From NCBI GenBank assembly GCA_964036045.1, contig OZ038378.1, forward strand, positions 158,906,001 to 158,970,000: 64,000 nt of DNA. The letters run 5' to 3'. The position numbers were made by a program, and so were the translations under genes. A model generated the notes under the pieces. The model made no database searches. It worked only from the letters and a program-made list of their open reading frames with translations, and had not been told where the DNA came from. Source of the stretch: Eutreptiella sp. 'Long Island Sound 2002' (taxonomy: Eukaryota; Protista; Euglenida). Of this stretch, positions 1-64,000 are shown piece by piece. The number at the start of each line of letters is the position of its first letter. The stretch's first letter is position 1.

Positions 1-240
1 AGAAGCAATTTCTGGCTTGTGGACCAGCGGTTCCGGACGAAATCGAGCGGTTGAAAAACGGTTGGAGCGGTTGGGCTGGACGGAGCCGGTTGGGGCGGGG
101 CGGACCCTCCGCGGCAAAGGGAGGGCCCCCTTCAAACGCATGCCTGGCCCTTCCCAACGGGGTTAGCACCAAATGCCATCGAATGAAGGGGGGTGGCGTG
201 TGTTGCGCCTGCATGGCACAGGGCTGCGCTGGGGCTGCGC

Positions 241-1266
241 CACGGGGGGCGCTCCTGGTCGGGACCCGACCCCAAAGGGGGGGGGGAACCCCCCCCCCCC
301 CTCTACGGACCCCAAAATTGTCGCATGGAACAATGTGCTTTGTCGGCGCCGGAGGCGCCGGAGATTTTGTTTTAGGCATACGGCAGGGGGAATTTTTTTT
401 GTTCGGCCCTATGTGTCTCTACTCAAAATACTCAGAATTCCGTGGAGAATTCAAAAATGGCTAAAAAGCACAATGTAGCCACCTTGCCCACTTGTGGGCC
501 ACTTCTGATTTTGTCCCCCGCTTTGAAGCGGTGGGGCTCCCCGAGGCGGCAGGGGTTATGTAGCCACATTGCCCACAAGTGGGCCACTTCTGATTCTGTC
601 CCCCGCTTTGAAGCGGAGGGGCTCCCCGAGACGGCAGGGGTTATGTAGCCACCTTGCCCACTTTGTGGGCCACTTCTGATTCTGCCCCCCGCTCTGAAGC
701 GGAGGGGCTCCCCAAGGCGGCAGGGGTTATGTAGCCACATTGCCCACAAGTGGGCCACTTCTGATTTAGTCCCCAGATTTGAAGCGGAGGGGCTCCCCGA
801 GACGGCAGGGGTTATGTAGCCACCTTGCCCACAAGTGGGCCACTTTTGATTTAGTCCCCCGCTTCGAAGCGGAGGGGCTCCAAGAGTACCGGCAAGAGGG
901 CACGCGACGAGTGGGAGGATGATTCCGATGCTTGAGGCCCCTCCCCTCTCTTCGCTTCTCTATATATATGTCTGTGGCTCCCTTCGCTTCTCTATATCTA
1001 TGTCTGTGGTTTGTGACAAGGGGAAGGGAAGGCCTTTGGGCGAACTCAAGGCAACATTCAGTACTGCTATGAAGTGCTATGCAGTGCAGCAACACAATCA
1101 ACAGTCACAGTGCGTCTTGTTAGCTTTGTGTATTTGCGCGCTTGGACGGAGCCTGACGGAAAAGGTGCTGGGTTTGTGTCAACGAAGGCCCCCCCCCCCC
1201 CCTACAGCCCCCCAAACTGTCGAACACCCCTCGGGGTCACACATTGGCTGGCGGCCGCCCCCCGTG
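241..1266. mobile_element. Non-autonomous DNA transposon (MITE-1) with 8-bp TSD, carrying an 85-bp satellite
   Basis: Perfect 11-bp TIR CACGGGGGGCG (241-251) / CGCCCCCCGTG (1256-1266). Identical 8-bp flanks GGCTGCGC at 233-240 and 1267-1274. Hairpin GGCGCCGGAGGCGCC at 345-359. Confidence 0.85.
473..881 (+). repeat. 85-bp tandem satellite, about 4.8 units, rich in short palindromes
   Basis: ATGTAGCC recurs at 473, 558, 643, 729 and 814 (period 85-86). Units contain GCCCACAAGTGGGC and CGCTTTGAAGCG hairpins. Confidence 0.9.
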
Positions 1267-1378
1267 GGCTGCGCCGGGCGCTGGAGTGGAGGGGGGCCAG
1301 GGTTGCGGTGCATGGGGGATGTGCGCCCTGTAAGGTGGGTGGAGCAAAGGCCCACGGCGTGCCCCCGATCCAATGGCA

Positions 1379-1468
1379 ATCCCCTGTTTGTCTTGCCCCC
1401 CTTTTCGTTTACGAACAGGGGATCACTATTTCTGTGTGTGTGCAAATTTGTTGAAAATTTATTGTGTT
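1379..1468 (+). repeat. Split direct repeat A1
   Basis: Matches 6965-7054 at 89 of 90 positions. Confidence 0.95.
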
Positions 1469-1481
1469 TTTGTGAAGCAGC

Positions 1482-2190
1482 ATGCAGGTCTTCCGCTCCC
1501 CGTTTAAGAGTGCGTCGTCTAAGGCCCCAGACCAAGGAGCTTCGGGCTCTGGGGCGGACGCGTCGGCGCAGGACACCAGCCAGATGTCGCCTGAGGAGCT
1601 GCGCGCGTTGCTGCAGTGCCAGCAAGAGGCGATCGGACATCTACAAGCACGGTTGGAGAGCCTGGCCGTCGCGGAGAGAAATACGGTGCCGGACTTGACC
1701 GCAGAGGCAGTGGAGCAGATGCTGGGTGGCGACAAAGTGGCCAGCTGGATGCGCCAGTCAGGCGAGGCGCTGCGGGACTACGTTAGAAGCGCAAGTGCTG
1801 CACCGGTCAGGCCATCCGACGTGATGGGCAATGCGATGGAGTGCCCGAGGGGCGACAGGCTGGCCTACAGGATTTGGGGTATCATCCTCGACTCCCAGCA
1901 GGCGTACGCCCTGAGGTTCACGTCGGAATCCAGCAGTCGGGCGGACCCGTCCAACCCGCTGGATGCAATGAGCTGGCCAGATGCGGTCAAAAACGGAGGA
2001 CCCTCCTTTAAGTATAAGGGCATCGACTTCGCTATGCGACAAGGCGTCCTTCATTGGATGACGAAGAAAGGAAGGTGGGTACCAATATCAGCCCGCCCGT
2101 CTGGTGACTGACTGCCAGAGATGCGCAAAAGAGGGCGTCCCATCGGAGCAGTTGAGGCACTGGCATTTCCAATGTCCCCAGTGGTCCTGA
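1482..2190 (+). pseudogene. gag-like ORF1, truncated at 2111 by a 4-bp TGAC duplication; restored C-terminus has a CCHC-like knuckle
   Basis: ORF 1482-2111 is the first ORF after A1. Removing one TGAC of TGACTGAC (2105-2112) extends it through DCQRCAKEGVPSEQLRHWHFQCPQWS to TGA 2188-2190. Confidence 0.65.
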
Positions 2191-3901
2191 CGGGACTGTC
2201 GCCACTGCGACAGGGCGGGGTGGGGATGGCCGTGTTGGTGTGAAGATTCCAGACCCGCGTGTCCAATCCCCACCCGGGAGGCCTTACTTGCTGCCAGAGC
2301 GACTTTCAACGAGGCGGCAGCGGGTTGGGCAATGGCGATGGCGGCTGTTGGATCATTTAGGGTGGCGGCCGTGGGCGTTCGTGGCTGGGCCCCAAAGACG
2401 CAAGCCAGGTACCGTTCCGCCCTGTCCGCGGTGGCAAAGTATGAGGGAACCAGGGCTTTGCGGACGCCGCTTACTGACACGCTGTCTGACTTCTTGGCGT
2501 CAAGGATCTCCATGGGGCAAGCCAGATCCACCCTCAGGGGTTATGTGTCCGCAACTCGGGCGGCGGAAGATATCAAGCTGCTCCCGGGCTGTGTTCAGGC
2601 CATCCACTGGAGACTTGCAAAGTCTGGAAAGCCGACACCAGGGCAGCCATACCTGGGACCGGAGGGTCTATACCTCCTGTGGACCAGAGCGGCCTCGCCG
2701 GTTGAGCAGGCAGTGGCAGCGTTGGCGAGCCTCAGTTGGCTCCTCTTCTTGCGAGTCTCTGAAGCGGTGTCCATCACGCCAGCGGGACTGGAAAGCGATT
2801 CCGTGGTCCTGTTCGTCACTACCAAAGTTGGCGGTCACAGGGAGGTGCGGCGACCACTTTATGAGGGGACGTTCGTGGGTCCGATTCCTTAGATCCTACG
2901 CCGCGGCAAGCTGCATCCCGGAGGGTCAACCGTTGGTTAGGGGAGGGGTTGAGGCAGTGGAGAGGATCTTCGCAGACCTCCTCCGTGATTCCCCGTATAG
3001 TGGCCATCGGTGGCATTCCCCGCGGCGGGGGGGCGCTGCGGCCGCCTTCCACCGTTCTCCAAATGTGGCCTATTTCATTTGGTGGGGGAGGTGGAAGCGG
3101 CTGGCCACGGCGTTGGAGTACGCTCTGGGCTACTCTGACCCTGCGGTGGTTGGGGCTTTGGTGCTTCCATGGCCTGTTGGTGGCCAGGCTCCTGGTGAGC
3201 GTTTGGCTGTGCTGCGGGCCGACCTGTGGGGTGACCCCATGTATGCTAATCCCGACAGGAAGTCCGCGAAGGCGTCGCTGGAGATCGCTGCCCTGGTGCC
3301 TGCGGGGCCTGTGGTATCTCTTCCTGATATGGATGTGGCGCTCCATCGGGGGGAAGTGGACGACGTGGGGTCTGATTCAGATTCTTCGTCCGTCCCCTCG
3401 GAGTCTTCAGCCTCCGCCGTGTCCACAGCAAGTGCCTGTGGCTCCCCCGCGAGGCCCACACCGCCCGATGGTCCGGGGGAACGCCCTCCACAATTCACGC
3501 CGGGAACCGGACCTCAGGTCGTCGGGAGCGGCAAGAGGAGGCTGCGATCTAAGGGAGCCGGCAAGACACCGAGAATTGGCGCAGCAGAGGTCGACGGCGC
3601 TGGTACACCGAGGCCCAAGCGGCGAGTCATTGGTCTGGGCGGTTCCTATCTGTCCAGCGGCATCATGCGACGAGCGCGAAGGTGGGCCTGGGTAATGCAA
3701 AAGCCAGACGACCTGCCTCCAAGAGGAGGCATCCTGATGGGCCTCCAGTCGGGCCTGCCAGCAAAGTGGCTGTGCGTTCCCCGCAGGGGTGTCAGGGCCA
3801 GGGCGGCAGTGCAGCGACAGGCAAGCGCGCGGGGGGGGGGGGGGGTCGCCTGGAAATTCGCCCCCCGTGGGGGCGATCCGCGAAACCCCATCTGCCTGTG
3901 A
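2191..3901 (+). pseudogene. Tyrosine recombinase (SAM-like N-domain plus catalytic domain), one frameshift near 2865-2870, long low-complexity C-terminal tail
   Basis: Frame of ORF 2332-2892 gives KTQARYRSAL...STLRGYVSA, FLRVSEA (catalytic R) and TTKVGG (K). Frame of ORF 2240-3901 gives WHSPRRGGA (HxxR), GRW and ALEYA (Tyr). All YR motifs are present in order across the two frames. Confidence 0.85.
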
Positions 3902-5870
3902 CGAGTCTGTTGGTGGCCCAGTGCTGAGTTCAGCGCAGGGATCGCTGCAGGTTATCACATTGGCGGATGGGGGGCCCCGCCCTCTGACTAGGGCAGACCT
4001 GTTGTATGTACGTTCGGAACCAGTTCCGTTATTTGTCCAGTTTTTGCAAGCTTTCTTTACCTTCCTGCCGTGGCTTCACCGGGCACTATCTTGCGGGGTT
4101 CTGTTACTCATGAAACAACTCCATTTGTTTGTGCTTCGCTTGTTTGTGACGTGTGAGGACTACCGTTTGCGGTCAGCGCCGGATGTAACTTTTAACGCAC
4201 TGTCAGAGTTTACCGCTGAGTCTTGGCAGGCTCTTTTGCATTTGTCTACGTCGCCGGTGCCGCAGGTGGGCAAGGTGGACCCACAGCTGGTGGAGAGGGG
4301 TTTGGGGGCGGTGGGTAGCTACACGATTTCCGATGATCTGTGGTGTGAGTTGGCCCCCCCTAATTTTGAGGCGTCTGTGTCGGATTTTCACTTGGAGAGA
4401 GAAAGTCACTCGTCTAATAGGGAGGCTTTGGTGCGGCCCATGGTTAAATGGTTGTTGCGTGAGGAGATAGTTACCATTATGGATGAAAATTGCCCCTTGA
4501 GGGCGACCTGCTGGCCGTTTGTGATCCCGAAGTCCACAGAGAAAGTGTCCCTTATCTTTAATCTCGTTGAGTTCAATGAGAGCTTGCATAAGCCGTTGTC
4601 TTTCTCACTGGATGGTTGGGAACAAATCTCCAAGAAATTGGCGGATTGGCCGGCCGATAGGCCGTTGTTTTGTACACACGTGGATCTTAAAAACGCTTTT
4701 TGGAGTTTTAAGTTGCCAAGACGGCACGAGAGGGCCTTTCGTTTCCGGATGCGTTGGGAAGGTGTGGAGAGAGTGTTTTGTATGTCGCGGATGCCGTTTG
4801 GTTGGAAACATTCCCCGTTGTTCTGTCAGACGGCGTTGGGAAGGATAGTGCGGCCCTTGATCCCGGAGGGATACACCCTCTTCCATTATTTGGATGATTT
4901 CTTGATTTTGGGGCCACATCCTGCGCGTTTGCGTGTTGTGACTGCTCGCGTGGTCAGGGCGCTAGAGGAGGCTGGTTTTATTGTGTCGGGAAAGAGTACG
5001 TTGGAGCCGGTTACGGACATATTTTTCCTAGGGAAGTACATCAATTTAGGAGTGCGCACGATCCGTTCACATCCGCGGGCCTTCCTCCAGATGTTCAACA
5101 TTTGGCTCAGGCTGGCCACGAGGTCCAGACCTTCTTCCCGGTTACTCTCCAAGGCATTGGGCTTCATCCATTGGCACTTTAGACCCCGTCTGGGGGGGGG
5201 GCCACTGCTCGCGGGGAGCTATTGTTGTGATCGGTGGGGGGGGTTTGAGAGACCCACGCCACTGAAGGTACTGCATGGACTGTGTACCGCGATCGTCCGT
5301 TGTATGGAAACTTGGGAACCTCCGGCACCGGCACGCCTTGCTGTGTTTCATGCATTATCTGCTACGCCCGATTTGTGGGCTGTTCGCCACTGTGTGATGT
5401 TTGGGGATGCTGCTTTGGATACCATTCGATATAGGGGAGGGGCGTTCATCCCGCGATTGTCAGGTGTCCGTTCCCAGGTGATCCCCCCTGCACGTCACAC
5501 ACAGCAGAGCGCTGAGCTTTGGGTCTTGGTGTGGTTGGTGAGGTTGGCGGTCAGGCTGGGGTGGAATTATGTTGTGCTGGTCACGGACTCTCAGGTATCC
5601 GCGTGCCAGTTGGTGGCCCTGCGGGCATCCACGTGGCTGTCAAGGCAGCAGAGGCTACTGAGGGCCCTGGTTCTGAGGTTGCTGCAGTCTGGTTTGATTG
5701 TGGAGGTCCGGCTGGTACCGGGCGTGTTACAACCGGCTGACCCGCCGAGTAGGTTGGATTCCAATTTCCAGTCTAATGTGCAGCGGGCGTGTATCCGTGC
5801 ATTTCAACTCTGGCGGGTGTTGCTGAAGCACCCCTGCGAGGTGGTACCGGTGGGAGGGTTGGTCTTGTGA
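3789..5870 (+). CDS. Reverse transcriptase - RNase H, intact 693-codon frame
   Basis: RT motifs HVDLKNAFWSF, MPFGWKHSPLFCQ and FHYLDDFLILG. RNase H acidic residues in MFGDAA, QSAELW, VTDSQ and QPADPPSR. No ATG at the ORF start. Confidence 0.92.
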   Translation: MSGPGRQCSDRQARGGGGGSPGNSPPVGAIRETPSACDESVGGPVLSSAQGSLQVITLADGGPRPLTRADLLYVRSEPVPLFVQFLQAFFTFLPWLHRALSCGVLLLMKQLHLFVLRLFVTCEDYRLRSAPDVTFNALSEFTAESWQALLHLSTSPVPQVGKVDPQLVERGLGAVGSYTISDDLWCELAPPNFEASVSDFHLERESHSSNREALVRPMVKWLLREEIVTIMDENCPLRATCWPFVIPKSTEKVSLIFNLVEFNESLHKPLSFSLDGWEQISKKLADWPADRPLFCTHVDLKNAFWSFKLPRRHERAFRFRMRWEGVERVFCMSRMPFGWKHSPLFCQTALGRIVRPLIPEGYTLFHYLDDFLILGPHPARLRVVTARVVRALEEAGFIVSGKSTLEPVTDIFFLGKYINLGVRTIRSHPRAFLQMFNIWLRLATRSRPSSRLLSKALGFIHWHFRPRLGGGPLLAGSYCCDRWGGFERPTPLKVLHGLCTAIVRCMETWEPPAPARLAVFHALSATPDLWAVRHCVMFGDAALDTIRYRGGAFIPRLSGVRSQVIPPARHTQQSAELWVLVWLVRLAVRLGWNYVVLVTDSQVSACQLVALRASTWLSRQQRLLRALVLRLLQSGLIVEVRLVPGVLQPADPPSRLDSNFQSNVQRACIRAFQLWRVLLKHPCEVVPVGGLVL

Positions 5871-5936
5871 GGTGTTCTCTGTTAGTTTTGTGGAAACACA
5901 TGGTTCGCCATTTTCGCGGTGCTCAGCGCTTTTACC

Positions 5937-6419
5937 ATGCCTAAACGTGGGAAACGCCGCCGCCGCAGGCGTGGGAAATTTCGTCACCGCCGGTCGGTGG
6001 AGGCGCTGCAGCGCAGGCGGGAACGTGCGCAGCAGCACCTCAGGGTTGTGCTGGAGAGGCGCCTTGCCTGGCGACCGGTGAAGCGGATCTGGCTTGGTCT
6101 GGCTGCTAGGCTGGTCTTCATGCGGCCTTGCTCGAAGGAGGATGCTCCGGGGGTGCTGCAGTTGGCGGCGCAGGACCTGGCAGGCCGTCTGCGTGGTGTT
6201 GCGGAGCGGCAGACGACCCCGTCCGGTGATGCGAATGTTAAGGGAGTAGGCGGGAACCATCTGTGCCGCCATCGTTGGATTGTGAGGGTTGGGGGTAGTA
6301 AGCTGTACCTTAGTCTGTCGTCGCACACGAAGGCTGGGGGCCAGCGTCTACCCTATATATGGGTCCAAGGGAAGCAGGTGTTAGTACGGCGCGTGTGCTT
6401 CATGTTCCGTGCTTTGTGA
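5937..6419 (+). CDS. Accessory ORF4 of the retroelement, Arg-rich N-terminus, unknown function
   Basis: ATG 5937, 66 bp after the RT stop; MPKRGKRRRRRRGKFRHRR...; 160 aa; lies inside the repeats. Confidence 0.5.
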   Translation: MPKRGKRRRRRRGKFRHRRSVEALQRRRERAQQHLRVVLERRLAWRPVKRIWLGLAARLVFMRPCSKEDAPGVLQLAAQDLAGRLRGVAERQTTPSGDANVKGVGGNHLCRHRWIVRVGGSKLYLSLSSHTKAGGQRLPYIWVQGKQVLVRRVCFMFRAL

Positions 6420-6946
6420 GCGCCCGCCGTTCTGAATGCGGGGTCTGGAGTATGGGGCCTGTGCATGTTGGCACTGTACCCTGTGGATGGCGCCGGCGCC
6501 GTGGCTGTTTGTCTGCGGGCACCTGGCGCTGCCCCCCTGTGGATTCGGGCGCGATGGCTGCGGCCCAACGCCTACCCTATATGTGGGTCCAAGGGGCGCA
6601 CGGGTTTGCTGCAATGCATGTGCTACTTCCCTGTGCGTTGGGGACGCCGGCCGGTCTGGTTTATGGCTATGAGTAGGATCAGGGTGTGTACTGGTGCGGT
6701 GCGGTCGTGCAGTGATACGGGCCGCTGACGTGAAGGCATGGGTGCGAATTTTGACAGATGGGACTACAGCACACTGAACTCGCACGCTGGGGTTCACGCC
6801 GGCGCTGTGGCTGATTGGCTGCGGGCGCTGGGCACTGACCCAGTTTTGGGTTTGTATTGTCTGTAAGTTCCGGCTTGGTGAGTGTGTTTGGTCTATGCAT
6901 GGGAACAAGGATGAGGGGTACCAGAGGTGAATTGTTGAATTGTCTT

Positions 6947-7054
6947 GGTGCTTTGTCCTTTGTGATCCCCTGTTTGTCTTGCCCCCCTTTTCGTTTACGA
7001 ACAGGGGATCACTATTTCTGTGTGTGTGCAGATTTGTTGAAAATTTATTGTGTT
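6947..7054 (+). repeat. Internal B1-A2 junction of the split direct repeats
   Basis: B1 GGTGCTTTGTCCTTTGTGATCCC overlaps A2 at ATCCC. Perfect 13-bp stem 6962-6974 / 7000-7012. Confidence 0.9.
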
Positions 7055-7374
7055 CCCACCACCCGCCCCCGCACCCGCCCCCTCACTGTGTTCGGCGGTG
7101 CATGGAGAGTCTGGGGTTATATTGATGTTAGGTTGTCAATGCTTGCGGTATATTTCTGTCAGTTGTTATATTTTTGTGGCTTAGGCCTGCTCAAGTGCTG
7201 CTTCACGTGTTTGGATCGCCGGTGTGTGTACGTGCGTGGTTGTGTCCCATAGACCCGGCGGGGTCTTTTGGAGAGCGCACACTAAGGCCTGTGGCGCTAT
7301 GGGCGAGTACAGCTCTGGTACTCTTGCAGGCGATGAAGTCGCCCGCAGCACTCTGACTGGTTTGTTCGGCCAGA

Positions 7375-7397
7375 GGTGCTTTGTCCTTTGTGATCCC
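7375..7397 (+). repeat. Split direct repeat B2 (right end of the element)
   Basis: Exact 23-bp copy of 6947-6969. Confidence 0.85.
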
Positions 7398-8512
7398 AAT
7401 GCGCTGCGGAGTGTGTGGAGGGGTCGAGGAGGGGAGGTGCCGGCACTCTTCGCGCGAGGGACCTGCCCCTTCGGGTGTGCTATGAAGTACTTCGATGCCA
7501 TTCTGTCGGTTTGGACAGCAGACGGTCATCGCCGCGGAGTGTGAATGGTGAATATGAATTTGAACCAGACGGCGTTTGTTTGGTCGCGCAGAGTTTAGGG
7601 ACCCGATGTCGCGGTGGGGGGCCGCCTGCCCATTGGAAAACCGCCGCCGGCAGATGGCGTTCCAAATGTCCTGAAACAAAACGTCATCTCCCCTCTTTGG
7701 GTATGGCACGTCGTTGCGCACGGAGCACGGCCACGCGGAGCGCACGTCTTCGCCTCCGCCGTGTTCCGCATCGGTGTCCAGGGCACATCCCCAAATCCCC
7801 CGGTGGCCTGCTGCAGCCATGGCAAAGAATACCGGACGCGGCATCGCGTGCCATTTTCTGTTTTGGGAAGAGGAGGCAGGAGGCGTGCAGGTCTCTGAAT
7901 GGTCCTGTCTGGACCTCCGCGAAGGGGGTTGCTAGTGCCACAAGTGCAATGTTGTGGTTCGAACAAAGGCGATGCAGCGCCCTGTGTGGGTTGTCAGGTG
8001 CCCCGTACGGTCAAAACTGGCCTTGACGCACCTGCAGCGGCTTTATGGAGCCCAGCAATAGGGGCGCGTCCCAGCGACCGCTGTCAGGCTCGGGCCGTTC
8101 CTTAGTGCCCCCCCCCCCCCCCCCACCAAGGTCCAGGCAACTGGAGCCAATGCGTGGTGGCATATCTGACCAATTGCAGCCCAAAGGTCGGCCAGAGGCC
8201 CCCCAAAAGCTTGTGTACGTAGAATCGACACTTGATTTCGGGCCCCTTTAATTTTTTTTTACTTTTTCTTCCTGAGGAGCGTTTTTCTGATGTGGTCGGT
8301 CGGCTGGGGCTGGATAGGGCCTCAAGTGACCCCCTTCCCCTCTTGGGGGCCGAGGCATGGGGGGTGGGGCTTCAGCAATGGCCTGATTGGGCTTCCGACT
8401 GGGTCGCCAACACTGGAGTTCGGCTGCAATTTCTTGCCGTCAGCCAATGTCTTTGGGGGCCGGGCCCATGTTCCAGACCCGCCATGCAGACCACTGGTCT
8501 TCATTTCCGTAG

Positions 8513-11500
8513 ACCGCAGCAGTGGACATCAAACAAATCGAGCCCACGGAGCTCGATGCTCTGGTGGGGGCATTCTCCGGCAAGACAGATCTCGAACTGG
8601 CAGATCAACTGCAGGCAGATATCGATGCATTGAAAGCCAAACAAGATGCAGGGCAGGTGTTCGCGTGTCTTGGCTGGGAAAGGAGACAGGCGGGGAGGCA
8701 ATGGGGGGGGGGGGCTTACATGTTGGGCTGGACCCCAACCCCCGCCCCGCTCCCCCCGAGTGAAGGGTCACGCGAGTATGAAAATTTTTTGGTAAATTTT
8801 TTTTTCTGAGTCTTACGCAAGTCGCCCGTGTGAGACTTAAAAAAAAAGACAAAAAATATAAGTTTTTTTTGAGTGTTATCACAAGTGTATCCCAAAAAAG
8901 TCAAATTGCTTATTTTCGCTTCCGAGCCCCCCCTTTTTTGGGCCTTCCCGGGTAAGTAGCCATTGCGACCCAAACTAAGGAACCCAATTTTTTTTATGCC
9001 CACTTGAGACACCGCTGATTTTCTCCCCCACTGTGAAGCGTAGGGTACCCCCCAGACGGGAGGGGTTGTGTCGCCAATCCGCCACTTGTGGGCTACTTCT
9101 GACCCCGGGGGGGCGGCCGGGCCGGGTCCTTGTATGCGACCCCCCCCAGCCCCCCCCCCCCCCCGGGGTTTTGAAAGATAGTGGTGCCGGGTCGGCCCCC
9201 AACAAGTGTCCCTAGAGAAAACTGTCCGGTGCTGAAGGCGCCAATTTTTTTTTTTCATACTATGTGTTTATACTCAAAATCCTCAAAATTTTGTAGAGAA
9301 TTTATATTTGTGTTAAAACAACAAGAAAAATTTTTGACCTGAAGGAGGGCTACAGGAAGGCTACAGGCCCTAACAGCAACCCTAACCCTAACTCTAACCC
9401 TAACCCTAGGGCTAACCCTAACCCTAACCTTAACCCTGTCCCTAACCCCCCCCCCCTTCACCCCTGGCTGGACGCCCCCCTGACCCCTGGCCAGACCCCC
9501 CCCCGACCCCCAGCAGGAACACCCCCCCCCCCGACCCCCGGCAGGACCCCCCCCCCCCCACCCCGGGCTGGACCCCCCCCAGCTGGACCCCCCCCGACCC
9601 CCGGCTGGACCCCCCCCCCCACTGCCCCCCCCCCCCCCCGAGTTTTGACAGATAGCTGGGGGGGTGGTCGCATCAGGACCGTTGGTAGTCGCCCCCCCGG
9701 GCTTCTGACTTTGTCCCCCGCTCTGAAGCGTCGGGACCCTACAGACAGCAGGGGTTGTGGAGCCAATCTGCCCGCTTGTAGGCCACTTCTCATTTTCTCC
9801 CCCACTCTGAAGCGTAGGAGACCCCCTAGATGGCAGGGGTTATGTAGCCAATCCGCCCACTTGTAGCTCACGTCTGATTTCCTCCCCTGCTCTGAAGCTC
9901 TGAAGCGTAGGGGACCCCCCACACGGCAGGGGTTATCTAGCCCATCTGCCCATTTGTGGGCCACTTCTGATTTTCTTTACCGCTCTTAAGCGTAGGGTAC
10001 CCCTGAGACGGTAGCCAATCTGCCCACTTGTGGGCCATTTCCGATTTTCTCCGTTGCTCCAACGTGTAGGAGACCCCCTAGAGGGCAGGGGTTATGTCGC
10101 CAATCCTCCCACTTGTGGACCACTGCTGATTTTCTCACCCACTCTTGAAGCATTGGGAACCCCCTAGACGGCAAGGGTTATGTAGCCAATCATGTAGCCA
10201 ATCTGCCCACTTGTGGGCCACTTCTGTTGTTCCTGCTGTGAAGCTTAGGGGACTCCCCGTATAGTAGAGGGTATGTAGCCAATCCGCCCACTTGTAGGCC
10301 ACTTCTAATATCCCCCCCCCCCCGCTCTGAAGCGTTGGGAACCCCTGAGACAGCAGGGGTTATGTAGCCAACATGCCCACTTGTGGGGCTCCCAAAATGT
10401 TGGGGCAGCTCCCCGGAGCTGTTTGAGAGGCACTTACCCCCTCCTCCTCCACCTGTGGGCCTTTGCGTGCCTGCCCCGCCACTTGTGGGCCTTTGCGTGC
10501 CTGCCCCGCCACTGTGCCAGGGCCGGCCGGGGCCGACGAGGCGGCCGGCTGGAGCCGCTTGAGGAAGGCTCTAGGGCCAAGCCCCGCCCCCGTGGCGGCG
10601 ATCACTGCGGCGGAAGTGGCAGCGGTGGTGGCAGTGACGTTTGCAGAGGTCATCGATGACCTATGCCCCTGAGCTAGCCCCAACATCAGCACCACACAAG
10701 ATGTGCAGGACGAATTCGCCATGGCGCCACCCAACTTATTTGCTCTCATGCACTGTGTTACCGGGGGGCGGGTGATGTGGCGTCACACTTGGCGCTGTCA
10801 TGTGTTGTCGTGGTCGTGGCAGCCGCTCTGCATCCGGTTGTGCCGCACATACCTCATCCGGGACCCATTCGGGTCCCCACCGTTGTTTGTGGAGCTTTCA
10901 GCACCATCGCAGGCGATGCCATTGCGATGCCACTGTCATCGTGCAACGCTACTTTGGCCTTCTTGGGCTGGGGCGGCGCGGGCCTCGCCCCAGTGTCAGC
11001 GGGGAGTGTGATGTGCGCCGGTTGGCCCGCTGGGCAGCACACAGGGCGCGGGGCGGCATCAACGCCACATGGGATGAAGCGCCACTCCCCGCAGCTCGAG
11101 TAGAGGAGGTGGACCGCACCGCCGTAGGCAAGGCTGCGGCATTCAAGACAAAGCGGGGCGAGGGTCTTCTGCCCCGGCGACTGCGCCTCCAACCCCTGAT
11201 TTGCACCGCCGCCTGGCCCGCACAAGGGGCATACCTTAGGGTACTCCGGTAGCCCACGTCACATGCAGCAGGGACCTTTTGGGCTTTTTTTTGCGGCACT
11301 TTTTTGTTTCCGGTGCTACCTGTTGAACACCAGCGTGCCCTGCTTCTATACGTCCTGGTCGCACCTCAACGTGAACCTACATAAAAAAAAGGAACAAAGC
11401 GACTGATGATGGCCTCATTCTTGGGCATTCTGGGACGTGACACCATGGTCCCAAGAGCTTCCCACAAGTGGGCAGATTGGCTACATAAGTCCTACTGTCT

Positions 11501-14500
11501 AGGGCGTCCCCAACGCTTCAAAATGGGGGAGAAAATCAGCCATGGCCCATAAGTGGGATGATTGGCGACATAAACCCTGGCACCTTGGGGGTGCCCGACG
11601 CTTTAGAGTTGGAGAGAAAATGAGCAATGGCCCTCTCAGTTGGCCAAAATTTTGTAAGCAAATACTTTCAAGCGAGGAGTGCCCATAAACCAAAAGTTAG
11701 CATATTCCCCACAGGAGTGCGAAGTCTGTTTCTCTATGCATTGCGCACCACCATGCGGTGCCCACAAGTGCAGAAAATACACCCATGGCCAACACTCACA
11801 CCTCTCATGGGGAAAAAAGGCATATGTGTGCCCTAATCCGCCCACCTTTACACTTGTGCCCAATGTAATTCCAAGCGGTACCTGTGGTGCACACACTGTG
11901 GTGGATGTGCTTTTTGCTTGTGTACCATTGATCGTCTTGATAGAGGTGGGGTCACTCATGACACAATTCTTTGGATTCACCATTCTGCCGATGGAGAGCC
12001 TGCTACATCCCCCACCGTTGCACATGATGATGGCTGCAACACGGCACCGGTGGTACAAGCTCCCGCCCGCCCCAAAAAGCAGCACAAGGTTCGCACAAGG
12101 GCAGACTCTTCTGTGTTCACCACCACTCGCACCACGCGTTCTGGGCGTCTCAAGAAGCCCCCTCCTCCAAAGGATGGTGGGTATCATTTCGAATGTCACC
12201 AAAGCCTCATTGGTGGCAGCGTGCTTTTTTCCTAACGAACAGCAATTATTCGTCCAAGGTTCATAGGTTCGTTTTGGGGGCAGTTGTTGAGCCCCCCATG
12301 CATGTGCGGTTGTGGGATGCCAAGGGAAGTGAGTTGTTCATGCGGCCTATTATTCAACAATTTCGCGACAAAGGCATCCCACAGGTCGGCACACTAGCCC
12401 AAGACCTTTGGCCGGCATGCACACAAAAGATTAGCTTGTTAGTTGGTTGGTTAGGGTCTGTCAGGTTCAATGGAGAAGGAAGGGGCAAACACACAGAAGA
12501 TTAGCAGTCAGCAAAGAGCAAGAAGCAGAGGGAATAGGAGAGGAAGGGGGTTGAGCGAGAACCAATGAATATTGGATACTCTGCACTTGAAAACGCAGTG
12601 TACAATGGGTTGCTTGTTGTAATAGTAGGGAGAGGGGAGAGGCAATGGAAACTAAAAAGAACGGGCATGGCACCTCGGGAAGGCCGTTCACAATGTCTTG
12701 AACGTGCGTCACAAAGGCCGGTGGCATGCGCTCAAGGGTGAACTTGCCCAAAAGTACACAAGGAATGACCCCACGCTGTGACGCCTTCTTGAAGGCACGT
12801 CTCCAAGCTTGGATGGATGACCACCGCATTTGTGCCTACCAAGAGGTGGTTTGGTGCATGGGAGAGGTCCTTGAGCCAACAACCAACGAATATGTTGTAC
12901 ACCTGCTACTTGTGGTGTATTCAACGCCCACCTATTGATCCTCCTATCCTTGTTATCATCCATCTGCGCCGCGGCTCCATTGCGCTGCCCATGCTTGGGG
13001 TACCCAAAGTGTCCATTGGGATTGTGTTTGCCTCACTTCACCTCTCCAAGTCGCAATGGCGTTTAGATTGGATTTTTCCCCCTCAACGGTCGCGTTGACA
13101 CTCAAAAAAAAATTCTGGGGGTGCACTTGTGCCGACACTAACAAAAAATAATATAAAAAGATATATATTTTTGAGTGCCACGGGAGTACACTCGCGTGAC
13201 ACCTGTCAACACCCACGTGATATTTTCCCCCCCTCCCCCCACCCCCAGGTACCCCCAATCCACACCAATTGTGAACAATGAGGAACAACCAACTTCGGTG
13301 CTAGTGGCATCTGCAAATATTTTTTGGCCTCCATACACAGAGTTTCTTCCCTGCCAGGTGTTTGCACCTAAGTTCTCAGCTTTGAATGGACAATTCAAAT
13401 ATACGCGAAATGTGCGTGCATTGCATACCTATTTTATCCCCCCCCCCCCGCCCCCAAACGGCAAGGGTTACATAGCCATGCCATTTCTCCCCGAATTAGT
13501 AGGGGTTTAGTGTGTATGAGGAAGCTCCATCACGTCTCAAACCTGTGCCAAGGGAGCCAAGTGCCCAGCTAAGGCAAGGACTTTTGGGCCAGGATGGAGG
13601 AAACGGCGAGGCATAACCTGACACGTTGTACAGATTGTGGATATTTTAACCCCAAGTGCTATTGTATGTTGTTGGCCCTTGTCCCTGGCCACGTGAAGAA
13701 ACGCCGCACAGCTTGTACATGTTTTGAGGTATGGTGGATGGAATGGTGCAGTGTGCCTGGCACAAAGGGTTGCAAACAGTGCAATGTCCTGTTCAATTGC
13801 CATGTGTCTTATACTTATGGCTAGCTGCCTTTGCTGCCTCAGTTGTGCGTCTGTGGGAATGTCCTACTAATGTTTCATGTGTGATGAATGGTAAAAGGAT
13901 ATTTGTGTGGATTCAAAGTGCTCAAAATGAAACAGGGAAGGCAAAAATGCCCCTAAAATCCAAAGAAGAGTTTGGCCAACATTACAGACACGTATTAATG
14001 TAGGGTTACTTTGTGCGTCATGGTATGGTGCAATGGTTTGGTGTGGTGTGGTGTTGTGTGGTGTGGTGCGGTGTGGTGTGGTGTGGTGTGGTGTGCGTAC
14101 CCCCCCCCCCCCCGACAGCTTCACAAGTCAGTGCTTGTCGTCGATGCTAATGCGGACTAACTCCGTTGTTGCTACTGCCCCCAAATCGTGGTTGGTTGGT
14201 ATCCCTATTCGTCCGGGTCGTCTGTTAAGCTGTGGACAATCTCAGGCAGCCGTGGGGCCCATGGGGACGTGCTCGTTGGTGGGGCCCCCGCTCGGGCATG
14301 GCTGCCGGTAACACCTGTAGACGGCATGATAATGGCTCTATCCTATCCTATCCCATCCTATGGTATGTTATGGTATGGTATGGTGTGGTGTGGTGTGGTG
14401 TGGTGTGGTGTGGTGTGGTGTGGTGTGGTGTGGTGTGGTGTGGTGTGGTGTGGTGTGGTGTGGTGTGGTATGGTATGGTGTGGTGTGGTGTGGTGTGGTA

Positions 14501-17500
14501 TTGGTATGGTATGGTTGCTTTGCATTGCATTGCATTGCGTTGCATTACGGTCTGTCTTTATGGTATTTATTTATGGTAGTTTGTGGTGTGGGATTGCCGG
14601 CATGAGGGCTGTCAGAAGTGCTGGACCATCTCCTGGGGTGCAATGCCTCCTTGGAGTCTTTGCCCTTCAATCCTGGTTACGACCGGGCCTGTGCTACAGT
14701 GATGAAACATGAGCCCTGCTGTTGAATGCATAGATGCGTTGGCAATGGGCCCAATATGGACACCTGAGTCCCACACTACGAGTCTAAGTGCCTATGGGCT
14801 GCATTCACGTTCACAGGCACCCGTTCCGAAAGAAGCTTCTGGACTCAAGACAACACTGGAGAACATAGCAGGGGGTATGGGCCAGGTCCTGACCTACAAT
14901 TTCGTGATCATCATTGGATTCTTCGTGTGGTTTGTGTCGGCTGTTGGTATGTCTTGCTGGGCTGTAGGGCCGTGGGGTTGTAGGGCTGTAGATGTGTTTC
15001 GTAGATTGCGGAACTGCAGGGCTGCAGAGCCGTACGTGTTTCGTGTTACACACTATTTTATGAGTGTATGGCTGTGCAGGTGTTTTCATGGGCCACGGGT
15101 ATGTGTTGCACAGGCCGCTCACGTTGGCAGACTCTTGCCCCAGCTTTGGCCTTGGTGGCATTCGTTTCCACGAGTGTTTTCGCCACCACATCCCTAAAGG
15201 CCCCTAAAGGCCCAACGTTTCCCACCATCAGCAAACTCAGTGGTTAGTTGACAGTCGGATCCAGTGAAATTAGCAATGGCGCTGGTCTGTGACGTGCGGC
15301 CGCAATTTTACCGTCCATTGCCTGCTCAGCGGCGTGTCCACAGGCATCTTCGTGTCTCATCCTTGTGACAGAAAGGGACCTCTGGTCTTGTAGGCCACTG
15401 ACGAGCCAAATTTTCTTTCTGCGCTTTTGTGCTGATTGCCTCTTGTGCACACGTGTGATAGCCCAGAGTTCCTTCGGGGGGGTGGGGGCGGGGGGGGGCG
15501 TCACATCCAGCACAGCCCCAACACACCAACCACAGGGCTGCGTGAACGCAGAAACGACACCAGCGGGAGCACTGTCCGCAGCGGCCGACAGAACGCAGCG
15601 ACCCGACGCAACATGCAAGGGAGAGCTTGACGGAATAAACCGGACAGGGTTTTGGCAGACGTACCGGCTCGGCGGACAGGTGGCCGGCCGATTGGCTGGC
15701 CCACAGTCTGGCCGGACACCTGGCCGGCCGGCCGGCGGGCCGACTGTCTGGTTCATTCCGGTAACCCCCCCCCTATCAATCACCCTTGTCCCCCACATAC
15801 CAACAACGCCTCTTATGTACAAAACAGTAGAGATCAGGCTTTGGGTCAAAGTTTAGTGTTAGGGTTAGCCTCGCATAGGGCCCATCTTCACTTTTAGGGT
15901 CAGGGTTACTACATCATGCTCCATGTCGCTTCATTTCAGCTCCTCGTCTGTGGCCACTGTGGGAGTCTTGTTATTTTAGGGGGGTGCGGGGGCTGGCCCC
16001 CGCGTTGTTATTTTAGGGGGGTGTGGGGGCTGGTCCCCGCGTCGAGCGAAGCGAGCTGAAGTGAGGATTCCTGCCTAGGGGTAGGGTTAGGGTCACCGAG
16101 CTGGTGGAACGAGTTTTGGTTTTATAAACCTCTTTAGTGTCTAGGGTGGACCTAACGGGTTTGGCAAGCAAGCAAGCAAGCAAGCAGCAAGCACGCGAAA
16201 TGGGCAAAAATCACAGCTCCGTCGTGGTGCTTTGGATTCGGGACAACCACACGAAGTATGAGCCAAAAACTCAACGGTGGCAACCGGGAACGGGCGTCGC
16301 AAGTGCCGGACTTCCATTTCAAAATCTGCAATTTAGGGCCAAAATCAGCCTTTTTTTGCCCAAAACCGCCCTAGAACCAGCTACAAACGGCCAAATGAAG
16401 GGAAATAGTGGCTACTCTACACATGCAACTAGACTTCCTTGTGCCAAAGGGCCCTCTAGGGCCCTCTAACTCCACAATATGTCCGCGAACCGCCCCCAAA
16501 AGGCCCCCAAAAGCCCCAGAATTTGTGAACATTGGCCGCCGACAGCCCCAAACCAAAAACAGACTATATCTTGGGCTACGTGGCTCCAAATGCGATTTCA
16601 AGCGCACGTAATCCACCCACAACCACCCACTTTTGGTGGTTTCCACCCCTCAAAATTGCCCAAACCGACGCCTATAGACCCGTGTACCTAGGCCTAGTGG
16701 GCTGCGGCAAGCTGCAGGAGGTAACCCGAAGAGGTGGGTGCCAAAATGGGTCAACAAGGTCCACCCGGTGCAAGAAAATGACTTTTTTCAAAAATGATCC
16801 TAGACCACATGAAATGCTAAAACAAGTGTTTTTGGCGCGTTTTGAGCTCGTGGTGGCCCGTTTTAGCCCTCCTAAAATCTCAAAATACCTTGAAAATGGG
16901 CGGTTTTGGGACAAAAAATGGGTCAAGAATGGGTCAAAAATGTGTATTTCCAAAAATGATCCTGGACCATTTGGGGTGCCAAAACAAGTGAAATGAGCCC
17001 ATTTTGAGCCCATTGCAAGCCATTTTGGCCCCTCCAAAGTCACAAACTGCCTTGAAAATGGGTTATTTTGCGACCTAAATTCATAAAAAATGGGTCAAAA
17101 ATGTGTTTTTTTCAAAGATCATTTTGGACTATTTGGGGTGGACAACTAAGTGGAATGGGCCCATTTTGAGCCCATGTTGAGCAATTTTGGCCCCTCTCAA
17201 GGCTGAAAGGGCCTTGAAAATGGGCCAATTTGGGACCACAAGTGGCTCAAAAACGGGTCAAAACCATAGTTTCCCAAACATGATCCTAGTCCAGTTGTGG
17301 TGCCCAAATGGATGAATATAGCTCATTTTGAGCCCATTTTGAGCCGCTCTCATCCACTTTCCAGTGTGTACCTCATTTGTTGTTGAAGTCTCCTAGACGA
17401 TGTTCCTTCCCCCACCAGCTCGGTCCCAATATTCAATCTTGGTTAGGGTTAGGGTTACTGTGGGGTTGCGGTTTCGGTACCGTTTGGTTTGGGTGTGTGG

Positions 17501-18878
17501 TTGGTAGTACTAGTTAACATAGGGGGGTTGCCGGAACGAACTGGACAGTCGGCCGGCCGGTCGGCCAGCCGACTGTGTGGCCGGACAGTCGGCCGGCTGC
17601 TTGTCCGCCGAGCCGGTACGTCTGCTGAAGACCATGTCCAGCTTATTCCGGAAAGCTCAAAGGGAGGAACGGGTGACTGTCCAGGGCCCCGTAAAGAAAC
17701 AACAACCGGACGGAATGTTACACACGGGGGCTCAGGCCCCGGATGACAGGAGGCCCCGCCCCCCAACAGACTGTCCATGTTGCTGTGCTCCCAGGGGGCG
17801 GGGGCGGGGGCGGGGGGGGGGGGGGGGTGAAGCCGAGGGGTTGAGAGGTCGAGACAAGGAGGCGGCTGCTTCAGAATGGGGCCAATTCCACCGCCCAGTG
17901 CCGCGGGCTTTGGCAACCATAGGGCTGCAGGCGGCCCTGTCCCTGTGAAGATGGTTGCCCCCCCCCCCCCCCAGGGCAATGGCCCTTAGCTCGTGGCTTG
18001 GGGCAGCAGCAGGGCCCCAGGCCCATATGCAGGCCTGCGCCGGCCCGCCCTGCAGGCTCCGCTACGCATGAGGGCCTTTGCAGCGATGCACTGGATATGC
18101 TTTGCATCTCAGCCCACGCCGCGAGCGCTGCCGAGGGGGCCCTGGAGGTGGGGTTCTTTACGCGCGGCGCAGTTGGCGATCACCGCACCTGCTTGTGGGG
18201 CCGCATTGCCGCCCAGCCTCGCCAGCCACACCTGGCAATGGCTGTTCAAGTCTCAGATGTGCTCCAACGCAGCCCCAAGTGCACAAGAAGTACCGCCATT
18301 GAGTCAATGACCCGGTGAGTGAACGACATATCGAAGAGAGGAAGGAGGCGCGCAGTTGAGGGAATCAATGCATGGGGGAGTGACGTGACGTGAGGCGGGG
18401 CAAGGGGCCGTGAGTGAGTGAGCGACCGACCGACCGAATGCATGTGCAGGACTGGGGCAGTGCCCCGCTGCGGAATGTGTTTTTCGGCATTGGATTCCGC
18501 AATTTTTGGGGGTTCCCGGAGAGGGGGCCGCTAGGCCGGCGCGGAGAGGGCACCCTTGTTGAGCAAAAGCGAAAAGCCCGGGCCCGGGCTCGGGGTCCGG
18601 TAGGGGCTCAAAATTGGTTTTCACGTTTTTCACTGACATTCGAATTCTGCACATAAATCTGAGTTTTTTGAGTATACACACGTAGAGTGGAAGAGCTTGC
18701 CCCACGTCCCAATGTTGTGTTTTCGCTTGCAGTTGGGCAATACGCGTTCAAGAACGATATGCTGCTGCTGGCGTTCCAGAGCAAGTGGGACGTGCTGATC
18801 CTGCCCCTCCTGAGCACCCACATGGGCTTGACTTTCCTGAGCAAAGGGATCGAGACTGTATCCGACCAAATGGATTGA
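8513..18878 (+). CDS. Host gene, last three exons (8513-8656, 14817-14946, 18733-18878): protein with a C-terminal two-helix membrane domain
   Basis: GT-AG introns with matching phases (0, then 1). Spliced reading: ...DIDALKAKQDAGQ|APVPKEASGLKTTLENIAGGMGQVLTYNFVIIIGFFVWFVSAV|VGQYAFKNDMLLLAFQSKWDVLILPLLSTHMGLTFLSKGIETVSDQMD*. The last exon is strongly GC3-biased. The 5' exons were not identified. Confidence 0.75.
9104..9701. mobile_element. MITE-2 with 8-bp TSD, inserted in a satellite unit, containing a telomeric repeat array
   Basis: Ends CCCGGGGGGGCG / CGCCCCCCCGGG with further imperfect TIR. TSD CTTCTGAC at 9096-9103 and 9702-9709. GGTGCTGAAGGCGCC at 9228-9242. (CCCTAA)n at 9368-9446. Confidence 0.85.
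9368..9446 (+). repeat. Interstitial telomeric repeat (CCCTAA)n, degenerate
   Basis: About a dozen CCCTAA-like units. Confidence 0.9.
9702..10440 (+). repeat. Diverged array of the same 85-bp satellite (a partial unit also lies at about 9015-9100)
   Basis: Repeated GGTTATGTAGCCAATCYGCCCACTTGTRGGCCACTTCT...GAAGCGTAGG motifs. Confidence 0.8.
11455..11640 (-). repeat. 85-bp satellite in inverted orientation, about 2 units
   Basis: CCCACAAGTGGGCAGATTGGCTACATAA is the reverse complement of the unit core. Confidence 0.75.
14037..14550. repeat. Pentanucleotide microsatellites (TGTGG)n, (TGGTA)n and (TGCAT)n
   Basis: Long pure TGTGG run at about 14384-14498 and a shorter one at 14037-14095. Confidence 0.95.
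15623..17658. mobile_element. 2.0-kb non-autonomous element with long (about 170 bp) TIRs, Mutator-like
   Basis: Left GAGCTTGACGGAATAAACCGGACA...GCAGACGTACCGGCTCGGCGGACA matches the reverse complement of the right end. Flanks CAAGGGA / AAAGGGA. The joined flanks match an uninterrupted repeat at about 38420-38565. Confidence 0.75.
16790..17350 (+). repeat. About 161-bp tandem repeat, about 3.5 diverged copies with A/T tracts
   Basis: AAAATGATCC-type anchors near 16791, 16953, 17114 and 17276; recurring CCTTGAAAATGGG and TTTTGAGCCC. Confidence 0.75.
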
Positions 18879-21800
18879 AAGTGCAGTGCAGCCGCCGAGT
18901 CTAACTTTAGGTGCCCCATTCCAAAGTGCGGGCATGACGTGCCAGAGTTGCTCCCCTTGAAGTAAACGTGTGGCCCCAGAGGCCGGGTTTTCGCAGGTTT
19001 TTGGGCTCCCCACTCGTCCGCTTTGGTTGCACTCCACATCTGATGCAGGCCTGCCAGGGGCTTCCAGTGTGCTGGACTGGGATGAGCTGAGGTTTTGTTT
19101 TGGGGGGTTTTTCTCTAACCATCGGAGGCCAGTTGTTTTCAGGCGGGTTTGTTTCGCAGGTTTGGGGTCACGGCGGCGCAGATACAAATGCAGACCGGGT
19201 TGGGAAACAAGAAAGAAATGTCAAGTGTGCAGGTTTTTAGTGGCGGGCGGGGGCTCTGGTGATGATTCAGGTTCTTGTCCACAACCGAAGGAGAACAATT
19301 TCAATGGCGGCTTCTGTTGCATGTGCACAGTGCAGCTACCCCCAACATCACATCAAGTGTACATCACTAACCCTTGAAGGTTATCACCAGCTCCCAGGGA
19401 GCATGACCCAGTGGGTGGTGTTGGGCGTCTTCAGGGCTCAGTGTTGCAGGTACAGCTGGGGCCAAAGGGGGGGGCAGGGTTTGGTAGAGTTATGCGCCTT
19501 CCCTGTTATGGCAGATCTTGTACAGCCCATCTTCAATTTCGTGCCCAAATATTGAGCATCGCCATGGTGCAGTCTTTGTGGAAACACGATGCAGGTGCAT
19601 TATAAGATAAACAATAAAATACAACAACAACAACAACATTCAACACGATTGTGTTTTAAACACAATGCGAATTTTTTTCGGTGGATTGTGTGAGAAACTA
19701 GGGGCAGGGGGGGTCCATTATGTGCAAGCTGTTGCTTTGACTGAGGCTGGTTGTATACCAGGCTGATACCATGCAACACGGCACCAGGCTCGAACGATAA
19801 CAACACTCATTGTTCTGTGAGTTCTGCTGTCATTTTGTCTGCATTGTATGACTATCCCATTTTTATATATATACAAACATTGAATATTGGATATTATGCC
19901 TCATCGAGCATGCAGAATACAGTAGTGGTCATGTTGAGGTTCATGTATATCTGCTGCAAATCTCAGGTGTTTGCCTGCAGGCATGGTAATGTCATTCCCC
20001 ATGAATTACGGCAAAATGCTAATGTGTTTGATTTCCTCCTGGCACAAATGCATGGAAATGGGGTGCCATTTTCACACCACCCTCACATAACGGTACGCTG
20101 TCTACAGCTGAAAACCTTCCAGAAATGTCGTTGTGACAGGGGATTTGCCATCTATGGAATGTTGAGGGTGCTGTGCCTGCAATATCGCCAATCAGTTTTA
20201 GCGTCTGTTTGTTGTGTTGACAAAGCATACCAGTGCTCCCTTTTCTGTCTTGATTGCAGGCCACGTTTATAAGAATTAAGCCGCAAATGGCGGGGCGAGG
20301 GGTCTGGGTGGGTGGGTCAAAGGCTCTGAACCTCCCCCCCATATAATTCCGAGGGGTTCCTGGTTTGGGCTCCTGCCACACCTGCTTTCTTTGTTTACAG
20401 AAGCCTTGCCTGGCTGTTTCTTTGCTGAATGCTGGGTCTACAATTTTTTACTCTATGTGTATGCCCAAAATGCTCGGAAGTAAATAGAGAATACAAAAAT
20501 GATCGCAAAACAGTGGTTGGGACTTTTTTTCTGGACGTCATATGCAGGGTTTGAATGATCTGTTGCAAAGTGTTGTCAGTAGCTCAGTTGGTTAAATTCC
20601 TGGGTGCACTATGCAAGGTCATTGCTTCAATATCTGGTGTACACATTTTTTTGTCTGTCAGTGGTCTCTGTTTTTTCCATTTTTCCACATGCTTCATGAT
20701 GACTTGACTTACAAACAATGCTCCCCACAGAATTATAAGATGGGGGGGTGGATCCAAAGTCGGGTGGTTGGGTCTCGTCCAACCCGCCCCCTCTCTTTTG
20801 TAAACGTCGCATGGTTGATTGACAGGCTTCGAAACATTTGGTGCCACGAATTGAAACACTTGCATCAGTGTAATGTTTTTCAGAATGTTCAATTGCGTTC
20901 TTGTTTTCGAAGAAGTATTGGTTGACCTACCAAGTTTGGCAAGCAATATAGTAAGCAAGCAGCTATATCAGCTTTTTTTTTTTTGCGCGGCGGTACTCCC
21001 GCCTGAGTTCACATGTAATTTTACACAATGTGTGACAGTGGCATGAATAGTGGTGACCCAGGGGATCTAAGGAAATCCATTTTTACAGAAAAAAACGGAA
21101 AACATACAAAGTAAGATAAAAAAGCACGCATGTGCGAAATGGGCGAAACACAGGTTTCCATCGGGGTTTTCCGGATTCGGCCCAAATTTTAGATGATGCT
21201 AGCTATGGGTGTGAAGTACAATCACACAACCTTTGAGCAAGAAGCTCCACGTTGGAGACCTAGTACGGGCATTGCAAGTTCAGGACCTAGGTTTCAAAAT
21301 TTGTCAAGGAGAACCAAAAACACTGCTTTATTTTGGGTAATCTTGGGTGCCCAGCATGTCTTTGGGAGGGGGGGGGGCATCTGCAGTGTAAATGACCATT
21401 TTTTCATTCATATGAGTTTTCTTTTCTCCCTGTGCATCAGTGCACCTATCCCCATGCACTTTGTTTGCCTCGGCATTCTATTGTGCACCCGGACCCCCCC
21501 CCTAGGCCTATGGTGCATCAGTGCAGTGCTTTCAGCACCCTGGGTATGGGACTGTGTACGATAGCTGTCTGTCTTTGGTGAACTTCGGCTCGCCATGAAC
21601 GCTCTGCCCGTGGTCAGGCCGCTTTGGTGCAATGCTTTCGGCGGGGGACCGCCATGCCTTAAAAAAAAATGTAAATGACCAAGATGCTGAACAACCATTT
21701 TTGATACTATGTGGTGGGTTTGCACCCAAGTATTGGGTAGCAACAACCTCGTTCTGGCCCCTAAATGCGGCTCACTTAGCTTCAAAAAGCAACTTTTTTG

Positions 21801-23918
21801 CATATTTTGTTAAAATCATTCTTGCTCGCACCGTGCTTGACTGCCATGGATTGCAATGGGAACTTTCCATTGGGACCATCCGCGTGCACAACGTGCTTGT
21901 GCTAAGGTAGGTTGAAAGGGGTCACATGTGGTTCCGGAAGTGGTGAAAAACGATTTCCAAAGTTGTTCCTAGCCCACATAGCACATTCAAAATATTGCCC
22001 CATGCAACCATACAAACACGCACTTTTGGGACTGCCCCTGCGGAAAATGGGTCTGGTGGGTATCAGAAGGGGATTGACACTAGAGCGTGCGAAGCGATCG
22101 AGGGGAGTTTTGAGGTAGGCTTTAAAGAGGTAGGGGAGGGGGTGCTAGTCCGGCATGTGTGCCGGTGCTAATTGTAGCAGTTCAGAGGTCTAATATTGTA
22201 GCAGTTCACAGATCTAAATCAGGTAAATTATGATCTCGATTTTCGTTTGCAGTTTTTACAGCTTGAAACACACCACACTTCGAAACACGCAACACCATAT
22301 TTTGCATCGTTCTACATGCATTGTCATGGGTGTTGTTTTATTCATATAGTTGGCAAAATTTTGGGGCAATAATGTTGCCCAATGTTATTTGGAGACTATT
22401 GTTACTCAATTGGGAAAAGAAAATGCGCAAATACCAGCAATTGGTCCCAATTTTGTACATGTCATTGAACCAAGAGGTTTATATATGGCACCAACTTTGA
22501 TATGTCCTACACAAATATTTGTCGTGCACATTGCAACAAGAAGGAGATCGGCTGTTTGCTACGGCATGCAATCTTATAACACACTATGTGGTTGTTTATG
22601 TGTTTTTTTGTCATTGTTGCCATGATCTCTGTGGACCACATGCGGCTCAGAAGGTAGTGCCAGCTTTGCTGGCAATGATGTTGTAAGACACTGTGGTGGA
22701 CTTAGGGCTGGCGCTGGTTACGCTATGCAAGGGTGATTAGGCACTATGCAATGCTCGTATGGGGCTATGCAATGCTGCTTGCGGACTGTAGAGTGGTCTC
22801 TTTCAGCGTGTCGCCCCGTGCTCTTTCGTGCGTTATATCCTGGTCGGTCAGTGTTGAGAACACAGCACTTGTAGCATTGCAGCTCATTTACAATTTGGAT
22901 CATGTTGTATTTTGCGAGTTGTTTCTAAGTTTTGTGCTCCATGAATGGGGTTGTCTGCACTCTATGATTGTTGGACAACCATTGAGCATGTGTTTGTTTT
23001 TCGTGCAAGTGTGCCAAAGGAGTTAAATGGTCAAGAGTGGACAACTTTTGTGGGTAAGGTGAGCATGAGAATAGAGCAATAAAACCAAACTAAAATAAAA
23101 GTGGGCTATACAAGGTTGTGCATGACAATACAGTAGCAATAAAACAAAAGCAAAAGTTGTAAGATGGGAAAAAAACTCGATTAAGGAAACAAATCAACTC
23201 ACATAGGAAACGGGTTGTTAAATACAAGCAAGCCAGATGCAGTGGCCCAAATTGTAATCTTGGTAAAAAATTTATCTTTATAAACTTTTTGTTAAAAAGT
23301 TGATCGGGTTTTTTGTGCTCTCTCCTCAATTCATACTGTGTGTTTTTAATGTTCGAAAAATTTTGAGCACGGGTTTTATATTTTATGTGCAGCATAGTGA
23401 GGCCCCATGGCCTTCCTTCGGGTATAGGACCGTTGCAAACGACAATCTATACTAGATGGTGATGTTTGTGTTGGATAGGCATCGTGGGCATTAATAGTAG
23501 ACAAATGTTTTTAAGATATCACCTACACTTATCACCGGTTGGGTCTTGTGAGCATAAGCAATAGAACTGTTTGAAAGGTGTTTGTGAAAACGATAACCAA
23601 AAAAATAATATTTTTCTAAACACCAGTCATGGAGAAAAAGAAAATAACAAAAACCAATTAATTAAGCATAACCACGAAAATTATTTTGACAGGCCAAATC
23701 CATAATAGGGTACATTGTAGCCACAGAACAAATAGACAAAAATCACAACATAAAACAAAGGTTTTTTTGGAATTTAAAGTTTGAGTTTTTTAATGTGCAA
23801 CACTTCGAAAACCAAAATTGTTTAATCCGAAGGCCAATTTAACAAATTTTATTTTGGGTTTAGCTCGGAAGTACAGTTTTTTTATGGTTGCAGTAACAAC
23901 CTCTTTGGTTAGTTTACC

Positions 23919-24650
23919 TTAGTCGCTGCGGCGAAAAAGTGTAGTTGAAGTAGTTGTAGCATCATCATCCGTACCTCCCAAAGGAGAGCCAAATGGAAAC
24001 AGTATTCTTAAAGTACGAAAGGCAGCCATCACTTCTTTCAAGTCCACGCGACACAGCAACAATAAACGACACCACAAAGTGTGAAAAAGTCGAGTTCGCA
24101 TTTCAGCCGGTACGATAGACAGTTTTGTAGTTCTCACGTCAGGGCCATTATATCCATTGTACTGGAAGGTCAAAAAATCAGAAAGTTGAAAAACCGACCA
24201 GGCAGGAACGTCGCATATCTCTCGCGATCACGGCAACCGATCTCAGACTTTTAGACTCGTCAGCCGCTAGCTCCAGAGGCAAACTTTGCCGCAATAACAG
24301 CTTGCCAGACTGGATTTCTAACTGAGACTGCGCAGGCAGTTGAACACAGGTGTGTTTGACAATAAGTCCGCAGTGGCAGAGTAGGGTTTGGGCAAAGGTA
24401 GGAAACCAATTCGCCTGCGGCAACAACACTCTGTTTTGGCATGCCTTTTTATCAAGTGGTCAACAATAAAGTGGTACTGTGGATTCACGGTACATGACCG
24501 CAACGGATCCCCAACAAAGCCGGTTGCCTCCTTTGAATAAGGATGCTACCAATACGAAAAAGGGTGTGCCGGCTATGGCTTTTAGCAAAAGAGCGACATC
24601 GGGTTTGTTGCAAAGGGGTTGGGCATTGGGAGGAGAAAGCACAGCCACCC
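23919..24650 (-). pseudogene. Possible degraded ORF in several frames next to an AT-rich tract; product unknown
   Basis: Overlapping protein-like minus-strand ORFs 24460-24648, 24318-24503, 24178-24429 and 23919-24173; no recognisable motif. Confidence 0.25.
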
Positions 24651-25526
24651 GGGTGGCCCTTTGAATCCCATGTGTGCCTCGTTGGATTTTTGCGTTGGAT
24701 GGCTCGATGTGGAGGTTAATGTGGCCAATGGACCCACCCTTTTAAGCGGTGTCCTCAAAAACCACCATCTAGCAAATAGTGGCCTCGATTAGAGTAGTTT
24801 GCGCTTGGTGCATTTGTTCAAGGCGTCACGAAGGTACAAGACCAAACTACCCAACTCAAACATGCAACACGAACCACAAGGGATTGTGATTCGTGAGTTA
24901 ATTAGTGAGGAGTTGGGATGTCACAAACAAAGTAGTCAAGCATTGGTTGTCACAACAACCATCATTCTCCGCTATTCCAACTTACAATCCCGCATGCAAC
25001 ATTGAACACACAAACAAACGGTTGCAAATGGATACCAATGCACAATGCATTTGAAGACAAGCTTATGACGACGTGTGTATACTCTCATCCGTGGAGCGGG
25101 GCATCAAAGCATTTGAGCCATAAAACATTTGCAATGGATATGATGAGAAATTTGCGGAAAGGATGGGCCCATCGGACCTTCCATGTGTTTCACGGTTTGG
25201 AAAATGACAAAAGACTCTTGTGCGCCGCATGTCTCTTCAAACGACCACATTACTTGCCGTTTTGAAGCTTGATTCCACTTTGCTACAAACAATGGTACGA
25301 ATTTAGGATTGGGACGTGTCAATGGATTCCGGTGCTAGCAGCATGGGTTCCTATCCGAAAGTGGTGGGAACCATCGTACTTGTGCACAAAACAACGGTTC
25401 GGGCCCATTTTTTTTAGCAATTATGCATTTGCCGTCTGCATTGGGGCTCGTGAAGTGCTTACCATTTGTCTGACCACGTTGTTTGCCCCTTCCCTTCTTC
25501 CGCTGTATCCCTTGGGGGTGCCCACG

Positions 25527-26917
25527 GTCGCAAGCGGTCGCAGGCGGTCGCAAGCGCTTGAGATGCCCTTTTTTGGCCAAAAACCCCCTTTTGAGGGCTC
25601 CACGCATTTGTACTGCGGCTTGTGACCCGTGTACCCACATATTTTCTTGTGCTCTTTGCCATGAAAGTAGTTTTCACCACATTTTTATTTTAACCGAAAA
25701 AAACGGTTTTGTACCCGAATGTAACATTGCATAGGTAGATGACGTCATGAGTATGAAAAAAAGTGACGATGGGGTCTAAAGGACCAAATTTTGTTGCCGC
25801 GGCAAATCGCTTCCTATTCCCATTATTGATGTCCGTCGTCGTGCACGTGAGGCCCAAAAAGTATTTCGTGACTTTGAGCTTGAGAAACCGGGTGGTGGCG
25901 CGCCATCAGCATGTGTTTTTATCCTTGGAGCTTGGTCTACTTGTTAGAGTACTAGACGAGCAATCGTCAAGTCCCGGGTTCGATTCCTAGTTGAGTCGAA
26001 ACTCCGCAGATAGTCGGTGCACTATAGCTGACCGATAGCCACCTGTCCCTTGTGGCGATTACCCGGACAGTATAATCCGCAACTTGCATACTATGGGGTC
26101 AGGGCCCTACACGATACCCTGGCAGGCGAGGAGAGAGAGCGAGGCGAAGAAAGCGACCAAGCAAGGAAGGGGATTTCAACACACTGGGGGCAGTGGCAGA
26201 GCTTGAGAAACCGGGTGGTGCCGCGCCATCAGCATGTGTTTTTATCCTTGGAGCTTGGTCTACTTGTTAGAGTACTAGACGAGCAATCGTCAAGTCCCGG
26301 GTTCGATTCCTAGTTGAGTCGAAACTCCGCAGATAGTCGGTGTTCATGCAAAAGCTTGGCGCAAAAATGGGTATCCTCCAGTGGCTTCACAATTTGATGT
26401 GCCACCGGTGGTTGCCCGCGTCTTGCGTTCTTTTCATAGCCATCGTCTAGCACCCGAGGAAGATGGATACAATGACCACTAGGCCGTCTCAAGGTTGCCG
26501 GCGTTGCAAGGCATCTTGAATGTTCGAAAAGATAGGAATGAGTGCACGCGCAATGCCCTACAAAAGGCGGCCAAACAAAAGGGGCAAGCGACAGATCCAA
26601 TGGAAGCTAACAAGGTGCATGTTCATCGTGCCAGGTGGCAAAAGGCCAAGGCTCCCTGCATCCAACCACTTGAGTTGACAATGAGGCAGGCAACAAGCCA
26701 TTGGCAATGCTACTATTTAGTGCAAGAGACAAGTGTGATATGTCTTTCCTTCAATGGGTTAATGCATTGCACACTTGGAGGGACGGAGGGAGGGAGGCCG
26801 GGCGGGTTGGAGGGATTGGGGGAGTGAGTGTATGGGTAATGCCATCTGTAGACGTGTACGAAAATTTTCTTAAGCGGTCGCAGGCAGTCGCAGGCGGTCG
26901 CAGGCAGTCGCAGGCGG
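25527..26917 (+). repeat. Two short arrays of a 10-bp unit GGTCGCAGGC (about 25527-25557 and 26872-26917)
   Basis: Directly visible tandem units, each adjacent to one arm of GGGGGTGCCCAC / GTGGGCACCCCC. Confidence 0.7.
25876..26342 (+). repeat. 144-bp direct repeats (25876-26019, 26199-26342; 1 mismatch), each containing a tRNA-like sequence
   Basis: A-box-like TGGTCTACTTGTTAG and B-box CCCGGGTTCGATTCC. The anticodon arm is non-canonical, so this is a pseudo-tRNA or SINE-like head. Confidence 0.75.
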
Positions 26918-28533
26918 TGGGCACCCCCCTTAAATGGCTCACCCTCCCCTTCTCACAGTATGCCACATTGAGGCATTTGCGTTGGTTCATGTAGTCTTAC
27001 CACGGAAATGGGTTTCGGGGCTCCGGTTGTTAGTGCGTTGCTTTGCGGCAATGTAGGAGGAGTGGGGTTCTAACGCGGATGCCTTGCGGCACACACCCCC
27101 AAGTTCCGGCGCTGGGTATCAACAGGAATAATGTTCAAGAAGCACTATTACGTATTGGCCGTCCCAGTACTTGCATCGAAGTCTTGGCCATGTTTCGTGA
27201 GATGGGATGTTTGGACTTGTAATTTTAGGGGGTGCATGCACCAACTAAGCCCAAGCACATCCGATGCGTAAAAGCGTGACCCATAGTTTTCCCATTGCGG
27301 TATTCTCACGGATGGGTGGAGCGGAAACATTCACAATGCAGTGACTCATTTTGTGGCCGAGGTACGACACAAACATGCAAACACGAACACAAGTTGCCAA
27401 AAATTCATGGAATTGGATGGAGACTGCACGCATGGGCATGCTACCCACCTAGAGATGGACTGTGTGAGTGTATAGTTTTTTGCGCTTCTCGTGAGCAATT
27501 GTTATTGACTGACGAGTTTGTGCTAGTGTTGAGCGTGCTCTTGTAAGTTGGACACCGGTAATGGCCGTCATTTATCGGATTCCAGCCCTTGCACCCCAGG
27601 GAGCTAAAGGAGGCCTCACATTCGGGCCTGACGGCCTTTGCTCTCACGATTAAGTGCTAGATAAAGTTTGAAAGGCACGGGTTTGTGGTGACTGAGCGAT
27701 AGATGATATGCTACCTCCTGCCCAGGACTATAATGTCCGAGGATGTTCACGCCGATGACTTTGGATTCACGGGCCGTTTGGTTGGTTCGAGTTTGGGAAG
27801 CGGCGGTGCGTTCTTATTCGTTCAGCCTTTCATCGGGGTTCAAGGACTCATGACCAAGGAGGCAGTCTCTGTGGCCTATCCGAAAACCCTCAAAAAGGCC
27901 TTTATTTCGACACTTCAGAAGGAAGTTAGCATCAGTGGTGGGGGTATGTCGTCTATGCTCTTCAAATGCTTGGTGGTCCTGGAGCACTCTCGCTCTCTCA
28001 CTAGTGCGCAAGGGTTGGTCGAGATATGTTAGGCGGGCGCAGACCACAGGCGTGCATCACACCAATCGGTGTGTACTCATGTGGTTTCCCACTTCAATTT
28101 TATAATTTCCATATGCTTTTCCCACTTGACAATCTATGTGTTCGAGCACATGGCATAGCGCGAGATGGGCGTTTGGTACAACGACGACGCAGAGCGGCAA
28201 GAGGGTTTTCTCAGGTTTTCTTAAACGACACCCGGGAAGTCTGTTTGCATAACCTAGGTGCCTACGTGTGTTAGGTTGCACGCCCTTTCAGTGAGCTAGC
28301 ATCACACAGATGTGCAGATCTAGCTTGCCGCTTGTGGTGCTAATGGTTGGTGCCGTTTGTCCCACATATGCATTTTAAGATTGTGAGGGCATATTTTGGG
28401 GTGTCATCGGCGTTCCAGAGCGCATGAGGGCGCGCATGAGGGCACCGCCACACAGTATTGGGGATGCCATCGACTCCGCACACACATTTTGCATTCATGA
28501 GGGCATGGAAAACATGGTTTGTGGTCAAATGCA

Positions 28534-28602
28534 TTGTATCCCGTGGCATAGGCACGGATACCTCCCTCCGGTCGGTATCTGTGCCTATGCCACGGGATAC
28601 AA
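28534..28602. repeat. 69-bp near-perfect inverted repeat (29-bp arms, 1 mismatch, 11-nt spacer)
   Basis: TTGTATCCCGTGGCATAGGCACGGATACC / GGTATCTGTGCCTATGCCACGGGATACAA, with a third partial arm following. Confidence 0.9.
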
Positions 28603-29582
28603 GCAGATATCCGTGGCACAGGCACAATTATTGTATAGAAGGCACAACGTTGCATGAGTTGCGTGCACCCTCGCACGTCTTACAGGCGTTTGGGGTGCCA
28701 AGGACCTGGCGCGCACCCTTTTCCGCGGCTGCATGCCAGACTTCAAAATGTTCTGGGGCATGACCTCCTTGGCCATTGCTGGTCACTACACAATCCTTGC
28801 CAATGTTCCTCGCTCATACCGCAACGATGGACCTTTTGCAGGTATGATGTGTTGTGCAGTGACGAATGCTGCGCAACGCCGAGTCAAGGATGGGTCGGAG
28901 GTGCCCTGATTCCCAGTTTTCTGTTTCGGGGGGGGGGGGGGGGGGCGAATGCGGTGCCCGTAGTTTGACGCATTCCCCTTGAAACGTCGAGCTGTCCATA
29001 CTGCTGCTTGTTGGACTGCCTGGCCATTGTCTGCGGATCGCAATGCGAACATACTGATAGCCTCGCCGAGCGCCTGTTTGTATGGCAGTCGAGTATCAAT
29101 GAAAAAGTGTGGGGCACAAGTGCGGACAATTTCGCCTGTCGTTGACCCCTTGCACCCCAAGAACGACCGCCTGCATACAGCAGATCCAATTGTGGGTTGA
29201 GGGAATGTGTGTGGGTTGCACTGCTGATGGAGAATGCCCGGGCGACCTCCGAGCTCCGGCGCACATTTAGATTTGAGTGCCCCTCATCCCGCGCTGCCGA
29301 TGGAGGGAGGGCATGGTGGGGCGTGCACCAGGGGTCATCGACTTTGGGATTGGTGGACATCATGATGGTTTGGGCAAACCCCCCGGTTTTTTCCAAGCCC
29401 CCGAAACTAGTGAAAACGGACATTATGCGCATCAACAAAACCCCCCCTTTTTTTCGCAGCTAACAGCTAGGTGGCGGTGTTGACAATGGTAAACCCTTAA
29501 TAGGCGACCCTACTTGTACCCTTGTATCTTCCTTTGCATCATGTTGCATATGCATTTCAGTTCTGCAATTCACCTTAGTTCA

Positions 29583-32500
29583 ATGAATCATAATGAATTG
29601 CACTCTTTTCTTGTTGGGGACATACGTTGCCGCGCTATTGCATGCAAGTACAATGTGGACTCCTTGGATGTTTTTGGGGCTCGCATGGGTCTGGCCACAT
29701 CATCCCTCTTGTTGGCCGCTGGTGCTGCGTCAGGCACCCTCCCCCTTACACAATTTGGTCTCCTCCGTGGGCTGTGTATTGGTAGTGCAGCTGCAGGCCT
29801 TTGGGGTGCTGCACAAGGCACGGCTATTATTTCAGTCCAAGACGTTCCGAGGGTATTGAAGTGGAACGACCTCAAAGTGACACAACAGCAAGTACGATGG
29901 TGCGATACGATGCAAACCATCACAGCGGAATTGACGGCCACCCATGATGAGGGCATTTATGTGATGCATGTGCTGCAGTACGGCGATCAGTGCGTTGCAT
30001 TTGGTCGTCACCATGGGAATACGTTCTACATTGACGTGCACGGGTCCAAGCGTCTTCCCCGGCCCGGGGTCTTCTTGGTGCACTTCAAGTGTATTGGGGA
30101 CCTTGTGAACCATGGCATCAAGGCTGACGCAAAGGAACGTGCCGCCTATTGTCGTTGTGGGCAAGATGGTTGTACGAAGTGTGCCTTCATGCTTCACACA
30201 TGCAAGTTCCGCATGCCCGTCAGTGTGTTGGACGTTGGTCGCACCATTCTGCGAGATGTCACTGCCCAGCAAATTTGGGCTGCAGTCAAAGAGATGTATC
30301 CGTTGCGGCCCCCCAAACACGTCGTTACGACTGTTGATGATGTCGACTCTTTATTGGCGACTCTACATGTCGGTGCCATTGACTCATATTGGGTTGGCAT
30401 CATGAATGAGCGCAATGCCACTGCAGCCCAGGATGCCAACCGGACTGAGTACAATTGTGTATGTGGGCGTCCATTGCGTGTGCAGGCTGTGCCGGGCAAT
30501 GGCCGGTACACGGCCCATTGTGAGCAGAGTACTGCCCACAAGGCATACGTCTCCACCGGCCATAAATGGGTGGACAACCGTGGGCGGAAGAAGACAACTA
30601 CACCTACGAAGACGGGCAGCTCCAAGGCCACATCCATCAAGGTGTTCTGCAGCCCCCCCAAGACGGCCACCACCAATATTGAATCTGGACTACAAGCGCC
30701 ATCGGAATCATCGGAATCATCCGTCAAAAACACAGGTGCCATCTGTTGTGTCCACACTGTGCATGTATTGCTTGTAGTTTTGCTTTGTCCGGTGCATCAT
30801 GTGCGTTTACACATGTTACTGGGTCCATGTGTTCATGCTTATGCTTTCATGTATGAGGTGAAATACTGTCCCCCCTCTCCCTTTGTGCATGTATTGCTTG
30901 TAGTTTGGCTTTGTCCGATGCACCACGTGCGCTTACACATGTTATTGGGTCCATGTGTTCATGCTTATGTTTTCATGTGCGAGGTGAAACACTGTCACGG
31001 CCTCCCCCTTTGTGTCCCATTTGTAGGCCAGAGCGTTATCCATGAAGCTAATTTGGTGCCCCTTGAGGAGGAGCGTGAAATGGCTATGGAGGCTGCGAGC
31101 CACTCACCTATGCAAGTAGCAGCACTTGCAGGTACACCAGCCCTTGTGCACGGGGAGGCAACGGGGCCAGGGGGGTGGTGCGGTCCGAATTTCTGCTGTT
31201 GTGCACTGTGCTTTTCTGTGCTGTGCTGTGCTGTGCCGCGCGTTGTGCTGTTGTGTGCTGTGCTGCGCGTTGCGCTCCCATCTCACAGTTACCCCACAAC
31301 GACAACCACATCAATATTGCTGGGTGCGGCCGCAAAATATGACGCCACAGCAATTTGTCGCCAGCTACCCATACTATCGCCATGCAGATGGCAAGCTCCA
31401 ACCTGGTTATCTGGCATCTACAACTGGTATTGCGTCCACGACGTGCATTGGCCGGGGTACAGATGGAGCTCCCTGTTCGAAATGTGCAGCCGTCCTGGAG
31501 TCTCCAGATTTCAAAAGAGTCATGCAGGTGTCTGTTGCTTTGCTGCGGGACAGTCAGGACAGTCGGGACAGTCACAGGACAGTCGGGACAGTCACAGTTA
31601 CAGTGACATTGTACTGACAGTGACCGTGCCAGTCACACCCCCCCCCCCCCCAGACCTTCAGCAGTGCAGAAATACGGGACCATGATCGGAGAGAGTGCTG
31701 GGGTAGGATAAAGACCATAGGGCCCAGACTCCATCACCGTGAGCGGTGTGAAGGAACGCTGTCACACGTGAGCATGGCGTGGTGCATACAGGGTCAGGTC
31801 CGCAGGAGCCGCCTGACCCACATGCTTGCTCCCTGTCTGAAAGCGAATGAGGCTGGTCTGCCTACATGGCAGTGCAGTGCCTCATTCTGTCATCAGGCCT
31901 GAAGGACTATGGGCATCTGCTGGCGCTGTCTTCCTACAAACAGGCGCAATCGTGTATGTCTGTATTGTGTGCGCATGCGTGGGTGTCTGTATGTTTGCTC
32001 AGGGTCCCCCTGCAAGGGGGGGCTCGTCAGGTAGGGAGGTATACCCCTTAAACCCCTCCCCTCTGCTCTCGACCCCTTCCCCGACTGTCTGCCAATGCCA
32101 CACCAACCATCCCCATCAAAAATCAGTTAAACACAAGGGGGCCACTGACAGCACCGCTTTCGGAAATTTTATTTTTCATTTTTGGTGAACGCTTTCTTGT
32201 CTGTTAAACGGTGCTGTCTGATGGCGGGGTGCCTGGGTAGGCAGGCTTGCCTTCACTGCCCTACAGGGGGGGGAGGAGAGGACACCCAGGCACCCAAGGG
32301 GTCACAGAGAGCAGGGTGGGATGTAAAAATAAAAACCTGTAAGTTCCTCTCCACCCTCCCCGCCTGGGCGGCCCACTTGGGCCACCCCCTCCCGGCTTCG
32401 GCTTCCACACATTTTTTGGACTTTAACAGGTTAGGGATGTTGCAGACAATAAAATTTTCTGTGATCTGCCCTGGTGCCTCAACAGCCCCTGCACTGCACT

Positions 32501-35450
32501 GAAATCACAAGTATTTTGAACTGTGTTGTTTTGGCACTGCACTGTCCCCCTTCCCTTCCATGTGACTCTGCATTGACTGCCTGGACTGTGCTGTGCTGCC
32601 CTGTGTCGTCCCCACAGGTCGCAACGTCCCAAGACGAGAAAATTCCGTTCGTCTACAGGGGAATGGGCCCCCTTTTGGAGCACTTACGTGAGGTGCGGCG
32701 CAGACATCTCCGCAGTCAGATGAAGACGCTCAACAAGCTGCGGCAGTGTGCACGGCTGGGTCGTCGTACAAGCCTCCATCAACAGCTGCTTGTTCTCATG
32801 AGTGACACAGCATATCACCCTCGACTGCCTGCAGTGTTAAATACGCTGCTGCACCGCAAGAATAGTGTGCAACAAATTATTCACACGCTGACTCGTGCAG
32901 TCCAATACGTTCCTCGCTATACCGAGATGGAGAAGGACCTGGGATTGCTGACTTGGCGATTGGGGGGCCCCCAATTACTGTATGCTTTCAACGCAGCTGG
33001 TCTCCTGCCCCAGTGGGGGGTGTTGCGGGATCTGCACAAGCAATCACATTTGGTAATGGGCCCTGACGTCACGGCTGCGGATATCCTTCGTATTCTGCCA
33101 GACGACCTCCCTTTCTCAGCAATTTACATTGTGATTGACGAGGTTGCGGTTGATGGAAGGATTCGCGTCCTGGTTCAAGACGGTGTTGCCCGATTGTATG
33201 GTTTCTGTCACGAGCACTGTGGACCAGTGGAGCTCCAGTCAGAGGATGCAGCCTACGATCTACAGGAGAAGCTACTTGATGGAACTGTGCACCGCGCCAC
33301 TGTTGGCACAGTTGTTCTCCTTGTGCCTATGAACGAAAAATATCACCGCGGATTTCCCCTCATGTTGTATGGCAGTTGCAATAGATTTGATTCTGACATG
33401 ATGGTGAGCTTACTGACTGGCATCACGCGCGCTTTTGAATCCCCTGAGCTGGCAGCCCGAGGACGAATCATGGGTTTGGGAACCGACGGTGACGCCCGGC
33501 GTGCAGCTGCACACATCCGGTGCTTGGTGCCCACTTCTGCGGCTGCCATTGTGTTGCCTGGAGTTGCAGCATGGCCGCACATTTGATGTTCTTCAACTGC
33601 GTGAGCGATTAATGACTATTGTGGCACTTCAAGATGTGTTTGCCCGTCACCCTGAATGGAAGCAAAAGCATCGCACGTACTTGGCAGATCGTCTTACCCC
33701 GGCTGCTTTCACTGGTGACAATTCTGTCAGCAGCATCCGTCTGGGCCCTACCTGGCGTGCCGCCATTACCCGGGCAGAGGGCACACTTCGTGCCCATCGC
33801 AGTATTGGTGCAGAGGCCACAGGAATTTTTGACGAATTATTCTCAAAGGGTTGCACCCTCCTGCGACCCCGCGGTGCATGGTTGTGGAAGGAGATGGAGC
33901 AGGAGCCTGAAGAACATTTTGAGGAGCGCCCTGCACTTTCCGTTGACAATGACAAGAACACTGATGCCGCACCATGCAATCTGGAAAACATGTTGGCTGT
34001 GGACAGTCAGGACAACAAGAAGGGGCAGTATTTGGATTTGAAGTCTGGGAAACGCATTCACGTGGCAACATTTGTGAATGACTTGTACAACAAGGATGTC
34101 ACCAGCAGTTCCGCTGATCGTTTGAGGCGCACACGTGGTGATTCTGCCGTGCCAATGCCCTTACAGGAGGATGCAGCCGATGGGGTCTTGCCTGGCACCC
34201 CATATTGCAGTCTGTTGACATTCAAGCCTGCAGGGGGTGATGCAGTCACGAGTGCTGCTATCTTCAGTTATGTTGAAACGCGCGTAGATACCAAGAAGGT
34301 ACAGGCTCCGAGTCCTGTAGATCTTGTGGCTTGTCCCACAGCAATGGTTGTTGGGGAGTACATGCCCTTCCAAGATGCTGGCGATGGAAAATTGCTGTGG
34401 ACAGGGCGTTATGGGGCAGAGGTCACAGTACCAGCCACTGCAGTTTTGTTTGTGGAGCTGCAGCTGGGACCCAGCACACGGTGGTTGGTGGAAAGTGACA
34501 CGTTGAATGCCTTTGTGGATACCAGCAAGAATATCACCACATGTCCAGCACTACAAGCAGAACCATACCCTCTTGTGCATACCACGTCTGTGCGCGACAA
34601 GGTGAAGACGAAGCCCTGCTTGTTTTGTGGTGTCGACATTGCGCTCAACAACATGATGGGACATGTCACCAATCATTTTCTTGATGGGGACAGCCTGCAA
34701 GAAAGGGCCCATGCCGGGGAGCACCCAATGTGTGGCTTCTGTGGTGCCACTGCCGGCAAGTGCAGCACCCAACTTGTGGGCAAGAAAATGTCATCAAGCT
34801 GTCCGTATTTCTATGCATTCCGCTATGGGTCCGCGGTGAAGAGGCACGCCAATGTGCCACGCAATTGTCCCGTTGCCCTTTGTGATGCCACTCATTTCAC
34901 ATTGGGTATGGCACAACATCTCAAATGTGCGCACCCTAACACAGATGTGGTGGTGCCAGATTGGAAGGTCGAGCGTGCCACCGTACGCAAGGCCAAAAAG
35001 GTGCCGAAAGGCATGTCCAAGCCCATGGTTCAGGTGCAGGTTGAGTCCGTTGAAGTCGCTGGGGCAGCATCAGAAGTTACTACTACGTCCGATGGCGGTG
35101 GTGATTTGTATGGCCAAAGGCGTGCTACGCGCAGTGACAGCGACTGGTGCCCGCCTGCCACGGACAACATTGATGCAAGTAGTGACGGAAGCGTTGAGAA
35201 GGAGGACAACGAGAGTAGCAGTGATTCTGAGTCTGGTTCCTCTACCGACACTTCTTCTTCGTCATCGACATCTTGTACTTCGTCCTCAACCCCTGATGGT
35301 ATGCCTGTTGTGGGAACAGGACGCACGAAGAAGTACACCAAGACCTCTACTCGCATCTCAAGTACTCAGCAACCCTCGGCCAAACCTGCCGCAAAGAGGC
35401 GCACAGCATCGCAGCCTGTGGCCCACAGTGCGAAACGGGCAAGGCAGTAG
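29583..35450 (+). pseudogene. Spliced RNase H-fold transposase-like gene, about 1,400 aa (exons 29583-30735, 31027-31131, 31289-31527, 32618-about 33526, about 33570-35450)
   Basis: Three GT-AG introns with matching phases (1, 1, 0). Acidic motifs IVIDEV (33134-33142) and GTDGDARR (33482-33490). C-terminal Cys/His domain CLFC...GH...CGFCG...CP...C...H and N-terminal CxC...H...H. Frame change near 33520-33570. Confidence 0.75.
30759..30995 (+). repeat. About 125-bp tandem duplication inside transposase intron 1
   Basis: TGTGCATGTATTGCTTGTAGTT...GAGGTGAAAYACTGTC occurs twice. Confidence 0.85.
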
Positions 35451-36351
35451 CTTTGACGGGTGCTATTGGGTCGTGAGGGCCGTGACCCCGCATTTCCTGT
35501 GAATACGGCCTCCCCTGCCAGTTGAAAGTGATTGTGTGCAGGACTTCTTCGCTGTGAGTTTTTTTGCAGATACGGTCGGTGTGGGGGTACGGGGCCATGC
35601 CTAGCCCTTGGAGGATCAGCTGCTGATGAAATCTGGTAATGTTCAAATGAAGTACACTGGAAACGGTCGTTGTGGGGGTATGGGGCCATGCCTAGCCCTG
35701 GAAGGATCTGCCATTGCACTTCTTCATGAACTACGCGATGTGTCGCCAATGCATGCAGTCTGTTTGGGGCCGTGGGCTGCATGGCCGATGCAATTGAGGA
35801 AACGGCCCCCCTCCTGGCAGGGGGTGTGGGCGGCGTTAGGCACCAGCTCTGCAGCGTGGTGAGGGCTTAGAGTGGAGGAGCCCGCTTCCTAAATGCTTAC
35901 CCCTTAGGCCACCGCGTCCTTGCCTTGAGTATGTTGCATAGAACATTGGGTGCAAACCACTTTTGTCTAACTTTTTGTCCAAATTTGCCGGTTTACGTCC
36001 AACTTTTCGTACAATAGAGAAACCCCCCCCCTTTTTTCCAAGGGTCAAATTTTAGGTGTCATTTTTTAAATAACCCCCCCCTTTTTTAGGACCCCCCAAA
36101 AGTAGGCGAATCAACACTATGTCCGAAATTAACGATATCGATGACCCCTGGCGTGCACAGGCCCGCCACTCGTGTGCGGCAGGGGAAGTGAGTTTCGTTA
36201 GGAATCCGCCGCGCTGCTGTCATACCCACAACTCGGTAGGAACAAGTCGCATCCCCTGGCGTACGCAGTAAGATCCAGCTCCCTTCTGATCACGCGTGAC
36301 CCGGCAGACGCTCGTGCCAAGTCTGGGCGTGCAGCATCAACAGCGCGAGCA

Positions 36352-38067
36352 ATGGGGTCACCGGAGGAAGGCTGGGTCGATATTTCCCCCCACGGCGTGG
36401 CAGCGAGAGCGTCCTTCGTGTTGCACCGTGCACTGGGTTTTCCAGACCTTCTTCGTGTTGTGATCAGTCGTCGCCCCGTCCGTTTCTGGGCCATTGTTGA
36501 CGGATCGTTCCTCAGGTCAATTGGCTCTCTGTATGGGCTCTGCAGCCACGGCGACGTTTGTGATGCGCGTCATCATGCACCCGCTGGACGCGACGAGGAT
36601 GACTGTGGAGCAAGAGATTCGGGCCCCCAAGACATCCTATCACATCGAGGTGTACGGACGTTGTGCTCCTGTTTGACCAGATATTTGTGGTTCAGTGTGT
36701 GGGGGGGGGGGGGTTCTCCCGACCGAAAGGCGCCCCCGGTACCACTGATGAGGATTTTGTGTTGCTAAGCTTGCGCGCTTGCCTGCCTGCCACGTCTCCA
36801 GACGGGGGGGAGGGGGTCGCGCGGGGCTATTTCCCATGGGAATTTTCGTGTCTCTGATTGGCTGACGTGGGCCATGCGGAATCCAGAGGTGTCAGCAAAA
36901 TGGAAAGTGGCACCTGAGAGTTGTGCAAGATCTGGGACCTTCCGTGAAATTTACTACAGCCTTTTCGACGGTGTTTCGGCGGGGAACTCCCGCCCCCCGC
37001 AACACCCCCACCCACCCATCCTCGCGACATCCAGTCCCGCGAAGTACACCTTGCGCGACATCCCCGCCCCCCCCCCGTTGAATTGTGGTCGTTGTCATCG
37101 TTGTCGCTGTATGGTGATGTTTGTGGTTGAAGTTGTGGTTGTGGTCATGATTTTCTAACGGTTGCGCATGCGGTTGTCATGGCCATTGGTCTAGTTGGGC
37201 CTGGCTGTGGCTCCCTCGGAGAGGGTGCAGTGTGTATTCGCGTGTGGCCTCCGCCCCCCTCGCGAGTTTTCGATCGCTTTCTTTCGTTGATTTATCTTGA
37301 TTTCGGTAGAGCTGGGTTTAAGATTCTGCAGTTAGTTGAGCTGAAGTACGGTCCTTCGTTTGCACCACGGGCACAGTATTGTACGTATTCGCGGACAGGT
37401 CATGCCTCCGTGCTCCTGCAGGGGACGTGTGTCTGTGCAGTCATGCGCGTCCGTGGCCACGTCTGCGCACCGCTGTGGCAGTACGATCAGGCTTGCCATA
37501 CGTGCAGACGATCTTTGCAGTGGCGGGGTGAACCGGGGATCGCTTGGGGCAAAGGGGCACCCACGGGGGGGCCGTCTCCTCGGTTTGGGTACGCGACTCC
37601 CCCCCTCTCCCCCCCTCCCTGCCCTCCGGGCCCACTTAGTTACCAAGGGTCAAAAGGCCATACATATGGTGGCGCCGAAGGCGCCCGAAAATTTTTTTTC
37701 ATTCCCCTTGCCAACGTAGCATCCCTCCCCGCCCAGGCGGTGGAGCACCCCAACGCTATACTTGAACCCAACCTTGACTCTAACACCCACCCCAATCCTC
37801 AGCCTGCTCCTAACCCTACACCTAACCCTACCCATGACCCTAACCCTAACCCTAGCCCTAGCCCTAGCCCTGACCGTAGCCCTAGCTCTCACCCCAGAGG
37901 GAGGGCAAGGGGAGGTAACGGGAGCCTGTGCCCCCCCCCTCCCACCACCACCCCAAATTGCCCCACCTGGGACCCCCCCCCCCAACCGACCCTCCCGACC
38001 CCCCCCCCCATCGCCCCTCCCTGAACCCCCCCCCCCCCATCGCCCCTCCCTGAACCCCCCCCTCCAA

Positions 38068-38111
<44 letters not shown>

Positions 38112-41100
38112 GGGGCCTTCGGCCCACTTCTACTGGCGGGGGGGGGTCGCGTACAAAAGCGAGGAGACGGCCCCCCCGTGGGGGCACCAAAGTGCTGCAC
38201 AAGGGGACCTGGGCAAGCGGTTACGGCAGTGAAACGGCGGCAGGCGGTTTCCGACGGCTACACATGCGCTTGGCGGGGCTGGGGGCGGAGATAACCGCTG
38301 TTTTGGATGTGAAGGGTGGTTGTGGAGGGAGTGGAGGGGGGCCAACTATTGGGCGCCGCTGACGCGCAAACGGCACACCACGCCACATCCAGCACAGCCC
38401 CGGCACACCAACTACTGGGCTCCGCGAACGCGGAAACGACACCAGCAGGAGCACCGGCCGCAGCGGCCGACAGAACGCAGCGACCCGACGCAACATGCGA
38501 AGGGCAGAACGGGTGACTGTCCAGGGCCCCGTAAAGAAACAACAACCCGACGGAATGTCACACAGGGGCTTCTCTGGGGTTCTCGCGGGGCTTGCAGTCT
38601 TTGGTTGGCCCCTCAGCTCCTTCTCCCCAACCGCCCACGACGCGTGCTCCCATTTACAATCGTTCTGCTGCCGGTGTTTCTCGCGTTCCCGCGACGCGCA
38701 CTCAACAGCACAACACCGTTCTTGGAAGCCTGAGCAAGCAGCTGCGCCAGGGGCTGTTGTACCGCGACTTCTGGTCCTCGTCGGCGCAGTATTGCTGCGC
38801 CTTCGCCCTGTACCTGGGGGTCTATGAGGCGTACACGTCCCGGTATCGGCCCCGCGAGGGGCAGCCCAAATGGGACGTGGCGTTTGTGAGCGCGTACTTG
38901 GGCACAGTCGCATCGCTTGCGATCAGCAACGCCAGGACTGGGGGAGTGCAGCTGCGCTCGGACGTGTTGTTCCGCGGAGGTATGGCCCCGTCCCGTCGCC
39001 CTTACTTTCCACGGTACCCTCTCGTGCACGCGGGGTCAGGGATGCGGGAGCAACGGTTGGGCCCGGTGCGCAGCCCATCAATCTTCATGGGCAACCTGGC
39101 CAATTCCCAATCGTACCCCCATTCTCAGAGGGATTATTGCCAAACCGGTTTCCTTGTGGGTTGAATTTCTTTGTTTGGTCACCATCCTCGTGGTTTCAAG
39201 CTTCCATCGGGCTAATTTGACTCTGATTTGACATCACCATTTGGAGAACAAACTGGTTCTGGATCCCCCCGGGCCCTCACACATCACACAACTGGAGGAC
39301 GACGGTTGGGATGCCAAGACTCAAGCGCTTTGGCGTGCACCAACCCGAATCGGAACACGGGCGGTTCGGTGTTCCCTCACTGATCTTCTGATTTCGAGCA
39401 TCTTCGCACCAGGACGCTCATCCTCTGGGGATGCTCCTCAGCAAACCGCCTCCTCACGGCGTTGAAGGGACGGGGGGTCGACTCGGATGCAGTGGCTCTC
39501 CACTTCTCTATCTCTCCTTCCAACACCGACCTTTGCCCGGGCACTACCTCTGTGATCCACCCCCTCGTTCCCCCTGCCGGGCCTGACTGTATGGGACGCC
39601 GGCCAGTGCTGCTCGGGGCAGTGGACCCCAAGCGGGCGGTGTGCTGCCGGGGTGAGGGGTGGCTCCAATCCGACGCACATCTGCGCCGAGCACGCAGTGG
39701 GTCACGCACAATACAACGCACTGGACACCGTCCGGAAACCAACCAGTTTTGTGGAACACCCCCTTTGCTTTCGGGGGATTTGGCCCGCCTGGCACAGAGC
39801 AGGCCTTTTGAGAGAAGGCGGGGCCGGGCGTGCAACCCTCCGACCGGATGTTGGACATCCCCCTGACCCACTAGTGCAGAGCTGCTGGCCGCAGCGCACG
39901 CTTGTTCTGGCATTCGTTGGAGTGGCGAGCGTGTCCGCTGCCCCAACGACCCCCGTCAGGGGACACGAGATGACACACGGCGACCAGTCCACCGACGGCC
40001 CACAGAACGGCCCCCGGGCCCGATGCGGCCCGTGCGCCGTGTTGCTCACCATCGGCCGTCCACAGTCCGGAGAGTGCCCCCGATCGGGGGCATCGACTGG
40101 GCCATTCTCTGGACCCGGTGCCCGGGGTCGGCAACGGGGGCTGAGGCACGTGGTCTGAAGAGGCGGACCTCAGGTCTCCATTGACCCGGACCGTGAGGGG
40201 GGGGGGGGGGGGCTGGGCGTCGCTTTTGCGCCCTTTGCCCGGGCCCGTGGCCGGGCATTGGATCGGCAATACGACCGGGACGGCAGTGCAACACGCCCCT
40301 CGTTGCGTCGGAATACGGGGGTTCGCCCGCCGCCAACAGCGCGGGGCTTGAGGTGGGCGTGTCCCTTGGAACGGGAGTTTGAGCCACGCGGCCCAAGACG
40401 GGCTCCGGCTGGGGTCCTGCAGGGCATTGAGTCACACGGCACAACGCGTGGCCGAAACGGGGGTCGGACGGGGGCCGGTGTGCCTCTCTTTGTTGTCCAC
40501 ACCACCCCCTTGATCCCGACCCCATGCCCCTCCGGCGCCCTCCGTCCGTCCATCCGTCCGTCTGTTGGTCAGTCGCCGCAACGCCCTCCCCACGGGCTAC
40601 GCCTCGCGTCCCTTTCGCTTGTCCCCTGCTTTGCCACGCCTGCCGCTGTTCCACGCCCCCCGTTTGGGCCGGAGACCCCGTGTTCGCGGCCTTTCTCGTG
40701 TCCTCTCGCTTCTCAGCCTCTGCCTGACCACTGTATTGGTATGGCCCCGCCCCCCGGGCCTGCGCTTGTGGCGAGGGGAGGAGGGGGGGCATCGCTTCGG
40801 GTGGAGGGGCTGGGACGCCGCACCGCTTCTCTCCGCCCCCAACGGCCCGCCAACGGTTTTGTAAGCCCCGGATCCTGCCCCCCGACCAAGGCTTTGCTTG
40901 AAGTGGGGGCAATCCCACAGCAGCTACAAAGCGGTTGCAGGGGACTGCGCGCGCGGTTCGGGGGCGGTTACTGGCGGTTTGAAGTGCGGTTGAGGCTGGT
41001 GTTGGCGAATGCGAATGCCTTTGGGGTAGCCTTGGGGCCGGAGTCTGGGGAGGAGAGGGGGGGGAGCCTCCCCTTCAAGCGATACGCTACCCCCGACTGT

Positions 41101-41587
41101 TGTCCCAACACCCCGTCACCGCCTTGGCAGCGCTTTCTGGAATGGAGCCCCCCCCGCCCCCTAACGCGCATCCCTCCCGCTGCCCCTGCTATTGCCACGG
41201 CCTTTTTTCCGGTTGCTTCCAGCGATGCGCCATTTCTGGAGCGTCTGGCGGTCGGCGTTGGCGTTACTGGCGTACCACCATCTCATGGGCCCCGATTGGC
41301 CCGGCCACTTCACAAAGGCCAGCGAGGACGCGGCCGCCCGATCTCAGGCCCTGCAACAGGCGCGACTGAAGGCGGTGGCGGACGTGTTCAAGGGGGACCC
41401 CGACTCCGATGCCGATGCCGGGAAGACGGCGTTTGGGCGGCGATGGTTCCGATCGAAACCAGTCGCACCTGCGACCCCGGCCCCGCCCGGGGAGGACGCC
41501 CCCGTTCCACCGGAAACGGCTGCAGCAGCGGAGGCCGGGCCGTCGCGGAGGTCGTGGTTTGGCTGGCGCAGCCGCGACTCACAATAG
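36352..41587 (+). CDS. Divergent mitochondrial carrier (SLC25)-like protein, 4 exons (36352-36427, 36516-36649, 38709-38979, 41223-41587), 281 aa
   Basis: Exon lengths 76+134+271+365=846 with phase-consistent GT-AG introns. Carrier signature HPLDATR (PxDxxR), followed by ...GLLYRD...YLGVYEAY and ...LFRG|AMRH...LLAYHHL segments. Exons 3 and 4 are GC3-biased. Confidence 0.7.
37562..38180. mobile_element. MITE-3 with 8-bp TSD in carrier intron 2, containing telomere-like repeats
   Basis: About 45-bp TIR CACGGGGGGGCCGTCTCCTCG...GTACGCGAC. TSD GGGGCACC at 37554-37561 and 38181-38188. GGCGCCGAAGGCGCC at 37671-37685. Degenerate CCCTAA/CCCTAG array at about 37781-37895. Confidence 0.88.
38380..38565 (+). 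repeat. Uninterrupted copy of the repeat that is split by the 15623-17658 element
   Basis: GAACGCAGCGACCCGACGCAACATGC-GAAGGGCAG-AACGGGTGACTGTCCAGGGCCCCGTAAAGAAAC matches the flanks 15540-15622 and 17659-17730. Confidence 0.85.
39062..39297 (+). repeat. About 230-bp dispersed repeat; near-identical inverted copy at 46056-46275
   Basis: The core CATCAATCTTCATGGGCAACCTGG...GAGAACAAACTGGTTCTGGATCCC differs at only a handful of positions between the copies. Confidence 0.9.
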
Positions 41588-44299
41588 CCCGAACCCGTGC
41601 GAAGATGTCCGAGTCAAGTGTTGGAGCCGGAGACATTCCGCATTTCTCGAGAAGTGCGGGCGGCTGCCTGGTCTTTGCCGCGGCCCATGGCCCTGAACAC
41701 TCCTGCGACCGTTGCTTTGGGACAGGGGCCGCGACCGTCAAAGAGGACTTTTCAGGGGCCGACCACACGCCGAGCGCTGTGGCGCGCCGAGCGCCGTAGG
41801 ACACGCGCGAGCTGCTCCGGCCTCCCGCACCGCCTCCGGCGATGGACCCGGCCGGAGGATGAATTCGGGGCTATTGAGGCGGTCTGCCTCTGGTGTGCGC
41901 ACGCGCGTTCGGACCGAGGCGTGCGTGCGGCGTGCGCCTGCGGGGGCGCGGCGCTGTCGGGACCAGGGGCCCTTCATGGGCCCGCGGCACGTTTGTAAGG
42001 CAGAGGCGATGGGCCCAGGAGGCCTCTCGACCGTTGCCTGCGGGACTGGCCCATCCCCCGGGCAGTGCCGTCCGGTCGACGCGCCCTTCAGAGCGTCCGG
42101 TGGCGGTGGCAGAGAGCAGCAACGCCCTGAGGCCCATGCATCGCTGCGGCACGCCCAAAGAAGTGGGGGTAGTACCGTGTGCCAGCCGCTGCCGCGGTGG
42201 TCCCCCCGGGTGGCGGCCGCGGTGCCCGTCCGGAGGGCTGCCGCCGGGGGCCGGAGGCGGCAGAGCATCCCCATGAGGCCCCTCGAACAGAAACCGCTTG
42301 CCTCGGCTCTCGGGCCTGCGTGGCCGGGGCACGGGGCGGCAGAAAGGGACCGCGTTCCCGGGTCCCATTGGCTTCGGGCGTTGTGGGTCGGGGCCCGTCC
42401 GTTCGGTTCCGTCCTGCCCCCGTTCGGTGCTGCCGCTGCCGCGACCGCGGGGGATGCGGGGGGACTGCCCGTCCGTGTGCGGGTCTGGGGGGGGGGGCAG
42501 TCCCCTTCGCACGTCAGCGCCGCGCCCCGTTTTGTGGAGGCGGGTCCGCCATCGGACGGGGCCCGTGCGGGGGCGCGGCACTCGGGACCGCCGCCCTCTT
42601 GTGGTACACGCCCACGGGACAGCGCGGCTGTCCTGCGGGGCAGAGAGGCATCGGCGTCCTCATGCGAATGGCCGTGTGAGCGGGTGCGTGGTAGGGGGTC
42701 TGTAGGCCCAGTCCGCCGAGTGCCCCGCCCCCAAGTCGCACGGGTCATGGGGTCGGCGCACCCCCACATGGGCCCGGGGCGCTGTGCGCCCCCCAAGTGG
42801 GCCCGGGCTTGTGGGCAGGGGGGGTGTTGGGCATTCCGCAGCGCCCGCGACGGGGGGCTTTTGCTGCCGGGGGGGAACGATGTCAAGATGCGGAACAAAA
42901 CGCGGTTTTCGGGAATGGCGGATGCCGCGCGCGCAATCCAGTGCGGGTTGGAGCCACGGGGCTGTGGCCGACAAACCGATTGCGCCATTTTCCCGCAACG
43001 TGTTGGGGTTGCAGGAGGATGACGTCGATCGGAGTCCGATGATGGTTTGAACGAGGTGAGTGCTGGGCGGGGGTGGGGGGCAGGTGACATGCGATAGTTT
43101 GCCGTCAGCAATCAGTGAGCGCAAACATGCTTCAAACCTCGTTGATCTTTGTTTGCGTTTGGCTGCTGTCAAATGCCGTGCAATGCAGAGACGAGGGCAG
43201 CAAAAAAAAAACCCCCCGTTTGGAGACCCATGTGTCAATTTGGAAACGGGGAGTGCGTGAGGTCAGCTGCCGTCACCGTTGGTGCGTGGGTGCACAGGTG
43301 GAGTGAGCAGTCAAGACCCTGGAGGCCAGTGCTGTGACGGATGTCTGTCGGAAGCTTCACTCCGTGGGCCCCAAGTATTGCGCAAGGACGTGCTCTCTCG
43401 TGCACGCGCTCGTGCGCTGGCATGTGCAGCCCCCGAACCCCCCCCCTTTTCCACCCCATGTGGTCCCCCAACCATCGGAGGGGGGCGCGACGGAGGGGAC
43501 CACCAAACAAACGCTGAGGCCAGGTTAGGTTTGGTGGTGTGGTATTAGCCTCGAATGCCCATGCCAGACCTGTGCAGCAACAACGAGGCACAGACCAGAA
43601 CCCTCTCCTCTTGCGGGGGCACGGCAGCGGGTTGCCGTGTTCACGGACATTGGGTTCCACACCACTACTCTGGGACCCCATTTCATTCCGGACCATTGAT
43701 GTGGTGCCGTGTGTAGGCTGCCCCTAGGGCCTGGTCAAGTTCATCGTCACCAATGCGCGGAGGGTTGCGATCTGCTCCGCGGTGCCATTCTGTGGGTCTG
43801 CTTTCCCTGCCATGGACCACTTGAGCGGGTCTTGGCTATGATGTCTACTAATGGGGCCTCCCAAAGGGGGCAGAACCACAACCCGCCGCCGATGGAGAAA
43901 CGGAAATGGTGGCGTCCAGACAGCGGCTTGGCGGACCTTCAGGAGAAGATCGACACTGCATCGTGCGGTGAAGAATAAACGGTTGACTGTCCAGGGCCCC
44001 CTGCCAACTTTGGTGCTGTCACTTGGTTCATATTTATGGATTGCTTGGGGTTGGGCCGTACATGCCGCTGCACATGGAGGGTTGGCCTGTGCTCAGGGGT
44101 GCACGTGCATCCTGCTGGCCCCATTCCGCCATCCTTTCACTCAGTCACAGCGGTCCCACAAACGGGGCTGGATGGTCCATGAGTATTTCGAGGTCAACTG
44201 AGCTGGCCCATGCCCCGGCCCCTGGTTTTATTGTGGGTCCTTAGGTTTGAAAACCCCAGTGGGGTACTGGAATGTTTGGGGTCACTGAACCATTTAAGG

Positions 44300-45590
44300 G
44301 TAATTCAGGGTTGATATGCACAGCATTCAGGGGTGGTGTGTGGTGTTGGCTATTTTTTTTTGAAATTGTGGATAAAGGGACTCCAACCATGGAGTCAACA
44401 ATGAGCACCTACCTTCCCACATTCAGAGATCCCAGTATTAGTTCACTGTCTAGAGCGTTGGGAGGGTGGGGATGGGGGTTAAAATTTATGGAGCACCCCA
44501 GCAACGATTGTGCTCTAACTGTGGACCGCATGACTAGGCCTAGGGGTAGGAGAGCAGCATGGAGGGCAAGGAGACGAAAATTTCCTCCGTGCTGTTGGTC
44601 GACCCATCATCCAAAACGCCTAGGCACTACTACCATGCTAAGTAGAAGGGAATACGTGACAACTTGCAGCCAATGATGAAATGTTCAGTTGACTCTTGTT
44701 GGCCGTCTAATGGGCAAGCTACGTCCCGAGGCTCTCTCCCTGCAAATTGTACCCCAATTATGAGCTTACACCACAAGGCTTCTTGGAGGAAGGTGACAGC
44801 AGCATCAGAAAGGCGGAGCCTTGTCCACCCCTTCCGCTTTCCCAGCGCTTGACAAGAGGTTTGGGGTTGAGGGCCATGATGTACTTGAGTTTGGCTCTGT
44901 CGTTCTAGTCCATCCAACGTGACACTGGTCTCATGGCCTCATCCATGTGTGGTGCAGCTTGGGGAGTGGGTTGATGCATTAGCGTAAGGGCAATGTCTTT
45001 GTGCACAAGGTCCATGTTCATGTTCATAGATTTGTCCAAGTTTAGTAGCTAGGGTATAGTGTGTATACCTGCTTTGAGGAGCTTTGGGGCCTTGGTGCCC
45101 ATAAAGAGATTTTAATGTCAAGATGACATTTGATGTACTATATCTGGTTGTGGGTTTGCAATTGGCGCCGTTTTGCATGGCAATGAAAAGGCTTGGCACA
45201 AGTGCTGCCATGGATGGGGACTCCTTCCACGGGAGGGAGCCTAGCCAAAAGGAAGGGCAAGTTGAGCAGCGCAAGGGGAACACCAAAAGTGTGTGCCCAG
45301 GAATTGAGGTGCACATGGTCGTGTGGGTGTTGACTGGGGCTCATGGGTAGGCATGTTGCCAAAGCAAATATGTGCATGACTGTGGGAGGAGGTTGCCTCC
45401 CAATTGTGAGGACATTTTGAGTATCAGTAGCACCTTCCGCTCCGCTTTGGAGAAATCAAGACAACCCTGCTTCCGTTGCCACTTTTTGGCATCGGCTCAT
45501 CCTTCTAGTGCCATTGAGGTTAACCCATGTTATTACTCTCCATGTTGCGGACCTGGAGAAGGCAGGGTTTCTGTGGCCATTTCAGTTTTG
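44300..45590 (-). mobile_element. Degraded 3' part of a non-LTR retrotransposon (LINE) ORF2
   Basis: Minus-strand 44630-44917 reads TFLQEALWCKLIIG...CPLDGQQESTEHFIIGC, the C-terminal zinc-binding (zf-RVT-like) pattern. Neighbouring frames are broken, so boundaries are approximate. Confidence 0.5.
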
Positions 45591-45716
45591 GCCTGAGTTT
45601 TAGGTCGGGCACCCCCCCTTATGGAACACGGGAACATGTCCCCTCATGTTTGGAACACTGTTGATGCAAGCAACTCAACTGCTGTGAAAGATAATGGAAT
45701 GGACGAGGTTGATGGT

Positions 45717-46020
45717 TGTGCATTGTGCTTCTAGAAGCACACAGCCATACTTTGTGGCGAATGTAATGAATGTTATTGTGCTGTGTGTATTGATCCACAT
45801 AGTTGTGGGGACAAAACTGTTCATTTGTTGCACAATGTTTGTCAAATGTGCTGTGGAAGTGGAATTCATAACTGTGGTCTTATGTTGTGTGCTCTTTCGG
45901 GAAGGGTTTGGTGTTGATTCTGGTCTGCTTGGAGGGTTTCTCTCGGGTGAGGTACAGCCGGGGCTACAGTCGGGATACTTGGTACAAAAGTAGTGTGCCG
46001 GGCGCGCGCCAGGCAAACAC
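45717..46020 (+). pseudogene. Degenerate B-box-like zinc finger plus 3' flank, paralogous to 54269-54572
   Basis: CALCF*KHTAILCGECNECYCAVCIDPHSCG versus CVLCCQKRSTVAVCDECKEHYCTECIDTHTCG. Both are followed by AAAAGTAG(C/T)G(C/T)GCCGGGCGCGCGCCRGGCAAAC. Confidence 0.6.
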
Positions 46021-48017
46021 TACCCCAGTGTGTGTGCAGGTTTATGGTTGCTTTGCCCTCCAGTTGTGTGGGATCCAGAACCAGTTTGTTCTCAAAATGG
46101 TGATCTCAAATCAGAGTCAAATTAGCCCTATGGAAGCTTGAAACTACGAGGATGGTGACTAAACAAAGAAATTCAACCCACAAGGAAACCGGTTTGGCAA
46201 TAATCCCTCTGAGAATGGGGGTACGATTGGGAATTGGCCAGGTTGCCCATGAAGATTGATGAGCTCGGCACCGGGGAGGGTGGCATCGAAGGAGTGGGCT
46301 TTGTTTCTGATTTTTTCTCTCATTAAATACCGCTGGTGAAGGACCATTGCACAATCTGGCACTCTACGGACAGCTTACGGCAGTCAAGTGACTACAGTTG
46401 AGTGTCAATCGGCAGTGGTCAACGAGTTGATGGCAGTTGGCAGGTCGCTGAGAGCTCAACCTGTGGTTTCTGAAAGGTCTGGGGGGCACCAGCCCAGTGG
46501 TGCATGGTATTTTGTTTCATAAAGCACTGCCCTGCGGAACAATGGCCCCAGGGGTACTTGACGTGCCATCGAACCCATTTCCCTTCCCTGAGTCTGAGTC
46601 TGACCACACATCCAAAATGCAAGCGTGAAGGCGCTCAAACCCCATGCACCGCCTGCACGTTGCACGTTTGCCTTTGTCCATGATCAGGACAAGACCACAG
46701 CTCTCCTGACGACCAACACCCTAGTTTTTGACCACCGGCACATTGAAACACACGGGAATCTGACGTTTTTCTCGTGTCTGGGGATGGTTTTGGGTTTCAC
46801 AGTGCTGGGGGTGGGGACGAATCCTGGAGCAGTGTGGTCCTTCCTTGTCCCTGTCATCCGCCATCGATCTACGACGTCCTCCGCGCGATAATGCATTCGA
46901 TGCAGAAATTCGCAAGGGAAGGCATTATGAGCATCACGGAAGCAACCATAACCTTATGCCCCCTCTTTGTGAGGATGGGGGGCAGGGGACATGGCACGGT
47001 AATGTATTGTCTCACACCATGAGTCTGAAAAGCCGCCACAATCTCGCACGATCTCGAACAATTGTCGATGGCACCGGACAGTTAGGAGGAAAAAATTGGC
47101 AATAGCAGGTGCAATGCTGTCTCAGGCCTCGCGCATCTTGTGCATGGCGAAATTTGCACTGCCCCGCACAGTCCCCTTTTGCGGCCATGGAGCCTGTGCA
47201 ATGGGAGAGTGCTGGAAGCCCCTGAAGGGAGCAACCAGCACCGCAGCAGATTCCATTGCTCTGTGGTGTTGGGTGGTGGCAATCCACATGAATTGATGGG
47301 GTCGCACCTCGCAGGTAGGAGTAGGTAGGAGTTCCTCTCACATTCTTGCACCCTGCGCGCACAACAAGTCGGTGCGAGTCCGCACGCGTGGCGTTTTGGC
47401 TGGATATCTGTTCACATACTCTGAGAGCTGTTGAATGTTGCACTTCCAGACGCTACACTGCACTGCACCGCCCTGTGCTGGCCTCTTGATTCAGTTCAAG
47501 TCCAATGGCTCATTTCTCCCGTGGCTGGCGTCCGCCTGCTTTTGTGACCAGACGCATTGCCACTCAGTACTCAACGCACCGGCCCTTGTAAAAGCGGCGG
47601 TCATGATTTCGACACCACAGCAGCAAGGCGAAGGCGCACGCGGCATTGAGCGCAGTGTTTCTGTCGGGTTGCCCACCATACCACACCGTACGACACCACA
47701 CTGCGCTACCCCACACCACCCTAAACTCTACTGCACCACATGGTGCCGCGTTACACTACACCACGGGGCACCACACGGCACGGCACCATACTAAGCGATG
47801 CCCCGCACTGCACTGCATTGAGTCTTTCAAAGTTGTTGAGGAGACTTTGCCGTGGACACTGTTGTGCTACAGGTCATGATCGTCATGCTGTGACACAACA
47901 TCATTGCCGTCACAGTGTGCGTGTCTCGCACACCGTCCCTCTGTGCCCTTCCACACGAGCCTTGAGGTCCCTTGTGCGCCGCGTCCGGGCTTCCTCTGCC
48001 GCGGGGCCTCTCTTACC

Positions 48018-49064
48018 ATGGCCACGGAGTTGGACATCATCCCTCGGCGCCGCCTGGACGACGATGACGACGACAGCGCGCAGGAAGGGGACGCGTTCTT
48101 CGACCCGAAAGGGAAGGGGAAAGACAAGAAGGTCCAGCCCTCGGCAGACGACATCAGCCTGCAGCTGTCGGAGCGCGAGGCGCAGGAGAAGCTGGACGAG
48201 GAGCTGGCGAGGGGGCTGCACGAGCAGAGCATGCGGGAGTACGAGCAGTACCAGCGGAACCAAGCCCGGATGACCAACGCCAGCAGCAGCACGTCGCCCC
48301 CGGTGCCCGAGCCGGAGGGGCGTCCCGGGGGGGACTTTGACATCCACGAGTTCCTGAGGCAAGAGCAGCTGACGCAGATGCGGGCCCGGGGCCCGGGGGT
48401 GCCGGTCAGCGTCAGCCGCCTGGACCACCTGCTGCCGCGGACGCACAACGTGGTCCTCGTGCTGCTCCCGCTCTGCGGCGCGGAGCTGCTCCTCGTCGTC
48501 GTGGCGCCCATCGTGGCGCACGGCATCTTCCACCCGCTCGGGAAGGCGCAGTACGTGTGGATCGTCTTCGGGGGGTCGATCAAGTGCCTGCTCGGGCTGT
48601 TCCTGGCGGGGCTGTGCCAGTGCATCCACAAGGCGCACCTGCCCTCCCTGCAGCCCCCCAAGCCGATCGGGCTGGTGCGGGACTCGCAGCTGCTGTACCG
48701 GCTGGCCAGCAATCTGGACCTCTTCATTGTGATCTTCTTCACCTTCGTGCTCTCCTCGGGGTGCCTGGTCGCCCTGAGCCTGGGTCTGTCTGCCTGGGGC
48801 TGGACCACGAAGAACAGCGACGCCCAGGCCCAGTGCCTGTTCGTGCTCATCATCGCCGCGGCGTGCGCGGCCCTGCTGCTGCTGCAGTGCCTGACCGTGC
48901 CCGCGTTGTACAACCTGCTGAGGATCTGGCCGACGATCTTCCGGCGGGACCCGGAGCCCCCGAAGCCTCCACAGGTGACACCGCCTCCGCTGGTGGCTCG
49001 GCCACCGCCATTGGGGGAGGAGATGCCGCCTCATAAACTGGTGAGCGAGAGTGAGAGCCCTTGA
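48018..49064 (+). CDS. Intronless multi-pass (about 4 TM) membrane protein with an acidic N-terminus and a putative ubiquitin-binding (MIU/UIM-like) helix
   Basis: Very strong GC3 bias from ATG 48018. Motif EKLDEELARGLHEQ. Four hydrophobic stretches. A possible donor site at 48975 could extend the gene. Confidence 0.85.
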   Translation: MATELDIIPRRRLDDDDDDSAQEGDAFFDPKGKGKDKKVQPSADDISLQLSEREAQEKLDEELARGLHEQSMREYEQYQRNQARMTNASSSTSPPVPEPEGRPGGDFDIHEFLRQEQLTQMRARGPGVPVSVSRLDHLLPRTHNVVLVLLPLCGAELLLVVVAPIVAHGIFHPLGKAQYVWIVFGGSIKCLLGLFLAGLCQCIHKAHLPSLQPPKPIGLVRDSQLLYRLASNLDLFIVIFFTFVLSSGCLVALSLGLSAWGWTTKNSDAQAQCLFVLIIAAACAALLLLQCLTVPALYNLLRIWPTIFRRDPEPPKPPQVTPPPLVARPPPLGEEMPPHKLVSESESP

Positions 49065-52000
49065 GCTTCGGACTTGGTGGGCCTTCGGGGGCTCATCCCT
49101 GACCACAGGTTCCAGCACCTCATCAGCGTTCAGTTGTGTGTGTGTGTGTGTGTGTGTTTGGAGACGGTTGAGATCGGGTGCAGGATGTGCCTCTTCCTCT
49201 CACCCTGTACTGCAGAAAGGCGCCTAGTCGCTGATGGTCATGTCTTTTCTTTGACTGTTTGCGGCCTGACGAGAATCTACTTACGACCAGTGCCTGTGCC
49301 TGTCCTGTTCTTGCTGGTTCGGGGCTTTGGTCGCTTTGCGTCATCCGGGTGTGTGTGTGTTTGTCAGTGTGTCAAAATGGTGCCAACCGCCATGAATTAC
49401 TGGTTGGAAAATGCATAAGTGGGCATTGGAGGACGTTAATATGTTCAATGTCGCCCTGGCCCTGACCACCACCCCCAAATTCGCGAGGTTCTTGATGAGA
49501 TACCGCCCATCGTATCGCCACCAAGTGTACGGTGAGGGAATGATGAATGACCCGGGGCATGCGCATGGGTGCGAGGGCCCACCCGGTGTGGGCCTCTCCC
49601 ATCTTGTGGCACCGAAGAAGACGTGGTGCCCTCAGGCCGCCGACATAAGTTGGCCAAACGTTGGGCTGCACGTGCGTCCCTCGGGCCGAAGGAGTTTGGG
49701 GCGTCTCATGCTTCATGCATCCGGACTCCGGATTCCGGGACAGCCCCTTGGGAGGGTTGTCCGATGACCCCCATGTTCCCTGGCTGAATATGGGAGCGCC
49801 TCCCATGACAAATAGCATCCGACGGCTGTCCTTCTGTCGCCGTTTGTTATATGTGTGGCGGTGGTGGGGCTATGGACTCGGGGCTGACCTGATCTCTAAA
49901 CCTGATCCTCATTCGCCTAAACGAACTTACCACCTCTCGGCCACTTCGGATTAGAGACGCCGCACGGCCAGATCAAGGAATACCCGCCCTCACTCACAGG
50001 ACGTGCACCAGGCGCACAGCGGGGATCACTTGCGCCCTGTCGAACACGCCGCACAATTCTGGCAAAACACATGCCTATGTCCCGGCTTGCCTCCCTTGGT
50101 GATTGCCCGTGGTGTCAAGCCGCTCCCCCATGTTCTCTCCGTTCGCACTCCCATGCAGAGCCACTAGTGCCCACTGCGCATGCCAATGAGACGAGGCGCT
50201 AGTTCTTGCTGAGGCGGTCATCAAGCATCAACGTGCCTGCTACCAATGCAGGCTGACAGCTCAGCACCAACGGTTGAAGCATGCCGCAGCATGCCGCAGC
50301 ACAGCAAATTTTTCGTGGGGCTCGTCGGTGCTTGCTGACAGTCCAGACTGTGACGAAAGACAGAGCCACCAAAGCAATGGCCACCTAGAGGGGCTTGAGA
50401 GGCCCGGCGGGCGGGACCACAGTCCAGGTGATCACAGCTGTGGTGTACCGTCCGCCGTGACGGACATTATGCGTTTCTCAATTCCCATTTGCGAATTCGA
50501 GGTGTTGAGCGATTTGCAAGCCAAATCCTCGCAAACTCAGCAGCGAAGCCTTCAGTGCTGCCACTCAGCGCGCCGGGCGCTCAGCCCCTCTTACCTAGTT
50601 ACACCTGGATAGTCCTCCTGGTTCCCTCAATGCTGGCATGTGCATGAGTGGTGCTCCAATGGGCAAGGTCACCGCACATGTGGCTGAGTGGCTGTTGCTT
50701 TTGCGAGCCGAAGTTTTGTTGTCGTCCTTCTTCAGGCGAATCGCATATTCCTAGTGCCAAAGGTGCCGGAAGATAGTCGTGCTGATTTTGCCCCTGACGT
50801 TGGTAGATTTATGGAAATGGATGCCTGCCCCACTATCGTGCTCATGCGCTGTGCCCCGTTTTCGGACCGTCTGAAGCACACGGTCACTTGCACTCAAGAC
50901 GCCGAAGACAAGTCGGTGCAAAGACGTTTCAGAATGATGTCTAGCCCTCTCTGTGAGGATGGCGGGTAGGTAATGGTAATGGTAATGGTAATGTACTGTC
51001 TCAGACAATGAGTCTGAAGAGCCGGATTATCCAAGCACAATGTCGAACAGTTGTCGATGGCACCGGACAGTATGAAAAAAAAAGAATGAAATGTGGCACA
51101 AATTTGGTATTCTTGACCCCTGATCCCTTGTCAGTGCCGAGGAAGTGGTGTGTGTTGCTGTTGCAGGCCCCAAATACGGTATGCGATTCACTCACGCACG
51201 TTTCCTCATTGCCTGAGATTCTGAACGACGTTATCGACCTCGTATCTGTGCAACATTGCTGTAGGCAGCTGCACCAACATCGCTGTTGCAAGGTTCTGGC
51301 AATCTCTCTTCTAAGCGGAAGAGTGGCATAGAGAATGCCGTTCATGCAGTGCACATGCAGAGCAGAGTTTTGTATCCCGAACCCTACACGAACCCTAGTA
51401 TTGACTCTTTCCTACAAGCTCCCACGTTTTCATCCCATTTGCTTCCCATGTATGGCTGCATGGTCTCCATGCAAAGGACATTTTCATACCCTTGGCAAAC
51501 AAAAAGCTGTCTGTGGCAGGTGGACCAACCAGAATTTTCTGAGGCGGGCAACCGCCTGTTTGAACATCATGGCAAGCTACTGCTCGATACGACAAGGGGG
51601 AGTTGGAGGGATGCTTGACGGGATGGCGCTTATGGGACCCTTGTGGTGCTGATAGGGGGAGCGGCGCGCACTGTGCGCGCACCGTGCATCTTTTCTATAT
51701 TTACACAGTTTACCTGACGCCATTGTTTTGCTTTGTTGTTGCCCAGTGAGGTACCGTGTTGCTGAGCTAGTGCCCCATTTCACCCTGCATGCCCTGAGGG
51801 ATGCATTGTACATGCTACTCCTTGGTCTATAGCTGAGCAACACAATGTCTTTGTCTTGGGTTTGAGCCGGTACCCCTGTCTTCTACAGCCGTAGCACTGC
51901 AAATAAGTGGGTTCCTGCTGCTATTGTGGGTCCCTCGCAATGCCCTGGTGATTACCTTTGCATACGAATTGAGGTGAATGGGAAGGCGGTGATTTGTGAT

Positions 52001-53328
52001 GCTGCTGTGTTGGGACTCTTGATAAGGTGACAGTGACTGTCGATTTTGCAGGCAACATTTTATGGTGAGCATTGTTGCTCAGCTGCATGAATTTGGATAT
52101 CTATATTTTGTGCATCAATCGTTTTGCTGTGTACAATCCAGATTCAATTCGGACTGCAAGAAACTCATGTGATACCCATTTGCTGGCTGTTTTCTTGGTG
52201 CAAATGTTGCTCTCTAGTACCTTTCTGAGTGGGTCCAATTGGGGGGTGAAAGCTGTGTAATTGGCCCAAGTGGTGCGCACTGTGCGCGCACCGTGCACCC
52301 GTTCTCACGTAGTGCAGAGTTTGGGGTGGGGGGGCGGGGGGCTGCACAGTTACGAGCATAGTGTTTAGTGGAGTCGCATGTGGTCCCAGCCCTGTCCCTC
52401 AACTGAGGTCGCATCATCCCTGTTGCGTTTCACTTCTTCTCATACCTAGTCAGGCCGATATGCTCTTTGCAGCCTTGCGATGAATTTTTTGCATCATCAT
52501 TCCTGGATGTATCATTAGTTTTTTGCCGCAAATAGAACCATTAGTTTTAGGTGATCTAAGCTATGTCATTATTGTTCTTGTTAGGAGGCTTCAAAAAAGA
52601 GTGTGCCGGTCACCTGCGGTTGCCTGAAAAATGCTTGTTTGTGAGTCCAAGAACCCATGAACACAAAATCAAATTCAACAAACACAGAACAAAAAAATGA
52701 CTCCCATCACAGTATTTTGCCTCAGAGTGCAGTGCTTGCAAAACCATTTTTCTTACCCCTGTTTACAGCAAAAAAAAAAAGTACTGGTCATGCAATTTTC
52801 ACGTGCATTCCCCTTGTATATGAGCCGGACCCCCACACTGGGGATTTCATTTGCCTGTTGTTGCTTTCAAACACACTTTGTACACAGGTCGGCAGCATTC
52901 CCAAACGGGGTCTTGGGAGCCCTCAGGGTGCAATCAGCGCCACTGCCTACACACCTCCAGGCAACAGGGTCACGGAGCACTTAGTTTCAGACTCTGGGTG
53001 TTACCTGCAGTGACCTCACACCATCCTTTCTGTGACGTTTGACACTAGTTCCCCTTGAGAGAAATCACATGTATTGCAGCAATGCAACAAGTGGTGGACA
53101 CACCCGCACACCAATTTGCATTGGCAGAAAAAGAGGGAACCCGTGACTGCAAACCGCTCAACCCGTGAGACGGACTGTGTGCGCACGCAGTCCAAAAACT
53201 GTCCCATACAACCGTCGCGAAACAACTGAACAAGCTCGCTTCAGGGCTGGCCATTCGGCAAGGGAACGGGGCTCCCTTGCAACATCAGAACACAAGCTTC
53301 AAGTCAGACATCATGCAGATCTGCATTA

Positions 53329-53816
53329 CCCCCCCCCCCCCCTTGCGCATAACGGCCTTGTCTAAGCACGGAGTGGGCATTGAACCACCGTTTTGAGGAA
53401 ATTTTGGGAGGCTGTTTTTGTGGTCCAGAATGGAGGAGGAGTGGGTGTTTCTAGAGCGCTTGTCCCCCCCCCCCCTGGCTGAAGCACCGCCTTGTCTAAG
53501 CACCGGGACCCGGTCTGACCGTTGTTTTTCTGACCACAGTTTTTATGGTCAGAAACTCAGCAGAACGTGGTTGTGTGCCGATTGTAGAGGGAAACAGGGA
53601 CTGTGTCATGTTTTGGATGAGCCCTCCTGCCCATAACAGCATTATGCTTGCTACTGCAACCCACTGCTGTTTGTTTTGATGTGATTTTCAGCCATGACTA
53701 ATGTCGTTACTCCTAGCTTGGCTGCAACCGCACGTCGCGCGCAAGCACCGCCTTGTCCAAGCACCGGGACCCGTCGTTTTTCTGATTTTCCTGGTGCTTG
53801 CGCAAGGGGGGGGGGG
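53329..53816. mobile_element. TA-flanked MITE with poly-C-TTGCGCA termini; a second right end at 54934-54954
   Basis: TA|C14TTGCGCA at the left and TGCGCAAG11|TA at the right. Internal repeats GCCTTGTCYAAGCAC. Confidence 0.55.
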
Positions 53817-53948
53817 TAAGGGAAAGAGGGGCTCATTCATGTTTGTGATAGTGCATTCTCCTCATAATAACATTGTACCACACATTGCAGCCCCATGGGG
53901 GAACGTTAGCGCGCCGGGCATCTTTTGTGACCCGTGCCCCACCGGTGG

Positions 53949-54246
53949 ACTGTTGCCGTTGATATGTTGGGCAACATTATATGGATTTTGCCCCTTGGCC
54001 CCCGGGACATCAGCAGATGTTTTGATTTGGGATGGGTATGGACTTTCTCGTACCCGAGGTGATTTCTTTGATTTCGAAGTTGGGGGCCATGATGTTGCTT
54101 ATAAAGGCCGGATTCATGTCATTGTGCCAGTCATTGGAAGAAAGAATGGCACTTTGACAGCCCGCCAACAATGTTACAATGACGTGCACGGGTGGTATAG
54201 GGCACACATTGAGCAGCTGTTTGCTCGGTTGTGGCACGCAAGATGA
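53949..54246 (+). pseudogene. C-terminal half of a Harbinger/ISL2EU-type (DDE_Tnp_4-like) transposase, one frameshift
   Basis: TVAVDMLGNIIWI, +1 shift in the T-run at 53986-53989, then CPLAPGTSADVLIWD...GHDVAYKG...LTARQQCYNDVHGWYRAHIEQLFARL. Confidence 0.7.
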
Positions 54247-54268
54247 GGCAGAGGATGAGGCAGAACTG

Positions 54269-54382
54269 TGTGTGTTGTGTTGCCAGAAGCGCTCCACCGT
54301 CGCAGTTTGTGATGAGTGTAAGGAGCATTATTGTACTGAATGTATTGACACCCACACTTGTGGGACCAATGTTGTTTGTTAA
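54269..54382 (+). CDS. B-box-like zinc finger fragment directly after the transposase remnant
   Basis: C-x2-C...C-x2-C-x4-C-x2-C-x3-H-x-C spacing in ORF 54179-54382. Confidence 0.5.
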   Translation, partial: CVLCCQKRSTVAVCDECKEHYCTECIDTHTCGTNVVC

Positions 54383-55482
54383 GCACAATACAGATGACAG
54401 TTGGAGTTGTTGAATTCACAGATATTGCTTTATTATGCAACGTGCTTTGTAGGGAAGGTGTGCAGTGCAACGTGGTCTACTTGGGGGGCTTCTCCATGAG
54501 AGGGTAAATCTGGGGCTGAAGTTGGGATCATTAATAGAAAAGTAGCGCGCCGGGCGCGCGCCGGGCAAACATTCCCCCCGTGCTGTTTGTTCTGATGTGA
54601 TTTTCAGCCATGGCTAACAATGTTATGCCCAGCATGGCTGTCACGTACGTTCGGAGCACTGGGGAACGGACATGCGTCTGCCACTGTTATTGGTCCCTCT
54701 CGTCATGGGGACAATTACATCCATTTGAAGCACATGCGGAATGGGAAGGAGATTGAGCACAATGCTGCTGTTGATAAAGTGCTCTTCCCCATTCGTAGCC
54801 CCTCGCCATCCCCATCCGAGGGCTCCCCCACACGTTTGCTGTCACGTGTGTCACGCGCATGCACGGCGTTGTCTAAGCACGGGGTGGGCGTTGAACCGCC
54901 GTTTTGACCTGAGTTTTGAGACCGCGGCTGTGCTTGCGCAAGGGGGGGGGGGGGTACGTCACTTTTGGTGGGGAAAGGGCGGTCCTGTACTGGTGCTTGT
55001 GAAATATTTGCAGCCTCCGCCCAATAGCTCTTAGGAGCCCTCTGGTGGCAAACCCTCAATGAATCCCCCACTTCAATGCTGCCCCCCTACACGCACTAAT
55101 GATCCCTGCCACACATAGAAGATGTACCTCATGCTGGTTGGGCAGGCTTGCAGGACTGTGTTGCTTGAGGGCAGCCCACAGTGCCATTTCTGCCGAAGCA
55201 GGAGCTGGCCCTGCCCCAAGCTCTGGCCTGGCGTATTCGGCTGACCGTGCAGCGTCGCTCCCCCCTCCAAAGAGCCTCCTACCCATCCGACCGGTATTCC
55301 ACCCACACGCTAGCGAATTGTCTTCAAAGCAAAGCCGCAATGTCTTTGGACACCTTGACAACCAATTGTTGTTGACAATTTCCAATTTCGGACGTGCCAA
55401 CTATGGCCTGCAGTCATGGATTTTTGAATTTTCTTTCGTACACATGTCTACATTGCAATTGAATGCCATGTCATTCTGGTGA

Positions 55483-58286
55483 CAGGGGGGGGAGGGGACT
55501 TCGCGGCGGGAATTTTTCGGCGTGGGATATTTCGTGTTTCAAATTTGTGCCAAATCTCCCACACGATTTTCAGGCCGCTGTGCAAAGTAGACCCGCTTCG
55601 AAATTTAGCAAACGTATTGTCCAGCAGTTGCCTGAGCATTTGGAGACGGGGTGTAGTGGAATCTGTGGGTCGAGTGGTCGTGTATGATGAGGGAGCTGAT
55701 ATGAAGCGCCACAGCAGCATTCATCTTCAGGTGGCAGAAGTCTGTTGTGCCCTTCCACAAGAGCTGAAGCAGAAAACAGTCGCCATCAGCTAACAGCAGT
55801 GCATCAGACAATAACAGCAACCACCCGGAAGTAACAACAACCACCAGCAATCAACAGCAAGCCACCAGGAATCAACAGCAGCCCTCCAGGAGTTAATTTG
55901 CAGCAAGCCACCAAGAAGGAACAGCAACCCTCCACCACTCACTAGCAACTCATATCCCCATCCACTTGCACAACACAACACAAGCTGGGGAACCACCAAG
56001 CTTTGCACGACTTACAGGATAAGGCTGTGCCAAGGAGCTTCTCCTAGATGCGGCAGAGTGTAATGTTGGGGCAGATCCAGAGGGTGAGGCGGGCAAGCCT
56101 TGCACATAGGGTCTGGGATGGCCCATACTGATTAAGGCAGGGGTGTTGACTCAGGCAGATGTGCCCTTGTGTTGCTTGTTGGTGATCCCTAAGAGTGCTG
56201 CCAATTTTATCCTGTCTAATTTGGATTGAACATCCCCCCCCCCCTTTGCAAACTCCCCCCCCTTGCAATCTCCCCCCCCCACCCGGGAGACCGTCACTTG
56301 CATGTTTTTCTAGTTAACATGTATTGTGCTGGTTTGTGTTGCCCATCTGCTTTACGCATGGCCTTGCATTGCTTTCCCATTACTACAAATCAAGCACCTG
56401 TGTGTGTTCTGTGATATTCTCTCTCCAAAGGCGTTGTATGGGTGTGTTGTGTTGCTACTTCAGACCCAAGATGTTTTCTCCCGGTGACCATGTACGGTCA
56501 TGCCTGTCATGCAAACTGAGCATGTGCAACAGTTCAAAGTGTGTTATTCTCGTACCCAGGAGTTCTTCACCGTTCCTTTGGATCCTCAATAACATTAGTG
56601 GTGGATGAAACACATTGGCACCGCATCAATGCGAAAGTCGCTTGACACGTGTTCTCTTTGCTTGCATACCCTTGCAATCTCCCCCCCCTCCCCGGGAGAC
56701 CGTCACTTGGCGACCGTCTCCCCCCCCCACCCGGGAGACCGTCGCGCGCTAACCCGGGAGTTTGCAAGGGGGGGGCAGGGTACTTACGGGCAAGCCACAC
56801 CAGTTCTTCTTCTTCCACAAATAAAAAGGGCACATCCAATGCTTCGTGCATCATATGCATACAATCTCAACATAAATTGATGCGCCCTGGCAAGACACTG
56901 CCTTTAGGCACTACAATTTCTTGAAAATGATGCTCTCACCACCCAGTAGGGGGTACCCGCCACATCCCGTCATCAATATCTGTATGGATGATGAATGCAA
57001 ACGCTTACTGTCATGTTGCACATCCGGGCATAGTACTGTCCTATTCTTGCTCATCACCTTCGGACCAGGGGGGAGCAGTTTCTCAAAAATCAGATACCGT
57101 GCTTCAAACCCCCCTCCCAAGGAGTTTTAGAGAGGGGGTTGGGTTAAAGGTGTTCTACACTGAAAAGGGGACGCCCCTTGTGTTTTGCATACCACGCCGT
57201 GGTCACTGCACACTCATTTATCCTTGCTGTTGATGCATTTTATGGCACATTTTCAGAGTGGTAGGGAAGCGGTGGCCTCAGGGGTTAGCACACAACAGAG
57301 GCCTCCACTCTACCTCCCCACCAATGTCACAGTGATTGTAGCCCCCACACCATGCTAGGGGAGGGCTGCTGTTGACGACAAAGAGACCTCTTCGACAATA
57401 ATTTCAATAATAAGAAATAGTAGGAGGTTCAGAAAAAGTTGTGTGCCCAAAAGGGGCGGTTGGCAAATCCCAGCATGGTGTCCAAGTTCTGAGAACCCCC
57501 CCCCCCCCCCCCGTGCTTTGGCCCATTGTGATGATACTCACTTTTGCATCCTGGGACAGATATCAACTTTACGGATCGGGACCTCATGTGACAGAGCTGG
57601 TGTGGGCAGAAGAAGATGAGAGATATGTGTCAGGGTAGTGATTAAAAAACCACCCGGAAGATGGTAGGAAGATGCCTTTGTATGACATGCGTACCCTTAT
57701 ACTGCCAAAGTGCTGGGTCATGGTCATGAATCAGTTCAAATGCTCCTGCACTTTTCGAGGTCCAAACTGCAGCACAACAAACCACCCAGTTTGTGTTGTA
57801 GCTATGTTGCGAAGCATCCAACCAAGCATCATAACCCCTCCTGCTTGCGCAAACAATAGCAAAGGGAAATTTGCGAAAATAACGCTTCGTGGTGTCTAGA
57901 CAAAGGCATGGCCTACGCGCAATGTCAAGCAATGTCCTTTTAGAATAAGCTAGGTGTCTTTGGCATTTGTACCCCCCCCCCCCTCATTGAAATCTCCCCC
58001 CTAGCACGCAACTGCCCACCCCCCATGCCCTTGGGGGGGGGGATTGCAAAGGGTCCATGGACACAAGCTAAACAAATGTCCAATGCACATCAGGACGGAA
58101 CAACAACCCTCTAAGGCTCAACAGCAAGGCATCAGCAAATAACAGTAACCACCACCAACCAAAGGTTGGCTCACAGCACATGGGTGCGAAATTTCCCACA
58201 GCAAATTCAGGACTGCATGCGAAATACACCCGCTTCGAAATATCCCATGGCAAAAAATTCCCACTGCGATGCCCCCCCCCCCCCTG
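55483..58286. mobile_element. Candidate old 2.8-kb TIR element (CAGGGG...CCCCTG)
   Basis: About 50-bp imperfect inverted repeat GGGG..TCGC.G.GGGAATTTTT.G.C.TGGGATATTTCG at both ends; no TSD found. Confidence 0.4.
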
Positions 58287-58311
58287 TGTATGTGTATGTG
58301 TGGCCATGGCC

Positions 58312-58370
58312 ACGTGAGAGGTCAGTCCACTTCAGGAGACGTGAGAGGTCAGTCCACTTCAGGAGACGTG
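58312..58370 (+). repeat. Exact 27-bp tandem duplication
   Basis: ACGTGAGAGGTCAGTCCACTTCAGGAG twice, plus ACGTG. Confidence 0.95.
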
Positions 58371-59284
58371 GATACATATTGCAATACCGGGCCACGGCTC
58401 CTTTGATGGTCTCCCCCAAGTACCAATCCTTTACCGTCGCATAAACCCATGCCACTGTGCCGAACATCACACTGCAGGAATGGGATGTTCAGTACTTCCG
58501 ATGGTCCCCCTTCCCTGTCTGCCAGTGCGAGAAACACTGCAGCTGCAGCTGCAGCACAGGGGATGTGGTGTGCTATCAGGGCAAACCCAGCATCAAATCA
58601 GGCAGGATCTGTCTGTGCATTGCAATGGAGTACGGCATGCACATGCCAAGAAGCGATGCAGTCATTGCAGAAGGCCAGCCGAGTGAACCAGGAACAAGCT
58701 AGAGAGGGAGCCTCTTGCTCTACTGGGGCCTAAAGATCCTTTTCCACACCTGATCTATAAGGACTTGATCTATAAGGAACACACGGGAGGGGAACAGAAC
58801 CAACGTGCCTATGGACGAAGCTTCTTAATATGCACCCCTTCCTTTGTTGTTGCATGAAATCCAACTAAATCCAACAAATGTCATCTCTTGAGCAATACTG
58901 CTATGAACAAGATAGCCACTGTCTGGTTGGAAAATACGATCATCCAAATTGGCATGTGACGATTTGAGTCTCATGAAATGTCTTTTTTATTTCATATTTC
59001 AACTACAGTGTTCCAGGCCTTAACCGTGCAAACAAGGTATGGCAAGTATACGGGTGCCAGGGTCTATGGGGGAGCCTTAAGCGCAGTGCGCGTGCAGTGC
59101 GCGCGCAGTGCAACTATTTGGGCGTCCGGCCGTACTAGAGACCCATACTTTGAGATACTAGGGGCCCCTAGGGGCATCATGGTGATCCCTAGCGGAGGTT
59201 TTGACTTCTGATTTTGTCCCCCTTTGTTTGGGTGTGCCAAAGGTGATTGAGCAGATCTTGCGGTTCGGCAAGGGTAACCACTAA

Positions 59285-59686
59285 CCAAGGGATGAGGAAA
59301 GTGTAATTATCCAGGATGGGCTTGATGGCCAACCATTCTCTGAAGGCGGCAGTGAAGCGCCAACACTGCAGCCTGCGATTGACCGTTTGCGCCGTGAGAA
59401 AAGAGAGAGAGAGGCCAAGAAACAAGCAAAACATGCGCAACAGGTCCTAGAAAAGCGGCAACGCACACTGGATGCTTTTTGTGTTGCTGCGCCCCCTCGG
59501 GCCGATGTGGCTTCGTCCAGCTCCAATCTCCCTCAACCCTCTCAGTCCTCGCAACCCCCTGTGGCTACACAATCTCAACCCCAATCCGATTCTAACCGCA
59601 GGGGAAAGGAGAGAGCCCCTTCCTCACAACCGAAACGACGCATGTGGCACTGGGGCATCGTAAGGAACATGTGTGTGTTATGTTAA
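59285..59686 (+). CDS. Protein-like open frame or exon with a coiled/basic stretch and a PIP-box-like motif
   Basis: PRDEESVIIQDG...RLRREKREREAKKQAKHAQQVLEKRQRTLDAFC...; QRTLDAFC at 59459-59482. Confidence 0.45.
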   Translation, partial: PRDEESVIIQDGLDGQPFSEGGSEAPTLQPAIDRLRREKREREAKKQAKHAQQVLEKRQRTLDAFCVAAPPRADVASSSSNLPQPSQSSQPPVATQSQPQSDSNRRGKERAPSSQPKRRMWHWGIVRNMCVLC

Positions 59687-59839
59687 GGGAAGGTAGTTTG
59701 CAACTTTCTTGAGCTGGGGCAGTTTGGGTCACCTAATTCTAAGGGCGTTTCCAAGGGGTGTGCTTGGGGGCTCTTCGGGGGGAACATAGTCTAAAAGTAG
59801 CGCGCAGTGCGCGTGCAGTGCACACACAGTGCAAAGATT

Positions 59840-60170
59840 CCCCCTATGGCACGGCATGTGGTTGGGTGTATAGTTGGGTGTGTGGCAGGAGGTATTGCAG
59901 GTGTGTGGTTGTGTGTGACATGCGACACACCATGTGGTTGGGTGTACACCAGGGTGTGTAGCAGGAGGTATTGCAGGTGTGTGGTTGGGTATGTATCAGG
60001 AGGTGTGGCGGGGTGCGTGGCAGGTGGTATTGCGGGGCATGTGGTGGGGTGTATGGCAGGGCTTGTGGCAGGGTGGTATTGTGTGGCAGTGGTGAGGGCA
60101 CGCCATGTAGCTGGGTGTATACCGGTGTGTGGCAGGGTATGTAGCAGGGACCCTTTGCAGGATGTGTGGT
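59840..60170 (+). repeat. Degenerate GT-rich minisatellite
   Basis: Recurring GCATGTGGTTGGGTGT and GCAGGAGGTATTGCAGG units. Confidence 0.7.
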
Positions 60171-60289
60171 TAGGTCGCTGGGCTTGTGGCCCAGCCCACC
60201 TCTTGCCCCCGTCGTTGATACCTTTAGGGCACTGCAACATGAGACTTTGTCATCTACTGCTGCTTGTGTTATGTGGGCTGCTCCATGTG

Positions 60290-61121
60290 CTTGCCCGCAA
60301 TTATGGGCTGCGCATTCCGCGAAAGGGACGGATCGCGGTACCCACTGGTGCACCAGAGCCACTGAAGGCCCCGGCACCTCCTCTTGCAGTGAAGCAAGGA
60401 CCGCCACCTGACTCAACAAAAGCACCGAGCCCTGCACCAGCACAAGCACTGGCTTCCGCACCGTTGAAGTCGTCTGGAGAGCCCATTCCGGCAGATGTGC
60501 CTGACGAGGTGCCCAAGGCAGGAGCGCCACCCGCCCCATCGCAGGTGGTTTGTTTGTCCCCATCCTTCCTTGTACCTGATGGTTGAGGATCCTACAACAC
60601 TGCAGCCTTGTCTCCGATGGCGTGGGGTTATGCAGCTACATGACGGATCCCTGGTCCTTAGATTTCATGTGCGCCTGGCAGATAATTGTTCAGGAGGCAC
60701 CTATCCATTCTACGTTCCATATCGTGACCCACTGGGCCCTGCATACTATGGTATCGGTTTGATTGCTCATGAAGCCTCATAAAGCTCTGTGGAGCAGCAC
60801 TCCTCGTGTGGGTGCTGCACCAATGCCAGTCCGCTGGGCAGCTTGGGCGGTTCTCTGTCTCCCTCAGTAATTTTATGCCTGTTTTTGTGCTCCACTACCT
60901 GCATTGTGTACATCTCTCTCTCTCTCTTTCAGGCGTTTGCAGGACCGGCTTCAGCACCTCAGCAGATGCCAGCAGGACCGCTCTCTGGGAAGTTGGATGA
61001 AGATTTTGCAATTGATGAAGTGAGCATGGAGGCACCCGTGGAGTGGGAAGCGGAGATGGAGGCACCCGTGGAATGGAAAGCGGAGATGGAGGCAGCCGAT
61101 GAGGGGGAAGCGGAGATGGAG
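60290..61121 (+). CDS. Two candidate exons (about 60290-60544 and 60933-61121) of a Pro/Ala-rich protein with acidic 10-aa repeats
   Basis: Phase-0 donor CAG|GT at 60545, polypyrimidine acceptor AG at 60931-60932, phase-0 donor GAG|GTACGT at 61122. MEAPVEWEAE-type repeat occurs three times. Confidence 0.45.
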
Positions 61122-61500
61122 GTACGTCGTCTCAGCTATGGAAACACTGCGGCAATTAATACGGTCGGGGGGATGGGATGGGATGGGATCGGACTGCGTC
61201 CGCCACCAGTGTTGACGGATCCTGGAGCGCCTTGCCCGGAGGGACTGTGGCAGACCTGTCAGGTCGTCTCAGGCTGCCCCAAGCTGCACTTGGGGCTACA
61301 AGGCCACCATAGATCCTGGGCGACCCAGGCACAGTGAAGGCCAACACATGCCCATGCACATGCACACATACATACACAACCATGTTAATTCATAGTCCTG
61401 ACCGCGGGCACTGTGGCCCTACGCAAAGCAGTCATCGGAGTGTCTGCGCTCATTTGCAAGCAGTGGCAGTCACTGCAGGTCCCACAACCTGCCACAGTGT

Positions 61501-61936
61501 GGCTTGACGGAATAAACCGGACATGGGATTGGCGGACATACCAGCTCGGTGGACATACCCGCTCGGTGGACAAGCGGCCGGCCAGCCGGCTGGCCGACTG
61601 TCCAGCCGGACACCCAACTGTCCGGTTCATTCCAGTAACCCCCATACCAACAAACCCCCTCCCGTTTACTGGTGCACCACTGCACTGCGGTCTGTAGTCT
61701 GTAGACGCGGTCTGCTACAAGTAGACACGGTCCGTTAATTGCACACGCCGCCGAACAGGGGGTTGTCGGGATGAACGGAAGGGTGGGGATTGTTGGTAGG
61801 GGGGTTCACAGGAATGAACCGGACAGTCGGCCGGCCGACTGTCCGGCCGGACAACTGGCCATGTGGGCGGCCGGCCAGCCGACTGTCCGCCGAGCCCGTA
61901 TGTCCGCCGAACAGCATGTCCTGTTTAATCCAGTGT
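61501..61936. mobile_element. About 430-bp MITE of the same long-TIR family as 15623-17658
   Basis: Left GCTTGACGGAATAAACCGGACATGG...; the right end is its imperfect reverse complement. Internal GCCGACTGTCC / GGACAGTCGGC subrepeats. Confidence 0.7.
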
Positions 61937-62250
61937 CGGAAACACATGGGCAGTGGTGCACAATCCATGATGCACGAGGCCGGGGCCAAGCCAGGCCTGG
62001 GCCAAGCCACCACACCATAGGGGAACGCTGTGCACACAGTGTGCACGCAGTGCCCACATAGTGCAAAGTGTTGTATTTCAGTAACCACTCAAACCCCAGT
62101 TTCGGCCCTTTTGCGGAGGTTTGTTGTTCCATAATAGGGTTTTTTGTGTGCATTCTTTAGGCTTCTTGTGCATTCGGGTATTGACATATTTGAATTGTCA
62201 TCCATTTTCACCTATTTTCGCCCATTTGTACCCATTTCCACCCCCTTTTT

Positions 62251-62770
62251 TTGCACGTTCCTTGTTGTAGATGGATGGTGGATTACGTGGACTCCCACAC
62301 ACTGTGTGGATCTGACCCTAACCCCAAAGATGTGGCTTGGTGGATTGATTGGTGCTCTGCTAGTTCCTCCAAGGAACCTTGGGCAGTATATACACAACTC
62401 CATGAACAAGTCAACCTCATAGGTGTTGGTTGTGTTACAACGGAGGATTTTGATATAAAGTATGGCGCAAAAGGTTTGTTGTCCTGGGTCTTTTTTCTTC
62501 GGCAAAGTCCAAGTTGGGACAACTCTGCCTGTATGTCTCATTTAGATTGTTCGGATGATGTGTATATGCGAAATGTTGCACGTGTTCGTACATTCTTGAA
62601 TGTAGTGGTGGATGAGATTTGGTGGTATGAAAGATTGCCCCCCTACAATCATAATCCCCATTTACCGTATTTCATCGCTCATTACACCGATGGCATGCCC
62701 ATATGCTCAGTGGGTGGATCTTTGTCTAATGTACTCTTCAATGCCAAGTACACCCCTTGGAATGCGCCCT
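62251..62770 (+). pseudogene. N-terminal half of a Harbinger/ISL2EU-type transposase
   Basis: LLSWVFFLRQSP...VVDEIWWYERLPPYNHNPH...YTDGMPI...LFNAKY (first catalytic Asp and KY motif). Similarity stops after NAKY. Confidence 0.6.
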
Positions 62771-64000
62771 CTAGGAGATGTATCTGCTCCACAGAAGGGC
62801 ACACCCACCACCCGTCTCCTTTGCTCTCCCTTTGCCCATACTAGCCGGGGTCTGCTGCTGACCCTGCCTAAACTCCCTAGACCACTCTGCTTCCAACCTA
62901 CCCATCTTGTGTGAGAAGCCCCCCCTCCCCCCCCCTCAACACGCTGGGAGCTGCGGTGAGAGTGATGTCCTCTGGCAAGCCCCACTGGTCTCAAGACCTT
63001 CAGACCTAGTCCTAGGCAAAGCTTTTGCACTGTGTGGGCACTGCGTGCAAATTGCAGTGAAACCAACCCCATGCCACCTCTGGCAAACACGGCAAAGCAA
63101 CAAAGCCAACACGCTACACATTGAACCACTACCAACCTAGTACTTCTTTTTTTTTTGACTGACTCCAGAAGTTCAAAGAGTACTCAAGACTGTGCTTAGG
63201 AAAGTGGGCGACTCCAGCATATGATACAGTGGATCCCCGCAATGCGGGGCACATGTCAAAGACCCAAGGTTCACATGCGTACGAAGCACTACCAACCTGG
63301 TACTTCGATGTACCTATGAACATCTCAATTAGTGTTGTAGAGTACAACTATGCAACTATGCAGTGGCATGCAACCACTGTACTCTTGTAAGCGCCATCGT
63401 GATTACCTACTTCACAATCAAAGAACTGTTCGTGCGTTCCCGAAGGACCACGTTATAAGCTTGAGCACAGTGTTCTCCATGCAGTTTTGTAGGCAAAGCA
63501 GACAAAGGGTAGACAAACATTAGCTTCATCGTGCTGTTCTGCATGGCATCTTGCAGGCAAAGTAGGCACCAAGCATCCAACCAAAATTCCACTGGGTTCG
63601 GGCTGAAAAATTTCTTCCGAGCTCCCCCGGCACGGTCGGCTGGGAAGCCCATGGAACATTCCTACCGATATCGGTTGCGTTTTGGGACCCGATCTGGCTG
63701 CCAAAACTTCCGAGCATCTTTCCAAGGGTTTTCGAAAACTTCCAAGCGACGGACCGAAGCATATCGCATGCACGTCGGTACAGATTTCCTGGAATTGCCA
63801 CCGGTAACCGGACAATATTGGTCTCTCTTCCAATGTTCTATGCTGGGCACCGGTGGTACATGTGTGGTTGCAAACCTGATAAGCGGCCACCTGGTTCACG
63901 CTGGTAACCACAGGCATGGGACTGCAGGGCACAACCTAGGCAGGGGCTGGACTCCAAAAGCAGCGGATGTGCAGGTGTTTGGCAAACCGATCCCGATTGG

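Follow-up and report, generated by a model that had tools for sequence, protein, structure and literature searches.

The segment from 29329 to 36150 of the analysed stretch of euglenid DNA (64 kb, referred to as the window) raises two questions: is it a complete transposon that can move on its own, and to which superfamily does its transposase belong? A preliminary description, made from the sequence of the window, had proposed a complete element encoding a spliced transposase that resembles a protein family of mushroom-forming fungi. This observation was confirmed in part, and its interpretation is partly supported. According to the reading that we prefer, and to which we assign a probability of roughly 0.8, the segment is a copy of a cut-and-paste transposon that has become non-autonomous through an internal deletion, and its transposase family forms a deep and as yet unnamed branch within the P element/THAP9 (TNP-like) group. 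The features of the locus are as follows.

29321 to 29328, no strand: left copy of the target site duplication (TSD), GCGTGCAC, read directly and identical to 36151 to 36158
29329 to 29341, plus strand: left terminal inverted repeat (TIR), perfect 13-bp CAGGGGTCATCGA
29376 to 29454, plus strand: left subterminal region containing the motif A(2-4)C(6-9)T(6-7) twice, at 29376 to 29392 and 29437 to 29454
29583 to 30735, plus strand: exon 1, ATG at 29583 (MNHNELHSF...), open frame; N-terminal region found in euglenid copies only
30736 to 31026, plus strand: intron 1, 291 nt, GT-AG, with a tandem duplication inside
31027 to 31131, plus strand: exon 1b, 35 codons, in phase 1 at either end; a contig from RNA library X11 runs into it
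31132 to 31288, plus strand: putative intron after exon 1b, 157 nt, GT-AG, deduced from phase and from the start of conservation at 31294
31289 to 31527, plus strand: exon 2, conserved Cys/His module C..YPxxxH..C..CxxC, aligned to fungal proteins
31528 to 32617, plus strand: intron 2, 1,090 nt, GT-AG, of which about 830 nt (approximately 31600 to 32590) are nested high-copy repeats
32618 to 33562, plus strand: exon 3, coding for a helical/HTH region and the N-terminal half of the RNase H core; phmmer matches and codon-position bias
33562 to 33570, plus strand: deletion junction (breakpoint at about 33562 to 33566) with GTTG microhomology; about 611 bp (about 204 aa) missing, frame shifted
33570 to 35450, plus strand: rest of the coding sequence, in a frame different from that of exon 3, stop codon at 35448 to 35450
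35451 to 36137, plus strand: 3' non-coding and subterminal region with AAAC9T6CCAAG at 36020 to 36037 and AAC8T6 at 36072 to 36087
36138 to 36150, minus strand: right TIR, perfect 13 bp, TCGATGACCCCTG on the plus strand
36151 to 36158, no strand: right TSD copy, GCGTGCAC

The perfect TIRs and the perfect TSD bear out the proposed transposon with an 8-bp duplication. A weaker inverted match (a GGACA block) extends the left TIR to about position 38. Within the 64-kb window, the exact 13-mer occurs at two sites only, which are the two ends of the element; with up to two mismatches, seven matches were counted compared to 1.66 expected, and none of 100 shuffles reached seven. The TIR-like matches at 9927 and at 10644 to 10665 proved to be a tandem repeat and a short palindrome and not further copies. 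No other fragments of the transposon family were found in the window. The search for copies elsewhere, which had been recommended together with the preliminary description, yielded two more with like ends and different 8-bp TSDs in the public assembly. Copy L001 is 99% identical to the window copy and has the same 13-bp TIRs and the TSD GTTTCAAT; copy L004 represents a second subfamily (B) with the TIR CAGGGGTCATGCA and the TSD GTTGCATG. Perfect 8-bp TSDs are thus present at three euglenid copies (GCGTGCAC, GTTTCAAT, and GTTGCATG), and the first 10 bases of the TIR are invariant in five copies from two subfamilies. The window element is a real, recently mobile cut-and-paste transposon.

The first left subterminal motif is conserved between subfamilies A and B together with its CCAAG tail. 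The motifs at the right end have the same orientation as those at the left end, i.e. they are direct and not inverted. In region 35451 to 36137, A and B are 85% identical, the differences are spread evenly over the codon positions (34/30/38; no codon bias), and the last 140 bp of the element are nearly invariant. The C-run/T-run motifs are candidate binding sites of the transposase.

The element contains a real gene, as had been proposed on the basis of its multiple, phase-consistent exons. Three GT-AG introns (30736 to 31026, 31132 to 31288, and 31528 to 32617) keep the phase, and a strong excess of third-codon-position differences between the two subfamilies is found in all exons and is absent from the 3' end region. 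The differences at the three codon positions amount to 49/35/122 for exon 1, 12/10/35 for exon 2, and 50/47/151 and 56/36/119 for 33570 to 35450. Of the introns, for which a check by RNA data had been suggested, one is supported in this way: in a contig of 151 nt from RNA library X11, positions 30733 and 31025 are joined without a mismatch, and the cut can be moved by 2 nt to GT-AG. A GT donor at 31132 keeps the phase; exon 1b is the weakest part of the gene model. Intron 2 has a counterpart of only about 260 bp in the subfamily B copy L004, and its repeats reach a summed depth of up to 33,000 compared to about 50 alongside. In metatranscriptome runs, coverage lay mostly on these nested repeats and therefore says little about expression of the element. 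For exon 1, neither a Pfam match nor a usable match in the feature search of the ESM Atlas was obtained. Exon 3 carries the two Asp residues assigned to the catalytic triad (in VIDEV and TDGD; family columns D270 and D388) and GFCHEH. The coding sequence from 33570 to 35450 specifies the post-catalytic helix HGRTFDVLQL, the Cys/His modules CLFCG and CGFCG, and an acidic, Ser-rich tail. The motifs quoted in the preliminary description (YPYYRH, GGPQLLYA, GFCHEH, TDGD, HGRTFDVLQL, and CGFCG) are all present and fall on conserved columns of the family.

Homologues of the encoded protein form 273 cluster representatives. All 13 clusters with a name (11 species) are from Agaricomycetes; most of the unnamed matches carry no taxon. 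The named proteins are annotated as hypothetical, comprise 689 to 1,713 residues, and belong to no Pfam family, which agrees with the proposed membership in a mushroom protein family. Examples are Pluteus TFK58748.1, Favolaschia KAK7059407.1, Pleurotus KAJ8456665.1, and Lactarius KAH9021614.1. With one exon as the query, E-values down to 3e-16 were obtained against the fungal family, and the homology extends across the core and the C-terminal region. The euglenid and the Agaricomycete proteins have the motifs YPxxxH, GGxxLLY, GxCxEH, xDGD, DxxH..KR, LExxFGxxR, and DxLQL in common; the fungal proteins have no counterpart of euglenid exon 1 (about 380 aa). A word-based protein search with residues 150 to 560 of P0151 returned only the near-copy of the query itself, and nothing was found in the literature on this transposon family in Agaricomycetes or Euglena. 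One Lactarius copy (L006) is a 6.26-kb element with the TIRs CAAGGGGGGTGCGGGATT and the 8-bp TSD GGAGCTTC; of its TIRs and the euglenid ones, only the start CA(A/G)GGGG (CAAGGGG in Lactarius) is common. The connection of the family to defined ends and a TSD length, which had been proposed for the window copy, therefore holds beyond the euglenid genome. The 8-bp flanks of a second Lactarius copy are not equal. When the surroundings of the Favolaschia and Artomyces genes were searched blindly for a 10-bp TIR together with a perfect 8-bp TSD, none was found; the same procedure recovered the Lactarius element. In Artomyces, a neighbouring separate gene carries Plavaka.

The fold of the core was used for classification. 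Since none of five euglenid loci (L001 to L004 and L008) contains an uninterrupted core, a fungal homologue was modelled by means of AlphaFold and no composite was built; the euglenid proteins are tied to this model (pLDDT 88.3, pTM 0.73) by sequence alignment only. The top Foldseek match was the P element transposase (6p5a, E 5e-10), followed by RAG1 (1e-4) and Hermes (0.03). In VIA-align, the Z-scores were 23.0 and 22.4 for 6pe2 and 6p5a (375 to 377 residues aligned) and 11.6, 10.3, and 7.5 for Transib, RAG1, and Hermes, respectively. For residues 154 to 565 of 6pe2, the rmsd was 4.0 with 375 of approximately 412 residues aligned. The comparison with P element/THAP9 and hAT transposases that had been called for thus gave an RNase H transposase fold with the P element as by far the closest relative; the modelled core has the fold of the P element transposase. 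In the shape search of the ESM Atlas, all named matches were TNP-like/THAP9 clusters. Clusters of PF21788 (TNP-like_GBD) matched model residues 385 to 702 and 406 to 646 at TM 0.85 and 0.81 (by shape only). A GBD-type insertion between the second Asp and the Glu, as in the P superfamily, is accordingly present by shape in the model; the window copy lacks this segment.

PF21787 (TNP-like_RNaseH_N) matched 11 of 32 family members below threshold (best E 2.6e-4) and PF21789 two of 32, likewise below threshold; a language-model search also gave PF21787 clusters. For the TNP-like and Tnp_P_element models, the window exons and the euglenid ORFs gave no match at E <=1 and the 32 members none above threshold, and Pfam as a whole gave no match above threshold for the three large ORFs, each exon, and seven full-length fungal proteins. 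A profile of the family core yielded only a chance coiled-coil match (E 0.48) among all PDB sequences. THAP (PF05485) was matched by neither the window exons, nor the euglenid ORFs, nor the seven fungal proteins. The Cys/His module of exon 2, modelled alone (pLDDT 82), reached a best Z of 2.8 among 48,161 PDB chains and is therefore neither a THAP nor any recognisable fold. For the catalytic triad, the most plausible residues are one Asp each in VIDEV and TDGD and the Glu in IESTFG, a motif that reads LExxFGxxR in the fungal proteins.

The fold comparison covered superfamilies with solved structures, which Kolobok, Academ, Zisupton, and others lack. The PDB covers only a few eukaryotic transposase superfamilies, and the P element might be merely the nearest solved fold for a member of Kyakuja-Dileera-Zisupton (KDZ) or of another superfamily. 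Zisupton elements have been reported with 8-bp TSDs. Moreover, the KDZ group has undergone a great expansion in Agaricomycetes (PMC12730594). However, neither KDZ nor Plavaka was matched in Pfam by the seven full-length fungal proteins and the 32 core sequences, whereas PF21787 recurs in 11 members and PF21789 in two. The named shape matches are TNP-like/THAP9 throughout, even for the insertion domain alone, and the alignment covers most of the P element residues compared (375 of about 412). We therefore regard such an assignment as unlikely.

The preliminary description had left open a new P-like lineage or a horizontal transfer. The fold match supports the P-like nature. A recent transfer from a mushroom-forming fungus into the protist is suggested by the Agaricomycete origin of all named homologues, and P elements are known for such transfers (PMC5751038). 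However, the euglenid and fungal proteins are only 22 to 31% identical, and in an unrooted tree the euglenid sequences lie outside all 29 long proteins on a branch of 2.57 substitutions per site. The same assembly contains subfamilies that are about 80% identical in DNA and a further lineage with only 38% identity in protein; furthermore, the introns are GT-AG and the host context is GC-rich. The long branch together with the divergent lineage in the same genome does not support a recent fungal transfer, which is very improbable.

Elements of the hAT superfamily, e.g. Ac, generate 8-bp duplications and often have CAGGG-like (YARNG) termini. The 8-bp TSD and the CAGGGG termini of the window element agree with this, as does the presence of a large insertion domain in the RNase H core, and Hermes is among the fold matches. 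Its match is, however, much weaker than that of the P element (Z 7.5 and E 0.03 versus Z 23 and E 5e-10), the type of insertion domain is that of the P element (TNP-like GBD clusters, TM 0.81 to 0.85), and neither a hAT dimerisation domain nor another hAT Pfam match was found; membership in hAT is thus highly unlikely.

The preferred placement on a P element/THAP9 branch can be assessed by a comparison of details. The P element transposase generates 8-bp TSDs, has the catalytic residues D230, D303, and E531, and contains a GTP-binding domain (GBD) between beta5 and alpha4 (PMC7776569). TSDs are 8 bp long for P and 7 bp for 1360 and Galileo (PMC3698922); a length within this range was found at three euglenid copies and one Lactarius copy. 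As in P element/THAP9, the TIRs of the family are short and accompanied by conserved subterminal sequences, non-autonomous derivatives arise by internal deletion, and the transposase gene has several exons; in the protein, a helical DNA-binding region precedes an RNase H core that is split at the position of the GBD. The second Asp and the Glu are about 222 residues apart, compared to 228 in the P element. All 29 long proteins have an Asp three residues before the Glu, which resembles the GTP-contacting D528 before E531 (PMC7776569); the euglenid proteins contain a Gln at this position. GTP as the cofactor and a cleavage of the donor with a 17-nt stagger are characteristics of the P superfamily; with the Asp of the long proteins as a hint, the use of GTP by the euglenid and fungal transposases is conceivable.

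In contrast to P element/THAP9, the euglenid and fungal proteins lack THAP and have an unrelated Cys/His module at the N-terminal position. They are about twice as long (1,200 to 1,700 aa) and possess a long Cys/His-rich C-terminal region, and their sequence similarity lies below the Pfam thresholds. Compared to the P element, the first two Asp residues are 118 instead of 73 residues apart with a GxCxxH motif in between, the perfect euglenid TIRs are 13 instead of 31 bp long, and the euglenid subterminal motifs have the same orientation at both ends. THAP was reported as restricted to animals (PMC7776569), and its absence may therefore not be defining outside animals. As a tentative but serious possibility, the euglenid elements and the Agaricomycete orphan family may constitute an unnamed lineage, at the level of a family or superfamily, beside P/THAP9, which would have kept the P-type insertion domain and the 8-bp TSD and would use its own Cys/His DNA-binding module in place of THAP. 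If this is true, the P-type (possibly GTP-dependent) architecture is old and widespread in eukaryotes and not mainly animal, and hundreds of unannotated fungal genes are transposases with known ends. In a Pfam-based survey, fungal P elements were single occurrences only, and Repbase listed them for Pucciniales and Allomyces only (PMC5751038). By our results, transposases of the P element kind, together with their unusual insertion domain, occur in a euglenid and in Agaricomycetes, and a large mushroom protein family known in databases only as hypothetical gains a function and a mobile-element context. The ends, the TSD length, and the candidate binding motifs can be used for annotating the family and for testing whether GTP dependence is ancestral.

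The window copy itself is not complete, contrary to the preliminary description. At the junction following exon 3, L001 and L002 read on with DQYRTPWGITNFDSPHL...IESTFG for about 204 more residues. The fungal proteins contain 205 to 232 residues in this gap, including the invariant DxxH, D489, and E610, and the missing segment has no counterpart anywhere in the 64-kb window; sequence of this segment is present at L001:10806-11170 and L002:10837-11448. With the approximately 611 bp, the DxxH motif, most of the insertion domain, and the catalytic Glu have been lost, and the frame is shifted. Of the family invariants (D270, D388, DxxH, D489, and E610), only D270 and D388 are left. The intact giant transposase of about 1,400 aa that had been proposed depends on reading 33527 to 33569 (43 nt, GT..AG) as a last intron, which spans the deletion junction: from the ATG at 29583, the reading frame extends over 1,428 codons with this splice and stops after 821 codons without it. 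That the copy is autonomous, with a genuine intron at this place and an active 1,428-aa product, is refuted as far as the sequence can show, because the supposed intron spans the GTTG breakpoint that L001 and L002 read straight through, the fungal proteins have invariant residues in the gap, and even the spliced product lacks the catalytic Glu. Given these losses, the window copy would be mobile only with the transposase of a full-length relative, and its mobilisation in trans is plausible. In genome annotation, the copy should be treated as a non-autonomous transposon and masked; it should not be listed as a 1,400-aa gene.

The intact protein, with an expected length of about 1,630 aa, would start with an N-terminal region specific to the lineage and continue with the conserved Cys/His module, which is not THAP-like. 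Next would come a long helix, a helical region for DNA binding, and the RNase H core, interrupted by an insertion domain that is entirely helical and can be superposed on the GBD of the P element. Further Cys/His modules would lie in a long C-terminal region. Such a transposase would bind the ends (CAGGGGTCAT plus the subterminal C-run/T-run motifs), excise the element, and join it to target strands 8 bp apart, which would explain the 8-bp duplication at every complete euglenid copy examined. The window copy lost about 611 bp at the GTTG microhomology. The internal deletions differ in every copy, two of them lie at microhomologies, and further deletion joints were detected in the sequencing runs X1 and X5.

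The ends of the transposon at 29329-36150 (+ strand, subfamily A) were as the preliminary description had them, with TIRs and a perfect 8-bp TSD (29321-36158). The TIRs below were read directly from the sequence; the three introns are canonical and keep phase.

Features of the window element
29321-29328 and 36151-36158, 8-bp TSD, both copies GCGTGCAC
29329-29341, left TIR, CAGGGGTCATCGA
36138-36150, right TIR, exact reverse complement of CAGGGGTCATCGA
29583-30735, + strand, exon 1
30736-31026, GT-AG intron 1
31027-31131, + strand, exon 1b
31132-31288, GT-AG intron
31289-31527, + strand, exon 2
31528-32617, GT-AG intron 2
32618-33562, + strand, exon 3
33570-35450, + strand, remaining coding sequence

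Exact occurrences of the TIR 13-mer in the window are confined to the two element ends. With up to two mismatches, seven matches were found versus 1.66 expected (seven was reached by 0 of 100 shuffles). None of the additional matches marks a further element; they are located in a tandem repeat (near 9927) and in a palindrome of 22 bp (10644-10665). The repeat (9900-10400) has a ~120-bp unit with CAGGGGTTAT, which produces the spurious match at 9927. The near-palindrome, CAGAGGTCATCGATGACCTATG, resembles two element ends with one and two mismatches that overlap by TCGA. It has no flanking duplication and may be due to chance or an old footprint.

Exon 3 was searched against 1.84 billion protein representatives, and the loci of near-identical ORF fragments, all from one public assembly (ENA ERZ25074135), were fetched. 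Across three blocks, L001 matches the window element with 99% identity, and it has the same 13-bp TIRs. L004 represents subfamily B, whose DNA is ~80% identical to subfamily A, and has the TIRs CAGGGGTCATGCA; L002 and L003 are additional B copies. The TSDs differ among the copies: GCGTGCAC in the window, GTTTCAAT at both flanks of L001 and GTTGCATG in L004. Perfect 8-bp TSDs that differ among three independent insertions show that the family transposes and generates 8-bp duplications. The 99% identity of the window copy and L001 speaks for recent activity. L002 and L003 are 98% identical across 7.9 kb and therefore represent a duplicated segment or two haplotypes. Tandem arrays with ~41- and ~48-bp periods occupy kilobases directly upstream of these two B copies (L002, 1-9847; L003, 1-9661).

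The claim of a complete transposon encoding a transposase of ~1,400 aa did not hold. This frame (1,428 codons from the ATG at 29583) requires splicing of a 43-nt GT..AG "intron" at 33527-33569, without which it stops after 821 codons. L001 and L002 read through this point: IVLPG(V/M) is followed by DQYRTPWGITNFDSPHL... for ~204 codons up to IESTFGTV.TLH, and then by HGRTFD. No counterpart of these 204 residues exists anywhere in the 64-kb window, and fungal homologues aligned to it leave 205-232 residues unmatched at the same point. The breakpoints have GTTG in common, and the loss shifts the frame. On sequence evidence, the read-through, the unmatched fungal residues and the shared GTTG rule out a true intron; ~204 codons have been deleted. 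Internal deletions or frame breaks, each different, occur in all five euglenid loci, among which no copy with an uninterrupted core was found. Furthermore, sequencing run X1 contains the deletion joints 30638>34561, 31040>34598 and 33566>34874, and the summed contig depth of the element end regions is five to ten times that of the core. Together, deletions and depth profile are typical of a cut-and-paste element with deletion derivatives, and the window copy is an ordinary non-autonomous one.

The blocks conserved between subfamilies A and B are open frames, with non-aligning stretches between them. In each exon, most differences affect the third codon position (first/second/third: 49/35/122 in exon 1, 50/47/151 in the last coding part); in the 3' end region they are evenly spread (34/30/38). 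The third-position excess indicates that all exons evolved as coding sequence, and this applies to the lineage-specific exon 1 as well. Of the multi-exon, phase-consistent gene proposed previously, the three GT-AG introns stand, whereas the fourth spans the deletion junction. RNA data gave a single matching joint: a 151-nt contig from an estuary metatranscriptome (run X11), identical to the window, joins 30733 to 31025, which with a 2-nt ambiguity is exactly the intron 30736-31026. At a depth of 2 and with possible DNA carry-over, this is thin evidence for the intron. The high-copy repeats inside intron 2 account for most RNA-library contigs on the element, which therefore reveal little about its expression. 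These very high-copy repeats lie at 31600-32590 (intron 2) and 35573-36000 (3' non-coding), where the summed depth in run X1 is 7,000-33,000 and ~2,700-3,700, respectively, compared to ~50 in the adjoining core. Since intron 2 of subfamily B has only ~260 bp, ~830 bp were inserted in the window copy. Intron 1 contains a tandem duplication of ~125 bp (30750-31000), and intron 2 starts with a short array of GGGACAGTCA-like units (31546-31596).

Outside the coding sequence, conservation between A and B extends to the first 10 bases, to a GGACA block near position 28 and to long subterminal stretches. Hardly any changes occur in the last 140 bp, and 700 bp of 3' non-coding sequence are 85% identical without codon bias. 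The motif A(2-4)C(6-9)T(6-7) occurs twice per element end, four of four on the + strand, with one weak occurrence elsewhere in the 64 kb. Its subterminal form AAAC(6-9)T(6)CCAAG (29376-29454; 36020-36087) is oriented identically at the two ends and is conserved across subfamilies whose coding sequences differ by 20%. The conservation of these end sequences fits a cis-acting role.

The search for homologues yielded 273 cluster representatives (E up to 1e-3). As anticipated, all named ones are Agaricomycete hypothetical proteins (689-1,713 aa; Pluteus, Favolaschia, Pleurotus, Lactarius, Arthromyces, Sphaerobolus, Dentipellis, Schizophyllum, Artomyces). No exon, euglenid ORF or any of seven full-length fungal proteins matched a Pfam family. 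Below threshold, PF21787 (TNP-like_RNaseH_N) appeared in 11 of 32 members (best E 2.6e-4) and PF21789 (TNP-like_RNaseH_C) in two; no other family recurred beyond two chance-level matches. In a language-model feature search with exon 3 of the window element, Basidiomycota orphan clusters came out on top, followed by PF21787 clusters. A profile search against PDB sequences found nothing. Conserved columns were determined from 29 long proteins and the euglenid pieces.

Invariant or nearly invariant columns (model numbering)
D270, euglenid VIDEV
GxCxxH, euglenid GFCHEH
D388-G389, euglenid TDGD
D436-x-x-H439..KR, absent from window copy
D489, absent from window copy
E610-x-x-F-x-x-x-R, euglenid IESTFGTVR

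The two suggested DDE-like motifs, IDE (D270) and TDGD (D388), are thus conserved columns retained in the window copy, which lacks everything from D436 to E610, including the Glu column.

The fold was modelled for the core of the Pleurotus homologue with the family alignment, i.e. for a fungal and not a euglenid protein (pLDDT 88.3, pTM 0.73). The preliminary description had named P-element and hAT transposases as candidates; for this fungal model, the RNase H fold of the P element is clearly closer than that of Hermes.

Structural comparison of the Pleurotus model (solved structures only)
P element transposase (6p5a/6pe2): Foldseek E 5e-10, TM by target 0.59, 517 columns; VIA-align Z 22.4-23.0, rmsd 3.9-4.0, 375-377 aligned
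Transib: Foldseek E 6.5e-4; VIA-align Z 11.6
RAG1: Foldseek E 1e-4; VIA-align Z 10.3
Hermes: Foldseek E 0.03; VIA-align Z 7.5

The P element is therefore the nearest among superfamilies having a solved structure; model residues 187-644 align with residues 154-565 of the 6pe2 chain. The model places D270 on a strand, D388 immediately after one and E610 in a helix, as expected for a putative RNase H triad. In the ESM Atlas, named shape matches were TNP-like/THAP9 clusters only. PF21788 (TNP-like_GBD) clusters matched model residues 385-702 (TM 0.85) and 406-646 (TM 0.81), a likeness by shape that suggests an insertion domain of the GTP-binding type.

In the P element transposase, a THAP domain, a leucine zipper and an HTH accompany an RNase H domain into which a GTP-binding domain is inserted between beta5 and alpha4; the catalytic residues are D230, D303 and E531, and the TSDs have 8 bp (PMC7776569). 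All these features, the catalytic triad and the GTP-binding domain as predictions, are common to the family except THAP, which Pfam found in none of the exons, euglenid ORFs and seven full-length fungal proteins. The one hint of GTP use is an Asp three residues before the Glu that is invariant in the 29 long proteins, as in the P element (D528/E531); the euglenid residue is Gln. In contrast to P elements, the family has proteins of about twice the length with a long C-terminal region containing more Cys/His motifs, 118 instead of 73 residues between the two Asp, a perfect TIR of 13 bp, and direct rather than inverted subterminal motifs. The conserved Cys/His module of exon 2 (C..YPxxxH..C..CxxC), modelled alone (pLDDT 82), gave nothing above Z 2.8 against 48,161 PDB chains. 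We regard the family as a deep P-like lineage that lacks THAP. The proposed new P-like lineage is supported by the P-type fold of the fungal model.

A survey that used Pfam to detect cut-and-paste elements in fungi recorded P elements as single occurrences only (11 copies), with Repbase references from Pucciniales and Allomyces only (PMC5751038). A 2025 survey of Agaricomycetes transposon lineages covers KDZ, Plavaka and others, and its abstract and headings name no P-like family (PMC12730594). No paper on the family in Agaricomycetes or Euglena was found in the papers searched.

The preliminary description had also considered horizontal transfer. Euglenid and fungal proteins are 22-31% identical, compared to 24-35% among fungal proteins. 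An unrooted maximum-likelihood tree groups the three euglenid rows together and separates them from all 29 long proteins by 2.57 substitutions per site. L008 (8175-11049), from the same ERZ25074135 assembly, represents a third, much more divergent lineage with 38% protein identity; it keeps the segment missing in the window copy and, since its match is broken into many pieces, may be decayed. Low identity, long branch and L008 favour long residence in the euglenid genome over a recent transfer from mushrooms. An ancient transfer is still conceivable, given the unrooted tree and the lack of a taxon for most hits.

Limited evidence places the fungal family, too, in TIR elements with 8-bp TSDs. 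Three Lactarius pseudohatsudake genes, which belong to one 90% cluster, sit in a 6.26-kb repeat ending in inverted repeats that start with CAAGGGGGGTGCGGGATT. Copy L006 has GGAGCTTC at both flanks, a pair also recovered by a blind TIR-plus-TSD search. Copy L007 (5449-11723) has both TIRs and the unequal 8-bp flanks GGCCGAAC and GGTATTGT, which may point to a rearranged flank or to recombination with another copy. Around single genes from Favolaschia and Artomyces, no ends were detected. In Artomyces pyxidatus (L010, 9082-12251), the family member P0036 has as its neighbour, on the other strand, a gene with a Plavaka transposase domain (PF18759).
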